In this document: in pieces, positions 1 to 64,000 of the stretch
How positions within the stretch are numbered: the first letter of the stretch is position 1
How the letters are laid out: every line of letters begins with the position of its first letter
From: Longimicrobiales bacterium
Lineage (GTDB): Bacteria; Gemmatimonadota; Gemmatimonadetes; Longimicrobiales; Gaopeijiaceae
NCBI GenBank assembly: GCA_965249725.1
Contig: CBDFMQ010000002.1
Span: 2,112,001 to 2,176,000, forward strand
Length of the DNA: 64,000 nt
Direction of reading: 5' to 3'
Notes under the pieces: generated by a model
Told to the model about the DNA's origin: nothing
Databases searched by the model: none
The model's input: only the letters and a program-made list of their open reading frames with translations
Made by a program: the position numbers and the translations under genes

Positions 1-1
1 C

Positions 2-205
2 GCTCAGGCCGTGCCCCGAGAGCGTAGCGAAATCGAAGTCCGCCTCATCGGTGATGTCGCGTGGGCTCATTCGACCAGCATAACCCAGGGCCAAATGGGC
101 GACCGTGAGATCAATTCGCAGGGTGCTGAGCTCGCCGTGTTAACCCGAGAGGGTGGGACTTGGCGGATCAAGGCCATTCACTGGTCATCCCGACAGCGAC
201 GGTAA
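2..205 (+). CDS. Partial (5'-truncated by window edge) NTF2-like/DUF4440 family protein
   Basis: Frame is open from base 2; C-terminal pattern GDVAW...ELAVLTREGGTWRIKAIHWSSR is typical of SnoaL/DUF4440 folds. Confidence 0.7.
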   Translation, partial: AQAVPRERSEIEVRLIGDVAWAHSTSITQGQMGDREINSQGAELAVLTREGGTWRIKAIHWSSRQRR

Positions 206-381
206 CCTGTTTGCGGGAGCACAGTGTGGATGGGTCAAGGCGGGTCCATGGGCCCCGGAGTGCCTCCTGGATGGACGCCCATGGACGGTAGTGGCCGTAC
301 AGGCGGGGGCGTCTAGAGATTTTGAACGCACCCCGAGGGCCTGCGCGGTCACCTCGACGTCGCCCTCTCACGGACAAGCCC

Positions 382-3318
382 CTACTCGTCCGGGATCGGC
401 CTCTCCTCACCCGTAGCCAGGTTGCGATGATGCATGATCGTATTGAACACGAGGCCATACGACCCCAGCGTCTCACTGCGCCAGAACGGATTGAAGCTGA
501 ACATGATCACGTGTCCATCGCCGAGGGATACGTCCAGGAGTGCCGGGGCGCCGGCCAGGGTCTCGCCATTGCGAAGGCCACCGCTGATCAGGAGATCTTC
601 AACGTCACGGCTGTACCGCATGACGGTGCGAACGCGATTCGTGGCCGTGGAACCACCACCCTCGTCGTCTCCCTGCTCGGCCCTGAACGCTTCGACTCCG
701 GCCTCACCCAGGTCACCGCGACGCCCCTGGACCACATCGGCCTCGTCCGCGCCTCCACGACCCGTGCGCCGAGTGGTCGTGCTCCCCGGTCCGCCCAGAT
801 CCTCGGGCTCGCTGAAGCCGAATCCGCCGAAGCCGCCACGGCCGCCCCCTCCCACCTGGAAGATGGGAGCGGTGTTGAAGTACACACCCAGATCGTCACC
901 GTAGCCGTAGGTGATCGGACTGTCGGGGTCGGCCACCTGAGCTCTGAAGACGCCACCCCGAGCCCAGAGGTCGGGTGTCGTGCGAATGGTCACTCCCTGC
1001 GCCAACCCGAAGTGCGTGGGCAGAGACGAACTCGAGGAGAGCGTCACGAAGACACCGCCGGCCTCCACGAACGACTTCAGATTGACGACACCATCGAGAC
1101 CGAGGCCGCCCCGCATGTCCTCCGTCGAGTCCTGCCGCCCGATGTTCGGGGTGAGCGAGGACGCCTTCCACGGAATCGGCTCATCGCCGCTGAGTCCCTC
1201 GATGATGCTGAGAGCGTTGGCACTCGAGGGACCGAAGAGTATCACGTCATAGCGATCCCGCAGGTTCGGATCGTCCCGCACTGTGTGTACGGATATGTAC
1301 TCGTACGGGACTCCGAACTGGTCGAGCCCCAACCTCAGCCAGCCCTCGCTTTGCGTCGTCGTCCAGGTATGCATCACCGCCACCCGCGGCGTCTCGACGC
1401 TGTGGGTCGCCACGTCGGGCCGGGCGTCCACACCGTACGCGACGAAGCCGTGCTCTCGTGCGGCCATCTCGATCGCGCGGCCCAAACGCTCGTTGCCCTC
1501 GGCCCGGATGATGAACGACCCGGCGTTGAAGTCTCGGTCACCTGAGGTGAACGCACGCTCCGCGGCCTCGACCGAGATGTCGGGGTTGGCGAAGCGGAAG
1601 GCCGTGAGGTTGTTGTCGGCGTTGTAGTTGACGAGGTAGTAGCTGGGACTGCGGTCACCCTCCACACCCCCGGGCGCCACGATGGCCTTCTCCGCCAGGG
1701 TCATCGGGACATCCAGGATCGAGGTGTCCTCTACGCGTTCGGTCAGGACGTTGTGGAGCGGGCCGTGCGTCCAACCCACGTCATCGTACGGCCTCGGATC
1801 GTTGGGGTTGTAGTACTGCTTGTCGAGTATCATGTCCGCGCCCCGCGAAAAGGGCTGATCCATGCGCACCAGGTAGGTCCCCTCTGCGTATTCCGCCTCG
1901 CCCACCTCGAAGTCCGAGTCGGCCCGGTGCACCTCGAAGCCGTGCTGCTGAAGCAGAGAGAGCAGCCTCGCCTGCTGACCGGGTCGGGGATCGTCGGCCG
2001 GGAATACATAGGCGGCGGGGCCCTCGGCCGTGGCTTTGGCCACGGAACGGAGGGACTTCCGCCAGAAGTTGGAGACGAATTCCTGGCGGTTGTTGGCTAC
2101 TTCGTTGAGAGCGATCAGAATCGCGCTCTGCTGGAGATTGACGTTGTTTCGAATGGACCACACGACCTCGGACAACGGCGTGTTGGGCCGGTGCCACTCC
2201 CGTTGGACGTCGGCCTGGATGACCCGGGTCTCTCCGCTGCCCGCACCCTGCGTCTCGTAGAAGCGCCCCATGCCGTTGTGAAGGTGTGCCACGAACATCA
2301 TGTAGTTGGGGGCCCATCCATCGTAGAAGTCGTGCGTATAGACCCCGGGCACCCCCAGAGCCGTCATCTCCTCGACCTCCTTGTAGGCGAGGCGGTTCCA
2401 CTCGTTGATCACGATGGGGTCGACCCAAGCGTTGTAGGGCCCCCGGCCGGTAGACGTGTAGAGGTGGGACGCCGACTCGTGAAGGTCATGGAAGACGAGC
2501 GGGCGATACTCGAGAAACGTCTTCACGACAGACTTCGAGAGCGCCAGCGAGAGCCCCATCCCGTCACGGTTGTTGTCGTGAGCCACGTACTCACCCCAGT
2601 AGAGCGGACGCGTGGGCAGGTTGGCATCGGGGTCCTTGCGGGGGCCCATATGTAGGTCCACGACCTTGGCCCGGCCGTCCACTTCGATGACCGGCGTCGT
2701 CAGGAAGATCAGGTTGTCACGAATGTCCCGAACGAAGTCGGACTCGTCCACGGCCAGGCGGTAGACGAGCTCCATGAGCATCTCGGGCGATCCGGTTTCC
2801 GGCGAATGGATGGCCCCGGTGGCCCAATACATCGGCACCGTCGACGAGATGAGCCGCTCTGCGTCCGCCTGGCTCGTGATGCGTGGGTCACCGAGCTTTG
2901 CGATGTCGGCCTTGTGCGTTTCCAGATTCCGGATGTTCTCCTCGCTGGATGCCACGACGAGGATGAGCTCCCTGCCCTCTTCGGTACGCCCGATCGTGTG
3001 CACCTCGACACGGGGCGAGGCGTCCGCGACCGCCCTCATGTACCGGTAGACCTCCTCCGGATAGCTGAGCACATCCGCCGCCCCGGCGATATGACCCAGG
3101 ACGTCGAGTGGAGTCGGCACGGTCACGGACTCCGGCAGATGATCCACGTGGGGAGTGGAGAAAAACTCCTCGGTCGTGAATTCGCGGATCTTGGCCGTGT
3201 ACTCCTCGTCGATCGACTGCTGGGCAGCGGCGACGCCCGGGAGGATCTGAAGAGTGAAGAGAACCGAGAACGTCACCCACAGCGGGCGCATCGACCGATC
3301 TATCCTCGACGACAGCAT
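382..3318 (-). CDS. Secreted M14-family zinc carboxypeptidase with C-terminal accessory domains
   Basis: 978 aa; signal peptide ending AAAQ; Zn/substrate motifs IHSPE, HDNNRD, HDLHE; IGRTEEGREL; RBS AAGGAG upstream of ATG. Confidence 0.85.
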   Translation of the reverse strand: MLSSRIDRSMRPLWVTFSVLFTLQILPGVAAAQQSIDEEYTAKIREFTTEEFFSTPHVDHLPESVTVPTPLDVLGHIAGAADVLSYPEEVYRYMRAVADASPRVEVHTIGRTEEGRELILVVASSEENIRNLETHKADIAKLGDPRITSQADAERLISSTVPMYWATGAIHSPETGSPEMLMELVYRLAVDESDFVRDIRDNLIFLTTPVIEVDGRAKVVDLHMGPRKDPDANLPTRPLYWGEYVAHDNNRDGMGLSLALSKSVVKTFLEYRPLVFHDLHESASHLYTSTGRGPYNAWVDPIVINEWNRLAYKEVEEMTALGVPGVYTHDFYDGWAPNYMMFVAHLHNGMGRFYETQGAGSGETRVIQADVQREWHRPNTPLSEVVWSIRNNVNLQQSAILIALNEVANNRQEFVSNFWRKSLRSVAKATAEGPAAYVFPADDPRPGQQARLLSLLQQHGFEVHRADSDFEVGEAEYAEGTYLVRMDQPFSRGADMILDKQYYNPNDPRPYDDVGWTHGPLHNVLTERVEDTSILDVPMTLAEKAIVAPGGVEGDRSPSYYLVNYNADNNLTAFRFANPDISVEAAERAFTSGDRDFNAGSFIIRAEGNERLGRAIEMAAREHGFVAYGVDARPDVATHSVETPRVAVMHTWTTTQSEGWLRLGLDQFGVPYEYISVHTVRDDPNLRDRYDVILFGPSSANALSIIEGLSGDEPIPWKASSLTPNIGRQDSTEDMRGGLGLDGVVNLKSFVEAGGVFVTLSSSSSLPTHFGLAQGVTIRTTPDLWARGGVFRAQVADPDSPITYGYGDDLGVYFNTAPIFQVGGGGRGGFGGFGFSEPEDLGGPGSTTTRRTGRGGADEADVVQGRRGDLGEAGVEAFRAEQGDDEGGGSTATNRVRTVMRYSRDVEDLLISGGLRNGETLAGAPALLDVSLGDGHVIMFSFNPFWRSETLGSYGLVFNTIMHHRNLATGEERPIPDE

Positions 3319-3542
3319 ATTGAACTCCTTAATTGGGCAAGCGACGGCGTCGTTTGGCCACCTTTGGCCCGGCGGATCTTAGAGGGAACGCGCGAGGCGC
3401 TTCCCCAGCTCGCAAGGTCGATAAAATAGCACGCGGAGCGGGGGCAGACACGGGGGGCGGGGCGCCCCTAATGCCGGAGTGTCGACGACGATGTCGACGC
3501 GTGGCGGCGAAACGTCGCCGAAGGGTGGGGGTGGCCGTCGCC

Positions 3543-3572
3543 GAAGGGTGGCGGCTAGCGCCGCCACCCTTC
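3543..3572 (-). terminator. Perfect 13-bp GC-rich stem-loop just downstream of the lipoprotein gene (no U-tract)
   Basis: GAAGGGTGGCGGC-TAGC-GCCGCCACCCTTC, ending 13 nt beyond the stop codon at 3586. Confidence 0.55.
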
Positions 3573-3585
3573 AGACATCAGGCGC

Positions 3586-4494
3586 CTATCGGATCGATGC
3601 CGTTCCAGCGGGCAGCGAACCGGCGTTGTTCCCGAGCTCGTAGGTCGTGTGATCCACAGCGTCGGTCGGGATCGTGCCGACGAGCGGTTTCAGCGTGAAG
3701 GGCGCGGCATCGTCGTCGGGAGACGGCTCGATCGAAATGACCGCTGTGCCGCTGGCGAGGTCGGTGGGAAACGTCAGGCCCGCGGGGGCGTTTACCAGGT
3801 AGTCCTCACCAGGGAAAGGCGGACCGTCCATGGTTCCGCTGAACGGATCGCTGTCATCAACGACATCCACCGCGATGAAGGTCCCCGAGGTCACCGGGGT
3901 GCCGCCCGTGACCACCCAACCCTCGTACTTCCAGCCCGCCGGGAGCGTGGGCAGTGTCAGTCCCACGGCCGGCGCTCCAGAGGCGAGGCTCAGAAACCAG
4001 ATCCCGCTGTTCTCATCGGTGTCGGCGCCGTTCGTCGGTGTGGCCAGAATGTAGTCTCCCGCCGCCGTCGTGAAGTCGCTCCCGAGAGCGGACGCATGCC
4101 CTACCGAGAGCGTCGCCGATGCGTTCGCCACGGTGCCTGCCGCGATGTGCGTGTCGGCCGGAACCGCGTCCGTATCCCCCGACGGCTCGACCGTAAGGAC
4201 GATGGCAGAGGCGGCTGACAGATCCACGCCTGTAACGAAGTCCCCGCCCGGAATGCTGGCACCGGACGTAGTGATGAGGCCCCCGCCTGAATCGAGGTTG
4301 AACTTACCGGTGGACACCGGCGCTCCGGCGATGATCGCCCAGCCCTCGTAGTGGAAGCCGTTCTGCAGCGGGTCGAATCCCGTCAGCGTCAGCCGAAGCG
4401 TCTCCGTCAGGGGTGCGGTAGGGTCGTCATCGCTGCAGGCGGTACCCAAGCACACCGTCAGTGCCAAGACGCCGGTCAACATGAGTCTCTTCAT
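3586..4494 (-). CDS. Lipoprotein with two internal repeats (family often labelled anti-sigma factor/RskA-C-like)
   Basis: Lipobox LGTAC followed by SDDD; repeated motifs YEGWAIIAGAPVSTGKF and YEGWVVTGGTPVTSGTF; RBS GAGGAG. Confidence 0.7.
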   Translation of the reverse strand: MKRLMLTGVLALTVCLGTACSDDDPTAPLTETLRLTLTGFDPLQNGFHYEGWAIIAGAPVSTGKFNLDSGGGLITTSGASIPGGDFVTGVDLSAASAIVLTVEPSGDTDAVPADTHIAAGTVANASATLSVGHASALGSDFTTAAGDYILATPTNGADTDENSGIWFLSLASGAPAVGLTLPTLPAGWKYEGWVVTGGTPVTSGTFIAVDVVDDSDPFSGTMDGPPFPGEDYLVNAPAGLTFPTDLASGTAVISIEPSPDDDAAPFTLKPLVGTIPTDAVDHTTYELGNNAGSLPAGTASIR

Positions 4495-4677
4495 CGATCT
4501 CTCCTCGTAGGGGAGTGCATCTCGCTGGTTAGGTCACGCAGACCGCGTGACGAGCAACGAATGCCACTCCTTGCACGAGGCATGCTCACCCCTGGGCTGG
4601 GGGCCAGAAGAGGCAGTTTCCCTAGCCAGGAGGCCGATTCTCCTCGGCCCTCGACGCTCCCGTCGGCTCCGCTCATG

Positions 4678-4725
4678 CGTTCCACGAAACAGCCCTGCCA
4701 CGTTCCATGGCCTGCCACTGAAACG
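4678..4725. promoter_or_regulatory. Candidate enhancer sites for the adjacent sigma54 activator
   Basis: CGTTCCACGAAACA (4678-4691), CGTTCCATG (4701-4709) and TGAAACG (4719-4725) resemble a CGTTTCATGAAACG palindrome. Confidence 0.4.
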
Positions 4726-4901
4726 GTCCGCACTCGGCCGAAACCCCCGAAACGCCCGGAATCACGGGATCTGTAGGCAAGGAACGGTTCGTGCATCAGG
4801 AGCCCTGGAGTCAAACCGGCTCCGGTACTCGGCCTTGGCGGTCACACCGACGATCCATTAGCGTGAATCCAGGCCGAGATCCCGGCCAAAGGAGTAGATC
4901 C

Positions 4902-6659
4902 GTGACGCTACAGCGTTCACTCATGGCCCTGGTGGCCCTCGCCCTCTTCGCGGGGCTCTTCCCTCTGGCTCTGGTCCTCGACCGGCGGCTCGAGTCCGCC
5001 CTGGAGCAGAAGGCTCGTGAAGACCTGGAACTGGCCCCGCTCGTTCTGGAGAGCCGGGTCGCGGACCTGGCAGGCGGCCGGATGATGCACGCCAAGGAAC
5101 TGGGGGTAACGCCCGGCCTAGCCGTCGCGCTCGCGAACAGCGACAACGACCGGGCTCGGAGTTTGCTCCGAGACGCGCCGGGTTACCCGGGTGAGCGTCC
5201 CCTCCTCGTAGGAGCGGAGGGCCAGTCGTTACTCGGACCGCTACCCCCCGGCTCTTTGGTCGACCAGACCCGAGATGGCGGCATGCCGGTACGTGTGATC
5301 TTGCTCGGAGACAGCTTGCTCGCCACGGTCGCCCTCGCCCCCGTCATGCACGACGGCAGCTGGGCTGGAAGCGCGGGTATCTGGACACCCATCGACATGG
5401 ATGAGTCCGCGCATCTGGCGGCACTGACTCGGACCAACGTCTTGATCTCGTTCGGGCCGGGCACGTTGGGTCCCTACTCGGGTCAGGGCGAGGCGGCCAT
5501 GGGCCTCCAGGCGGCGCTGGTCGATCGTGGCTCGCCGGAGAACGAAGTGGTCGAGCTCGAGTGGGAGGGTGCCCGGCACCTACTTCGCAGCGCCCTCATG
5601 GATGAGGCCAAGGTGACCTTCGTGCGGAATCTGGACGACGAGATGGCCATCGTCCCTGAGCTCCGACGGGCCGGCCTGATGCTCTTGATGGCCGCCCTCG
5701 CGTTCGCGCTGGTGGTGGGCGGCGGCTTCGCCACCCGGCTCGCACGGCCCATCACAGCCTTGGCGGCGGCGGCAGATCGGGTTGCTGCCGGTGATTTCGA
5801 GACACCGGTGCCCGGCTCCGCCATCCAGGAGGTGGAGCAGGTCAGAGAGGCGTTCGACGTGATGCGCGTCGCCCTGGCGGAACGCTTGGAGGAACTCAAG
5901 GTCGCGAATCGGGAACTCGCCGACGGTCAGGCCCGCCTCGGCGCGCTCCAGGGCGAGTTGATCCAACGGGACCGACTGGCAGCCGCCGGACGGCTCCTGA
6001 CCCAGCTCGCCCACGAGATACGCAATCCTGTGGCCAACGTGCGCAACTGCCTGGAGATCCTCCGCCGCCGAGTCCACACCGATCCTGAGGCCCGGGACTT
6101 CGCCGACATGGCCATCGATGAGCTCCTGCGTATGCACGAGCTGGCCGAGCAGATGCTCGACCTACACAGGCCGCGTGATCCCACCGAAACGGAATGCGAC
6201 GCCGCCACGGTGGCGAGAGAGGTGGCCTCGCTGATGAGGGTGGGACTACGAGACCAGGATATCGAGGTCTCCGTGACGGCCGAGGAGTCCGCCGAAGCGG
6301 CCCTGCCGCCCGATACACTCAAGCAGATCCTCCTGAACGTCACGCAGAACGCATGCGAAGCGATGCGCACGGCCGGAGATGTGCATCTCGACGTGCATCG
6401 GGAACCCCAAGCCGTCGTTGTGGAGGTCCAGGATACCGGACCGGGCATCCAGGCTGAGGTTCTGCCTCACATCTTCGATCCGTTCTTCACGACCAAGGCA
6501 TCCGTGGACGGCGTGGGCCTCGGTCTGTTCACGGCGGAGGGCCTTCTGCGGGGCGCCGGTGGTCGTATGACGGCGCGGAACCGCGATGACGGTACCGGAG
6601 CAATCTTCAGAATCGAGCTTCCCGCCGTGGCGACGGCAGAAGCCGAGGCGGGGGCCTGA
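4902..6659 (+). CDS. Membrane-bound HAMP-domain sensor histidine kinase
   Basis: Two TM segments, HAMP, H-box LAHEIRNP, N-box QNACEA, G1 DTGPGI, F-box FDPFFTTK, G2 GVGLGL; GTG at 4902 chosen from upstream AAGGAG. Confidence 0.92.
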   Translation: MTLQRSLMALVALALFAGLFPLALVLDRRLESALEQKAREDLELAPLVLESRVADLAGGRMMHAKELGVTPGLAVALANSDNDRARSLLRDAPGYPGERPLLVGAEGQSLLGPLPPGSLVDQTRDGGMPVRVILLGDSLLATVALAPVMHDGSWAGSAGIWTPIDMDESAHLAALTRTNVLISFGPGTLGPYSGQGEAAMGLQAALVDRGSPENEVVELEWEGARHLLRSALMDEAKVTFVRNLDDEMAIVPELRRAGLMLLMAALAFALVVGGGFATRLARPITALAAAADRVAAGDFETPVPGSAIQEVEQVREAFDVMRVALAERLEELKVANRELADGQARLGALQGELIQRDRLAAAGRLLTQLAHEIRNPVANVRNCLEILRRRVHTDPEARDFADMAIDELLRMHELAEQMLDLHRPRDPTETECDAATVAREVASLMRVGLRDQDIEVSVTAEESAEAALPPDTLKQILLNVTQNACEAMRTAGDVHLDVHREPQAVVVEVQDTGPGIQAEVLPHIFDPFFTTKASVDGVGLGLFTAEGLLRGAGGRMTARNRDDGTGAIFRIELPAVATAEAEAGA

Positions 6660-8023
6660 TGGGCGCCGGTCGGCTGCTCCTGGTCGACGACGACCGCGCG
6701 TTCCGACGGTCCACGGGCACATTGCTCGCACAAGACGGGCACGAGGTCGCGGAGGCCGCGAATGCGTCCGAGGCCGTGGACGCTCTCAAGGAGCGTAGCT
6801 TCGACCTCATCCTCCTGGACCTTCGCATGCCCGGCCTGGACGGCATACGGCTTGTGGAAGTGCTGCGGGAGTGGGGAGAGGACGTACCCATACTCATGAT
6901 CAGTGGGTTCGGATCGGTCGAAGCGGCCGTACAGGCCATGCACACGGGTGCCGACGACTTCCTGACCAAGCCCGTCGAGCCCTCTGTCCTGAGTGCGCGC
7001 GTATCCGACCTCTTGGAGCGACGCCCGGTCGCCGATGGTGGCGCAGACAGCCCCGGAGGAATCATCGGCCGATCGCCGGCCATCAAGGGTGTCTTCGACG
7101 CCATCGAGAGAGTGGCTGGGACCGATGCGACGGTGCTCATCGGCGGCGAGACAGGTACCGGAAAAGAGCTCGTTGCTCGAGCCATCCATGACGCCTCGCC
7201 ACGCTCGCAACGTGCGTTTCTGGCGGTGAATTGCGCGGCACTCTCTGATGGCGTACTGGAATCCGAGCTCTTCGGACACCTGAAGGGTGCGTTTACCGGT
7301 GCGGTACGTGATCGAGAGGGCGTGTTCCAATCCGCGGACGGAGGGACCCTGCTGCTGGATGAAGTCGGTGACATGGCACCGGCCATGCAGCACCGATTGT
7401 TGAGGGTCCTTCAAGAGAGGGAGGTGACGCCCGTCGGAGGCGCTCACCCTATCCCCGTTGACGTGCGCATCATCGCCGCCAGCAACCGCGACCTCAAGAC
7501 TGCCGTAGCCGAGGGGGCCTTCCGCGAGGACCTCTTCTATCGGTTGAACGTCTTCCGCATCGACCTGCCTCCCCTGCGTGAGCGCCGCTCAGACCTGCCC
7601 CTACTGGTGGAGCACTTTCTTAGGGGCCGCGGCTCGTCGGAGGCCGGGGCCTTCGCTACGTCGTGCTCACCGTTTGCGATGCGGAAGATCCAGGGATACC
7701 ACTGGCCGGGGAACGTCCGGGAGCTGTTTGCGGCTCTGGAGAGCGCCCGGATCCAAGCCGGGGGGGACCGCGTCGAGGCGCAGCACCTCCCGCAAGAGGT
7801 CCGTACCGCGGACGGCGCGGGGCCATCTCCGCTGGAGCGGTATCGTCATGGGGGCACGCTGGCCGACGAACGAGCTGCGATCGAGATCGCCTTGGAAGAG
7901 GCCGAGGGTCAACGGTCCAGGGCCGCGGAGATTCTCGGAATGGGCCGAACCACGTTGTGGCGCAAGATGAAGGCGTACGGGTTCATCGTGGAGGGGGACG
8001 CGACCCCGGAGGATTCGGACTAG
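6659..8023 (+). CDS. Sigma54-dependent response regulator (NtrC/AtoC family: REC-AAA+-Fis HTH)
   Basis: VDDD/LDLRMP receiver, GETGTGKE, GAFTGA, LLDEVG, FREDLFYRLNV, WPGNVRE, GRTTLWRK; TGATG overlap with the kinase. Confidence 0.95.
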   Translation: MGAGRLLLVDDDRAFRRSTGTLLAQDGHEVAEAANASEAVDALKERSFDLILLDLRMPGLDGIRLVEVLREWGEDVPILMISGFGSVEAAVQAMHTGADDFLTKPVEPSVLSARVSDLLERRPVADGGADSPGGIIGRSPAIKGVFDAIERVAGTDATVLIGGETGTGKELVARAIHDASPRSQRAFLAVNCAALSDGVLESELFGHLKGAFTGAVRDREGVFQSADGGTLLLDEVGDMAPAMQHRLLRVLQEREVTPVGGAHPIPVDVRIIAASNRDLKTAVAEGAFREDLFYRLNVFRIDLPPLRERRSDLPLLVEHFLRGRGSSEAGAFATSCSPFAMRKIQGYHWPGNVRELFAALESARIQAGGDRVEAQHLPQEVRTADGAGPSPLERYRHGGTLADERAAIEIALEEAEGQRSRAAEILGMGRTTLWRKMKAYGFIVEGDATPEDSD

Positions 8024-8077
8024 CCGGACCGGCCCGAGGATCCGTCTGTGTCGGTCCCGGGGATCCGTCTGTCGGGG

Positions 8078-8365
8078 TTAAGATCCGTCGGGTGCGGGCC
8101 TCGGGTGGAACGTGCTGGCCACGATGCGCCATGAGCCGTCCTCCTGGCGTTCCATGACGGACAGCATCTTCCCGTACGTGGTCGTGGGCCCGTCTCGCCC
8201 GGGCACCATCTCGTGCAGGTCGAAGTCCATCCATCGGTAGGCCATGTCTCCTCGGCCCTCGATCGTGACGCTGGGGAGATCATAGTCCAGGAAGTCGAGC
8301 CCCCGGTCTCCAATGGACCGGACCATATCCTCTAGCGCCGGCCGGCCACGCGTCATCGACCCACT
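8078..8365 (-). pseudogene. 3' fragment of an NTF2-like/DUF4440 gene
   Basis: ...GSMTRGRPALEDM...IEGRGDMAY...GKMLSVMERQEDGSWRIVA; its N-terminus is replaced by antisense permease sequence. Confidence 0.6.
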
Positions 8366-8722
8366 GCGGTCGCCCTGGCTCTGGGCGTCGTCGGCATCTA
8401 TGGCGTCATCTCGTACATCGTGAGCCAACGCACCCGAGAGATCGGAGTGCGCATGGCGCTCGGGGCCGGCGGTAGCGATGTGAGCCGTATGGTCCTACGC
8501 CAAGGGATGATCCTGGCAGGCAGTGGGGTGGTCATCGGGCTGATCGTCGCGATGGGGCTCACGCGTCTGATGTCGTCGCTGCTCTACGGGGTGGAAGCCA
8601 CGGACCCGGTCACGTTCGGGGTGGTCGCGGCGGTGTTGAGCGCAGTAGCGCTACTCGCGTCCTATCTGCCGGCATTGCGCGCCTCGCGGACCGATCCCGT
8701 CGAAACGCTGCGTTTCGAGTAA
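8363..8722 (+). pseudogene. C-terminal fragment of an ABC/FtsX-like (ADOP-type) permease
   Basis: AVALALGVVGIYGVISYIVSQRTREIGVRMALGA...LASYLPALRASRTDPVETLRFE; only about 120 codons of a normally several-hundred-aa protein. Confidence 0.85.
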
Positions 8723-8724
8723 CG

Positions 8725-8753
8725 TTGACGCCGCGTGTGACAGTTTTTAGGTT
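8725..8753 (+). promoter_or_regulatory. Sigma70-type promoter of the DHOR-Rieske-porin operon
   Basis: TTGACG (8725-8730), 17-nt spacer, TAGGTT (8748-8753); AGGAG at 8784-8788; GTG at 8795. Confidence 0.7.
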
Positions 8754-8779
8754 TGCCTAAATAAATTAGGCCGACCTAA
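8747..8779. promoter_or_regulatory. Two tandem DtxR/MntR/SirR-type operator palindromes
   Basis: TTAGG-TTTG-CCTAA (8747-8760) and TTAGG-CCGA-CCTAA (8766-8779), in a sharply AT-rich patch overlapping the -10 and +1 positions. Confidence 0.8.
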
Positions 8780-8794
8780 AATCAGGAGATACGC

Positions 8795-10054
8795 GTGACG
8801 CCCATCTGGATGCGGGGAATCGTGATGGCGGGGCTGGTAGCCACCGGCGCGTGCGACATCCTGGCGCCGGATACGCCGCACGACGGTGACGTCCTGGCGG
8901 GCACCATCGACGGCATGCCCCCCGGACAGGTGCGACAGCACCTCTCCGGCGACGAGGAGTTCGCCCGTGTATTTTCCGTGGCCGACGGCCTGGGGCCGGT
9001 GTTCGTGGCGACCTCATGCGAGCAGTGCCATGTCGGCGACGCCAAAGGCCATCCGGTTTTCAACCTGACGCGATTCGGACGGTACCTGGACGGTGTCTGG
9101 GACGGTCTGGCGGCGCGAGGCGGGCCGCAGTTGCAGCATAGGGCCATTCCCGGGTATCCCGTCGAAACGGTTCCGGACGAAGCCACTGGAGTGGCACACC
9201 TCACGCCTCCGGCCGTGACCGGCCTCGGGTATCTCGACGCGGTCGACGACACCACCCTCCTGCGACTGTCGGACCCTAACGATGCGGACGCAGATGGCGT
9301 GTCCGGGCGCGTTCAGCTCCTGGAGCCCAGCGACCTCATCGTGAGCGCCCTCGCCCTCGAGGCGGGCCAGTCCCCCGACCCGGGCGCGCGGGGCACCCTG
9401 GTGGAGGGCCGCTACATCGGCCGCTTCGGGAAGAAGGGCCTTACGGTCAACCTCCTGCAGCAGGCGGTGGGGGCATACCAGCAGGACATGGGGGTGACCA
9501 GCGACCTCCTTCCCGAAGACCTTGTGAACCCGCTAGCCGGCGATCGCGCCTCGGACGGCGTGGCCGATCCGGAGGTATCCAGCGCGGTGGTGGCCAACGT
9601 GGTCTTCTACCTGAAGACCCTCAGGGCCCCGCCGCGGCGTGATGCCGACGACGCGATGGTCGTGGCGGGTGAGTCCATCTTCTCGGCGGTGGGGTGCGAG
9701 CTGTGCCATGTTCCGACCCTTCGCACGGGCCGCTCCAACCTGGCCGTGCTGGACCGGGTGGACTTCCGCCCCTACACCGACCTTCTCCTTCACGACATGG
9801 GATCTGGGCTGGACGACGGGTACACCGAAGGGCGGGCCCTGACATCGGAATGGCGGACCCCACCCCTTTGGGGCATCGGTCTCCAGGGTGCGTTCCAAGG
9901 CGGGCAAGCGTTCTTCCTCCACGACGGCCGGGCCCGGACCCTGTCCGAGGCCATCGACTTCCACGGAGGTGAGGCGACGGCATCGCGGGCGGCATTCCGG
10001 GCACTGTCGCCGGAGGACCAACTTCGCCTGATCAGCTTCTTGGAGTCCCTGTGA
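8795..10054 (+). CDS. Di-heme oxidoreductase (DHOR/thiol oxidoreductase-like) lipoprotein
   Basis: Lipobox ATGAC; CEQCH and CELCH; family motifs GLGPVF, GRFGKK, QQDMGVTS, YTDLLLHDMG, EWRTPPLWG, LHDGRART. Confidence 0.9.
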   Translation: MTPIWMRGIVMAGLVATGACDILAPDTPHDGDVLAGTIDGMPPGQVRQHLSGDEEFARVFSVADGLGPVFVATSCEQCHVGDAKGHPVFNLTRFGRYLDGVWDGLAARGGPQLQHRAIPGYPVETVPDEATGVAHLTPPAVTGLGYLDAVDDTTLLRLSDPNDADADGVSGRVQLLEPSDLIVSALALEAGQSPDPGARGTLVEGRYIGRFGKKGLTVNLLQQAVGAYQQDMGVTSDLLPEDLVNPLAGDRASDGVADPEVSSAVVANVVFYLKTLRAPPRRDADDAMVVAGESIFSAVGCELCHVPTLRTGRSNLAVLDRVDFRPYTDLLLHDMGSGLDDGYTEGRALTSEWRTPPLWGIGLQGAFQGGQAFFLHDGRARTLSEAIDFHGGEATASRAAFRALSPEDQLRLISFLESL

Positions 10055-10482
10055 AGGGCTCGGAGATGGACCGGCGAGGCTTCGTGCGTGCCATGCCGCT
10101 GGTGGCCCTCGCCGCGTGGGCTCCCACGGCGTGCGGCGGTGCGGTCTATATCGTGCCTCGGGACCTGGGAGGCCGCGTGGCCGTACCGATCGAGGTCCTC
10201 GGCGACGGGAGCGGGGCCTTTGTGGCCCACCCGTCCAGCAATCGCGCGATCTTCGTGCGCCGCAGGGCCGGGGGTGAATGGGTGGCTGTCCACGCCCGGT
10301 GCACCCACCGCGGATGCCAGCCCGAGCCGGTAGCCGAACGACTCGTGTGTCCGTGCCACGGAAGCGAGTTCACGCTGGACGGTGAACTACTGGAGGGGCC
10401 AGCTCGATCGGATCTGGCGCGACTCCCGGTCGAGCGCGTGGGCCCGGATCTTGTCATCCGCGTCCGCGAGGAGGACGCATGA
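10051..10482 (+). CDS. Tat-exported Rieske [2Fe-2S] lipoprotein
   Basis: DRRGF twin-arginine signal, PTAC lipobox, CTHRGC and CPCHGS Rieske boxes; GTGA overlap (alternative start 10066). Confidence 0.9.
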   Translation: MKGSEMDRRGFVRAMPLVALAAWAPTACGGAVYIVPRDLGGRVAVPIEVLGDGSGAFVAHPSSNRAIFVRRRAGGEWVAVHARCTHRGCQPEPVAERLVCPCHGSEFTLDGELLEGPARSDLARLPVERVGPDLVIRVREEDA

Positions 10483-11690
10483 GCGGCCGTGTGATGGGGC
10501 CGACGTTCACGATGGGTCTGGCGTTGATGGTCGTGATAGGTGCATTGGGGGGACCCCGAGAAGCGGCAGCCCAAGCCGACACTACACTGGCGCAGGAAGG
10601 TGTCTACGACCGTCCTTTCATCACTGCGGTAGGCGGCACCTCCATTGGCGGCTACGTAGAGGGCAACACCAACTGGTTCGTCGAGGACGGCATCGGCGAA
10701 GGGTTCTCCATGGAGCTACGCCGCTTCAACATCTTCCTCTACTCCTCGATCTCATCCCGAGTGCGATTCCTTTCGGAGCTGGAGTTCGAGCATGGCACCG
10801 AGGAGATCGCGCTGGAAACGGCGCAGCTGGACGTCCGGGTCCGGCCGTCGCTGGTGTTCCGGGTCGGGATCCTCCTGCCCCCCATCGGCTACCTGAACCA
10901 GAACCATGACAGCCCCAAGTGGGACTTCGTGGAAAGGCCTCTCGGCACCACCGAGATCGTCCCATCCACCCTCAGTGAGATCGGGGGCGGAGTGTACGGC
11001 AAGGTGCCGGTGGGTACAGGGGTCCTTTCATACGATCTCTACATGACCAACGGCCTGGGTGACGGCGTGGTGGAGAACGATGTCGGTCGCACTCACATTC
11101 CGGCGGGCAAGCGTGAAGAACAGTTCGCTGAAGACAACAACGGGTCGCCGGCGTTGTCGGCACGGGTCGGTTTCCGCCGGCCGGGTCGCGGTGAGGTGGG
11201 GGTGTCGTGGTATGGCGGCACCTACAACACCTTCCGTGTAGAGGGCGAGGACGTGGACGAGCGTCGGCGGGTGGACCTACTGGCCGTGGACGCTGGTGCG
11301 TCCGTGGGTCCGGTGGACATCCGGGGCGAAGCCGGGTGGGCGCGCATCGACGTGCCCGACGGACTCGTGGAGGTGTTCGGTACGCGCCAATGGGGGGGCC
11401 ATGTCGACCTCATCATGACGGTGTGGCAGCCGGCGATCGCAGACTACCCCGAAGCCAAACTGTCCGCCGGCCTTAGGCTGGAGCGGGTAGACTTCAACAC
11501 CGGAACATTCTCCAGCACCGGGGAACGCATCGGCGACGAAGTCAGCGCTCTGGTGCCCGGGTTGGCCTTCCGTCCGTCGGCCGAGACGGTCTTCCGGCTC
11601 AACTACCGGTACGCGTGGATCACCGACTTCGTGGGCAACGAGCCGGCCCGTTCGGCCGGGTGGCAACTCGGGTTCGCCACGTACTTCTAG
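10479..11690 (+). CDS. Putative outer-membrane beta-barrel/porin
   Basis: Signal peptide, amphipathic beta-strand pattern, ELEFEHG motif, C-terminal GWQLGFATYF BAM-type signal; ATGA overlap. Confidence 0.75.
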   Translation: MSGRVMGPTFTMGLALMVVIGALGGPREAAAQADTTLAQEGVYDRPFITAVGGTSIGGYVEGNTNWFVEDGIGEGFSMELRRFNIFLYSSISSRVRFLSELEFEHGTEEIALETAQLDVRVRPSLVFRVGILLPPIGYLNQNHDSPKWDFVERPLGTTEIVPSTLSEIGGGVYGKVPVGTGVLSYDLYMTNGLGDGVVENDVGRTHIPAGKREEQFAEDNNGSPALSARVGFRRPGRGEVGVSWYGGTYNTFRVEGEDVDERRRVDLLAVDAGASVGPVDIRGEAGWARIDVPDGLVEVFGTRQWGGHVDLIMTVWQPAIADYPEAKLSAGLRLERVDFNTGTFSSTGERIGDEVSALVPGLAFRPSAETVFRLNYRYAWITDFVGNEPARSAGWQLGFATYF

Positions 11691-11703
11691 GCGGGCGGAC
11701 ACG

Positions 11704-11737
11704 GACGCGTGCGGTAGGGACGTCACCCGCACGCGTC
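11704..11737. terminator. Hairpin between convergent porin and ppk2 genes
   Basis: GACGCGTGCGG-12 nt-CCGCACGCGTC, perfect 11-bp stem. Confidence 0.55.
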
Positions 11738-11753
11738 GCGCTCCGGACGCTCG

Positions 11754-12602
11754 CTACTCGGACACTTCTACAACCTCGGACGGCGCTTCCTCGGTCGTCT
11801 GCCCGTAGACCTCCGGGACCCAGTTCATGCTGTCCAACGGTGGCCGCCGGTAGTTGGGGGCACTCTGAAGGTCGGGAAGCTCGACGGGCTCGTCCGGGAG
11901 GTCCTCGTAGGGGATCTGCTCCAGAAGGTGGTGGATGCAGTTGAGGCGGGCATGCCGCTTCACGTCCGCCTTGACCACGTACCACGGGGCCACGTCGATG
12001 TCCGTATACATGAACATGGCGTCCTTGGCCCTGCTGTAGTCGGTCCATCTCGCGCGTGAAGCCACGTCCACCGCGCCGATCTTCCAACGCTTTCGCGGAT
12101 CGTTGATTCGCTCGCGGAAGCGCCGCTCCTGCTCCTCCGAGCTGATGGCGAACCTGTACTTGATGAGAATCGTGCCGGAACGCACCAACATCCGCTCGAA
12201 TTCGGGGCAGGATCTGAGGAACTCCCGGTAATCGTCGTCGGTGCAGAAACCCATCACCCGCTCGACTCCGGCCCGGTTGTACCAACTCCGGTCGAACAGG
12301 ACCATTTCTCCAGCCGCCGGGAGGTGGGGTACGTAGCGCTGGAAGTACCACTGGCTCTTCTCTCGCTCCGTCGGAATCGGGAGCGCGATGACCTTGACGA
12401 TGCGGGGATTGAGACGCTGAGTGATGCGCTTGATCACCCCGCCCTTCCCGGCGGCGTCTCGGCCCTCGAAGATCACCGCCACCCTCATTCCCGTATGCTT
12501 GATCCAGTCCTGCAGGCCCACGAGTTCTTCCTGCAGCCGCAGGAGTTCGCTCTCGTAGAGCTTGCTCTTAATCCGGCGGTCCGGCCTGTACTCCTCCGTC
12601 AT
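11754..12602 (-). CDS. ppk2: Polyphosphate kinase 2
   Basis: FEGRDAAGKGG Walker A, QWYFQRY, FDRSWYNRAGVERVMGF; start moved to MTEEY. Confidence 0.95.
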   Translation of the reverse strand: MTEEYRPDRRIKSKLYESELLRLQEELVGLQDWIKHTGMRVAVIFEGRDAAGKGGVIKRITQRLNPRIVKVIALPIPTEREKSQWYFQRYVPHLPAAGEMVLFDRSWYNRAGVERVMGFCTDDDYREFLRSCPEFERMLVRSGTILIKYRFAISSEEQERRFRERINDPRKRWKIGAVDVASRARWTDYSRAKDAMFMYTDIDVAPWYVVKADVKRHARLNCIHHLLEQIPYEDLPDEPVELPDLQSAPNYRRPPLDSMNWVPEVYGQTTEEAPSEVVEVSE

Positions 12603-12749
12603 CTGCGTCCTGTCTCCAGTGTTGTCAGCTCCGTCGGGAGATCCGTGTCTCAATAGACAAGACGCGGTATACCCTAGGCAACCGCGGCATCCCATTCCAG
12701 GATCACCGGGGTCCCTACCTTGGCTCGGGCTCGATCCCCACCTTGGCCC

Positions 12750-13883
12750 CTACCCCCGGGCGTGCCACGCTGCCAGGACCTCTGCCTCGCGCTGGGCCGA
12801 GATGCCGGCCCTGAGCTGCGCCTGCCTCTCGGCCGGCCGCGAGAAGTGGTAATCGAGCGTATCGCGGGCGGTGACGGCGAGAGGTCTGAAGGTGAGTCCG
12901 GCCTCGACCTCAGGTGTGAGATCGAACCGCGCGAAGCCCTGCCGTCCCTCGGTCGGGGGCATCCAGACCGGCATATCTGAGTATGGCCTGATCCCGATGC
13001 CCGTGAGGAAGTCGAAGTTCACCCACGTGAACGTCGTCTCGGCGGTCGTGACAGCTCGAATCCCGTAGAGGAGTTCGGCAAGGGGGCGAGGAGTGGCCGG
13101 GCCGACCCCGTTGAACACTCCCGTGTGGCCGGTCTCCGCCATGCGGATCATCCACTCCGTAAGGTCTCGCACGTCGATGATCTGTATGGGGTCCGAAGGA
13201 TCGCCGGGTGCGAGCACCTCTCCACCGCGATGGATACGGACGGGCCAATAGGTGAACCGGTCGGTCTCGTCGCCGGGCCCCATGATGAGCCCGGGGCGTA
13301 CGACGTTGGTGCGCCCCACGAAGATGCGCTGGGCCTCTCGTTCCGAGAGGGCCTTGGCGAGTCCATACGGCAGTCGCTCGGCATCTCGCGACACGCCGGC
13401 CGTCTCGTACGTGAATGAAGGCGCGTCCGCGGTCATCGGAATCCGGCTCGTATCGGCGTAGGCGGATCGAGACGAAACGTAGAAGTACCGATCCACCGAG
13501 TCCTTCAGGAAATCGGCCGACATGCGCACCCAATCGGGGTTGGCCCGGGAATTGTCGATGACCACATCCCAGGTCCGGCCCCTCAACGCCTCCAGTTGGC
13601 CGTTGCGGTCGCCGATGAGCGTCTCGACCTCGGGAAACATCCCGGCATTGGTGCGGCCCCGGTTGAAGAGAGTGACCGTGTGACCACGCTCCAGAGCGTA
13701 GCGGACCTGGAACGGACCGATGAAACCGGTGCCACCCAGGATCAGGATGCGGAGAGCTCGCCCGGCAGCTCCCTCCTGAAACACCTCGGTCGTCTCACTC
13801 GTGGGCGTAGGCAGGACTCCGAACCCCAGTGCTCCACCGGCCACCGCAGAAAGTCGCAGGAAATCTCGTCGATCGGTCGACAT
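12750..13883 (-). CDS. NAD-dependent epimerase/dehydratase (extended SDR) with Tat signal
   Basis: MSTDRRDFL signal; GGTGFIG; YGLAK; DRFTYWPVR; RBS GAGGAGG. Confidence 0.85.
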   Translation of the reverse strand: MSTDRRDFLRLSAVAGGALGFGVLPTPTSETTEVFQEGAAGRALRILILGGTGFIGPFQVRYALERGHTVTLFNRGRTNAGMFPEVETLIGDRNGQLEALRGRTWDVVIDNSRANPDWVRMSADFLKDSVDRYFYVSSRSAYADTSRIPMTADAPSFTYETAGVSRDAERLPYGLAKALSEREAQRIFVGRTNVVRPGLIMGPGDETDRFTYWPVRIHRGGEVLAPGDPSDPIQIIDVRDLTEWMIRMAETGHTGVFNGVGPATPRPLAELLYGIRAVTTAETTFTWVNFDFLTGIGIRPYSDMPVWMPPTEGRQGFARFDLTPEVEAGLTFRPLAVTARDTLDYHFSRPAERQAQLRAGISAQREAEVLAAWHARG

Positions 13884-14064
13884 ACAGGTCCTCCTCTGTG
13901 GCGCTCGGTCAGTCCGGTACCCTCGACCCACAACCTGTGACGGCGGCCACCGCCGCTCAAGGCCGAGCGGGTTGCGGCAGGGTCCAGTGAGCCCCTAGCA
14001 TCGACCTGTGCGCCACCGATGAGCGGGGCGGGCGGACGGTTTACTGCAGAGATGGAGCAGATCG

Positions 14065-15161
14065 ATGAGCAACGAGCAATCCGGTATCGATCGGCGGGAC
14101 TTCTTCCGCCACAGCGTTGGCGTCGGCGCGGGCGCCCTGGCCTTGGGCCGACTGCCCGAGGGCATGACCCGCTCGAGTACCGGAGCCGCCGGCACGCCCC
14201 TCATCATCACGAGCCACTCGAACGAGACCGGCCAAGAGGCAATGCGACAGGCCTGGGAGATCCTGAGCAGCGGAGGCTCGGCCCTGGATGCCGTAGAGCG
14301 CGGCGCCAACGTCATCGAGGTCGATCCGGAGGACATGAGCGTCGGCTACGGAGGCCTGCCCAACGAGCACGGCGTTGTGCAGCTCGACGCGTCGATCATG
14401 GACGGAAAGACCTACAACGCGGGCTCTGTCGCATCTCTCGAGAACATCATGACGCCCGCTTCCGTCGCCCGGCTCGTCATGGAGCGCACCGACCACGTGA
14501 TGCTGATCGGCAAGGGGGCGCTCGAGTTCGCCCGGTCGTTCGGGTTCGAAGAGGTGGACCTCATGACCGAGAAGTCGCGCGCGGCCTGGCTCCGGTGGCG
14601 TGAGGAACACAGTGATCGGGACGACTGGGGTGCGCCCGACCACCTGAAGAGGCCGCGGGGCGATGAGATGGGCGACGAGCTTGGCAGTTGGGAGGAGAAG
14701 ATCGACTTCCACTACGGCACGACGAACGTGTTGGCGGTGGACTCGAACGGAGACGTCTCCGGCATCACGACCACGAGCGGGCTGAGCTGGAAGATCAACG
14801 GACGCATCGGTGACTCACCGGTGATCGGCGCCGGCCTCTACGTCGACAACGACACCGGTGCCGCCGGAGCGACGGGCCGTGGAGAAGACGTAATCAAGTC
14901 CTGCGCATCCTACTACATCGTCATGCGATGAGTCAGGGACGCTCACCCCAGCAGGCGTGCGAAGACGCGTGTGAGCTGATCGTCCACAAGTACCGGAACG
15001 TGAACCCGAACTTCTTCCCGTCGGAGAAGTTCGTGGCCATGAACAAGGACGGGCAGTACGGCGCGGCCTCGATGGGGAACACCCGCGGTCGGCCTCAGAT
15101 GACGGTTCGGCATGCTCAGGGTCTGGAGATCTACGAGGGCAGCACGCAGTACACAGGTTGA
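14065..15161 (+). pseudogene. Tat-exported glycosylasparaginase/type-2 asparaginase (Ntn hydrolase), split by a 1-nt frameshift near 14927
   Basis: DRRDFF signal, SVGYGG, LDASIMDG, G|TT nucleophile site, TTSG, GRIGDSP, ATGRGE; ORF 14928-15161 (MSQGRSPQQAC...) is the natural continuation. Confidence 0.8.
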
Positions 15162-15165
15162 TCGC

Positions 15166-15237
15166 CAGAGCGGGCACCGGATCCACCTTGGTCGCTCGGC
15201 GCGCGGGCAGCCAACTCGCCAGCACACTCACGATCGC
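15166..15237 (-). pseudogene. Tiny C-terminal remnant of a second ABC/ADOP-type permease
   Basis: Reads AIVSVLASWLPARRATKVDPVPAL, the conserved permease tail motif. Confidence 0.7.
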
Positions 15238-15289
15238 CCGGACCATAGGTGCCCCGGCGAAGGTCCACCGCTCGGAGGGAGGACTCGGA

Positions 15290-16294
15290 ATGAAGTCCCT
15301 TACCGGAAAGATCGCCGTCGTGGCCGGGGCAACTCGAGGTGCAGGTCGAGGCATCGCCACCATGCTCGGTGAGGCGGGCGCCACGGTGTACTGCACCGGC
15401 CGGAGCGTGCGCGGCCACGCCGCCTCGGAAGGGCGCCCTGAGACCATCGAGGAAACCGCCGAGCTGGTGACCGAGCTCGGGGGCACGGGCATCTGGGTGC
15501 AGGTGGACCACGAGGTGGAAGCGCAGGTCGAGGCGCTCTTCCAAAGGGTCGGAGATGAGCAGGGGCAGCTCGACATCCTCGTCAACGATGTCTGGGGGGG
15601 TGATGTACTCACCGAGTGGGGGAAGCCCTTCTGGGAGCTCTCCACGGAGAAGGGCCTGGCTATGCTCCGGCAAGCCGTCCACTCGCACATCATCACGAGC
15701 CGGCACGGCGTGCCTCTGATGATCGAACACGGCCAGGGGCTGATCGTCGAAATCACCGACGGCGACTTCCTGGGCTACCGCGGCAACCTGTTCTACGACC
15801 TCGTGAAGGTGGGCGTGATCCGACTCGCCTACGACATGTCGCTGGACCTGAAGGGTAGGGACATCACGGCTCTAGCCGTGACACCCGGGTTCCTCCGCTC
15901 CGAGGCCACGCTCGATCACTTCGGGGTGACGGAGGCGAACTGGCAGGACGCCACAAAGACGGATCCTCACTTCGCGGAGTCCGAGTCCCCGACGTTCGTG
16001 GGCCGGGCGGTGGCCGCCCTGGCCGCCGATCCCGACGTACGCAAGAAGGCTGGCCGCGTTTGGGCTTCCTGGACTCTCGCCAAGGAGTACGGCTTCCTCG
16101 ACGCATCAGGGCGGCAGCCCGATTGGGGCAGCTACTTCGATCGGACGGTGGACCAGATCATCGAGCGGGGAGCCGAGTTGAGTGGCGGTGACCGCTTCCT
16201 TCTCGAGATGCGCCGCTTCCAGATCGACCTCGACCCGGAACGAAGCGACCAAGCGAAGCAGATCGATGAGCTACTCGAAAAGGACCGTACATGA
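15290..16294 (+). CDS. Short-chain dehydrogenase/reductase (DHRS1-like)
   Basis: VAGATRGAGRG, LDILVND, YDLVK, TPGFLRSE; RBS GGAGG. Confidence 0.9.
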   Translation: MKSLTGKIAVVAGATRGAGRGIATMLGEAGATVYCTGRSVRGHAASEGRPETIEETAELVTELGGTGIWVQVDHEVEAQVEALFQRVGDEQGQLDILVNDVWGGDVLTEWGKPFWELSTEKGLAMLRQAVHSHIITSRHGVPLMIEHGQGLIVEITDGDFLGYRGNLFYDLVKVGVIRLAYDMSLDLKGRDITALAVTPGFLRSEATLDHFGVTEANWQDATKTDPHFAESESPTFVGRAVAALAADPDVRKKAGRVWASWTLAKEYGFLDASGRQPDWGSYFDRTVDQIIERGAELSGGDRFLLEMRRFQIDLDPERSDQAKQIDELLEKDRT

Positions 16295-16620
16295 TCACAC
16301 GAATCTGGCACGGCTGGACCACCCACGAGAACGCGGACACCTATAAGGAACTGCTCGAGGCGGAGATCCTCCCCGGCATCGCCCGGAAGGAGATTCCGGG
16401 CTACCGAGGGGCACACCTCGTACGTCGCCCGCTCGAAGACGAAGTCGAGTTCATCACCCTACTCTGGTTCGATTCGCTCGACTCGGTGCGGTCCTTCATG
16501 GGGGAGGACTACGAAGTGGCCTACGTTCCCGACGCGGCTCGAGCGGTCCTGGCTCGCTTCGACGACCGCTCTCAGCACTACGACGTGATTCTGGAGCCGG
16601 GCCAGACCATCTCGCCCTAG
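16291..16620 (+). CDS. Antibiotic-biosynthesis-monooxygenase-like (dimeric alpha/beta barrel) protein
   Basis: MITRIWHGWT...EVEFITLLWFDSLDSVRSF.GEDYE.AYVP; ATGA overlap with the SDR. Confidence 0.8.
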   Translation: MITRIWHGWTTHENADTYKELLEAEILPGIARKEIPGYRGAHLVRRPLEDEVEFITLLWFDSLDSVRSFMGEDYEVAYVPDAARAVLARFDDRSQHYDVILEPGQTISP

Positions 16621-16647
16621 GCGCCACGACGCGCGGGCGCCAGAGCT

Positions 16648-17439
16648 TCAGCCGGCTTGCTCGGCTCCGGTGAAGTCGAACTCGACCTCCGCAAACTGAC
16701 CGGAACCCAACGTCACACTCTGCTCGCGCATCCCGAGGTACGGGTGCCAGACTTTCAGGGTGTACTCCCCAGGTGGGATGTCACCGATTTCGAACGTCCC
16801 ATCCTCTCCCGTGGCCACCGTATAGGGTGTGTCCGCAGCGAAGATCCACCCCTGCATGAAGTCGTGGGCATCACACTCGAGCCGAATCTGGTTTCCTCTC
16901 CTGGGGCGTAGTGCCTGGGTAATGACCTCCTTTTCGGGAGGCTGGCCCAGGTTGAACAGGGTCCTGCCGCGCTCTCCGATCAACTCCCAAGCGTGGATGT
17001 TGTGGAGCACCGGGTCGCTGTTCACGATGTCCATGTCGACCCAGCGGGGCATGACGAGCAGGTTCGGCTGGAAGACACAGTCCCTCTGATCCACCACGTG
17101 TCGGACCTCCCCGTTGGGCCACGGCTTCCCAGCAGTCACCCCCTCCAGGAAGACGACCGCCTCAGACAACTCACCCGCCTCGCCGACCGATACGTCCTGA
17201 CGCTCTTGATAGCCGAAGCCACACACCTCTTCGTCCTTGGTAACCAGGAGTCTCCGAACCGGCGGCACTTCGCCGTGGAATACGGCCCTACCGGAGAGCG
17301 TGGCCCCGTCGGTCACCGGGGTCACCTCGTAGTCACTCTGGGCCTCCAAACCTCGAGGCCCGAGGCTGAGAGCGAGCAGCATGAAGCATGCTGGGAGCAG
17401 GGCTTCCGCCCGGGTCGGTAATCTATGTATCAGCCTCAT
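16648..17439 (-). CDS. Exported protein with a cupredoxin-like domain and carboxypeptidase-regulatory-like domain
   Basis: Signal peptide; NSDPVLHNIH...CDAHDFM (type-1 Cu-like His/Cys/His/Met); DGTFEIGDIPPGEYTLKVWH. Confidence 0.75.
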   Translation of the reverse strand: MRLIHRLPTRAEALLPACFMLLALSLGPRGLEAQSDYEVTPVTDGATLSGRAVFHGEVPPVRRLLVTKDEEVCGFGYQERQDVSVGEAGELSEAVVFLEGVTAGKPWPNGEVRHVVDQRDCVFQPNLLVMPRWVDMDIVNSDPVLHNIHAWELIGERGRTLFNLGQPPEKEVITQALRPRRGNQIRLECDAHDFMQGWIFAADTPYTVATGEDGTFEIGDIPPGEYTLKVWHPYLGMREQSVTLGSGQFAEVEFDFTGAEQAG

Positions 17440-17671
17440 GGGATCTGTATCAGCCTCTGAGATCTCGTCGTCGTATCGGTTGCATGAGCGGAACCGGTTC
17501 GGTCCGTGCGCGCATCACGTCGTGCACCGCTGGCCCCCCGGATCCGCTCCGGTGTACACAGAGAGTATCGCCGATCTTGGACGGAAAGTTCCAAAGCCAT
17601 TAAACGTTCGAGGCCGTTGAGCCGAACGGCTCTGCTCTCGTGACTCCGCCCCGTTTCTTTGGAGAACTGAC

Positions 17672-19132
17672 GTGAAGGCCACGACTGGTTTTCTGCTCTG
17701 CCTATCAGCCCTCGCGACCACACTGGTGGTGGCCGCGACACCCGCACCGACCCCCACCGACACCGCACACCTCGCGGCAACCACCGCGCAGTACGGTGAG
17801 GTCCAGAGCGTATTCGATGCCAAGTGCGTGAGCTGCCACACCGGAGCCGACGCCGCGCGCGGGCTTCGCCTCGATTCCTGGGAAAGCACGATCGCCGGGT
17901 CCGACGAGGGAGAGGCCGTCATCGCCTACGATGCCGCTCGGTCCCTTCTGGTCGAGCTGACCACGAAGCTCGTGGAGGGTCCCCATCCGGCGGAGCTGGA
18001 CGCCGAAGGACTCACGGAGGACGAGGTGGCCCTCGTGGGCACCTGGATCGACGAGGGAGCGCCATCCGCGTCAGGGGAGATCCCCTTCGCCGACGCAGAG
18101 CATCTTCTCTATGCAGCGAACCAGAGCGAGGCCGTGGTCTCGGTCATCGACATGGAGACGAACCAGGTCGTGCGCACGGTGGACCTTCAGCCCCTCGGAC
18201 TCCCGGCCAACGCCTGGCCGCATCACATCGCAGTCGAGCCCGACGGCTCCTACTGGTACGTCTCACTCATCGCGGCCAACCAGATCCTGAAGTTCGATCG
18301 TCAGAACAACCTCATCGAGCGCATCGACTTCGTGCGCCCGGGCCTCCTGGCTCTAGACCCGGGGGGCGAGAACCTCTACGCCGCCCGGTCCATGGCCGCG
18401 GTGTCTCCGCCCCAGGAGATCGGAGTGATCCGGCGCTCGGACATGAGCTTCGAGGAGGTCGGGATCTTTCTGCCCAGACCTCACGCTCTGACCGTCCAGC
18501 CCGGGACGGGCACGGTCTTCACAGCCAGCCTCGCGGTGAACCAGATCGCGTCCTTCTATCCGGAGGACGAGGCGCTGGAGCTCGCCGACTTGGGCGGGGA
18601 CCGCCCGCACACGTTCATCGGGTTCGCGACCTCCCCCGACGGTCGGTGGATGGTGGGCACGACCGAACTGACGGCCTCCGTTTTCGTGTTCGACCTCGAA
18701 CGGACCGACATGATCCCGGTCGATACGATCGCTGTGAACGCGGCCCCTTGGCATCCCGCATTCACGCCGGACGGCCGGTGGGTCTACGTGGGCAACAACT
18801 GGGACAACACGGCGAACGTCATCGACATGGAGACCCGTACGCTCGCAAAGGTCATCGAGGGGAACGGTCTCGCGCAGCCACACGGGGCCGCGGTCTCACA
18901 TGACGGACGCTTCGCCTACATCGCAAGCCGCAACCTCGAAATGCCCGAAGGGCACAGCAAGTACGGACATATGTACACGCCGCGGTACGACACGGGGGAC
19001 AACGCCCGGGCGGGCACGGTCGTAGTGATCGACACCGAGACCCAGGAGATCGTGAAGGTCATCGAGATCGAGGGGTACGGTGCGGGGTTGGGTACCGCGG
19101 CTCCGCCGGGGACGGCTGCGCTGCTGCCCTGA
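17672..19132 (+). CDS. Exported cytochrome c (planctomycete-type) fused to a YVTN/YncE-like beta-propeller
   Basis: Signal peptide, CVSCH, GLRLDSW, WIDEGA; propeller repeats VSVIDMET, FTPDGRWVYV, VVVIDTET. Confidence 0.8.
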   Translation: MKATTGFLLCLSALATTLVVAATPAPTPTDTAHLAATTAQYGEVQSVFDAKCVSCHTGADAARGLRLDSWESTIAGSDEGEAVIAYDAARSLLVELTTKLVEGPHPAELDAEGLTEDEVALVGTWIDEGAPSASGEIPFADAEHLLYAANQSEAVVSVIDMETNQVVRTVDLQPLGLPANAWPHHIAVEPDGSYWYVSLIAANQILKFDRQNNLIERIDFVRPGLLALDPGGENLYAARSMAAVSPPQEIGVIRRSDMSFEEVGIFLPRPHALTVQPGTGTVFTASLAVNQIASFYPEDEALELADLGGDRPHTFIGFATSPDGRWMVGTTELTASVFVFDLERTDMIPVDTIAVNAAPWHPAFTPDGRWVYVGNNWDNTANVIDMETRTLAKVIEGNGLAQPHGAAVSHDGRFAYIASRNLEMPEGHSKYGHMYTPRYDTGDNARAGTVVVIDTETQEIVKVIEIEGYGAGLGTAAPPGTAALLP

Positions 19133-19139
19133 CCCCCCC

Positions 19140-19610
19140 CTACTGGTGGGTCAACTCGTAGTCCACGACGTGCCGGCCGCACTGCCCCAGATGCCGCACA
19201 TAAGGGGCCGCCATCTCGGAGACGATGAAACGAACGGCCAGTTCGCTGCACTTCACCGCGCTGCTAGAGTAGGAAATGCTGTAACTCTGGTTGACTCGCG
19301 CTCTCACACGTCGGAGGACGCGTTTCGGTGATTCGACGAGTTCGACCATCACACTCTCGAATTCGCTTCCCTCAGGCGCCTTGATTTCGCCACTGACGAT
19401 CCCGTTCACGGCCTTTTCAACCGCGTTAGGGAAGCCGGCCGGGGGATGTCCATCTTGCCCGTCGCGAGGCGGAATGGGCATGCCGCCCACCACGTCCTCA
19501 GGGGGCAGGCCACCCCCCTGATCCGGCCCGGGCTGGCCCATCCCGGGCACATAAGTTCCGCAAGCGCCGAGGCCCAACGCGAGTACGAGTGAGAGCTCTC
19601 TCACAACCAT
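19140..19610 (-). CDS. Hypothetical lipoprotein
   Basis: Lipobox LGLGAC, Pro/Gly-rich linker, GGAG RBS; fills the gap between flanking genes. Confidence 0.55.
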   Translation of the reverse strand: MVVRELSLVLALGLGACGTYVPGMGQPGPDQGGGLPPEDVVGGMPIPPRDGQDGHPPAGFPNAVEKAVNGIVSGEIKAPEGSEFESVMVELVESPKRVLRRVRARVNQSYSISYSSSAVKCSELAVRFIVSEMAAPYVRHLGQCGRHVVDYELTHQ

Positions 19611-19663
19611 GCTGTTCTCCTCCCCTCATGGTTACGACGAGATCGGAGCGATGTTTCCCTCCA

Positions 19664-21556
19664 CTACCGCATCACCCCCAAGACCAAGTGGGACGGGCTC
19701 TCCGCCGACCGGTAGACGGTCTGCGTGGCCACCTGGTAGTCCTCCGGCTGCGCGTGGTAGATATCCACGAACGTCTGGGGATTCCGGTCATAGGCCGGGA
19801 ACCACGAGCTCTGGACGTGCACCATGATGCGGTGGCCGGCCAGGAACGTGTGGAACTTGTCCTTCAGGTCGATGTCGATGCGGGCGACCTCATCAGGCAC
19901 CATCGGCTCCGGGTTCTCCATGCTGTTCCTGAACTTCCCGCGCATGATCTCTCCGGCCACGTGCATCTGGAAGCCACCCATCGGCACGTTGCACGATTCG
20001 CTCCGAGGCGCGTCGCCCGGGTAGACATCGATGAGCTTCACGATCCAGTCGGAGTCCGTGCCCGTCGTTGAGACATAGACGTCGGCCAGGATCGGCCCGG
20101 CGATGGTCAGGTCTTCCGTCAGAGGCTCCGATACATAGGTGAGTACGTCCGGCCGCGTGGAGGCGAAGCGCTGGTCCTCGACCTTCCAGAGGTGCCCCAG
20201 CGTGGTCCGGATCTCGGCCGAGAACGGGACGGGATGATTCGGATCGCTGACATAACTGTCGGACGCGTCAGCTCCCCTCTCGGTGGGCGCCTCGAAGGAG
20301 AGCGTGCCGTCGTCCCGCAGATAGAGGTTGGTGGCACTCACGCCGGGCGGGGGCCAACGGTCATACTCCCTCCACTCGTTCCGACCCGTCTCGAACACCA
20401 CCGCTTCGGGGGCGTCCCAATCCCCCTCCCCCTTCAGATGACGCCGGAAGAAGGGAGCCTGTACCCGGTTCTGGAAGTCGAGAGAGGTGGGTTGGTCGAA
20501 CTCGACGCACCCCAGGAAGTCTCCCTCCATGCTCCGCCATCCCCCGTGAAGCCACGGCCCGACGGCCAGTGTGTTCTGGCTGGCAGGGCTCATCTCTTCG
20601 ACGGTCCGATAGATCGACATCGGGCCGTAGAAGTCCTCCGTATCGAACCAGCCGGCGACGTTCAGCACGGCGTGATCGATACCGTCCAGGTGTAAGAGGG
20701 CATTCTGCTGCTGCCAGTACTCGTCGTACGTACCGTGCTCCATGAAGTCGTTCCAGGCGATCACGTCGCCCTGGAAATACATGTCGTCGATGTTGGCTGC
20801 GGACCCCGCGTTCAGGAAGAACTCGTATCCCCAAGGCGTGCCGTAGTCGAAGCGCGCTCCCCGGGTGTCGGTTGGAGCGTTCCGTACACGCGCGTTACCC
20901 GAGAGCCAACTGAAGGCATACATGATTCTGAACGCGCCGTTGTGGTGCCAATCGTCTCCCATGAACATGTCCGACGGTGACGCCTGTGGGGACGAGGCCA
21001 CCAGAGCGGGGTGCCGGTCGATCATGCCCATGACCGTCTGCCACCCGGGGTAGGAGATGCCCCACTGCCCGACCCGACCGTTGTCGTTGGGTAGGTAGTT
21101 CAGGGCCCACTCGATCGCGTCGTAGTTGTCGGTACTCTCGTCCGTCTCCGGTGCGCCGGGACGATCGCGGGCGAGCGGTTTGATCACCTCGAACTCGCCC
21201 TCGGAGCGGAACTTCCCTCGGACGTCCTGGAAGACGTAGATGTAGCCATCGCGATCGAAGTCGGCCGTGGGCCCCAGAGGCGTGCGGTATCTGTCCGGCT
21301 CGTAGGGCCCGATCGAATAGGGAGTCCGGAAGAGCATCACCGGATACTCCCTGGTGTCGTCCTTGGGAGAGTAGACGATGGTGTAGAGCCCAACACCGTC
21401 CCTCATCGGCACCATGTGCTCCGTCTTGTCGTAGTTCTCGCGGAGGTAGTCCTCGTGGCTCTGCTGCGGGGCGGCTGCAGCGTCGGGTACGCTCCAGAGC
21501 GTAGCCGTGGGTAGGAGTAGGACGGCTGCCGACAGGAGTGCGTGGGTGGTCTTCAT
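19664..21556 (-). CDS. CocE/NonD-family serine hydrolase (alpha-amino acid ester hydrolase/glutaryl-7-ACA acylase-like), secreted
   Basis: RTPY, QDVRGKFRSEG, GISYPG nucleophile elbow, GWFDTED, GPWLHG, PepX-like C-terminal domain. Confidence 0.92.
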   Translation of the reverse strand: MKTTHALLSAAVLLLPTATLWSVPDAAAAPQQSHEDYLRENYDKTEHMVPMRDGVGLYTIVYSPKDDTREYPVMLFRTPYSIGPYEPDRYRTPLGPTADFDRDGYIYVFQDVRGKFRSEGEFEVIKPLARDRPGAPETDESTDNYDAIEWALNYLPNDNGRVGQWGISYPGWQTVMGMIDRHPALVASSPQASPSDMFMGDDWHHNGAFRIMYAFSWLSGNARVRNAPTDTRGARFDYGTPWGYEFFLNAGSAANIDDMYFQGDVIAWNDFMEHGTYDEYWQQQNALLHLDGIDHAVLNVAGWFDTEDFYGPMSIYRTVEEMSPASQNTLAVGPWLHGGWRSMEGDFLGCVEFDQPTSLDFQNRVQAPFFRRHLKGEGDWDAPEAVVFETGRNEWREYDRWPPPGVSATNLYLRDDGTLSFEAPTERGADASDSYVSDPNHPVPFSAEIRTTLGHLWKVEDQRFASTRPDVLTYVSEPLTEDLTIAGPILADVYVSTTGTDSDWIVKLIDVYPGDAPRSESCNVPMGGFQMHVAGEIMRGKFRNSMENPEPMVPDEVARIDIDLKDKFHTFLAGHRIMVHVQSSWFPAYDRNPQTFVDIYHAQPEDYQVATQTVYRSAESPSHLVLGVMR

Positions 21557-21785
21557 GATGGTGTGCCTCTGCTCGGCCTATGACGTGGCAAGGGGGTAGA
21601 AGGGCAAGTTGACTGCGGTCGAGTGCCGTCGCAACTCTCGATTTACGCGTGCCTCTCCCGGGCGCCACAGAGCGTTCGAGGCGAGGCCTGCCGACGTTCC
21701 TGGGAGGCCGCGTGTGTATCTGTACCGTGACCATAAGTACGACAGCTAGGCCTGCGGAGCCATGCGCCTCAAGTCGAGGCCAGCC

Positions 21786-22550
21786 TTACTCGGGCACCTC
21801 AAGTTTGGTCACTGTAAGACCAAGCTCCGCTCGAAGACGAGTCCATCGACTGCAGTCCAGCGAAATATCATATGGGAGCTTCACGGGCGCCTCACTTCTC
21901 AAACCGGGCCGGACGTTCGGGGCTCGCCGGCGCGCCAACTCGTACGTCGACTTTCTCTCGGTGGCGATGTGGAGTGTCTCGACGTTCAGTTCGCCGCAGT
22001 TGAGAATGGCCGAGGCGAGCTCCGGTGCCACGATGTCGACGTAGTCCTGACTCGTGAAGACGTCGGTGAATGCCACCTGGTGCGGCCAAGCACGCGGTCG
22101 GAAGCTCGAGCGGATGACCAAGTGCTCGGGAGCCGACCTCGCTACCGCTTCAGAGACGATCTTGGTCAACGCATAATAGTTCAGCGCCGCGCCGAGCGGA
22201 TCTTCTTCTTTATAGCCCCCGTGCCGACCGTCGAATACGTAGTCCGTAGATATGTGGATCAGAAACGCACCGGCCGCGGCAGCACCGAATGAGACATTGC
22301 GGGTTCCATCGACATTTACAGCCCAGCACTTGCTTCGCTGCTCTTCGGCGCCTTGGACGTCTGTAAAACCGGCGGCATGGACAACCACCCTCGGCTTGTA
22401 CGTGGTAAGCACCCGTCGGATAGCCCCTGGATCGAGGACGTCCATTTCCTCCCGAGTGGGTGCGACCACACCCGGAAGCAAGCGACGAAGCTCCGTGCCG
22501 AGCGTGCCAGTGCCGCCCGTGAGCAGCACATCCGATGGGGGCGTCGACAC
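21786..22550 (-). CDS. rfbD: dTDP-4-dehydrorhamnose reductase
   Basis: TGGTGTLG, HISTDYVFDG, YALTK; last gene of the rml cluster. Confidence 0.85.
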   Translation of the reverse strand: MSTPPSDVLLTGGTGTLGTELRRLLPGVVAPTREEMDVLDPGAIRRVLTTYKPRVVVHAAGFTDVQGAEEQRSKCWAVNVDGTRNVSFGAAAAGAFLIHISTDYVFDGRHGGYKEEDPLGAALNYYALTKIVSEAVARSAPEHLVIRSSFRPRAWPHQVAFTDVFTSQDYVDIVAPELASAILNCGELNVETLHIATERKSTYELARRRAPNVRPGLRSEAPVKLPYDISLDCSRWTRLRAELGLTVTKLEVPE

Positions 22551-22552
22551 GT

Positions 22553-23104
22553 TCAGTACGTTGGGAGTGCTTCAGCACTGATTTCCGCCATAGTCGGCGC
22601 GGAGGCGTCCTTCCCCGACAGAATCGGGCAACTCAAGGGCCAGTCCACTCCGATCAGAGGATCATCCCAGCGGATGCAGAAATCCCCGGACGGATCGTAG
22701 TATTCGGTGCATTTGTAGCTGAGTACAGCGCGGTCGGAAACCGCCACGAAGCCATGCGCGAAGCCGGGCGGGATATAGAGTTGGCTCCCTCTCTCGGCGC
22801 TCAGAGTCAGTGCGGTCCACTCCATGAAGGTCGGGGAGCCACGCCTGATGTCTACGGCCACATCGTACGCTTCGCCGTAGAGCACCGTGACCAATTTCCC
22901 CTGGGGGCGGGGGGTCTGGAAATGAAATCCACGAAGTACGTTCTGTTCGGACACTGAGACATTGTCCTGAACGAACACGGCTTGGATGCCCGCCTCCCGG
23001 TAGGCTTGCTCTCTCCAAGTCTCGAGGAAGAGTCCTCTTTCATCCTGGTGAACCTGTGTCTCGAAGAGGAGCACCTCCTCTAGGGCTGTCGGCTTGCGAA
23101 TCAC
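22553..23104 (-). CDS. rfbC: dTDP-4-dehydrorhamnose 3,5-epimerase
   Basis: [15 protein letters not shown]...[26 protein letters not shown]. Confidence 0.95.
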
Positions 23105-23973
23105 CTCTCACCCTCCGCGAACCGAAGGAGATACTCGCCATAGCCGCTGCCGACCATTGCCTTGGCAAGTCGCAACAGCTGCTCCCGATCGATGTAGCCC
23201 ATCCGGTACGCTACTTCTTCGGGCGCCGCGATCCGAAGACCTTGTCTGCGTTCGATAGCTCCGATGAAGGCGGAGGCCTCGGCCAGTGAATCCACCGTCC
23301 CGGTGTCCAGCCAGGCCATCCCCCGTCCAAGTACTTCCATCCGAAGGCGACCTTGATCGAGGTACTGCTGATTGACCGCTGTAATCTCGTACTCCCCCCG
23401 CGCAGACTTGGGAAGTGCCGAAGCAATCGAGACGACGTCGTTGTCGTAAATATAAAGACCGGTCACCGCGAGATCCGACTTCGGATCGCGGGGCTTCTCC
23501 TCGATGGAGAGAACGGATCCGTCACGGGCGAGTTCAGCGACACCGTACCGCCCTGGATTCTCGACACGATATCCGAAAACGGTTGCCCCTGACTCCTGCT
23601 CCGCGGCCAGTTGCAGCCTCGAGGCCAGGCCCTGTCCATAGAAGATGTTGTCCCCGAGGATGAGTGCGACCGAGTCGCTGCCGACGAACTCTCGACCGAT
23701 TACGAACGCCTGCGCGATGCCTTCAGGCGCATGTTGGATCGCGTACTCGATCTGGATCCCCCAGTCCTCACCGTTCCCCAATAGGTGTTCGAAGATTGGA
23801 AGATCTCTCGCCGTCGAGATGAGGAGAAACTCACGGATCCCTGCAAGCATCAGAGTGGACAACGGGTAGTACACCATCGGTTTGTCGTAGACCGGGAGGA
23901 GCTGCTTGCTTACGGCCTTCGTGATCGGATGCAGACGAGTACCCGATCCCCCAGCCAGGAGTACGCCCTTCAA
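23101..23973 (-). CDS. rfbA: Glucose-1-phosphate thymidylyltransferase
   Basis: [37 protein letters not shown]; probable TTG start overlapping the rfbB stop. Confidence 0.95.
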
Positions 23974-25064
23974 GCCTGCCCCGGCGGGTGTAGGCCGAGC
24001 CGTTCGCCCCTGTACTCGCCCGTCCGGACGCGCTCCCACCACCACCGATTATCCAGATACCAGCGCACTGTGTCCTCCAGCCCCGTCTCGAAGTCTCGGG
24101 AAGGTTCCCAGCCCAACTCGTTCCTAATCTTAGAGGCATCGATAGCGTAGCGCCGATCGTGGCCAGGTCGATCATCAACGTACTCGATCAGATCGCGTCG
24201 TCGAATCCCGTTCGGGCTCGGAGCGAGGTCGTCCACGAAATCTGCGATGCTCGTCACAACATCAATGTTACGGCGCTCTGCCGCACCGCCGATAAGATAT
24301 GTGTCGCCAACGCGTCCAGCCTCCAATACCCGAAGGATGGCCGTAACGTGGTCGTCGACGTGGAGCCAGTCCCGGATGTTGGATCCCTGTCCGTAGACCG
24401 GGAGGCGTCTGTCCTCCAGAGCATTCAGAGTCACCAGCGGGATCAGCTTCTCCGGGAACTGGTAGGGCCCGTAGTTGTTGGAACAGTTCGTAATCAGGAT
24501 CGGCAGTCCATATGTACGTCCCCACGCCCTCACGAGATGGTCGGAGCTCGCCTTGGTCGCGGAGTATGGGGAGCTAGGGTCGTAGGCCGTGGCTTCGGTG
24601 AACCAGCCGTCTCCTGATAGGGAACCGAAGACCTCATCGGTGGACACGTGGTGAAACCGGAACCGAAGTTTCTCGCTCTCCGAAAGGCGACTCCAATGTC
24701 GGTGAGCCGCCTCCAGTAGATTGAGCGTCCCTGTGACGTTCGTCTCGACGAACCCCCTGGGACCGTCGATTGACCGGTCTACATGGGTCTCGGCGGCCAG
24801 GTGTATCACCGCCGAGGGTCGGTGAGTATCGAAGACGCCCCGAAGGGCTACTCGATCACGGATATCGACGTGCTCGAAACGGTAGAGCGGAGCCCCCTCC
24901 ACGTCTCTTAGAGAATCGAGATTCCCCGCATAGGAGAGGGCATCGACGTTGACTATCTGGGCAGTGGCAGCATCGATGGCAACTCGCACCAGAGCGGAAC
25001 CGATGAACCCGGCACCGCCCGTGACGAGAAGGCGTTGACCATCAAGAAAGTCTAAATCGGACAT
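23970..25064 (-). CDS. rfbB: dTDP-glucose 4,6-dehydratase
   Basis: [57 protein letters not shown]. Confidence 0.95.
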
Positions 25065-25390
25065 AATCCCCGCTGGTGGACTCGGACAGATGCTCGCAAC
25101 GACAGACTGCAGCAGGAGGCACGGACTGCGCCAACCGTACGGGGGGCGGGTCAAAGTCGGCGCGTCTCCATACCTGCAACCGTCCGGCGGCCAGAATCTA
25201 AGCTATGTGATTATGCGCTGCAGGCACCCTGCGGAAAGGGGCGGGTGGCTCGAAAGGGACCAGGGGCTGACTTGCCGTTTGTCCTGGCCGCAGACGTCCG
25301 CATAGCTTGCATGGACAGATCGCCGACTCAGGGTGGGCGCATTCTTTTGGGCCCTGTCGCGGGACGGCGAATCGCAGATTGAGGAATCCA

Positions 25391-25673
25391 ATGTTCGGTT
25401 TGCGGAAAAGTCGGCAGCAAAAGGTATTCTGCGTCGGTGATGAATAGGCTCCTCTTCGACTCGCCGGAGGACGATCCGTACTGTCGAGAATCGCTGATTC
25501 GCCACTACGAGAACCATGTCTATTCGGTTCGCCAGTACTTTCGACATCATCCAAAGGACCTGCTCGTTATCGATCCCTCCCAGCGCGATGCGTACAGAAG
25601 ACTCTGTGAGTTTTTGGGGAAACCCGCTGTCTCTGAAGGATTCCCACATCTGAACAGGACCGATGCCGAGTAG
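25391..25673 (+). pseudogene. Sulfotransferase-family gene with a large internal deletion
   Basis: GAGGA RBS then MFGLRKSRQQKVFCVG, joined out of frame to ...HYENHVYSVRQYFRHHPKDLLVID...RLCEFLGK...FPHLN. Confidence 0.7.
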
Positions 25674-25690
25674 AGTCCATCGAGCCGTGC

Positions 25691-25858
25691 TCACGCCAGA
25701 CGTGTCCCGGGCGGGGACTCACGGCCGTCGGTCGACCCGTTGATGACGAAGACCACCTCGTATCGGAGGCCGTCGACCCGCTGGCGGGCGAGCTGGGGCA
25801 CTGTCCTCTCGAGGAGTGTTCGTCGATTGAAGGTGGGGATGACGACGGAGATATCCAT
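25691..25858 (-). pseudogene. N-terminal stub of a family 2 glycosyltransferase
   Basis: MDISVVIPTFNRRTLLERTVPQLARQRVDGLRYEVVFVINGSTDG, then unrelated residues and a stop at 55 aa. Confidence 0.8.
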
Positions 25859-26058
25859 GAGGCTTTCGGAAGTCGGTGGGTCGCGTTGCTAATCGTCGTC
25901 AGCGTCAGTTCGTCAACATACAATAAGCGGCGTGTGCGGCCAAAGAACGATACCGACCGTGGCGCTGGAAGGAGTGTGAGGTTGTCGAGAAAGCAGATCC
26001 GGCGTGTGTACCTCGGACGAAGACGGACCGGCGCGTGGCCGGTCTCTGGAGGGCGGTG

Positions 26059-27138
26059 ATGTCGGTGGTGGTTGTAACCGGCTCTGCCGGTCTCGTCGGT
26101 TCGGAGGCCTCCAGATACTACGCCGAACGGGGGATGGATGTGGTGGGCGTCGACAACGACATGCGCCGAACGTTCTTCGGCGCCGACGCCTCCACGAGTT
26201 GGCAACGGAAGAATCTCGAGAATCACCTCGGCGCAAGCTACCGGCACGTGGACGATGATATCCGGGACACCGACCGTGTCGCTTCGCTCTTCGGCGAGTA
26301 CGGGAACAAGATCGAGTTGGTGATTCACGCCGCCGCCCAGCCCTCTCACGATTGGGCCGCGACCGATCCGGTCACCGACTTCACCGTCAACGCGAACGGC
26401 ACGCTGAGCATGTTGGAGGCCACCCGCCGATACGCCCCCGAGGCCGTCTTCGTCTTCTGCTCGACGAACAAGGTCTACGGCGATGCACCCAACCGGCTCC
26501 CGCTGGTCGAAATGGAGACCCGCTGGGAGATCGAGCCTTCGCACCCGTACGCCGGCGGAATCGCGGAAAATATGTCGGTGGACCAAAACCTCCACAGCCT
26601 GTTCGGCGCCTCGAAGCTCTCGGCCGACATTCTCGTGCAGGAGTACGGCCGCTATTTCGGCATGAGAACGGGGTGCTTTCGCGGTGGTTGCCTGACCGGC
26701 CCCAACCACTCTGGCACACAGCTTCACGGCTTCCTGGCCTACCTGATGAAGTGCGCAGTGACCAGCGAGCCCTACACCGTGTTCGGGTACAAGGGCAAGC
26801 AGGTAAGAGACAACATCCACAGCGCGGACCTGATTCGGGCCTTCGACGCGTTCTTCGAGGCGCCTCGCGAGGGGGAGATCTACAACATGGGGGGCGGCCG
26901 CGAGAGCCACTGTTCGATGCTCGAAGCCATCCACCTCTGCGAGCAGATCGCAGGACGCGAACTGAATTGGAGCTACTCGGAGGACAATCGGGTCGGAGAT
27001 CACATCTGGTATGTCAGCGACCTCGGCAAATTCAAGAGCCACTACCCGGATTGGCAGATCCAGCACAACATCGAGGCGCTCCTCACCGAGATCCATGCGA
27101 TGAATCGCGATCGCTGGCTGGAAGAGGGCCGGGGGTGA
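26059..27138 (+). CDS. NAD-dependent nucleotide-sugar epimerase (CDP-paratose 2-epimerase-like)
   Basis: [43 protein letters not shown]. Confidence 0.85.
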
Positions 27139-27938
27139 TCGACCGAGGCAAACGCAATGTGGTCGGCGTCATGGTGGACGTCGTGGATTACGACGGCGCC
27201 GTGACTCGGATCGTCGATGCCGCACGTCGAGAACACGCTCTCGGGGTCTCCGCCCTTGCCGTTCACGGAGTGATGACCGGGGTTCTCGACGACTCGCACC
27301 GATTCAGGCTCAACCATCTCGACCTCGTCTGCCCGGACGGCCAGCCCGTGCGATGGGCCCTCAATTGGTTGCACGGGGCGGGCCTGCGCGACCGCGTCTA
27401 CGGCCCGGACCTGACCCTTCGGCTGTGCGAAGAAGCCGCCCGGGAGTCATTGCCGATCTACCTCTACGGCAGCCGACCCGAAGTGCTCGAGTCGCTCGGA
27501 AGCAACCTTCAGAGCCGCTTTCCGGAACTCGAGATCGCCGGGTCTCAGCCATCCCGCTTCAGGGCTCTCTCCGAGGAGGAGAGGACAGAGGTGGTTGGTC
27601 AGATCGTGGACAGTGGAGCGCGTATGGTCTTCGTCGGACTCGGCTGTCCGCGCCAGGAGGTGTGGGTCTACGAGTACCGCGATCTCTTGCCAATGCCGCT
27701 CATCGCCGTGGGTGCCGCCTTCGATTTCCATGCGGGCAACACCGCGCAGGCGCCCGAGCGCCTGCAGAGCGCGGGCCTGGAGTGGTTGTTCCGGCTCTTG
27801 CACGACCCCGCCCGGCTTTGGCACCGGTACCTCGTGCTCAGCCCACGATACCTCATGCTACTGCTGCTTCAGGCTACCCGGCTCCGCCGCTTCGACCCGG
27901 CGGCGTCACCCCCGAGCGCCGAGCTGCGGCACGGATGA
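27135..27938 (+). CDS. WecB/TagA/CpsF-family glycosyltransferase
   Basis: [46 protein letters not shown] overlap. Confidence 0.92.
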
Positions 27939-27966
27939 GCCTTGCCGGCCCCCACCGGGCCGAGAC

Positions 27967-28866
27967 CTACAAGTACCCGTCGTAGTACTCCCCGAGGTAC
28001 TCCCGCAGGGCGATCCTCCAGTCACGCATCTTGTTCAGGTTTCGCAGGGTCAGCTTCTTGTTCACCAACCGTTCGGAGGCCGGGCGTTCCGCAAAGTACT
28101 CCTTCTTGAAATGATCGGAGTCCACCTCGAGGATGGCCACGTCGTCCTTCAGGCCGAGTAGCCCGATGAGCTCCCTCGCCACCTCGAGTCGTGACGTCAT
28201 GCCCTCACAGACGACGTTGTACAGCCCCCAAAGCTCCTCCTCCAGGAGCCTGCCCACGTGACGCACGAAGTCGTGCGTATACGTAGGCGTGCCGAACTTG
28301 TCGTTGACGACGTGGAGGGTCTTCTTCCCGTCTTTGAGCTGCCGCATGATCTTGTGCACGAACTTCTTGTCCTTGCGTGGGCCCCCACCCATCATCCAGC
28401 CGGCACGACACACGAGATACCGGTCGGCGTTCTCGACTACGTAGCGCTCTCCCATGTACTTTGAGCGGGCATAGTGTCCGATCGGATTGGGAGTATCCCA
28501 GTCATCGTACGTGCCTTTCTGGCCATCGAAGATCCCGGCCGTGCTGACATAGACGACGGGGATGCTCAGAGCGTTGGCAAGGAGAACGCCGTTCTCGACC
28601 GCCATCGTATTGGTCGCATACGTGTCCTCGACGTGGAGCTCACAATACTCGAGATCCGTGTACGCGCCCACGTGGAACAGATAGTCCGGCCCGAACGATT
28701 CGACGGCGTGACGATATGCGTCGAAATCCCTGAAATCGAGTGGGCTGAGCCACTCCTCATTGACATCGATATCGGAGCACTCCAGTTCGTACGCGCCACT
28801 GAAGTGCTTGTAGAACGCCTCTCCGAGCATGCCACCGCACCCGGCAATGTAGATCCTCTTTTTCAT
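27967..28866 (-). CDS. Second RmlD-like SDR (dTDP-4-dehydrorhamnose reductase family)
   Basis: AGCGGMLG, AYTDLEYCE, STAGIFDG, YARSK, DKFGTPTY; real start at MKKRIY. Confidence 0.85.
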   Translation of the reverse strand: MKKRIYIAGCGGMLGEAFYKHFSGAYELECSDIDVNEEWLSPLDFRDFDAYRHAVESFGPDYLFHVGAYTDLEYCELHVEDTYATNTMAVENGVLLANALSIPVVYVSTAGIFDGQKGTYDDWDTPNPIGHYARSKYMGERYVVENADRYLVCRAGWMMGGGPRKDKKFVHKIMRQLKDGKKTLHVVNDKFGTPTYTHDFVRHVGRLLEEELWGLYNVVCEGMTSRLEVARELIGLLGLKDDVAILEVDSDHFKKEYFAERPASERLVNKKLTLRNLNKMRDWRIALREYLGEYYDGYL

Positions 28867-29250
28867 TCTTCCTGGCTCACGTGCGGGGCTAGGTCGACAC
28901 CGTTGGGGGTACCATCCGAAGGAAGCCGAGGGAGGCCCTCCCGCGTGAATACGGTCGACCGTTTGTGGGCGTTTGGATACGCTCAGTCGGCGGCCTGGTG
29001 CTCTGTCACGCACGTGGCCGTCGACGTTCGGCGACAAGGTGCGTACATGGCGTGTGGGCGGCAAGCAGGGGGTCCGTACCCGATGTGACGCCTTCCTTGC
29101 GTTCCTACGCTCAAAGCCCAACTGTAGCCTCAAAACCCCCAAGGACAAGGCTCGCCGACCCCTCGGGACCACACGGAACGCCGTTGGATGGGCCTCTGCC
29201 CGACCACCGGTGCACTCCAACGCTCGAGTTGGCCGCCGTGGAGGTACATC

Positions 29251-29574
29251 ATGAGCGTTTTTGGGACCAAAGGAGTGACCTACTCGGCGGACAGCGGGGA
29301 GTTCTCCTGCCAGCACTGTGGAGTGCAGCGAAGGTATTCCACGAAGCGCGTACGGAAGTACTTCACACTGTTCTCGGTTCCTGTGATTCCGCTGAGTACG
29401 GTCGCCGAGTACGTTCAGTGCAGCGCGTGTAAGGGCACCTGGAGGGACGACGTGCCCCGTGATGGGGAAGTCACGAGCGTCAAATCCGAGAAGTCGGTCA
29501 AATCCGAGAAGTCGGTCAAGTCCGAGAAGTCGGTCAAGCGACGCAAACGGCCCAAGGCGGGAAGATCCGACTAG
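29251..29574 (+). CDS. Zinc-ribbon protein (zinc_ribbon_15-like) with a low-complexity basic tail
   Basis: CQHC...YFTLFSVPVIPL...YVQCSAC; RBS GGAGG. Confidence 0.75.
   Translation: MSVFGTKGVTYSADSGEFSCQHCGVQRRYSTKRVRKYFTLFSVPVIPLSTVAEYVQCSACKGTWRDDVPRDGEVTSVKSEKSVKSEKSVKSEKSVKRRKRPKAGRSD
29479..29538 (+). repeat. 18-bp in-frame tandem repeat, 3.3 copies (VKSEKS)
   Basis: GTCAA(A/G)TCCGAGAAGTCG x3 plus GTCAAG. Confidence 0.95.
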
Positions 29575-29668
29575 CGGTAGGCTCGGGGCCCGGCCCCACG
29601 GTCATGTCAGAGTGCTGCCGCCCGGGGTCGGCGCGATCGTCCCTAGGGTTACCTCGCTCTTTGAGAAA

Positions 29669-31279
29669 TCAGCCCTTCCCGTCCCTCAGGATCTCGCGCG
29701 CCGCGTTGTACCCGGGGTATCCGGTGACCCCGCCTCCCGGATGCGTCCCCGCCCCGCACAGGTAGAGCCCGGCCAGGTCGGTCCGGTAGCGAGCGGACCC
29801 CGGCACCGGACGCATGAAGAGCAGTTGATCCAGCGTATGCTCTCCGTGATTGATGTTCCCTTCCGGGAGCCCGTACGTCTCCTCCAGATCCAACGGAGTA
29901 AGCACCTGCCGGTGGAGGATGGTGTCGTCGAGGTTGGGCGCATACTCGCCCAGCGTCGCCACGATCGTATCGCCCAGCCGATCCCTGGCCGCGGCGTCCC
30001 ACTCGCCTGCCGTGAGCCGATAGGGCGCGTACTGCGCCACGATCGACATGACGTGGGTGTCCGGCTCGGCCAGACCCGGATCGGTGACCGAAGGGATGGA
30101 CACCTCCAGCGTCGGGCGACTCGACGGCGCTCCGTACTTGGCGTCGTCGAACGCCCGCTCGACGTACTCGAGACTGGGGCTGATCGAGATCACACCGTTC
30201 AGGTGCGCCGCCCCCTCGGAAACACCCGTGAAGCGCGGCAACTCCCGAAGGGCTAGATGCACCTTGGCGCAGGCGCCCCGGAACCGGATGTTCTTCACCT
30301 TGCGCACCAACTCCGGATCGAAGTGGGTCGGTCCCACGAGATCGAAGAAGGTCGTGCGCGGGTCGACGTTCGAGATGACCCGGGACGACGAGAATTCCTC
30401 GCCGCTCGACAGAGCCACGCCGGTAGCCCTACCGTCCTTCACGAGCACTCGACCGACGGGTTGATTCGTCCGGATTTCGACCCGATGCTCCCGGGCCGCC
30501 GCCCCCAACGCATTGGCCAACGCACCCACGCCACCGCGGACCCGAGTAGTGGGCCGGAGCACGCCACGGGCGGCCCCGACCTGCTGGTGAAGCAGGTTGT
30601 AGACAGTCCCGGCGGCCATCGGCCCCTGCATCAACCCCGAGACGCCGGCGGCGGCGAGGGCTCCCTTGAGGATGTCGCTCTCGAACCAATCCCCCAACAA
30701 CTCGGATACCGCCATCGGGAGAATGCGCACGACCTCGACCATGTCCTTCTTCCCGAGCCGGCGGAGCTTGGCACCCAGCTTCACAACGGACCAAAGGTCT
30801 CTCGGGTCGTTGCCGGCGACGTTGGGAGGAGTGGCGGACCAGGCGGACTGCACGATTGCCGCCGCCTTCCCGATCAAATCCGTAAAGGGGACCCAGGCGT
30901 CAGCGTCCGGCGGCGAGATCTCGCGCAGCGCCTCCGCAGTCCGTTCGGGGTCCCGCCAAAGCTGCAGATGGCGCCCGTCTGAACAAGGAGCGAACACGGC
31001 AGGGTCGGCCCTGAGCAGTTCGAGGCCGTGACGGTGCAGATTCAGGTCGGAGACGATCGCCGGATGAAGCCCGCCGATGCGGTGCGCCGCGGTGTCGAAC
31101 TTGAAGCCCGGGAAGACCTGCTCGGTGACCGCGGCTCCTCCGATGACCTCGCGTCGCTCCAGGACCAGCACCCTCATTCCGGCCCGGCCGAGATAGGCCG
31201 CGGTGACGAGTCCGTTGTGACCGGCACCGACGATGATGGCGTCGTAGGGCTGGTTCGTGCCGCCGGAGGGCCGGGTCAT
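29669..31279 (-). CDS. Phytoene-dehydrogenase-like FAD oxidoreductase (COG1233/PYROXD2-like), paralog B
   Basis: GAGHNGL, GGAAVTE, ERAFDDAKYG, GNINHGE, CGAGTHPGGGVTG. Confidence 0.9.
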   Translation of the reverse strand: MTRPSGGTNQPYDAIIVGAGHNGLVTAAYLGRAGMRVLVLERREVIGGAAVTEQVFPGFKFDTAAHRIGGLHPAIVSDLNLHRHGLELLRADPAVFAPCSDGRHLQLWRDPERTAEALREISPPDADAWVPFTDLIGKAAAIVQSAWSATPPNVAGNDPRDLWSVVKLGAKLRRLGKKDMVEVVRILPMAVSELLGDWFESDILKGALAAAGVSGLMQGPMAAGTVYNLLHQQVGAARGVLRPTTRVRGGVGALANALGAAAREHRVEIRTNQPVGRVLVKDGRATGVALSSGEEFSSSRVISNVDPRTTFFDLVGPTHFDPELVRKVKNIRFRGACAKVHLALRELPRFTGVSEGAAHLNGVISISPSLEYVERAFDDAKYGAPSSRPTLEVSIPSVTDPGLAEPDTHVMSIVAQYAPYRLTAGEWDAAARDRLGDTIVATLGEYAPNLDDTILHRQVLTPLDLEETYGLPEGNINHGEHTLDQLLFMRPVPGSARYRTDLAGLYLCGAGTHPGGGVTGYPGYNAAREILRDGKG

Positions 31280-32865
31280 CGCGGCGACTCCCCGAGGATC
31301 TTGAGAGCGGCCAGCCGTCCGGACGCGCCCGTGATGCCTCCCCCGGGATGAGTCCCCGACCCACACTGGTAGTAGTTCCGGACCGGCGTGGTGAAGTCGG
31401 CCCAGCCGACGGCAGGACGCATCGAGAAGAGCTGATGCAGGGTCAGTTCGCCATGGAAGATGTTGCCCTGGGTGAGGCCCATATCGCGCTCGATATCCCA
31501 CGGGGTCAGCACCTGTCGGTGCAAAATCGCTCCGGGGAGGTTCGGTGCGTACTGGGCCAGCGTATCGATGACGGCGTCCCCGAAAGCCTCCCGCTTGGTC
31601 ACGTCCCAGCCTCCGTCCAGATCCGACGGGGCATACTGGACGAAGATCGACATGACGTGCTTTCCGGGGGGAGCCATGCCTGGATCGATCATGGACGGCA
31701 GGATGATGTCCATGTAGGGCCGCTTCGAGAATCCTCCGTACTTGGCGTCATCGTAGGCGCGTTCCAGGTAGTCCACGCTGGGACTGATGGAGATGGCTCC
31801 TCGCAGGTGTGGTCCGAAGCCCGGCAGGCTCGTGAAGTCGGGCAGCTCGCCCAGGGCAAGGTTCACCTTGCCTGACGAACCCCGGATCTTGAAGCGCTGG
31901 ATCGCCTCGACGAAGTCGTCCGGAAGGTCCTTCTCTTCGACCATCTGTAAAAAAGTCCGCTTGGGGTCCAGGGCCGAGACCACCACGGGCGCCCGGATCT
32001 CGTCCCCGTTTTCGAGCACTACCCCGATTGCCGTCCCACTCTTGACGATCACGTGCGCGACTCCAGCCTCGGTGCGGATATCCGCGCCAAATCCGCGCGC
32101 CGCACTGGCAATGGACTCGCTTATGCCTCCGGTCCCACCCCGAGCGAATCCCCAGGCACGCATCGCTCCGTCGATCTCGCCCATGTAGTGGTGCAACAGC
32201 ACATACGCCGTGCCCGGAGATCGAGGACCGAGGAAGGTGCCGATGATGCCACTCGCGGCCATCGTGGCCTTCAGCGCCTCGGTCTCGAACCACTCGTCGA
32301 GGTAGTCGGCGGAACTCATGGTCATGAGTTTGAAGAGCGCATGGAACTGCTCCTCGCCCAGGCCCCTCATGTGTCCCGCGAGCTTGGCGAACCCCATGAG
32401 GTCCTTCGGGCTCAGCGACGTGGGGTCGGGTGGCACCATCGACAGGATGGGCTTCACGGCCACGGCCAGTTGGTACATCAGCTTGCTGAAGTCGTCGTAC
32501 GCATCGGCGTCCTTGGGAGAGTGCCGGTACAACTCCCGGCGGGTCTGATCATGGTCCGACCAGCGCACCAGGTAGTCGTCATCCGAGATCGGAGTGAAGG
32601 TGCTCTCGAGCGGGAGGATCTCGAGACCGTGGCGAGGCAGGTCCAGATCCTGGATGATCTCCGGCCTTAGAAGGCTCACGACGTAGGAGCACACCGAGTA
32701 CTTGAAGCCGGGATGGATCTCCTCGGTGACGGCGGCTCCCCCGAGCACGTGTCGCTTCTCGAGCACGACGACTCGCTTGCCCGACCTGGCCAGGTATGCG
32801 GCGTTGACCAGGCCGTTGTGCCCTCCCCCGATGACGATCGCGTCGTATCGGTTGGCAGCGGTCAC
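31276..32865 (-). CDS. Phytoene-dehydrogenase-like FAD oxidoreductase (COG1233/PYROXD2-like), paralog A
   Basis: GGGHNGL, GGAAVTEE, CSYVVSLL, YVLLHHYMG, GNIFHGE, CGSGTHPGGG; GTG start overlapping the upstream stop. Confidence 0.9.
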   Translation of the reverse strand: MTAANRYDAIVIGGGHNGLVNAAYLARSGKRVVVLEKRHVLGGAAVTEEIHPGFKYSVCSYVVSLLRPEIIQDLDLPRHGLEILPLESTFTPISDDDYLVRWSDHDQTRRELYRHSPKDADAYDDFSKLMYQLAVAVKPILSMVPPDPTSLSPKDLMGFAKLAGHMRGLGEEQFHALFKLMTMSSADYLDEWFETEALKATMAASGIIGTFLGPRSPGTAYVLLHHYMGEIDGAMRAWGFARGGTGGISESIASAARGFGADIRTEAGVAHVIVKSGTAIGVVLENGDEIRAPVVVSALDPKRTFLQMVEEKDLPDDFVEAIQRFKIRGSSGKVNLALGELPDFTSLPGFGPHLRGAISISPSVDYLERAYDDAKYGGFSKRPYMDIILPSMIDPGMAPPGKHVMSIFVQYAPSDLDGGWDVTKREAFGDAVIDTLAQYAPNLPGAILHRQVLTPWDIERDMGLTQGNIFHGELTLHQLFSMRPAVGWADFTTPVRNYYQCGSGTHPGGGITGASGRLAALKILGESPR

Positions 32866-34055
32866 GGCGTCGACCTCTTGCGCGCGGGGTTGTAGAAGGG
32901 TGTCTCGACCACTTCGGCCACCGCCTGACGCCTTACGTGCTCCACCGTGACCTCCATGTGGACAGTCGTGCCCGGCCGCGCATGGTGGGCGTGAAGGTGC
33001 GCCAGAGCGATGTACTTTTTGAGGATCGGGGACCAGCATCCGCTCGTAGCGTACCCCACCTGCTTGCCATCACGGTAGACGGGCACGCTGGTCCTCCAGG
33101 CCACCGAAGGCAGCTGGGGCGGAAGACCCACCTTGGCGTACAGGTCCTCCAACGATTCCCAGCTCACCTCCAGGCCACGAAGCTCCCACTCCGGGCCCCG
33201 CCGCTTCTCCTCTACCAGCGCTGCCCGGCCCACGAAGGCCTCCTTGTCCAGATTCACCGTCCAGCCGAGACCCAACTCGAACGGCGAGGACTTCCGATCT
33301 TCGATCACGGCCCGGTGCGCCGGCACGTAGTCTACGTCGAGAAGCACCAGGCCGGCCTCGATCCGAGCCACATCGAGCGCGAGAATCCCCGCAGGCGTGA
33401 TCCCATGGGAACGACCCACTTCCATCAGGGCGTCCCAAAGGTCCGGCGCGTCTCCGGAGTCCACCCAGATCTCGTATCCGAGATCCCCCGTGTACCCGGT
33501 CCGGGTGACGGTCACCGGAACGTCGCTCACGTGCGTGACGGCGAGCCGAAAGAACCCGAGCCCGTCCACCTCCCCATCCGTCGCGCTCCCCAAGATGGCT
33601 CGCGCGTTGGGACCCTGGAGCGAGAGGGCGGCCAGAGAATCGGAGATGTCCGTGATCTCCACGTCGAGGCCGAAAGCGTTGTCCAGGAGCCAACGCAGAT
33701 TCGGTTCGGCTGATGTAAGCCGGTACGCGTCCTCTTCCATGCGGGACAGCGTACCGTCATCCATCACCTTGCCTTGTCCGTCACACCACGGCGTGTAGAG
33801 GACCTGCCCGGGCACGCACCGAGATATGTCTCGGGTCACCACCCGATCGAGGAGGCGCGAGGCATCCCGACCCCGAATCTCGTACTTGAAGAGGGGCGAC
33901 ACATCGAAGAGGGCCGCCGCGCTCCGGATGGCATAGTACTCTCGGTCGGGCGTGAGCTCGTACGACCCGGCGGTGATGAAGCCCGCCCAGCGACGCCAAT
34001 TCTGGGCTTGGCAGAGTGGAGCCGTTCGGGAATGGAAAGGGGTGGTCCTCAGCAT
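32862..34055 (-). CDS. Aminomethyltransferase (GcvT/DmdA-like folate-binding) family protein
   Basis: TTPFH, FDVSPL, DDGT, LQGP, RTGYTGDLGYEIW, ARIEAG, PFYNP. Confidence 0.9.
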   Translation of the reverse strand: MLRTTPFHSRTAPLCQAQNWRRWAGFITAGSYELTPDREYYAIRSAAALFDVSPLFKYEIRGRDASRLLDRVVTRDISRCVPGQVLYTPWCDGQGKVMDDGTLSRMEEDAYRLTSAEPNLRWLLDNAFGLDVEITDISDSLAALSLQGPNARAILGSATDGEVDGLGFFRLAVTHVSDVPVTVTRTGYTGDLGYEIWVDSGDAPDLWDALMEVGRSHGITPAGILALDVARIEAGLVLLDVDYVPAHRAVIEDRKSSPFELGLGWTVNLDKEAFVGRAALVEEKRRGPEWELRGLEVSWESLEDLYAKVGLPPQLPSVAWRTSVPVYRDGKQVGYATSGCWSPILKKYIALAHLHAHHARPGTTVHMEVTVEHVRRQAVAEVVETPFYNPARKRSTP

Positions 34056-34239
34056 GCCGATCCGAGGTGTGGGCGTCGGGGCACCTGCTAGTAGCCGGGA
34101 TCTTACCCGAGGACCGACGGGGGGGCAATCGCACCGCGTCGTGGACCCTCGCGGGGAGCCAACCGCGTACCCATCTTCCGGAGCACCGGTCGATCACGAA
34201 GGTGCGATGCTGCCATGAGACCAGATCCGGTAGGGGGCC

Positions 34240-36987
34240 GTGTACATGACAGAAGGAACCGTCACCCAGTGCGAATCCCGCGGTGGAATGCGCCGAGAAG
34301 CGCCGTCGCGGGGAATGTCGATCGTGGCGTTGTCGACCGCCGCGATGTTGACCGCTGGCCTTCTAGCCTGCTCGGGGGATGCGGGGACGCCCGGCGGCGC
34401 GACCGTCTCGGGCGCCTTCGACGGCCCGCCGCCGGCCCGGGTCGCGGGATACGATTGGGCACGCCACGGCGGCAACTACATGTACAACTACTACCTCCCG
34501 CCTGCCCCCAGCTCCACGCCCTGGGCGCCGGCGTGGTCTCCGAGGGGCGATGCCATCGCCGTGGGCATGAGTGGCTCCATATGGTCGATAGCCCTCGAGG
34601 AAGGGGTCGATCCCGAAACAGGCCAGGCGACCGACCCCGGTGTCGCCACCGAGCTTACGCGAGGCTCCGCATATCACTCCTCGCCGGCCTGGTCACCGGA
34701 CGGACGGTGGATCGTCTACACGGCCGACAACGGTGCCTCGGCGGGTGAGGGGCCGCATACCATCCAGTTGGCAATCCTGGACGTGGAATCGGGGGAGTCC
34801 CGCGCCCTGACCGACGACGAGTTCGTCTACGCCGATCCGACGTTCTCGGCAGACGGAACCCAGCTGGCGTATGTCTCGACCCAGCCCAACGGGTACTTCA
34901 ACGTCTACGTGCGTCCGATCCAGGACGGCCAATGGAACGGATCCGCCGTAGCCGTGACATCGGACAACGACTTCGGACGTGAGCGTCTCTACTTCGGTTC
35001 GCAGGACATGCACCTGTCTCCATCGTGGATGCCGGACGGCGAAGAACTCCTCCTCGTCTCCAATCGTGACGTGGCTCTAGGGTCGGGCAACGTGATCAGG
35101 GTGCCGGCCGAAGTCGGGGGTATCGAGAGACGCAGCACCGTTCTCGCCGAACAGACCCTCTACCGGGCCCGACCCGACGTGTCCCCGGACGGCACGCGGT
35201 TCGTGTATTCATCGACCTCCGGCTCCGCCGATCAATACGTAAACCTGTACGTGCAGCCCACCATCGGTGGGGAGCCGTACAAGCTCACGTTCTTCCAGCA
35301 CGACGCGTTCCATCCGCGATGGTCCCCCGATGGCGAGTGGATCGCATACGTCTCGAACGAATCAGGTCTCCCCCAGCTCGAACTCCTCGAGACGTTCGGC
35401 GGAGCGCGGCGCCGGATCGAGATCACACAGAGGCGCTGGAAGGAGCCCATGGGCACACTGGTGGCGACCGTCCGGGCTGAAGGCCTTTCTGGTGAAGGCA
35501 GCAGCGAACCCACAGCGGCACGCGTGACGCTGATCGCAGCCGACGGCAAGGTGTGGGCACCCAGCGACGCGTACGCGCGGATCGGTGGCAGGGGCGGCTT
35601 CCCCGCGTTTCATTCGACCGGCAGCTTCTCCCTCCAGCTTCCTCCCGGTCCGGTGGACCTCACGGTAATGAAGGGTTTCGAATTGCACCCCGACCGGCGG
35701 CACGTAGAGGTACGGGCCGGCGAGGTCACCGAGGTGGAGGTCGTCCTCCGGCGCATGGCCGACCTCTCGGCCGAAGGATGGCACAACGGATCCACGCACC
35801 TCCACATGAACTACGCGGGGAACCTCCACAACACGCTCGAGAACATGATGATGATGTCCGATGCCGAGGATCAGGACATCGTCAACGAGCAGGTCGCGAA
35901 CAAGGACAACCGCATCCTCGACCATCAGTTCTTCGTCCCGGGCGGCGATGCCCACCCCCTCTCCACTCCCGACCGAGTGCTCGTAGTCGGGCAGGAGTAC
36001 CGGCCCCCGTTCTACGGCCATGTCTTCATGCTGGGACTGGAGGACCATCTCATCTCGCCCTTCACGACGGGCTACGAAGGGACGGCCATCGAAAGTCTAT
36101 ATCCCTCGAATACAGACATGCTCAGGAAGGCCAAGCTCCAGGGTGCGACAACCGGCTACGTGCACGCCTTCGGAGGGGACGCCGATCCCCTGGAAGGCAA
36201 CCTGGGCGGCGGTAAGGGCTTCATGGTCGACGCGGTGCTGGAGGCACTGGACGCACTGGAGTGGTCCTCTGCGGGGCACGCCGGCTTCTTCCCCCTCTAC
36301 GCGGTTTGGAACAACGATCTCCGAATCACCGCTGTTGGGGGCGAGGATGCCATCAGCAGTCTGCACTGGACGCCCCTGGTCGGTGCCATGCGGACCTATG
36401 TGAGAACACCGGACCGCCGGCGCACTATGGAGGGCTGGTTCGAAGGACTGCGGGATGGCCGTGCCTTCGTGACCAACGGGCCTCTCGTCTCTCTCATGGT
36501 GAATGACTCCATTCCGGGCTCTGAACTAGCGCTGCCCGCCGGAGCAACGAGTATCGCCGTACAGGCGCGCGTCCGTTCCATCACACCGCTCACGCGCGCC
36601 TGGCTCGTGCACGACGGCCGTGACGTTCAAGAGGTCGCGCTGTCCCCGGATCGCATGAGCGGCGAGTTCAGCGGGGACGTCCCTATCACGGGGAGCGGTT
36701 GGATCCATCTGAGGGCCGAAGGAGAGCGAGAGGAACACTACCCCCTCGACGCCACCTTCGCCCAAGCGTTCACCAATCCGGTGTGGTTCGAGGTGGACGG
36801 AGCACCCATCCGCGACGCTGCGTCCGCCGAATACGGCATTCGATGGATCGAGAAGCTCACCGCGATGGCCGAGGCCTCGCCCGGTTGGCGCTCCGAGGAG
36901 GAGTGGCGTCGGGTCCGCTACCAGTTCCTGCAAGCGAAGGGTGTGTACGAGCGCCTGAGGGCCGAGGCGGAGGGATCGACACCATGA
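34240..36987 (+). CDS. Lipoprotein with TolB-like (PD40) beta-propeller and CehA/McbA-like (PHP-fold) metallohydrolase
   Basis: LLAC lipobox; repeated PAWSPDG-type blades; HLHMNY, GQEYR...GH, GYVH, FVTNGP; start uncertain (34240-34314). Confidence 0.8.
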   Translation: MYMTEGTVTQCESRGGMRREAPSRGMSIVALSTAAMLTAGLLACSGDAGTPGGATVSGAFDGPPPARVAGYDWARHGGNYMYNYYLPPAPSSTPWAPAWSPRGDAIAVGMSGSIWSIALEEGVDPETGQATDPGVATELTRGSAYHSSPAWSPDGRWIVYTADNGASAGEGPHTIQLAILDVESGESRALTDDEFVYADPTFSADGTQLAYVSTQPNGYFNVYVRPIQDGQWNGSAVAVTSDNDFGRERLYFGSQDMHLSPSWMPDGEELLLVSNRDVALGSGNVIRVPAEVGGIERRSTVLAEQTLYRARPDVSPDGTRFVYSSTSGSADQYVNLYVQPTIGGEPYKLTFFQHDAFHPRWSPDGEWIAYVSNESGLPQLELLETFGGARRRIEITQRRWKEPMGTLVATVRAEGLSGEGSSEPTAARVTLIAADGKVWAPSDAYARIGGRGGFPAFHSTGSFSLQLPPGPVDLTVMKGFELHPDRRHVEVRAGEVTEVEVVLRRMADLSAEGWHNGSTHLHMNYAGNLHNTLENMMMMSDAEDQDIVNEQVANKDNRILDHQFFVPGGDAHPLSTPDRVLVVGQEYRPPFYGHVFMLGLEDHLISPFTTGYEGTAIESLYPSNTDMLRKAKLQGATTGYVHAFGGDADPLEGNLGGGKGFMVDAVLEALDALEWSSAGHAGFFPLYAVWNNDLRITAVGGEDAISSLHWTPLVGAMRTYVRTPDRRRTMEGWFEGLRDGRAFVTNGPLVSLMVNDSIPGSELALPAGATSIAVQARVRSITPLTRAWLVHDGRDVQEVALSPDRMSGEFSGDVPITGSGWIHLRAEGEREEHYPLDATFAQAFTNPVWFEVDGAPIRDAASAEYGIRWIEKLTAMAEASPGWRSEEEWRRVRYQFLQAKGVYERLRAEAEGSTP

Positions 36988-37829
36988 GAGCGGCTGCTCT
37001 GCTGGCGGTCGCCCTCCTCGGAATGCCCAGCCAAGAGGCCGAGGTGCTGGGGAGGTACTCGTTCGACGCCGACCGTCGTGTGCAATGGGGCCTGCCCAAC
37101 CGCCTGAAGGAGATCTCGGGGCTGGCCGTCACTCGGGCGGATCGTCTGTTCGCGCACAACGACGAGAGGGCCGTGATCTACGAGATCGACGTCCCAGGCC
37201 AGAAGATCGCGAAGGCATTCTCCATGGGGCGCCCGACGGTCCGGGGGGATTTCGAGGGACTGTTCGTACTGGAAGACCGCTTCTTTCTGGTGACGAGCGA
37301 TGGCGTGCTCTTCGAGAGCCTCGAGGGTGAGGACGAGGAGCGGCTCGACTACAACATGTACGTCACCGGTGCGGGTCGCCTCTGTGAAGTCGAGGGGCTC
37401 GCCGCGAACGTCGAGGGCACACGCCTACTCCTGGTCTGCAAGACCCCCAGGGCCCGCGAACTGCGCTCTTGGGTAACGCTGCTACCATGGTCGATCGAGG
37501 AACGCCGGCTGGTCCCCGAAGAGGCGATCCGGATCCCGTTGGACCCGTTCACGGATCTCGTGAAGGGCAACGAATTCAGTCCCTCTGGCCTTTCGTTGGC
37601 TCCCGGAAGCGACCACTTCCTCCTGGTTGCCGCGAGGCAGAACGCCATCGCCGAGATCTCGCTAGACGGCCGCTTGTGGGCGATCACCTCCCTCGATAAA
37701 GGACGCCACCAGCAGACGGAAGGCGTCGCCTTCCTGTCGGATGGCACATTGGTGCTGGCCGACGAGGGGACGGGACGGCGTGGCCGACTGACGTTTTACG
37801 GCATCGACAGGGACGCTCACGACGACTGA
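36984..37829 (+). CDS. Exported SdiA-regulated/YjiK-like beta-propeller protein
   Basis: Signal peptide; KEISGL, AHNDE, GDFEGL, EVEGL, SPSGL, QTEGVAF; ATGA overlap. Confidence 0.7.
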   Translation: MRAAALLAVALLGMPSQEAEVLGRYSFDADRRVQWGLPNRLKEISGLAVTRADRLFAHNDERAVIYEIDVPGQKIAKAFSMGRPTVRGDFEGLFVLEDRFFLVTSDGVLFESLEGEDEERLDYNMYVTGAGRLCEVEGLAANVEGTRLLLVCKTPRARELRSWVTLLPWSIEERRLVPEEAIRIPLDPFTDLVKGNEFSPSGLSLAPGSDHFLLVAARQNAIAEISLDGRLWAITSLDKGRHQQTEGVAFLSDGTLVLADEGTGRRGRLTFYGIDRDAHDD

Positions 37830-37923
37830 CCCCGACACTCCCGTCGGTGATCCCCGGGCGGGCAAGAGGACCCGACCCAATGTTACATTCCCTTCCCGCA
37901 TTCACCGCACTACGAGGACATAC

Positions 37924-38424
37924 ATGGCCAAGAAGAACTCCTTCGACATCACCACCGGCATCGACCTTCAAGAGGTCGATAATGCGGTGAACCAGGCGCA
38001 CAAGGAGATCGCTACCCGGTACGACTTCAAGGGCACGAACTGCACCATCGAACTCGACCGGGCTGCCAATGTGATCAAGCTCGAGGGCGACGACGATTAC
38101 CGGCTCGGCGCGGTCCTGCAGGTCCTGCGGGAGAAGCTCGCGCGGAGAAAGGTCCCGCTGAAGAACCTCGACGTGAGCGAGGTCGAGATCGGCTCCCTGG
38201 GCCGCGCGCGGCAGACGATCGGACTCAAGCAGGGCATCGACCAGGAAACGGGCAAGAAGATGGTCAAGGCCGTCAAAGACAACGGCTTCAAGAAGGTGCA
38301 GGTACAGATCCAGGGAGACGAGCTGCGGGTCACCAGCCCTTCGAGGGATGAACTGCAGGCGGTCATGACCTTCCTCAAGGGCACAGATTGGGGTATCGAA
38401 CTCCAGTTCGGGAATTACCGGTAG
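37924..38424 (+). CDS. yajQ: YajQ-family nucleotide/c-di-GMP-binding protein
   Basis: SFDI...QEVDNAVNQ...RYDFKG...QIQGDELRV...RDELQ...LQFGNYR. Confidence 0.95.
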   Translation: MAKKNSFDITTGIDLQEVDNAVNQAHKEIATRYDFKGTNCTIELDRAANVIKLEGDDDYRLGAVLQVLREKLARRKVPLKNLDVSEVEIGSLGRARQTIGLKQGIDQETGKKMVKAVKDNGFKKVQVQIQGDELRVTSPSRDELQAVMTFLKGTDWGIELQFGNYR

Positions 38425-38515
38425 AGCCGGGCGACGACGTGCCATCCGCGATGCAACCTCCCCGCCTGAGGAGCCGGCCTTGAGTCGATCGGCCACCTCC
38501 GGCAAGAGGAGCATC

Positions 38516-40036
38516 ATGCAGAGGGTCGGCCTCATCCTAGGCCCGGCCCTGTTCCTCGTGACGAACCTCTACGACCTCGATCCCGGAAACCCTGAGGTCA
38601 CCCGCATGGCCGCCGTGGCCATTCTGATGGCCACCTGGTGGATTACAGAAGCGATCCCGCTGTTCGCGACGGCTCTACTTCCGTTGGTGCTCTACCCGTT
38701 CCTCGGGATCGCCCGGGGCGGCACCACGGCCCCCATCTACTTCAACAGCACCATCGTGCTGTTCTTGGGCGGGTTCATGATCGCCCTCACGATGGAGAAG
38801 TGGAATCTGCACCGGCGGATCGCCCTGAAGATCATTCGGACGATCGGCGGAGGCCCGTCTCGAATCGTGCTGGGGTTCATGGTGGCGGCGGGCTTCCTCT
38901 CCATGTGGATCTCCAATACGGCCACCGCAATCATGATGGTCCCCATCGGCCTCGCCATCATTCTCGAGATGGAAGAGGACTTCGGGGTGGAGGACACGCA
39001 CCCGTTTTCGGTCGGGGTCATGCTGGCCATCGGGTACGCGTGCTCGGTGGGCGGAATCGCGACGCTGGTGGGGACCCCACCCAACCTCTCCTTCGCTCGG
39101 ATCTTCGAGATCACCTTCCCGGACGCACCAACCATCTCCTTCGGCCAGTGGATCCTGGTGGGATTACCCATCTCGGTGACGATGCTGGTGATCGCCTGGC
39201 TCCTCATCACGAAGGTCTTTTTCCGCGTGCCGGAGCATGTCACCGTGGATCGGGAATTGGTCGATCGACAGGCGGCGGCGCTCGGACCCGTCGCCTACGA
39301 GGAGAAGGCCGTGCTCGTCGTCTTCGGACTCACCGCGTTCTTGTGGGTGTTCAGGATCCCCATCCAGCTCGGGTTCGTGACCATTCCGGGCTGGTCGCAG
39401 CTGATCCCGTTCCCGGAGTTGATCGACGACGGGACGGTGGCCATTACCATGGCGACCATCCTCTTCCTCATTCCGAGCCGCACACCCGGAGCCGCCTATT
39501 CGACGCTCGCGGGCAGGGATCTCATTCCCCGACTGCCCTGGAACATCGTGCTCTTGTTCGGCGGCGGTTTCGCTCTGGCCTATGGCTTCCAGGCGACTGG
39601 TCTATCGACGCTGATCGGGAATCAGTTCGCCGGGCTCGCCGGAGTCTCGCCCTTCATTCTGATCATCGTGGTCTGCCTGACGCTGACTTTCCTGACCGAA
39701 CTGACGTCGAACACCGCCACCACCGAGATGATTCTGCCGATCCTCGCGTCAGTGGCCGTAGCCACCAACGTCCATCCATTGCTGCTGATGATCCCAGCCA
39801 CCCTTTCGGCGTCCTGCGCCTTCATGATGCCCGTGGCGACTCCGCCCAACGCGATCATCTTCGGCAGTGACCGGGTCCGCATCCCCGAGATGGCACGCAT
39901 CGGCATCGTACTCAACCTGATTGGCGCCCTGGTGATCACGTTGATCTTCCTCTTCCTGGGAACCGCGATCTTCGGCATCGACGCAGGGGTCATGCCGGAG
40001 TGGGCGACACTGGGGACGGTGGGGACGGAGCCGTAG
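38516..40036 (+). CDS. SLC13/DASS-family sodium:dicarboxylate/sulfate symporter
   Basis: WWITEAIP, SMWISNTAT, GTPPN, TELTSNTAT, MPVATPPNAI; RBS GAGGAG. Confidence 0.93.
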   Translation: MQRVGLILGPALFLVTNLYDLDPGNPEVTRMAAVAILMATWWITEAIPLFATALLPLVLYPFLGIARGGTTAPIYFNSTIVLFLGGFMIALTMEKWNLHRRIALKIIRTIGGGPSRIVLGFMVAAGFLSMWISNTATAIMMVPIGLAIILEMEEDFGVEDTHPFSVGVMLAIGYACSVGGIATLVGTPPNLSFARIFEITFPDAPTISFGQWILVGLPISVTMLVIAWLLITKVFFRVPEHVTVDRELVDRQAAALGPVAYEEKAVLVVFGLTAFLWVFRIPIQLGFVTIPGWSQLIPFPELIDDGTVAITMATILFLIPSRTPGAAYSTLAGRDLIPRLPWNIVLLFGGGFALAYGFQATGLSTLIGNQFAGLAGVSPFILIIVVCLTLTFLTELTSNTATTEMILPILASVAVATNVHPLLLMIPATLSASCAFMMPVATPPNAIIFGSDRVRIPEMARIGIVLNLIGALVITLIFLFLGTAIFGIDAGVMPEWATLGTVGTEP

Positions 40037-40043
40037 GAGGCCC

Positions 40044-42344
40044 CTACCTCGGCCAGCCAGGCACCATAACCGGAGCCGTGACCGGCGCTCCCGCCGCTAT
40101 GCCCACCTGCCCCGACGTGTTGAGACCCCAGCAGTAGATCTCTCCGAGACCGTTGAGCCCGCACGTGTGATCTCCGAGGCCGGGCAACAGAAGGGAGATA
40201 GCGTGCTGTGAGCCGGGAGCAAGCAGGAACGGCGCCGACTGGTTGACCATAGAGCCGATCCCCAACTCTCCGGATGCATTCAGACCCCAGCAGTAGGTGA
40301 GGCCTCCGACGAGGCCACAAGTGTGTCCGCCTCCCGCCTCGATGCTGGTGAACGTGAGACCGCCCAATACGAGCAGAGGAGTCGGGTTGGCTTGCGGTAC
40401 GGCACCGCCCGCGCCGAGTGAGCCGCTGATGTCCTCGCCCCAGCAGTAGCCCGCCCCCGCTTGGGTAACGCCACAAGAGTAGCCGGCCCCGGCGGAGACC
40501 TCGGAGAAGAGCAGTCCGCCCGTAACCGCAACGGGCACCGTACGAGTGATCAGAGTGCCGAGTCCGAGCTGTCCTTGGTCGTTGAGACCCCAGCAGTAAG
40601 CGACGCCGGCGAGCGTGATCGCGCACGAGTGATCCTGTCCGGTACTGATCTCCTGGAAGGACAGTCCGGCCACTGCTACCGGAGAAGTAGCGTCGGTCAA
40701 CCCGGCGTTGCCCAACTGGCCACTGCCCCCTTCGCCCCAACAATACGCCGCCCCGGTGCCGTCGAGCGCGCACGTGTGGGACGCCCCGGCGCTGATCGCC
40801 ACGAAGTGGAGGTTGGTGGTCACCCTGGTCGGGGTGGAACGTGTGATGTTCGTGCCGTCGCCGAGTTGGCCACTGGTGTTCAGCCCCCAGCAGTAGGCCT
40901 CCCCACTGCTGGTGAGGCCGCAACCGTGCTCGCCCCCGGCCGACACCCTTACGAGCGTGACGCCGCCGATGAGTAGCGGTAGGGACGAGAAGGCCGGGCC
41001 CGCACCCAACTGTTGGTTGAGGTTGTTGCCCCAGCAATACCAGGACCCATCGGTCCCGGCCCGTGCACAATTGTGGTTCGTGCCCACGGTAAGGGAGGCA
41101 CCAAGCCCTACCTGAACGAACCCCGTCGCCGTAAACGTCACATCAGGCACCCCCGCCGTCGACACGGTGACTGTGGTCGTACCCGCACCGGCCGGTAGCG
41201 TCAGCACGACGCTGACCAAGCCCTCGCTGTCGGTTCCGAGCGACGCGGCGCTCAACGAGCCCGCACTCGAGGCGAAGGCAACCAGCGTCAACGGAACCGG
41301 ATTGCCCGAGGCGTCCAGCACCCGGGCAATCAACGGGAACGGAAGGGCGGTCGAGCTCGGCGCCACCTGCAGGTCCCCTGAGACCTTCTCGATGGTAGTA
41401 GGCACACCGGCGATCGCGGTGGCTGTGAAGGTTGCCTCCAGACCGAGGGCCGTCACCGAGGCGGTGACCGTGACCAGCCCGACCGTTGCCGGCAGGGTCA
41501 GCGTCGTACTGGCGAGGCCATTCTCGTCCGTAGTTCCAGTCATGGTGCTCAAGGAGCCGGCCGAGGTCGAGAACTCAACCTCCTGCCCCACGGTCGCATT
41601 GCCCAGAGCGTCCTCGAGCTTGATGACCATCGGGAGGCCGAGCGTCGCCAGGACCACTCCAGTCTGGGAATCACCGGAGACCTTCGCGATGCTGGCAGCA
41701 GGCCCTGCTATTGCGGTCGCAGTGAAGTCGACGCTGAACTGCGCGATCGTCGCCCGCAGGCGCTGCGCGCCCAGCAGGGTGCCCAGCACCCACTCGACAC
41801 TCGCTGTTCCATCCTGTCCCGTGGTCGCCGTAGACACGACGGATCCGCCCCCACCCGTGACCCCAAACTGTACGATCCGGTTCGGAACAGGGCTCCCCAA
41901 CGCGTCGGTCAACAACACCGTGGGTCGCTCCGGCAGGGCCGATTCCACAACGCCGGTCTGACCGTCACCGCCCGACTCTACGAGCGCCACGGCCGCTCGA
42001 TCCACCTGCAGCCCCACCGATCCGCTCGCCCCACCGGCAGACGCCGAGATGATGGCGGTGCCATGCCCTTTAGCGGTGATGAGCCCCGTGCTGCTCACCT
42101 CCGCGACCGGCGCATTGCTGGAAGACCAGGCAACCGCCTGCCCCGCCATGACGTTCCCGTTCTGGTCGCGAACCTCGGCCGAGGCCTGGGTAGTCTCACC
42201 CACCGCGGCCAGAATGACCTTGGAGGGGATGACGCTGATGGAGGTGGGGGTCAGAGGGGTCACTCCCCCACCGCTGCCGTCGCTCTTACAGCCCACCACC
42301 AGCAGGAGCATCGCTGTGGCATCGACCTGGTTGGAGCGTGTCAT
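40044..42344 (-). CDS. Surface lipoprotein with Ig-like (Big_2/Big_1, invasin-type) domains and an RCC1/BLIP-II-like propeller
   Basis: VVGC lipobox; WSSSNAPVAEVSSTG; repeated KVSGD.Q units; seven YCWG..GQLG-type repeats. Confidence 0.85.
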   Translation of the reverse strand: MTRSNQVDATAMLLLVVGCKSDGSGGGVTPLTPTSISVIPSKVILAAVGETTQASAEVRDQNGNVMAGQAVAWSSSNAPVAEVSSTGLITAKGHGTAIISASAGGASGSVGLQVDRAAVALVESGGDGQTGVVESALPERPTVLLTDALGSPVPNRIVQFGVTGGGGSVVSTATTGQDGTASVEWVLGTLLGAQRLRATIAQFSVDFTATAIAGPAASIAKVSGDSQTGVVLATLGLPMVIKLEDALGNATVGQEVEFSTSAGSLSTMTGTTDENGLASTTLTLPATVGLVTVTASVTALGLEATFTATAIAGVPTTIEKVSGDLQVAPSSTALPFPLIARVLDASGNPVPLTLVAFASSAGSLSAASLGTDSEGLVSVVLTLPAGAGTTTVTVSTAGVPDVTFTATGFVQVGLGASLTVGTNHNCARAGTDGSWYCWGNNLNQQLGAGPAFSSLPLLIGGVTLVRVSAGGEHGCGLTSSGEAYCWGLNTSGQLGDGTNITRSTPTRVTTNLHFVAISAGASHTCALDGTGAAYCWGEGGSGQLGNAGLTDATSPVAVAGLSFQEISTGQDHSCAITLAGVAYCWGLNDQGQLGLGTLITRTVPVAVTGGLLFSEVSAGAGYSCGVTQAGAGYCWGEDISGSLGAGGAVPQANPTPLLVLGGLTFTSIEAGGGHTCGLVGGLTYCWGLNASGELGIGSMVNQSAPFLLAPGSQHAISLLLPGLGDHTCGLNGLGEIYCWGLNTSGQVGIAAGAPVTAPVMVPGWPR

Positions 42345-42358
42345 CCTACCGAGCCGGA

Positions 42359-43612
42359 TCACGGATCCAGTCGCAGCTCCCTGAAGTCGTCCCACTGCAC
42401 CTCGTGGACGCTACCATCTGCCGCGCGGACCGTGATCCCACGGTTGCCCGGGTTCACATCGTTGCTGCCGGACAGGTGAAACGTACGGCCATCGACCAAC
42501 ACGACTTCGGCGCTGTAGCCCTTCTTGGAGATGGACGCGATCTGGCTGAATTCGACGTCGAAGTCGATCCCCTTGTAGTCGCCGTTCAACATCTCCCAGG
42601 TGTACTCCTCGTCGTTGTCCCACCGGATGTCCCCGGTGAGATCTTCACCCGATTCGGTCAATACGGAGCCGTGAATCAGGCGGCCCCCATCGAACTCGTC
42701 GTACCTGGTCTCGGTTGGTGCTCTCTCGAAACGCACGGCCGCGAAGTCCTTCCACTCGACCATCACCTGGCCCAGCGACGGATCGGAAACGGAGATGCCT
42801 CTGTTGCTCCGGTCGACGTCGTTGGAGTCCCTGAGGATCATCTCTTCACCGCTCTGCATGATCACACGGCTCGCCCGTGAACTCTCACGGCTTATCGAGG
42901 CGATCTCGCCGAAAGCGATCTCACGGCGAACTCGATCCTCGTCATCACCATCGAGGATGTCGGTGGTGAAGATCTCGTCCACGTCCCACGCCACGTATCC
43001 AGTGAACTCGAGCCCGGCCCGCGTCACCAGAGTCCCGTACAGTAGCTCGCCCTGCGGGATGATCCCGTCGGGCGCAGCCATGAACTCCACCGCCTCGAGG
43101 TCACTCCATTCGAGCTCCGCGACACCCAGCCGTGGGTCATCGACCACCAGGGCACGGAGCCCACGCCCGAGATCCGTCCGGCGGCCTCCGAGCTCTTGCT
43201 CCTGTCCGGACTTGAGCGTGAACAGGGCCGAGCGTGAGTTCAAGACATCGATACGCTTGATGTGCCCGAAGCGGATGCCCGAAATCGCGGAACGACGCCC
43301 CTTTCGGTCGACGTCGAGCAGATCCGCCCAGCCGCCCTCATTCTGATCCCAACGGATGTAGCCCTCGAATTCCTGGCCCGACCGCGTGGTGACGTTGCCG
43401 TAAAGGCGACTGTCCAGGGCCGGTCCCTCCAATCGTTCTTCAACAACCGGAGTCGACACTGAGACATCGCTTGGAACCGTCACAGTGTAGGTGTGGTGTT
43501 GGTGGGGAGCCGCCCTCGCCAAAATCGCCATGGTAAAGGCAACGCTCAGGAGACCGGCACCGGCGATGACCGATAGGTTCTTGGCGTCTTCGTTGCGCGT
43601 CGGTGCTCTCAT
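42359..43612 (-). CDS. Hypothetical exported/membrane-anchored protein with three internal repeats
   Basis: N-terminal hydrophobic segment; LYGNVTTRSGQEFEGYIRWD / LYGTLVTRAGLEFTGYVAWD / IHGSVLTESGEDLTGDIRWD. Confidence 0.75.
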   Translation of the reverse strand: MRAPTRNEDAKNLSVIAGAGLLSVAFTMAILARAAPHQHHTYTVTVPSDVSVSTPVVEERLEGPALDSRLYGNVTTRSGQEFEGYIRWDQNEGGWADLLDVDRKGRRSAISGIRFGHIKRIDVLNSRSALFTLKSGQEQELGGRRTDLGRGLRALVVDDPRLGVAELEWSDLEAVEFMAAPDGIIPQGELLYGTLVTRAGLEFTGYVAWDVDEIFTTDILDGDDEDRVRREIAFGEIASISRESSRASRVIMQSGEEMILRDSNDVDRSNRGISVSDPSLGQVMVEWKDFAAVRFERAPTETRYDEFDGGRLIHGSVLTESGEDLTGDIRWDNDEEYTWEMLNGDYKGIDFDVEFSQIASISKKGYSAEVVLVDGRTFHLSGSNDVNPGNRGITVRAADGSVHEVQWDDFRELRLDP

Positions 43613-43687
43613 TTTCTCCCCCCATCCAGGATCACGAAGCTCTTCTCCAGGCTAATATCGTACTGGCCAGAACGCGAGCGAGTTCCT

Positions 43688-44920
43688 CTAGGCCCAACCC
43701 CCCGTCACCTCGAGCAGACGATCGATCTCCTCGTCGGTGTTGAAGAGCGCGACACCCGCTCGGAGTTGGGCGCCCTCCTCCCGGACGCTCACCAGAATGG
43801 AAGCCTCCTCGAGGGTGCGGCGCACCATGGCGGGATCGTGCCCGTGCTCGAACGTGACGATGGCGGACCGGTTGCCTCGGGGGGTCAGTACGTCGTGCCC
43901 CTGAGCCCGGAGGCCTTCGTTCAGCCGATTGGCGATGGCCACGGTGTGCCGCTCGATGTTGTGGACACCCACCCGGAGGAGGTAGTCGAGCGCGGCGCTG
44001 AGCTGGAAGACCGCCCCGAACGCCATCGTGGCGTACCCGTACTTCTTCGCGTCTTCATGGAGTCGGAAGCGATGGCCACCCAGATTCTCGGCCGACTGAA
44101 GTGATCCGAATCGATCGACCGTCACCATGTCGAGGAGCTCTTCCTTGACGTAGAAGGGCGCCACACCGAAGCCTCCGAGCAGCCACTTGTACGTACCAGC
44201 GGTGAAGAAGTCGATCCCGGTATCTCGGACGTCGAGATCCAGCATCCCGACCCCCTGAATGGCATCGGCATACAGGTACGCACCCCGCGCGTGGGCGATC
44301 TCGGCCAACGCCTTCAGGTCATGGTGGTATCCGTTCACATGCGAGACCCAGGATACCGAAACGAGCTTGGTGCGCACGTCCACCTTCTCCGCAAACGCCT
44401 CCGGCGGGGCCGCGCCATCACGGTTCTGCACCGTCCGCACCTCGATCCCTTTGGTCTCCCGCAGGTGCTGGTACAGGATGTAAGTGGTGTCGTAGTGGAG
44501 GTCGTCCACGACGACGTTGTCACCGGGTTGCAGATCGAGAGCGTTCGTGACGATGTTCTCACCGTCACTCGTCGAGAACAGAACACCGATTTCCGACTCC
44601 GAGGCGCCGACGATCTGCGCATACTTGCTCCGCATGGCGTTGGTTTCACCGAGCATGGCTCCAAGGCTCACGGGGTCGCGGGCCTTCCGCTCGGCAAATG
44701 CCTGCGCGGCCTCGACGGCCTGTCGGGGAGACGGCGTGATGTAGGCGGAGTTCAGGTAGATGCCCTCTTCTACGACAGGAAAGTCCTGCCGGACTCCAAG
44801 GGGGTCTTGCTGCAGACCTAGGCGGTCCTGCTGCAGGGCTGCAACCGTCCCGGGCTTGAGCCCGCTGACCGCAGCGGCGGCGGAAACGCTACCGAGAAAT
44901 GCGCGACGCGTGAGATCCAC
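43688..44920 (-). CDS. Tat-exported class V PLP-dependent enzyme (cysteine desulfurase/isopenicillin N epimerase-like fold)
   Basis: TRRAFL signal; YLNSA, DAIQGVG, AGTYKWLLG (PLP lysine); GGAGG RBS before GTG. Confidence 0.85.
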   Translation of the reverse strand: MDLTRRAFLGSVSAAAAVSGLKPGTVAALQQDRLGLQQDPLGVRQDFPVVEEGIYLNSAYITPSPRQAVEAAQAFAERKARDPVSLGAMLGETNAMRSKYAQIVGASESEIGVLFSTSDGENIVTNALDLQPGDNVVVDDLHYDTTYILYQHLRETKGIEVRTVQNRDGAAPPEAFAEKVDVRTKLVSVSWVSHVNGYHHDLKALAEIAHARGAYLYADAIQGVGMLDLDVRDTGIDFFTAGTYKWLLGGFGVAPFYVKEELLDMVTVDRFGSLQSAENLGGHRFRLHEDAKKYGYATMAFGAVFQLSAALDYLLRVGVHNIERHTVAIANRLNEGLRAQGHDVLTPRGNRSAIVTFEHGHDPAMVRRTLEEASILVSVREEGAQLRAGVALFNTDEEIDRLLEVTGGWA

Positions 44921-44959
44921 TTTGCTACCTCCGAGATGTGACCGACGGCCCACTGCGGT

Positions 44960-47215
44960 TTACATGAGCCGCAGCTGCCTCGAGTACTTTACGATGAACG
45001 AACGGTTCATCGGTCCCGTGAGGCTCGTCAGTCCATGGGACTCCTGCGCCTCGTTGTATACCACATACAGGCCCGTACCCGCCGTGTCCAGCCAGCCGAA
45101 GCGGGCGTTGACCGACCAGACGTCAGCCTGATCGGAATACTGTAGGAGTGTCTGAAGGAAGATCCGCGGCGTGAAAAAGTAGCCGACCTTGAAGCTCGTC
45201 AGCGTCGTCTCGAAGTCACCCTCGTCCAGCCGGATGATGTTGTGATCCACCTTGAGGTCGGCCGTAATATTCTGGCCCTGCCGGTATGTGATCGTGGCGT
45301 CACCACCGTAGCGCATTCCCGAGAAGAACTGGCCGGTACGCAGCACCGTCCGAAAGGACAGCTTATCCGACGGGTCGGTCCTCACCTCGAACCCCGGAAT
45401 GAAGTCCCTGTAGGTCCCGACCGGGATGACGATGCCGGGAGCAATCTCGAACGGTTCGTTGAGCCCCTCACTCGTGAAATTGAACTCGGGACCGAACAGC
45501 CCTCCCCCTTCGGTGACGAACTCGGGATCGATGTGGAAGTACCCGGACGAAAGAGTTCCGTCGAGATCCCAATGATACCGCGAGTTGACGTGGGGCGAGA
45601 ACTCACGGATCCAACCCACAGAAGGCATCCGGAAGGCCTTCCGAATGTTCGCATCGAAGTAGCGGTAGGCCACTCGGCTGGTGAACCCCACTTCCGGGTT
45701 GAAGTCCTTGCCGACCGCCCGGTACTGCACGCTCGTGCTGAAGTCCCGAATCTCATACAGCAGGTTGATGTTCATCGCGCCGTCGCTGCCGTCCAACCCA
45801 GGCGTCTCGGTCTTGGCGAGCCAAGCGTCTACGGTCCACCGATCCCCGATACCGAGGCGCCCGTCCACCGCATAGGTGCGGTTGTAGTCATCCCCGTCAT
45901 GGGTCGCGCGACGCTGCACGAACATCGCTCCGGCCCGCGAGCGGTTGGGCAGCTCACGAGTCACCCGGGCGACGGAGAAAGAGTTCTGGCGCACGCCGGA
46001 CTCGATGTCCTCATCGAGTCCATCCGTGAAGATCTGCACGAATCCGATGCCCAGGCCCTGCACTTTACCACTTAGTCGGCCACCCCCGAGGATGGGTACG
46101 GCGTTCCCCCCGGGGGAGATTCCGACCTTCCGGCTGAAGAAGAGGTCCACCGCCCGCGGAGTGCCCATGGCGAAGGTACCGGCGTTTTCGAGAAAGAACG
46201 GACGCTTTTCCGGGAAGAACAGGGGAAAGCGGGTAAGGTTGGTCCTCCGCTCGTCCACCTCTACCTGAGCGAAGTCAGTATTGGTCGTGAGGTCGAGCGT
46301 CAGAGACGGGGTCAACGTGATCTTGGCGTCAACGCCGATGTCGCCGGTATTGTCCGTTTCGCCCGAGCCGCTCACATAGTCTCGCTCCGCGGAGCCCGAC
46401 ACATATGGGGTCACGGTCGCCGCTCGCTGGACGGGCACCGGCACTCCCGATAGGTCACCTGCGAGGGAGAGACGCATCAGGTTGTACTGACGAGGAATCG
46501 GAGCCCAGAAAGACTCCTCGTTCCGCCGCCGGATGCGCCGCACCATGTTGAAGCCCCACGTCTGGACCGATCCTCCCGCGTATCGCAGCGTCGAGAAAGG
46601 AATGCGAAACTCGGCGTACCAGCCCTCCCCGTTCCGGGAGGTCGCGACTTCCCAACTGGCATCCCAGTTGAGGTTGAAGCCCCCCGACGACCCGGTCTGC
46701 TGTCGGCCACCACCACCCGGCACCCGCCCGCCCCCGACGCCTTCCGTTACCACCTGCCCGTCATACTCGATGGCCGATGGCGTGGTTGCGAAGATGAACC
46801 CGTTCTGACGGTCTCTATAGGTGTCTAGGATGATGCCGAAGTGGTCGGCCACCTGGATGTTCGCATCCCTAAGCCGTTCCCCCGTGACGATGTCATCCGG
46901 GCTCCGATCATAGAGCCAGGCACCGACATAGAGTGCCTCGGCGTCTGCGAGGATACGGACCTCGGTACGCTCCGAAACCGGTTCACCCTCTACCGGCTCG
47001 CGCTGAAAGAAGTCCATAATGGGCGCCCCGAGCGCCCAGGCTTCGTCGTCCAGCCGCCCATCGATCATCGGGGGCGCCGTGGTGATCCGGGTCACATAAG
47101 CCATCGGCCCACCGTCGCCTCCGGCGCCCTGCTGGGCAAAGACGGCGATCGGGGCCGTGACGGCTCCGAGAGTCAGAAGAAAGGCAATGCAAATCAGGCG
47201 AAATCGCGAGTTCAT
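44960..47215 (-). CDS. CBM9-like plus DUF5916 outer-membrane barrel protein, paralog 2
   Basis: Signal peptide; PMIDGRLDDEAW, GWYAEFRIPFSTLRY, NTDFAQVEVD, FFPEKRPFFLEN. Confidence 0.85.
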   Translation of the reverse strand: MNSRFRLICIAFLLTLGAVTAPIAVFAQQGAGGDGGPMAYVTRITTAPPMIDGRLDDEAWALGAPIMDFFQREPVEGEPVSERTEVRILADAEALYVGAWLYDRSPDDIVTGERLRDANIQVADHFGIILDTYRDRQNGFIFATTPSAIEYDGQVVTEGVGGGRVPGGGGRQQTGSSGGFNLNWDASWEVATSRNGEGWYAEFRIPFSTLRYAGGSVQTWGFNMVRRIRRRNEESFWAPIPRQYNLMRLSLAGDLSGVPVPVQRAATVTPYVSGSAERDYVSGSGETDNTGDIGVDAKITLTPSLTLDLTTNTDFAQVEVDERRTNLTRFPLFFPEKRPFFLENAGTFAMGTPRAVDLFFSRKVGISPGGNAVPILGGGRLSGKVQGLGIGFVQIFTDGLDEDIESGVRQNSFSVARVTRELPNRSRAGAMFVQRRATHDGDDYNRTYAVDGRLGIGDRWTVDAWLAKTETPGLDGSDGAMNINLLYEIRDFSTSVQYRAVGKDFNPEVGFTSRVAYRYFDANIRKAFRMPSVGWIREFSPHVNSRYHWDLDGTLSSGYFHIDPEFVTEGGGLFGPEFNFTSEGLNEPFEIAPGIVIPVGTYRDFIPGFEVRTDPSDKLSFRTVLRTGQFFSGMRYGGDATITYRQGQNITADLKVDHNIIRLDEGDFETTLTSFKVGYFFTPRIFLQTLLQYSDQADVWSVNARFGWLDTAGTGLYVVYNEAQESHGLTSLTGPMNRSFIVKYSRQLRLM

Positions 47216-47272
47216 ATAGGAAGCAGACTCCGAAATGATGGCGGTAGAAAAGGGGGGATGGGAATCGGGATT

Positions 47273-49522
47273 CTAGAAGAGCCTCAGTTGCCTCGAGTAC
47301 TTCACGATGAACGATCGAGACATGGGGGTGACCAAGCTCCTCAGCCCGTGCGACTCCTGGGCTTCGTTGTACACGACGTACAAGCCGGTACCGGCCGTAT
47401 CGAGCACTCCGAAGCGTACGTTGGCGGACCACGTGTCGGCCTGGTCGGAATACTGAATCAACGACTGCAGGAAGACCCGAGGGGTGAAAAAGTAGCCGAA
47501 GCGCACACCCAGTAAGGTCGTCTCGAAGTCTCCCTCGTCGAGCCGGACGATGTTGTGATTGAGGGCGAGAGAGGCCGTGAGGGCAGCACCACGGCGGTAT
47601 GTCACCGTCGTATTGCCACCGACCTGGTGGCCCGAGAAGAAGCCCCCAACTTCGAACCGGCCGACGACGGAGAACGGCGCCGACGGGTTCGTGGTCAGGT
47701 CCCAGACGTTCTGTATGTAGTCGTAGTTGCCGGCCGGAATCACCACACCCGGCGCGATCTCGAAGGGCTCTCTCAGGCCCTCGCCGTGAAAGTTGATCTC
47801 AGGACCGAACCGGCCACCACTCTCGAACTGGGCCTCGGTATCCAGGTGGATGTAACTCGTCTCCTGGAACCATGCGAAGTCCCAGTAGGCCCGGTACGTC
47901 AGGTGAGGCGTGAACTCTCGGATCCAGGGGACGGACGAGCGGATGTACTTCTGCACCTGGGCGGTGATGTTCCGATACCCCGTGCGGTTCAGGAATCCGA
48001 CCTCGGGATTGAAGTCCTCTCCGACCTGGGTATAGCGCGCGTAGACCTCCCAGTCGCGCGTCCGATACTGCCCGTACTGGCTCCAGCCCACATCGCGGCC
48101 CGTGAGACTGGGCGTCTCGGTCTTCGCGATCCAAGTGTCGAAGGTCCACACGTCGCCGATCCCCACCCGACCGTCCACGGCATACGTGCGGTTGTAGTCG
48201 CCTCCGTCGTGGGTCGCACGGCGCTGCACGAACATCGCTCCTGCGCGGGAGCGCCCCCCGACCTCCTTGGTCACGCGAGCCACCGTGAATGAATTCTCGG
48301 CGACGCCGGCCTCGATGTCCTCGGAGAGATCGTCGGTGAATATCTGGAGGAGGCCTACACTCAGTCCTTTCACCTTCCCACTGAGGCGTCCTCCACCCAG
48401 GATCGGCACTGGATTCCCTCCGTCGGAGATCCCGATCTTCCGGGTGAAGAAGAGGTCCACGGCCTGAGGTGTCCCGGCGGTGAATGTTCCGGCGTTTTCG
48501 AGGAAGAACGGCCGTTTCTCCGGAAAAAACAGAGGGAAGCGCGTGAGGTTGGTCCGCTGCTCGTCGACTTCGACCTGGGCGAAATCAGTGTTGGTCGTAA
48601 GGTCGAGGGTCATCGAGGCCAGCGTGAGCTTGGCATCCACCCCGATCTCCCTCGGATAGTCGGTGTCGTCGGGAGAAGTGACGTAGTCACGCTGAGCCGA
48701 GCCCAACACATAGGGACTCACCGTTGCCGCCCGCTGTACCGGGACAGGCACTCCGACAAGATCACCGGCCATGGAGAGACGCATCAGATTGTATTGACGT
48801 GGCACCGGTGCCCAGAACGACTCCTCGTTCCGACGCCGAATGCGGCGTACCAGGTTCATGCCCCACGTCTGAACCGACCCGCCGGCGTAGCGAAGTGTTG
48901 AGAAGGGAATACGGAATTCGGCGTACCAACCCTCGCCATCCTGCGAGGCGGCCACCTCCCAGCTCCCGTCCCAGTTGACGTTGAAGCCGCCCGCTGAGCC
49001 GGCCTGTTGTCGAGTCTGGCCCCGCTGAAAGACGCCACCCCCCTGCCCCTCTCTCACGACCTGCCCGTCGTACTCGATCGAGGCGGGAGTCGTGGAGAAG
49101 ATGAAGCCGTTCTGACGGTCCCGGTACGTGTCGAGGATGATGCCGAAGTAGTCACCTGTCTCCAGGTTCGCGTCCCGCACGCGCTCCCCCACGACGATCT
49201 GTTCCGGGGTCCGATCGTACAGCCACGCTCCGACGTACAGGGCCTCTTCATCCGCGAGAATGCGGACCTCTGTCCGCTCGGAAACCGGCTCGCCTTCCAC
49301 GGGCTCCCGCTGGAAGAAACCGGTGATCACCTCGGCACCGGCCCACGCGTCGTCATCGAGGCGTCCATCGATGACCGGAGCGTTGGAGTCGATGCGGAGG
49401 ACCGACGCCACGGGTCGGCTACTTTCCTGGCTGGTAACCTGCGCATCCAAAAGGGGGGGGGTGGCGGTGGAGCAGAGGGCAGCGAAGAGCCACGCGCGGG
49501 TGGCCCGCCTAAGCATATCCAT
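47273..49522 (-). CDS. CBM9-like plus DUF5916 outer-membrane barrel protein, paralog 1
   Basis: Same motifs as the neighbour; ends VKYSRQLRLF; start uncertain (49516-49543). Confidence 0.85.
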   Translation of the reverse strand: MDMLRRATRAWLFAALCSTATPPLLDAQVTSQESSRPVASVLRIDSNAPVIDGRLDDDAWAGAEVITGFFQREPVEGEPVSERTEVRILADEEALYVGAWLYDRTPEQIVVGERVRDANLETGDYFGIILDTYRDRQNGFIFSTTPASIEYDGQVVREGQGGGVFQRGQTRQQAGSAGGFNVNWDGSWEVAASQDGEGWYAEFRIPFSTLRYAGGSVQTWGMNLVRRIRRRNEESFWAPVPRQYNLMRLSMAGDLVGVPVPVQRAATVSPYVLGSAQRDYVTSPDDTDYPREIGVDAKLTLASMTLDLTTNTDFAQVEVDEQRTNLTRFPLFFPEKRPFFLENAGTFTAGTPQAVDLFFTRKIGISDGGNPVPILGGGRLSGKVKGLSVGLLQIFTDDLSEDIEAGVAENSFTVARVTKEVGGRSRAGAMFVQRRATHDGGDYNRTYAVDGRVGIGDVWTFDTWIAKTETPSLTGRDVGWSQYGQYRTRDWEVYARYTQVGEDFNPEVGFLNRTGYRNITAQVQKYIRSSVPWIREFTPHLTYRAYWDFAWFQETSYIHLDTEAQFESGGRFGPEINFHGEGLREPFEIAPGVVIPAGNYDYIQNVWDLTTNPSAPFSVVGRFEVGGFFSGHQVGGNTTVTYRRGAALTASLALNHNIVRLDEGDFETTLLGVRFGYFFTPRVFLQSLIQYSDQADTWSANVRFGVLDTAGTGLYVVYNEAQESHGLRSLVTPMSRSFIVKYSRQLRLF

Positions 49523-49826
49523 CAGAGACCCAACTCCCGGCAATATCGAAGTAGGGAGAGGGACGGCTCTCCGTAAACCCGCTAGAAGGTACCGCGGCAG
49601 GTTGATTTTGAGGAGTACCGGATGGGATCAGGCCGGCCCAGGGTCTCGGCGGCCAGATGTCTTCTCGGCTTCTCAGCCATCGGACGCTCCCGCTGACCCT
49701 CGGCTCCATCGAAACCCGAAGAGTATGCGGTGGGTGAAGGGCGGGCTAGAGCGTCCTCAACCCCTCAGGACTCACCCGGTACGCTATAATTGTTGGATCC
49801 CCCAGAAGGCTGTTGAAGGAGACATC

Positions 49827-50885
49827 ATGACGCGATCGGTGGCGATGCTCGGTGCTGCCCTCTTCGGTGCTGTCCTCGCACCTGATGGTGCCTCGGCCCA
49901 GGACGGGTCGTGGGGCATCACGGCAGTGCAAGGCATCACGGTCGGGCACCTCACCATGAGCGCCAGGCCGACCGGCTGCACGGTGATCCTCACCGGCGAG
50001 GGTGCGGTCGGAGGGGTGGACGTCCGTGGCGGTGCGCCTGGCACGGCAGAGACCGACCTTCTCGACCCCGTAAACACCGTCCAGGAGGTGCACGGCATCA
50101 CACTCTCGGGCGGCAGCGCGTTCGGACTGTCGGTGAGGGACGGCGTCATGCGGTACCTGGACGAGCGCGGTATCGGCTACCGCGTCGGCTCAAACGTGGT
50201 GCCGATCGTGGCAGGGGCGATCCTCTACGACCTGTCGGTCGGCGACGACCCGAGCATTCGGCCAAACGCCGAGTGCGGGTTCGAAGCGGCGTCACGCGCT
50301 ACCTCCGACCGACCCGCCGAAGGGTCCGTCGGAGCGGGAGCCGGGGCGACGGTCGGCAAGTCGCGTGGCATGGCTCGCGCCATGAAGGGTGGCATCGGGA
50401 CGGCGTCGATCACCCTGCAGGGCGGTCTCACGGTCGGAGCCCTCGTCGCGGTCAACGCCGTGGGCGATGTCATCGACCCCGGGACCGGCAAGGTCGTCGC
50501 AGGCGTTCGTACATCTGACGGTCGGGCCCTGGCCGACGCCAGAGTCCTGATGCGGCAGAACCGTTCATCGGAGGAGCCACAGAGCGGCGCCAATACCACA
50601 ATAGGAGTAGTCGCCACCAACGCGGCACTCACGCAGGCGCAGGCCACCAAGGTGGCGCAGATGGCGCAGGACGGGCTCGCCCGTGCCCTCTATCCCTCTC
50701 ACACGCCGGGCGACGGAGATACCGTCTTCTCCTTGGCGACCGGCACGCTGGACGGGGAGGCTTCGGTGTCGACCATCGGCACTCTGGCGGCGGACATGAT
50801 GGTCGAGGCCATTCTGCGGGCCGTGCGAGCGGCCACCGGAGTGGAGGGAATCCCGTCCGTCGCAGATCTCGACCAGGCCCGGTGA
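49827..50885 (+). CDS. Exported P1/S58 (DmpA-like) peptidase
   Basis: Signal peptide; TGCTVI, DVRGGAPGT.ET, LSGGSAFGL, GAGAGAT, ANTTIG, HTPGDGD; AAGGAG RBS; TATAAT at 49785-49790. Confidence 0.9.
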   Translation: MTRSVAMLGAALFGAVLAPDGASAQDGSWGITAVQGITVGHLTMSARPTGCTVILTGEGAVGGVDVRGGAPGTAETDLLDPVNTVQEVHGITLSGGSAFGLSVRDGVMRYLDERGIGYRVGSNVVPIVAGAILYDLSVGDDPSIRPNAECGFEAASRATSDRPAEGSVGAGAGATVGKSRGMARAMKGGIGTASITLQGGLTVGALVAVNAVGDVIDPGTGKVVAGVRTSDGRALADARVLMRQNRSSEEPQSGANTTIGVVATNAALTQAQATKVAQMAQDGLARALYPSHTPGDGDTVFSLATGTLDGEASVSTIGTLAADMMVEAILRAVRAATGVEGIPSVADLDQAR

Positions 50886-50907
50886 GCCACCCCCACCAGG
50901 CTCGACC

Positions 50908-52341
50908 GTGAACATCGAGCTCGCCGTCCTCCTGGTCTACTCGGCCGGCCTCATCGGGCTCGGTCTGTGGATCGGGCGACGCGTGGAGAGCAGCGGCGGG
51001 TTCTTCGTCGCGAACCGGAAGCTCGGAGCGGCCCTCATCTTCTCGACGGTACTCGCAGCCAATATCGGGGCTGGGAGCACCGTAGGCGCCGCGGGGCTCG
51101 GTTACACGGACGGGCTTGCCGGATGGTGGTGGGTAGGGTCGGCCGCAGTGGGGACGATGGTGCTCGCCGTGTGGATCGGCCCGAAGATCTGGCGTATCGC
51201 GGCCGATCACGGCCTCTACACCATGGGCGACTACCTCGAACTGCGGTACGGAAGGTCGGTGCGCGCCTTCATCACCGGGCTCCTATGGATCGGCACGCCG
51301 GCACTTCTCGCGGCTCAGCTCATCGCGATGGCCAAGATCCTCGAGTTCGTGGCAGGAGCCCCGGAGTGGGCCGGCATCCTCATCGGTGGCGTGGTAATGA
51401 CGGCCTACTTCTCGGCAGGCGGGCTCCTGACGTCGGCGTGGGTCAACATGGTGCAGCTCGTGGTGCTCGTCCTCGGTTTTGCGATCGCTCTTCCGTGGGC
51501 TTGGAGCGCGGCGGGCGGCTGGGAGGGTGTCGTCGCCGCGGCGCCTCCATCGGCCGACTATCTGGATTTCTGGCAGGGGGGCAGGTCGGGTTGGATCTAT
51601 CTGGCGATCGTGGGCCCCAACTTCGTGGTGTCCCCGGGGCTGATTCAGAAGGTGTATGGCGCAGTCGACGAACGAGCGATCCGGTTGGGACTCGGAGCCG
51701 CAGCTCTCGCGCTCTTGGTGTTCGCCCTCGTCCCACCCCTCTTCGGCATGATCGGGAGGGCCTACGATCCGGCCCTGGTGGACCATGAGCACGCCCTCAT
51801 GCTCGTCCTGACCACGGGGCTGCCGACGCTGCTGGGGAGCCTCGGCCTGGCTGCCGTCTTTTCCGCCGAGATCAGCTCGGCCGACGCCATCCTCTTCATG
51901 CTGTCCACTTCCCTCTCGAAGGACCTATACAAGCGCTTCCTCCGTCCCGAAGCGGATGACGCTCAGGTCCTACGCGTGGCCAGGGGGGCTGCCGTCGCCG
52001 GGGGCATTCTAGCGATACTCCTCGCCCTCGTGCTGACCTCGATCATCGGGGCGCTCAAGATCTTCTACTCGTTGATGGCGGTGTGCCTCTTCGTGCCCGT
52101 CGTGGCGGGGCTCTACTCGCGCCGACCCGGGACACCCGAGGCCCTGGCGGCCAGCGGGGTGGGTGTGACGACCCTCATCGCCGTGAGACTCATGGACTTC
52201 GACGGCGCGGCGTGGTGGCTCGACGCCAGCTTCATAGGGCTGGTGGCGTCGGCGGCCACCTTTGTACTCGTCCTACTGGTGAGACGGCCGGCGGCCCGGG
52301 ACATCCCGGCGAGTCGGCAAAGAGGCGGGCCTACTCCCTAG
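50908..52341 (+). CDS. Sodium:solute symporter (SSS) family protein
   Basis: FFVANRKL, ANIGAGSTVG, TMGDYLELRYG, GGL, SAEISSAD; about 13 TM segments. Confidence 0.9.
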   Translation: MNIELAVLLVYSAGLIGLGLWIGRRVESSGGFFVANRKLGAALIFSTVLAANIGAGSTVGAAGLGYTDGLAGWWWVGSAAVGTMVLAVWIGPKIWRIAADHGLYTMGDYLELRYGRSVRAFITGLLWIGTPALLAAQLIAMAKILEFVAGAPEWAGILIGGVVMTAYFSAGGLLTSAWVNMVQLVVLVLGFAIALPWAWSAAGGWEGVVAAAPPSADYLDFWQGGRSGWIYLAIVGPNFVVSPGLIQKVYGAVDERAIRLGLGAAALALLVFALVPPLFGMIGRAYDPALVDHEHALMLVLTTGLPTLLGSLGLAAVFSAEISSADAILFMLSTSLSKDLYKRFLRPEADDAQVLRVARGAAVAGGILAILLALVLTSIIGALKIFYSLMAVCLFVPVVAGLYSRRPGTPEALAASGVGVTTLIAVRLMDFDGAAWWLDASFIGLVASAATFVLVLLVRRPAARDIPASRQRGGPTP

Positions 52342-52355
52342 GTCGAGAAACGGCC

Positions 52356-54128
52356 TCAGCAGGACAGGCAGTTGTGGTTGTTCTTAGCGCCCAGGCTCTC
52401 CAGCAACGCGAGCGCTTCAGGGAACGGTTGTATGCGCTGCACCGGACCGTTGGCCATGTCCGCCGTGGTCTGCCCTTTTCGGCTCACATAAGTGACGTCC
52501 GCTCCGTGCTCGACCAGATACCGGATCATCTCCACATCGCCACGTGCGGCAGCATGGTGAAGCGGCGAATAGCCGTTGTGGTCCCGAGCATTGACGTCGG
52601 CCCCGCGTACCTCGACCAGATACCTCAACGCCGGCATCCACGCCTTGGGCACATGGCGATGGGAGTTGCCCGCGAAGTCCTCGCCGTAGCCGACACCCGT
52701 GGCCGCATGGATCGGATGAACCGCAGGCCCTCCAACCGGAACCGGGGGCAGCCCGGACATATCGGGCTGGTTGCCGCGTCTGCGGCGCTGCGGCACGGTC
52801 TGCGTCGCCGTCTCGGAGTCCGCCCCGTGTGCCACAAGCAGCTCCATGGCCTCCACGTCCAGAGCGTACGCGGCCCGCCAGAAGGGTGTCGCACCCTTCG
52901 TGTCCACACCCAGGAGGTCGAAGGTGTAGGACATGTACCACAGGTGCTTGGTCAACCGGACGTTCGGGTCCACTCCCGCCTCGAGGAGCGTCTTCAACAC
53001 GTCCAGGTAGGTGAGCCGCTGCTGTTGATACGCCTGCTGCTGGGGGTACCGAGCCTTCGGCGCCCAGTGTGCGTTCAACGCTGCATAAAGGGGCGTCGCG
53101 CCCGAGGTACTCGCCGATAGTGGATCCGCCCCCCGATCGAACAGCCGCATGGCCAGGTCGAAGTGCCCGTTGATCATGGCGATGAGCATGGGACTCGTAT
53201 GATCGCCCAGGCTCACTTGGTCGACGTCTGCGCCTCCGTCGAGAAGCGCGGAAACTGCCTCGGCGTGGCCCTCACGGGCGGCGTACAGGAGGGCCGTGAG
53301 GCCACCCTGACCACCGACCAGCTCGGCATAGCTGAGGGGCTGGGGTTGGGCCTCTTCCACATCGACGACTTCCGGCTCGGGGTCACCGGTCGGGGCCCGC
53401 TACTCCTCCAAGGCGGCCTGAACGGCCGTCTGGATCTGGCTCGGTGTGGGGCCACGGGTCTGTTCGGATCCCTGTGCGGCGCGAAACGCTTCGAGCACCT
53501 GGTTCCTACGCAGGCCGGCGGCCCGGTCCACTCGCTGCCTGTCGGGCATGGACTCCACCCGGTTCGCCATGCTCACGTCGGCCCCGCCGTCGAGCAACGC
53601 ATGGATCGCCGCCACCCGGTTGAACGCCGCCGCGAACATGAGCGCGGACTGATCCCGAGCGGAGTCCAGGGCGTTGACGTCGGCCCCCGCCTGCAATAGG
53701 AGTGCGATCGACTCGGCGCTCCCGGACGCCGCGGCCATGTGGACGGCCGTGGCACCACCGGTAGTCGTCGTAGCGTGGGGATTGGCTCCCGCCTCCAGAA
53801 GCTTCCCGACCACGGTATGCATCCCCGCCCGACTCGCCATGTGAAGAGACGTCAGGTCGCCGATGCGGGTCATCGCTTCGAGATCGGCTCCAGCGTAGAT
53901 GAGCATCTCCGCCATCTCCACAGAACCGCCCTCGGCAGCCCAGTGCAGGGCGGTCATTCCGTCCCCCTGGGCGGCGTTCACGTCGGCGCCCTGCCGAAGC
54001 AGGACACGTACGGCCTCGACTTCCCCCCTCATCGCGGCATCCGCGACGGGAGAGTCGGACACACCGATCCACATGACGGCCGTCAGGCAGAGAGCGCCTG
54101 CGACGTTCACTTGCAACGGGCTTCTCAT
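52356..54128 (-). pseudogene. Exported ankyrin-repeat protein (module copy 2) interrupted by an in-frame TAG at 53400-53402
   Basis: ORFs 53400-54128 and 52356-53360 share one frame (LEE*RAPTGDPEPEVVDVEEAQ) and together align with 58147-59958; ends NNHNCLSC. Confidence 0.85.
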
Positions 54129-55519
54129 CAGATGGTCAGCGAGAACTCACCGGTGCTGTCACCGAAGCTCTCCATGTCGTCGTGCCCCAGGCCGTGCAGC
54201 AAGCTCAGCATCACGTTCGCCATGGGCGTCTCCGCCTCGGCCTTGAGGTGCACATTGCCCTGGAGCTGGCCGTTGGCTCCACCAACGACGATCAGCGGGC
54301 AGCGCTTGTGGTTGTGGACGTTGGGATCGCCCATGGGGGACCCGTACACGATCATGGTCTTGTCGAGCAGCGAAGCGTCCCCTTCCATGGTCTCCTGAAG
54401 CTTGTTCAGGAAGTAGGGCAGCATGCCGACGTGGTAGCGGTTGATGAGGGCGAACTCCTCGATGGCCGCCTCGTTCCCGCCATGGTGCGACGCCGGGTGG
54501 AACGGCTTCTCCGATCCGCTCTCGGGGAAGACACGGGCCGAAGAGTCTCGTCCCATCTTGAAGGAGAAGACGCGCGTCATGTCCGACTGGAAGGCCAGGG
54601 CCTGGAGGTCGAACATCAGCTTCATGTGCTCTTCGAAGGAGTCGGGCACACCCGCCGGCGCCTCCGGCATTTCACGCAGCTCTCCGCTGGTGTTGTAGGC
54701 CTCGACCATCTGAATGCGCCGCTCGATTTCACGAATGTCCTGGAGATAGCGATCCAGTCGCTGGCGATCGGCCGGACCCAACTCCCGCTGCAACTGGGCC
54801 ACCCTACCGATGATCCAGTCCAGGATGCTACGGTTGGCCTGCCGGCGAGCGGCCCGCTCCTTGGCGGTTCCGCCTGACCCGAACAGCTGCTCGAAGGCGA
54901 CCCTCGGATCCCGAATAACGGGGAGTGGCTCGGTCGGTGACTTCCAGCTGATGGAGTCGGTGTAGACGCAGGTGTAGCCGTACGCACATCCCCCGGATTG
55001 GTTGATGTTCTCGATGCAGAGCTGCATCGAGGGGATCGGCGTGTCCTGTCCGAACCTCTGGGCATAGAGCTGATCGAGAGACGTGCCGACGTATACGTCC
55101 GAGCCCTCGGTCTGCTTGGGATGGGCCTGGGTCAGGAAGGTGGCGCTGGACCGGAAGTGATCTCCCCCGATCTCCGGGGCGGTCGTGGCCTCGGCACCCC
55201 TGACGTCCGTGTTGCTGACGATGGTGAGGTAGTCCTGGTACGGCGCCAGGGCACTGAGACTGGTAGGGCTCAGATCGAAATCGCGACCGACTGCCGAAGG
55301 GGACCACAGGTTCTGGGAAGCGCCGTATTCACTCGCCCCGGCAGCACCGTGCACCATTTCGATGGCCACTAGGCGGGTGGCATCCGTCAGCGCAGCCCCA
55401 CCCGAGCCAGCCATCAGCCGGGCCGGTATCATTGCGTCGAGGAACGGCAGCGCAACCGTGGCCCCCAGGCCCTTGAGGACCTCGCGCCGCGAAAGGTGCT
55501 TGCCCGTGATGAAGTCCAT
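54128..55519 (-). CDS. DUF1552 (HXXSHH) protein with Tat-like signal, module copy 2
   Basis: LSRREVLKGLGATVALPFLDAM; HPASHH; YGSPMGDPNVHNH; GDSTG. Confidence 0.9.
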   Translation of the reverse strand: MDFITGKHLSRREVLKGLGATVALPFLDAMIPARLMAGSGGAALTDATRLVAIEMVHGAAGASEYGASQNLWSPSAVGRDFDLSPTSLSALAPYQDYLTIVSNTDVRGAEATTAPEIGGDHFRSSATFLTQAHPKQTEGSDVYVGTSLDQLYAQRFGQDTPIPSMQLCIENINQSGGCAYGYTCVYTDSISWKSPTEPLPVIRDPRVAFEQLFGSGGTAKERAARRQANRSILDWIIGRVAQLQRELGPADRQRLDRYLQDIREIERRIQMVEAYNTSGELREMPEAPAGVPDSFEEHMKLMFDLQALAFQSDMTRVFSFKMGRDSSARVFPESGSEKPFHPASHHGGNEAAIEEFALINRYHVGMLPYFLNKLQETMEGDASLLDKTMIVYGSPMGDPNVHNHKRCPLIVVGGANGQLQGNVHLKAEAETPMANVMLSLLHGLGHDDMESFGDSTGEFSLTI

Positions 55520-55571
55520 CTCCTACCTCCTCGATACGATGTCCACCGACCTCATGTCGGCCGACTCGGAA

Positions 55572-58147
55572 TCAGCCACCGCCATCCTCCACCACTTGAT
55601 GTGTCCTGCTCATCTGGAACGCCGGACTCTTCACGACTCCCATGATGAACGAGGAGAGCCGGTAGTCGTTCTCTGCCGCGTCTCGTGCGATGGCCCGGAT
55701 CGTCGGCTTGTCGTAATACTCGACTCGACGCCCCAACGCGTAGGCCATCAGGTTCTCCGTGAACGTCCGCACCAACGGAATAGGACGCTCCAAGAGCGCC
55801 TGCCGCAGATCCTTGGGACTCGTCACAGGCGTCCCGTCGTACAACTCACCTTGGGTGTCCAGCGGCATCCCGTTCTCGCGGATACGCCACTTGCCGGTGA
55901 CGTCGAAGTTGTCCAAGGCCAGGCCGATGGGATCCATGAACTTGTGGCACGAGGCGCACACCGGGTTCGAGCGGTGCATCTCCATCCGCTCGCGGGTGGT
56001 GAGCATCCGGCCGCCGTCCGACCCTTCGGTCTGCTCCAAGTCCGGCACCCCCGGCGGAGGCGGCGGCGGCGGTGTGCCCAGTAGCACCTCCATCACCCAT
56101 TTGCCTCGAAGCACAGGCGACGTCCGATTGGCGTGAGACGTCAGCGTAAGCACGCTGCCGTGGCCCAACAGGCCCCTGCGACGCTCATCCGCGAGCTCCA
56201 CTCTTCGGAAATGGTTCCCGGTGATGCCGGGAATCCCGTAGTGCTTGGCCAGTCGCTCGTTGACATAAGTATAGTCGGCGGTAAACAGATCGAAGAAGCT
56301 CCGATCCTCGCGGACCAGACTGTAGAAGAACAACTCCGTCTCGTGCTGCATAGCATCAGCGAGCTGCTGATGGAAGTCGGGATACATGAGCCGGTCGGGG
56401 TGGACCTTCTCGAGATCCTGAAGCCGGAGCCACTGAGCGGCGAAGCGCCCGCCCAAGGCCTCGGACCGTGGGTCGGCCAACATCCGGACGACCTGCCGTT
56501 CCAGCCCCTCCTCGCTCGACAGCGCCCCTCGGCTCACCGCATCCAGTAGAGCCTGATCCGGCGGCGTTCCCCATAGGAAGAACGAGAGACGCGAAGCCAG
56601 GTCGAGATCGCTGATGCGGTAGCTCTCCCCGGGCTCGTAGTCCTCCGGCGGCTCCTCGAACCGGAACACGAAGTCTGGACTCGCCAGCATCGCTTGGAGG
56701 GCAAAGGCGATCCCCGACTCGAAGCCTCCGATTTCGGCCCCGGCCTCGTAGAAGGTGCGCAAAGCGACGAGGTCTACCTCGGTAAGAGGCCGTCGATAGG
56801 CCTGGGTTCCGAGCCTGATCAGGATGTCCTCAGCGCACTCGGTCTGTTCCCCAGGCGACGTGGGGCGACACGTGAAAATCCTGCGGCGACTGGGCGTCTC
56901 AGAGACGCCCGTCGGATTGTGCGGCCCGTTCACCACGAGATCCTTCAGGTGTGCGAGAGCGGTGACGCCGTACCCACTCACCCCGATCTGTCGATCCGCC
57001 AACGACCACTCGTGAGGTGACATCAGGTCATCCACCGGACCCTCGGACTGCCGGATGAAGGCCGCCGTAACCCGCTGAGGGCCGGACCGCACGAAGATCG
57101 GCTCGGTCTCCATGTTCACGCCGTTCGGGTCCGAGACGCCCATCCAACGATCCACCTCGAGCAGAGCCATCCGCTCACCGTTGATGGAGACCTCGATCTG
57201 CTCGTCACGGGACACTCGGCCGTAGAACCCACCGGTGGTGGTGTGCTCGAAGGCCAACTTGAAGACGTACTCCCCGTCGGCCGGGAAGTTGTGAATCACG
57301 GAGACGCCGCCTCGGGTGCCGCGCGGGGCACCCTCTACGCGGTCCCACTGAGTGGTGTACCCGGGATTGGTATAGGTCGTCGAGGTCGGGATGGCATCCG
57401 GGTCACCGATGGCGAGCCGGGTGATGTCGCTCGCGGCCCGGAGGTAGGCATCCATCAGCGTCGCCGACAACATCTGCACGTCTTGTCGAAATTGGCGCTC
57501 TTCGTGTCCAGAGGCAGATAGTCCCCGGCGTCGATATCCAGGTCCAGCAGGTCGTGAATGGAACTGGCGTACTCGGCCCGGTTCAGACGCTGGAAGGGGC
57601 GACTGCCCGGGTTGGGGTCGTTCGCGGCGGCTTCGTCGATGAGGGTCTCGAGAGTCTCGACCAGCGCGAGGAGCGTATCGGGGCCGGGCCGTGGCGCGCC
57701 CGGAAGCGGCATCATGCCCGCCCTCAGCTTCACGATCATCTTCTCGGCCCTCTCGGGCATCTGTGCAGCCCGCTCAACCTCGAAGTCCGTCAGCGTGAGG
57801 TTTCCGGTGAGCATCACGTCGTTGTGACAGACGACGCAGTACTGCTTGACCACCGCGGTAAGCGAGTCGGCCGGGATGGATAAGGCAGCGTGGCTGGGCG
57901 AGTCAGCCGGCAGCGCAGGTCCCGGTCCGCGCACGGAATGATCCGAGTAATCCATGAGATACCGCTGGAGGAGGTCGCCCATCGAACTGGAAACCGGATC
58001 TCCGTGGGCTACCGTGGCGAGCCTGGCGGTTACCACCGGCGCGCTCTGCGCCCACGCTGTTGCCGTGGACGACGAGGTCGCCGGGAGGTAGCCGAGGGAG
58101 ACAAGGGCGCACAGAAAGCCGACCGCTGACCTACGTAGTCTTCTCAT
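55572..58147 (-). pseudogene. DUF1592-family (PSD/PSCyt) diheme cytochrome, module copy 2, frameshifted by a 7-bp deletion at 57482/57483
   Basis: CVVCH and CASCH; RLNRAEY; LASRLSFFLW; TSPVLRGKW; FDK|TC versus paralog FDNIADVQ. Confidence 0.88.
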
Positions 58148-59958
58148 CAGCACGACACGCAGTTGTGGTTGTTGATGGCGCCGAGGCTCTCCAGCAGCTC
58201 CACGGTTTCCGGGAACGGCTGGATGCGCTGCACCGGGCCGTTGGCCATGTCGACGGTCGTCTGGCCCCGGCGGCTCACGCCGGTGACCTCGGCCCCCTGT
58301 GCTACCAGGTAGCGAATCAGCTCGTTGTCCCCTCGGGCCGCTGCATGGTGAACGGCCGTGTAGCCGTTTTCATCCGGCACGTCCACGTCCACTCCGTGCT
58401 CCTCGACGAGGTACTGCACGGCCGGCAGCCAACCGTCGATGACGTGGCGGTGAGAGTTGGCGGCGAACCCCTCCCCGTACCCCACCCCCGATGCCGCATG
58501 GATCGGCCAAGCCCCCGGCCCACCCACCGGAACGGGCGGCAGCCCCGAGGGATCGTCCCCGCTGGGCGGGCGACGCTCAGGCATCTTGGTGGTCGGAACG
58601 TTTGGGTCGACACCAAATGACATCAGCATGCGCATGGCCGTGATGTCCAAGGCGAACGCGGCCCTCCAAAAGGGCGTGGCTCCTGCCCGGGTCACCCTCA
58701 GGAGATCGTTGTTGTAGGTCGTATACCACAGCGGCTTCCCCAAACGAGCGTTGGGATCGACCCCTGATTCGAGCAGGGCCTTCATGACCTCGAGGTAGGT
58801 CGCCTGCTGCTGCATGTAGTCCGTCGTCTGCGGATGCCGTGACTTGGGGGCCCAGTGCATGTTGAGCACGGCGTAGAGCGGCGTTGCCCCCGCGTCACTC
58901 GCCAGCGTGGGATCCGCCCCCCTCTCGAATAGAGCCATGACCAAATCGAAGTGCCCGTTGATGGCAGCGATGAGCATAGGGCTGGTACGGTCCGCCGCGC
59001 TCACACCGTCTATGTCGGCGCCCGCCTCCACGAGGGCGATCGCAGCCTCGCTGTGACCCTCCCGGCCCGCCAGCAGCAGGGCCGTTAGACCGCCATGGCT
59101 GCCCACGAGATCCGCATAAGAGAGGGGATCGATCTCGGTCGTCCCCCGCAGCTCGACCTCTTGGGGTAGCACCCGAGCGTTTGCGGCGGTCTGTTGCGGC
59201 TCCGGACCCGCCGGACCCGTCGGGCCCTGCGCCGCCCCAGCGCTGGGTGCCACCCGCCTCACGTCCGGGCTGCCCGGGCTGCTCGCCTGGCGAAGCTCGG
59301 CCAGCATCCGGTTCCGACGACCACGATCGACCCGGTCCTCCTCTTCCCGCACGGTGATGTCGATGACCTTCGCGGTGACGGCAGGATCAGCGCCGCCCTC
59401 CAAGAGAGCATGGACCGCGTCGACCCGGTTGGCTGCCGCGGCGAACATCAGCGGAGTCTGGCCCCACTGGCTCTCTCGCACATCGGCCACCGCACCGTGG
59501 TGCAGAAGTGCCGTCACGGTCGCGGCGCTGCCGGCGGCTGCCGCGAAGTGAAGGGCGGTGGCCGAACCGGTGCCCGTTCGCGCGTCGGGGTCCGCTCCGG
59601 CTGCCAGCAACGCTTCGACGGTATTCGACTGCCCCACCTTGCTCGCGAGATGCAGGGGCGTGTAATCCCCGAGACGCGTCACCGCACCCGGGTTGGCCCC
59701 CGCATAGATCAAGATCTCGACGATCTCCAGTTCGCCGGCCTCGGCGGCCCAGTGCAGAGCCGTCATGCCGTCGCCCTGCGCCGCATTCACATCGGCGCCC
59801 CCGCGTAAGAGCGTGCGGACCTCCTCCAGATCGCCCCTCATGGCGGCGTCTGCCACCGGGGATTCCGGGACGCCGACCCACATCAGCAGGGTCAGGACGA
59901 GCGCGGACCCTGCGTTGGCACGCAGCACCGTGCTCATCGGGCGGGTTGCATCTCTCAT
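58147..59958 (-). CDS. Exported ankyrin-repeat protein with C-terminal CxxC, module copy 1
   Basis: N-terminal hydrophobic segment; many G.T(A/P)LH.AA...LL..GAD repeats; ends NNHNCVSC. Confidence 0.9.
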   Translation of the reverse strand: MRDATRPMSTVLRANAGSALVLTLLMWVGVPESPVADAAMRGDLEEVRTLLRGGADVNAAQGDGMTALHWAAEAGELEIVEILIYAGANPGAVTRLGDYTPLHLASKVGQSNTVEALLAAGADPDARTGTGSATALHFAAAAGSAATVTALLHHGAVADVRESQWGQTPLMFAAAANRVDAVHALLEGGADPAVTAKVIDITVREEEDRVDRGRRNRMLAELRQASSPGSPDVRRVAPSAGAAQGPTGPAGPEPQQTAANARVLPQEVELRGTTEIDPLSYADLVGSHGGLTALLLAGREGHSEAAIALVEAGADIDGVSAADRTSPMLIAAINGHFDLVMALFERGADPTLASDAGATPLYAVLNMHWAPKSRHPQTTDYMQQQATYLEVMKALLESGVDPNARLGKPLWYTTYNNDLLRVTRAGATPFWRAAFALDITAMRMLMSFGVDPNVPTTKMPERRPPSGDDPSGLPPVPVGGPGAWPIHAASGVGYGEGFAANSHRHVIDGWLPAVQYLVEEHGVDVDVPDENGYTAVHHAAARGDNELIRYLVAQGAEVTGVSRRGQTTVDMANGPVQRIQPFPETVELLESLGAINNHNCVSC

Positions 59959-61349
59959 CAGACAGTGAGCGAGAAGTCGCCCGAGCTGTCCCCGAAGCTC
60001 TCGATGTCGTCGAGGCCGAGCTTGTGCATCAGGCTGAGCATCACGCTGGCCATCGGAGTTCCGGGATCGGCCCTCAGATGCATGTTGCCCTCGAGCCGGC
60101 CGTTGGCCCCGCCCGCGATGAACAGGGGGCAGCGCCGGTGGTTGTGGACGTTGGGGTCGCCCATCGGGGAGCCGTAGATGACCATGGTCTTGTCGAGCAG
60201 GCTCTGGTCGCCCTCCATGGTGCTCTGGAGCTTCTCGAGGAAGTAGGGAATCAAACTGACGTGGTACCGGTTGATGACCGAGAACTCCTCGATGGCACTC
60301 TCGTTTCCGCCATGATGCGAAGCCGGATGGAACGGCTTGTCCGAGCCGCTCTCGGGATAGACCCGGCTCGAGGCGTCGCGACCCATCTTGAAGGAAAAGA
60401 CCCGTGTCATGTCCGACTGGAAGGCCAGAGCCTGGAGGTCGAACATGAGCTTCACGTGCTCCTCGTAGGAGTCGGGCACCCCGGCGGGGGCCTCGGGCAG
60501 CTCGCGCAGCTCACCACTCAGATTGTAGGCCTCGACCCTCTGGATTCTCCGCTCGATCTCCCTGATGTCCTCCAGGTAGCGGTCCATGCGGATGCGGTCG
60601 CCCGCACTGAGCTGCCTTTGGAGGCCCGCCACCTCCGACGTGATCCAGTCGAGGATGCTGCGGCTGGTCCGCCTGCGCGCCGCGCGCTCCTCCGCACTGC
60701 CACCGGCCCCAAACAGCTGGTCGAACCCGACCCGGGGATCCCGGATCATGGGGAGCGGCTCCGTCGGCGAAGCCCAACTGATAGTGTCCGTATAGACACA
60801 CGCATAGCCGTAGGCGCAGCCTCCGGCCTGATCCACGTTCTCGATGCAGAGCTGCAGCGACGGGATCGGCGTATCCTGGCCGAATCTGCGGGCGTAGATC
60901 TGGTCTAGCGACGTGCCCACAGCGACGTCCGAGCTCTCGGTCTGTTTGGGGTGCGCCTGCGTCAGGAACGTGGCGCTGGAGCGGAAATGATCACCGCCCA
61001 CTTCCTTGGCTTGGAAGGCCTCCGCGTTTCGGACGTCCGTGTCGCTGATCACGGTCAGGTAGTCCCGGAACGGCTCCAGAGAACTCATGCTGGTCGGGCC
61101 CAGGTCGAACTCGCGACCGACCTCCGCGGGCGACCAGAGGTTCTTGGAGGCACCGTACTCGCTGGCGCCCGCCGCACCATGCACCATCTCGATCGCCACG
61201 AGCCGGGTGGGATCCGTGGCCGCTGAACCGGTTCTTGCCCACACCCTCCCGGCCGGCACCATCGCATCGAGGAACGGCAACGCGACGGTGGCGCCCAGGC
61301 CCCTGAGGACCTCCCGCCGCGACAGGTGCTTGCCCGTGATGAACTCCAT
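59958..61349 (-). CDS. DUF1552 (HXXSHH) protein with Tat-like signal, module copy 1
   Basis: LSRREVLRGLG; GGCAYGYAC; HPASHH; VHNHRRCP. Confidence 0.9.
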   Translation of the reverse strand: MEFITGKHLSRREVLRGLGATVALPFLDAMVPAGRVWARTGSAATDPTRLVAIEMVHGAAGASEYGASKNLWSPAEVGREFDLGPTSMSSLEPFRDYLTVISDTDVRNAEAFQAKEVGGDHFRSSATFLTQAHPKQTESSDVAVGTSLDQIYARRFGQDTPIPSLQLCIENVDQAGGCAYGYACVYTDTISWASPTEPLPMIRDPRVGFDQLFGAGGSAEERAARRRTSRSILDWITSEVAGLQRQLSAGDRIRMDRYLEDIREIERRIQRVEAYNLSGELRELPEAPAGVPDSYEEHVKLMFDLQALAFQSDMTRVFSFKMGRDASSRVYPESGSDKPFHPASHHGGNESAIEEFSVINRYHVSLIPYFLEKLQSTMEGDQSLLDKTMVIYGSPMGDPNVHNHRRCPLFIAGGANGRLEGNMHLRADPGTPMASVMLSLMHKLGLDDIESFGDSSGDFSLTV

Positions 61350-63899
61350 CTACTGACCCTCCTCCTCTACTGCAGCCTCGGCCCGGCTCATTTGGAAGGC
61401 CGGACTCTTCACGATGCCCAGGATGAACGACGAGATTCGGTAGTCGTTGTCGGCCGCGCTCCTTGCGATGGCCCGGACCGTTGGCTTGTCGTAGTACTCG
61501 ACCCGGCGCCCGAGGGCATACGCCATGAGGTTCTCCGTGAACGTCCGGACCAACGGGATCGGCCGCGCCAGCAGTGCCTGGCGCAGGTCCTCGGGACTCG
61601 TGATCGGCGTGCCGTCGTACAACTCTCCCTGAGTGTCCAAGGGCATCCCGTTCTCCCGGATGCGCCACTTGCCGGTGACGTCGAAGTTGTCCAAGGCCAG
61701 GCCGATGGGATCCATGAACTTGTGGCAGGAGCTGCACGCAGGATTGGAGCGGTGCATCTCCATGCGCTCCCGCGTTGTGAGCATCCGACCACCGGTCGAG
61801 CCCTCGGTCTGTTCCAGATCGGGTACTCCCGGGGGAGGCGGAGGCGGAGGCGTGCCCAGCAGCACCTCCATCACCCACTTCCCTCGAAGTACGGGAGACG
61901 TCCGGCCTGCGTGCGACGTCAGCGTGAGCACGCTGGCATGGCCCAACAACCCCCGGCGACCTCCGTCGGCCAACTCCACGCGGCGGAACGCACCGCCCGT
62001 GACGGCGGGCATTCCGTAGTGCCTGGCCAGACGCTCGTTCACAAAGGTGTAGTCGGCCGTGAACAGATCGAAGACGCTGCGATCCTCGCTCACGAGGCTG
62101 TTGAAGAACAGCTCCGTCTCCCGCGCCATGGCGTCCTTGAGCTGCTGATCGAAGTCCGGATACAACCGGACGTCGGGGTGGATCTTCTCGAGGTCCTGCA
62201 GGCGCAGCCACTGGCCGGCGAACCGGGCGCCCAACGCCTCGGAGCGCGGGTCGGCGAGCATCCGCTCGACCTGTTCTTCGAGCTGCATGGGATCCGAGAG
62301 CTCTCCACGCCCGGCCACATCAATCAGCTCCTCATCCGGAGGCGTCCCCCAGAGGAAGAAGGAGACGCGCGACGCGAGATCTTCATCGCTGATTCGGTAG
62401 TCCTGACCCGGCGAGGGGCGGCCGGTCGGCTCCTCGAACCGGAACACGAAGTGCGGACTCGCGAGAATCGCTTCCAGGGCCATCGCGACCCCCGCCTCGA
62501 AGCCACCCTCTTCGGACACCATCTCGAAGAACGACATCAGGTCGTCCAGGTTGTCCCCGGTAAGGGGTCTACGGTACGCCCGAGTCCCGAGCCGTGTGAG
62601 GATCTCCTCCGCGCAAGCCCGCTCTTCTCCCGAAGAAGTCGGGCGACAACTGAAGATCCGCCGTCGGCTCGGAGTCTCGGAGACGCCCGTCGGGTTGTGA
62701 GGGCCGTTGATGGCGAGGTCCCTGAGGTGGGGCAGGCTCGTGAACCCGTAGGCGTCGGCGATGCTGGTGCTGGCGAGCGACCAATCATGTGGAGACACCA
62801 AATCCTGGAGCGGTCCCTCGAAGCGTCGAATGAAGGCGGCAGACACGCGATGAGGACCCGACCTCACCGGGATCGGCCCCGTCCGGAGGTTCGTCCCGTC
62901 GGCGTCCGATCGATGCATCCACCGGTCGACCTCCAGAAGCGCCACCCGCTCGCCATCGACGGAGATCTCGATCTGCTCTGGCGCCTCGGCCGTGTGGAGC
63001 GCAGCCCTGCCACTGCCGTAGAGCGCACCCGTGGTCTCGTGGTGCAACGACACCCGGAACAGGTATTCGCCATCCGCCGGGAAATTGTGCACCACCGAGG
63101 TCCCGCCTCGGGTTCCTCGCGGAGCTCCCTCCACGCGTTCCGTCTGGGAATTCCAGCGAGAGACCTTGAAGGTGGCTTCGCTGGCCGTGGCGTGGGGGTT
63201 GCCGATCGCCAGCCGACCGATCTCGCTGGCCGCCGCGAGATAGGCGTTCATGAGCGTGGGCGAGAGCATCTGCACATCGGCGATGTTGTCGAAGTTGGCG
63301 CTCTTGGTATCCAGAGGCAGGAACGACCCGGCGTCCACTTCGAGCCCCAGCAGATCGCGGATCGAGGCGGAGTACTCCGCTCGATTCAGTCTCTGAAACG
63401 TGCGGTGGCCTGGATTCGGAGACGCGGCAGCGGCCTCGTCGATGAGCGTCTCCAGGGTCTCGACCAGGGCCAGCAGCGTATCGGGGCTCGGACGCGGGGC
63501 TCCGGGAATAGGCATCATCCCTGCCCGGAGCTTGACGATCATCTTCTCCGCCCTCTCCGCCATCTCCGGTGCCAACGCAACGTCGAAGTCGGAGAGCGTG
63601 AGGTTGCCGGTGAGCATCACGTCGTTATGACAGACGACGCAGTACTGCTTCACCACGGCGGTGAGCGAGTCGGCGGGAATCGTCGTCGCGAGGCGAGCGG
63701 TCGCGGCGGGCAGACCGCCCGGGCCGGGCCCCCGCACCGTCGGACTCGCATACCCCACCAGGTATTGTTGGACCACGGAATCGAGAGGGCCTCCTGATAC
63801 GGCATCGCCAGGCAATGCCTGATCCTGTGCCGCGCCGGGTCGGGCCATGCCCACCAGCGCGACGAGGGTCAGAGCACCTGATGCACCGCGTGTCTTCAT
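61350..63899 (-). CDS. DUF1592-family (DUF1587/1595/1592/1588/1585) diheme cytochrome, module copy 1
   Basis: Signal peptide; CVVCH and CSSCH; RLNRAEY, AYRRP, SPHFVFR, QWLRL, poly-Pro, YALGRR. Confidence 0.9.
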   Translation of the reverse strand: MKTRGASGALTLVALVGMARPGAAQDQALPGDAVSGGPLDSVVQQYLVGYASPTVRGPGPGGLPAATARLATTIPADSLTAVVKQYCVVCHNDVMLTGNLTLSDFDVALAPEMAERAEKMIVKLRAGMMPIPGAPRPSPDTLLALVETLETLIDEAAAASPNPGHRTFQRLNRAEYSASIRDLLGLEVDAGSFLPLDTKSANFDNIADVQMLSPTLMNAYLAAASEIGRLAIGNPHATASEATFKVSRWNSQTERVEGAPRGTRGGTSVVHNFPADGEYLFRVSLHHETTGALYGSGRAALHTAEAPEQIEISVDGERVALLEVDRWMHRSDADGTNLRTGPIPVRSGPHRVSAAFIRRFEGPLQDLVSPHDWSLASTSIADAYGFTSLPHLRDLAINGPHNPTGVSETPSRRRIFSCRPTSSGEERACAEEILTRLGTRAYRRPLTGDNLDDLMSFFEMVSEEGGFEAGVAMALEAILASPHFVFRFEEPTGRPSPGQDYRISDEDLASRVSFFLWGTPPDEELIDVAGRGELSDPMQLEEQVERMLADPRSEALGARFAGQWLRLQDLEKIHPDVRLYPDFDQQLKDAMARETELFFNSLVSEDRSVFDLFTADYTFVNERLARHYGMPAVTGGAFRRVELADGGRRGLLGHASVLTLTSHAGRTSPVLRGKWVMEVLLGTPPPPPPPGVPDLEQTEGSTGGRMLTTRERMEMHRSNPACSSCHKFMDPIGLALDNFDVTGKWRIRENGMPLDTQGELYDGTPITSPEDLRQALLARPIPLVRTFTENLMAYALGRRVEYYDKPTVRAIARSAADNDYRISSFILGIVKSPAFQMSRAEAAVEEEGQ

Positions 63900-63912
63900 C
63901 GGCCTATGGCCC

Positions 63913-63999
63913 CTAGTGCCCCGCTCCGCGCATCGCCGCGTGGATCGCCTTCACGGTGACCTTCGTCCGGAACTCCATGAGCTTATGCCCCACCTCAAG
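63913..63999 (-). CDS. 3' end of an upstream gene running off the window (unidentified)
   Basis: Open frame LEVGHKLMEFRTKVTVKAIHAAMRGAGH* ending 13 nt before the cytochrome start. Confidence 0.35.
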   Translation of the reverse strand, partial: LEVGHKLMEFRTKVTVKAIHAAMRGAGH

Positions 64000-64000
64000 C

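Follow-up and report, generated by a model that had tools for sequence, protein, structure and literature searches.

The operon and its gene products

The window (the whole 64-kb stretch of DNA analysed) contains three overlapping genes on one strand, preceded by a candidate promoter and two predicted operators:

8725..8782, + strand: candidate sigma-70 promoter region, overlapped by both operators (consensus match only)
8747..8760, no strand assigned: predicted MntR-type operator 1, TTAGGTTTGCCTAA, same pattern as the DR2539 site
8766..8779, no strand assigned: predicted MntR-type operator 2, TTAGGCCGACCTAA, 19 bp after operator 1
8784..8788, + strand: Shine-Dalgarno AGGAG preceding the GTG start at 8795, read from the sequence
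8795..10054, + strand: DHOR/DUF1111 di-haem c lipoprotein gene, 419 aa, GTG start at 8795
10051..10482, + strand: Tat-signal Rieske [2Fe-2S] lipoprotein gene, 143 aa, second in-frame ATG at 10066
10479..11690, + strand: 16-strand OprO/P-like outer-membrane porin gene, 403 aa

The ORF coordinates agree with the preliminary description of this DNA, and the overlaps noted there, GTGA and ATGA, lie at 10051-10054 (DHOR/Rieske) and 10479-10482 (Rieske/porin). We found 80 trio loci in Gemmatimonadota, Bacteroidota and Calditrichota, and the order DHOR–Rieske–porin was kept in 70 of the 72 with sufficient upstream DNA, so that the gene-neighbourhood survey proposed earlier does reveal a trio conserved in several phyla. 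The Rieske gene is absent from one locus (L127) and hence is not always required. Genetics should be feasible, since the operon is present in the cultured type strains Adhaeribacter aerolatus and Pontibacter saemangeumensis. Our literature searches, which mostly stopped short of subscription papers, found no description of the trio.

The first protein matched the DHOR family (PF06537) with an E-value of 1.5e-61 and 208.9 bits (cut-off 22). It carries a lipobox Cys20 and the motifs CEQCH and CELCH (CxxCH at 75-79 and 301-305), as expected for the DHOR-type lipoprotein with two CxxCH motifs that had been described. Both motifs were found in 71 of 76 homologous frames, the remaining five being cut or frameshifted. 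DHOR alone gave no match in a PDB sequence search, and its model is a two-domain di-haem fold (pLDDT 93.4) that compares with bCcP, MauG, BthA, MbnH-like proteins and HZS-gamma (Z 14.7-16.7); rmsd values against solved di-haem folds were 2.9-4.2 Å over 219-256 residues, with 18-23% identity. His390 (His371 in mature numbering) is the likely distal ligand of haem 2: in the alignment, not in coordinates, it falls on the distal Met position of bCcP and is invariant (49/49), so that the alignment does not point to a His/Met or His/Tyr pair at haem 2. Also invariant in the trio DHORs are Q93, Q95, E105, P108 and R74 near haem 1, together with W334 and W340. In a tree built by a quick method, the trio DHORs formed two supported clades (19 and 7 rows) that share one group, itself without internal resolution, with the imelysin-type clade, their nearest relatives; one region in this tree (L171) was entered as 'other' although imelysin is present there. 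The literature examined, as far as it was accessible, contained no demonstrated reaction for a DUF1111/DHOR protein.

The second protein matched the Rieske family (PF00355, E 3.9e-13), and the motifs DRRGFV, a lipobox-like Cys, CTHRGC and CPCHGS support its description as a Tat-exported Rieske lipoprotein. It belongs to the disulfide-containing bc/b6f type, as a lipoprotein without a separate anchor helix, and the best solved relatives of its profile were b6f/bc1 Rieske proteins. Cluster boxes with the disulfide Cys and the Ser were found in 76/76 homologs, and the Tyr in 48/76. We take it to be of the higher-potential type, which would suit Mn(III/IV) better than chelated Fe(III), and we predict a periplasm-facing one-electron carrier. 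As noted before, the locus has no cytochrome b: the only such gene of the genome lies about 530 kb away with no adjacent Rieske gene, and no cytochrome b occurs among the neighbour families common to at least three loci. The idea that this orphan cytochrome b is the Rieske partner found no support: of the 28 trio genomes, 3 contain a close relative of it, while any match at E<=1e-10 was found in 12 of these 28 and in 6 of 16 comparison genomes. Thus, the search for cytochrome b relatives yielded no conserved membrane electron donor in the 28 trio genomes.

The third protein had no match in Pfam or NCBIfam, nor did its profile in a PDB sequence search. Nevertheless, it models as an OprP-like 16-strand barrel with a long L3 and a C-terminal Phe (Z 28.2, rmsd 3.6, 320 aligned residues against OprP 2o4v), and the beta-barrel assignment therefore stands. 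Distant homologs match PF07396. The porin has an invariant acidic ladder (E61/E100/E102/E104/E109/E113/H143) and conserved extracellular loops; its conserved residues include many Glu and His, but also R82, R128, R153, R229 and R333. The same acidic lumen residues occur in porins with other partners.

Partners of the porin family

Distant members of the porin family lie in porin-FMN_bind-membrane protein-ApbE operons, and related porins also occur in DHOR-imelysin operons (L150, L153 and L175), of which L150 combines porin, imelysin, DHOR, FMN-binding protein and ApbE. The family thus has three partner sets, all of them redox proteins: DHOR with Rieske, DHOR with imelysin, and FMN-binding protein with ApbE. 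No FMN-binding or ApbE gene belongs to the trio and, as related porins pair with the latter two sets, the Rieske protein probably replaces the flavin carrier. The novelty first claimed for the architecture is consequently narrowed: a porin beside DHOR is shared with imelysin operons, and the distinctive parts are the Rieske protein and the Mn-type control.

The lack of imelysin was confirmed, the gene being present in 0/100 loci; neither imelysin (PF09375) nor FTR1 (PF03239) was found in the genome that carries the window (95.8% complete), and 27 of 28 trio genomes have no imelysin. The statement that DHOR usually occurs with imelysin proved too narrow, given that imelysin stood beside DHOR in 3 of 19 other, non-trio regions, in which only some neighbours were scanned.

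Operators, regulator and importers

The promoter can be read as TTGACG-17-TAGGTT (8725-8753, by eye) or TTGCCT-18-TAAAAT (8753-8782, by scanner). The two palindromes are the sole matches in the 64-kb window, even at one mismatch (0.21 expected), and a count of two was reached in 2 of 100 shuffles. Only three exact TTAGG-N4-CCTAA sites were counted in the 4.16-Mb genome; besides the two here, there is one immediately ahead of a DtxR-family/FeoB operon. Another exact box, the fourth of this genome (C3:2922996), was assigned to no gene. Across loci, the operator consensus is TTAG-N6-CTAA; exact copies were present at 59 of 80 loci, whereas the reversed control pattern gave 7. Within 300 bp of DHOR, an operator was found in 36 of 71 loci at up to one mismatch and in 52 of 71 at up to two (0.005 and 0.046 expected per searched stretch, respectively).

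In the accessible part of its report, the site of DR2539, the Deinococcus MntR, at mntH is ATTTTAGTCGCGCCTAAAAT (bioRxiv 10.1101/2024.02.12.579695). The predicted operators of the trio match this pattern rather than the iron DtxR box. Among the regulators, Glu occupied the position of DR2539 Glu102 in 37/37 read, while the Asp11 position held Asp in 27 and Asn in 4, with 6 unread (n=37). The cognate regulator in the genome of the window (C3, about 2799315-2800004) has EDYL and AEAERLEH, an Asp11/Glu102 primary site, and the best NCBIfam model for the regulators was the Mn-dependent MntR (NF047407), below its cut-off. Hence, the earlier proposal of DtxR-type operators over the promoter holds for the family, but operator and regulator ligands indicate the MntR/DR2539 (Mn) subtype and not iron DtxR/IdeR. 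Our search of the accessible literature found no paper on a Thermus MntR.

Behind the same box, trio genomes carry MntH, MntR-2xFeoA/FeoB, ABC-3 and multicopper oxidase-ZIP genes. In the genome of the window, it precedes an MntR-2xFeoA/FeoB operon, and no importer other than this FeoB has the box; the genome also contains two Fur-family genes, and its second FeoB is unboxed. In relatives, two TonB receptors are likewise boxed, but the 20 boxed loci that we read showed no gene for ferritin, Suf or siderophore synthesis following the box. Some pattern matches, ahead of ArsR-like or response-regulator genes, are probably false. In the flanking DNA examined, MntH was the commonest importer neighbour (12 of 80 loci), followed by FeoB (7) and the ABC-3 binding protein (2); 59 of 80 loci showed no importer, the flanks of many being short. 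Of the claim that the system has no ABC or FTR1 permease, the FTR1 half is upheld in this genome, but importers accompany the trio at 21/80 loci and a boxed FeoB operon exists here. It counts against Mn uptake that the ABC binding proteins matched the Zn model AztC best among NCBIfam models, in every case below cut-off, and that the loci often include RND/CusA-like pumps (12 loci) or P1B ATPases (8 loci).

Because the neighbours are MntR-type regulators, MntH, MntR-linked FeoB, ABC-3 and ZIP importers, the metal is most likely Mn, with Fe as the less likely choice. In favour of Mn, the accessible part of PMC4805248 gives MntR with twin FeoA and FeoB2 as the Mn system of P. gingivalis. Against a Mn-specific reading, FeoB and NRAMP can carry Fe, and DR2539 responds to Fe(II) as well (accessible part of PMC3327659).

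Docking and sorting of the lipoproteins

In the complex model, DHOR docked onto the extracellular loops of the porin, with haem 1 over the mouth, at a score of 0.65; the best of three controls gave 0.00. In the calibration set, 116 of 157 solved pairs and 2 of 215 mismatched pairs reached the mark; our job differed from that set in comprising three chains with custom alignments. Runs showed at least 95% contact agreement, with a partner pLDDT of at least 84. The modelled contacts link the long porin loops L1 and L4-L8 to the DHOR region around haem 1; only DHOR was scored, and Rieske is not named in the interface. Conservation of the predicted interface was no higher than that of other extracellular loop residues (0.65 vs 0.64). 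On this model, DHOR is predicted to be an extracellular lid of the porin.

An Asp or Glu at +2 to +4 after the lipid Cys was present in 61 of 70 DHORs and in 0 of 71 Rieske proteins. Against surface export, the DHOR starts did not match the canonical K-(D/E)2 signal, and in E. coli an Asp at +2 keeps a lipoprotein in the inner membrane. In favour of it, negative charge after the lipid Cys marks surface export in Bacteroidetes (PMC5080379). The charge pattern fits a DHOR at the cell surface and a periplasmic Rieske, an arrangement that would leave no haem wire across the membrane.

Proposed function and alternatives

An envelope redox module for metal uptake, as suggested at the outset, remains the best reading; the conserved trio, the porin, the absence of imelysin and the DtxR-family operators were likewise borne out. 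We propose that an MntR-type repressor likely shuts the operon under ample Mn(II). The di-haem lipoprotein would cap the acidic porin externally and, at the mouth of the pore, turn manganese that is oxidised or bound to ligands into Mn(II), with electrons likely coming from the Rieske lipoprotein in the periplasm. Once through the porin, Mn(II) would reach the cytoplasm via the MntR-controlled importer of the host (MntH, MntR-linked FeoB, ABC-3 or ZIP). We put this forward tentatively, at somewhat less than an even chance as a whole. Its basis is what the analysis showed: the genes present and their conservation, the pattern of the operators, the ligand type of the regulators, the importers nearby and the modelled folds. 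The docking of DHOR on the porin and the sorting of the two lipoproteins to opposite faces are predicted, whereas we only infer that Mn is the substrate, that it is reduced, and how electrons would pass through the outer membrane.

An unlikely alternative is that DHOR acts as a MauG/BthA-like surface peroxidase that uses H2O2 to break Mn-holding organic ligands, which would release Mn(II) at the pore, or removes peroxide when Mn-based antioxidant defence is short, with Rieske as an accessory reductant. Such a role agrees with the fold relatives listed above, with the invariant residues around haem 1 and the two Trp, which we take to resemble a peroxidatic pocket and hole-hopping Trp, and with the multicopper oxidase-ZIP pairs behind the same box, and it makes a trans-membrane electron wire unnecessary. 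However, the haem of bCcP and MauG is His/Met or His/Tyr, whereas haem 2 of DHOR looks bis-His from its invariant His371; moreover, the partner importers take divalent ions, and if DHOR only scavenged peroxide, a dedicated acidic porin would be left unexplained.

It is also unlikely that iron is the metal served, alone or on a par with Mn, with an Fe(II)-loaded DtxR-family repressor and a lid that reduces Fe(III) for FeoB/NRAMP, a reading for which the preliminary description leaves room. The imelysin-type clade, nearest to the trio DHORs and with iron-linked operons, the Fe(II) response of DR2539, FeoB as the only boxed importer of this genome and the boxed TonB receptors of relatives point this way. 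Against it, the regulators carry Asp/Glu and not the Met/Cys of DtxR/IdeR, this genome has two Fur-family genes and an unboxed FeoB besides, MntH is the commonest importer neighbour, and the 20 boxed loci read showed no ferritin, Suf or siderophore gene.

We consider it quite improbable that the porin is a plain Mn(II) channel like MnoP, with DHOR as a non-catalytic metal-binding lid or periplasmic protein and with haems and Rieske that sense, gate, or have unrelated tasks under shared control. Acidic lumen residues in porins with other partners, the locus lacking Rieske and the Mn-specific outer-membrane channel MnoP, cited in the accessible part of PMC6011978, would agree with it, but all three partner sets are redox proteins, and two haems plus a Rieske cluster, kept with strict conservation, demand much iron. 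Finally, an accidental grouping or a leftover from a respiratory bc complex, to which the b6f/bc1 relatives of the Rieske profile might point, is barely credible in view of a gene order conserved across phyla, the lack of cytochrome b among recurrent neighbours and a Rieske lipoprotein whose anchor helix is replaced.

Returning to the reductive Mn module, it is possible, though doubtful, that the trio is the first recognisable outer-membrane Mn redox gate (a surface di-haem lid reducing Mn(III/IV) over a cation porin), one of three interchangeable modules (Rieske, flavin/ApbE and imelysin) on one unnamed porin family. Little is known about how Gram-negative bacteria take Mn through the outer membrane, also where it is oxidised or chelated, and the porin-lid model offers a concrete test for it and for the DUF1111/DHOR reaction.

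Comparison with known systems

The trio DHOR shares its fold with bCcP, MauG, BthA and HZS-gamma, and differs by the distal His of haem 2, its lipoprotein nature and the predicted porin docking. Surface lipoproteins cap barrel transporters in SusCD and BtuBG, and a cytochrome is associated with a barrel in MtrAB-type conduits. Unlike the former, the trio porin has 16 strands, no plug and no TonB box; unlike the latter, where a multihaem wire sits in a wide barrel, the trio has two haems, modelled contacts on loops only and 16 strands. The MnoP-MntH system of Bradyrhizobium japonicum is under a Fur-family regulator, and we know of no haem or Rieske partner of MnoP. As proposed for the trio porin, this outer-membrane channel is tied to Mn uptake (accessible part of PMC6011978).

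With the Deinococcus radiodurans DR2539 regulon and P. gingivalis PgMntR-FeoB2, the trio has in common the operator pattern, the Asp/Glu ligands, a PASVTGM-type recognition helix and the MntH and FeoB targets. The accessible parts of their descriptions have inner-membrane importers only and mention no outer-membrane redox module of the kind proposed for the trio. Distant trio-porin homologs connect it with the ApbE/FMN-binding extracytosolic redox clusters (PMC8238504, in whose accessible text the word 'porin' has 0 occurrences); the trio lacks their flavin genes, and Rieske likely fills the carrier role.

The closest systems are the imelysin-DUF1111 operons, such as P. aeruginosa PA4370-PA4373 and V. 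cholerae VC1264-VC1266, Fur-regulated and iron-linked according to the accessible part of PMC3143127. They share the DHOR family, their DHORs fall in one supported group with those of the trio, and imelysin operons of Gemmatimonadota have a porin homologous to the trio porin (hhalign 98.5%, E 2.7e-15). The trio differs in having no imelysin, a Tat Rieske lipoprotein and, judged by the operators over its promoter, probably MntR-type rather than Fur control. It is thus a variant within the DUF1111 metal-uptake loci and, if true, the redox-gate reading would also explain the role of DUF1111 in the long-known imelysin iron operons.

Three overlapping genes behind two operators

Re-reading the window, we found the three open reading frames, the gene overlaps and the two palindromes of the preliminary description, all present as reported:

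8747-8760 and 8766-8779, MntR-type operators over the candidate promoter
8795-10054 (+), DHOR/DUF1111 di-haem lipoprotein
10051-10482 (+), Rieske lipoprotein
10479-11690 (+), porin

Profile searches placed the first product, which has a lipobox and two CxxCH motifs, in the DHOR family (PF06537) and the second, with a twin-Arg signal and a lipobox-like Cys, in the Rieske family (PF00355), and gave no family match for the third. Even with one mismatch allowed, the palindromes remain the sole matches in the window (0.21 expected). The nearest named homologs belong to Longimicrobiales, Gemmatimonadota. The genome (95.8% complete) carries a single DHOR gene; imelysin and FTR1, described as missing, were indeed not found in it, and neither was NRAMP.

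Directly upstream of the operon, 8078-8722 holds no more of an ADOP-family permease than its C-terminal 100 aa (profile positions 705-803), together with a DUF4440/SnoaL piece on the opposite strand, which suggests a rearrangement at this site. Elsewhere in the genome, a cytochrome b gene (G000:C3:2650062-2650973) has neighbours without Rieske or cytochrome c1, followed by a 169-aa exported-looking protein.

The trio is kept as a unit

Of the 301 genomes of the phylum, 87 contain a porin match; in 28, not counting the genome studied here, E is below 1e-50. A GTDB porin-profile scan confirmed 475 stretches, and the best 80 of the 475, which we analyzed, span Gemmatimonadota, Bacteroidota (Cytophagales, Flavobacteriales, Sphingobacteriales), Balneolaceae, Rhodothermales, Calditrichaceae and Melioribacteraceae. 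At least 2 kb of upstream sequence was available in 72 of them, with DHOR present in 71 and DHOR plus Rieske in the same order in 70, counts in which related genomes are not independent and which, through the choice of the best 80, lean towards close relatives. The exceptions are L105, where the porin is cut short, severed from the operon and next to an insertion-sequence-like gene upstream, and L127, where DHOR immediately precedes the porin. Another 20 regions, some of which coincide with loci of the best 80, add a trio clade at greater distance, with about 38-41% porin identity among the matches listed.

Imelysin is absent from the loci: profile searches whose positive controls were detected found it in 0 of 100, and FMN-binding and ApbE genes likewise in 0 of 100. 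Among 28 trio genomes one has imelysin, at separate DHOR loci. Besides, DHOR is broken into two frames in one genome (L038/L066), and a 2.8 kb trio contig (L129; porin identity 62%), filed under an archaeal (Nitrosopumilaceae) bin, is probably mis-binned.

Operators and regulators

The box has the consensus TTAG-N6-CTAA. Of 71 loci, 13 carry it without mismatch no more than 300 bp from the DHOR start, 36 when one mismatch is allowed and 52 when two are, against chance expectations of 0.001, 0.005 and 0.046 per stretch searched. Tandem copies are frequent, spaced 18-25 bp. DR2539, the Mn sensor of D. radiodurans, recognises ATTTTAGTCGCGCCTAAAAT at mntH, and its ligands are Asp11, Glu102, Glu105 and His106 (bioRxiv 10.1101/2024.02.12.579695). 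For a regulator from one trio operon, the best solved relatives are 5ZR4, 8PVT (DR2539), ScaR and SloR, with IdeR and DtxR ranking lower. Across 37 regulator rows, in which a few loci count twice, the Glu102 position is always Glu and the Asp11 position is Asp in 27, Asn in 4 and unreadable in 6.

The genome has four exact boxes: two at the trio, one ahead of an MntR-2xFeoA/FeoB operon and one that was linked to no gene. It also has a stand-alone MntR elsewhere, two Fur-family genes and a second FeoB without a box. DtxR-family genes occur in 21 of the best 80 loci, MntH in 12, FeoB in 7 and an ABC-3 binding protein in 2; one additional locus has an ABC-3 operon downstream of the trio, and another a multicopper oxidase-ZIP pair upstream. 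At other sites in trio genomes, boxes stand ahead of genes of these kinds too (DtxR-family, MntH, FeoB, ABC-3, multicopper oxidase-ZIP).

At G000:C2:148719-154357 (L033 5720-11358), a boxed operon encodes FeoB and a DtxR-family protein that has a hydrophobic stretch near its N-terminus, twin FeoA domains and a degenerate-looking recognition helix; a P1B heavy-metal ATPase gene lies divergent to this operon. A small two-domain multicopper oxidase and a ZIP-like transporter follow the same MntR-type box at L050 2848-5697 and L210 1551-3015. In two genomes (L207 708-1442, L208 1595-2374), an unannotated gene of about 250 aa, with no NCBIfam match, is first in an operon that points away from a boxed, divergently transcribed ABC-3 metal importer.

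A predicted di-haem lid on the porin

The third protein was modelled as a barrel, as had been claimed, with 16 strands (pLDDT 82.8) and OprP as its closest structure (Z 28.2). Across 78 trio porins, E61, E100, E102, E104, E109, E113 and H143 reach 97-100% conservation, and most of these residues recur in 15 FMN/ApbE-type and 3 imelysin-type porins, whose extracellular loops differ. In trio porins, conservation of the extracellular loops is 0.64-0.65, close to the 0.68 of strands and above the 0.45 of periplasmic turns.

When porin, Rieske and DHOR were co-folded, DHOR scored 0.65 versus 0.00 for the best control, on a scale whose mark (cleared by 116 of 157 solved pairs and by 2 of 215 mismatched ones) is only roughly valid for a three-chain job. 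Contact agreement between runs is at least 95% and partner pLDDT at least 84. The model supports the predicted porin-DHOR binding; all listed contacts are between these two. On the DHOR side, contacts fall at the N-terminus, around haem 1 (53-71, 96-104) and at 347-352. The modelled docking face is extracellular, because the porin contact loops, L1 and L4-L8, are long and oppose the short turns and C-terminal Phe. Conservation at the predicted interface is no higher than in the remaining outer loops.

Independently of the complex model, D/E occurs at +2 to +4 after the lipid Cys in 61 of 70 DHORs versus 0 of 71 Rieskes. In Bacteroidetes, a negative charge at these positions sends lipoproteins to the cell surface (PMC5080379); DHOR starts only loosely match the canonical signal, and SusD-family proteins of the phylum start with similar acidity.

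A possible manganese gate and its alternatives

Our leading, still tentative, reading is a Mn-scavenging gate: MntR would repress the trio, a surface di-haem lid would produce Mn(II) at the mouth of the acidic porin with electrons from the Rieske lipoprotein, and an inner-membrane importer would complete uptake.

The DHOR model (pLDDT 93.4) has the bCcP/MauG/BthA/HZS-gamma fold, from which a peroxidase lid might be argued; we consider this unlikely. Haem 2 is suggested to be bis-His, because His371 is invariant and aligns with the distal Met of bCcP.

Against a clean manganese assignment stand the Fe(II) response of DR2539 (PMC3327659) and the ABC binding proteins, whose top-scoring model, short of every cut-off, is one for Zn. 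Iron as the substrate is rather improbable in our estimate.

The weakest link of the manganese gate is its electron route, for which we found no conserved donor and no wire through the membrane. All 76 Rieske sequences keep the disulfide Cys pair and Ser, with Tyr in 48 and Phe in the other 28, our copy among these; 65 show a twin-Arg motif and 58 a lipobox. Among solved structures, the best relative of the Rieske is 5CXM, the stand-alone cyanobacterial lipoprotein PetC3. A non-catalytic lid or channel seems very doubtful.

Related modules and known systems

DHORs occur in 102 of the 301 genomes of the phylum. Among 20 other DHOR regions sampled, one is a trio, three have imelysin and seven a SusD-family gene nearby; SusC/SusD-like pairs are close neighbours of a distinct DHOR clade (L178, L180-L182, L184-L186), in many cases together with a small lipoprotein that has no annotation. 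Regarding 20 regions around distant porin or imelysin matches, of which representatives were scanned, most are porin-FMN_bind-membrane protein-ApbE operons. These widespread operons (L139-L146, L148, L149, L151, L152, L155-L157), with a small membrane protein and distant homologs of the trio porin, possibly form a flavin-based outer-membrane metal-reduction module. L153 is DHOR-porin-imelysin-ferritin, and L150 unites porin, imelysin, DHOR, FMN_bind and ApbE. From the make-up of the related porin operons and L150, it is therefore more likely that the Rieske replaces the flavin carrier, rather than imelysin.

A literature search found no paper describing the trio. Judged by description, the MntR-2xFeoA/FeoB operon of this genome is alike in gene make-up to the Mn transport operon of P. 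gingivalis, twin-FeoA MntR plus FeoB2 (PMC4805248). The trio itself belongs with the DUF1111 metal-uptake loci, as a variant.
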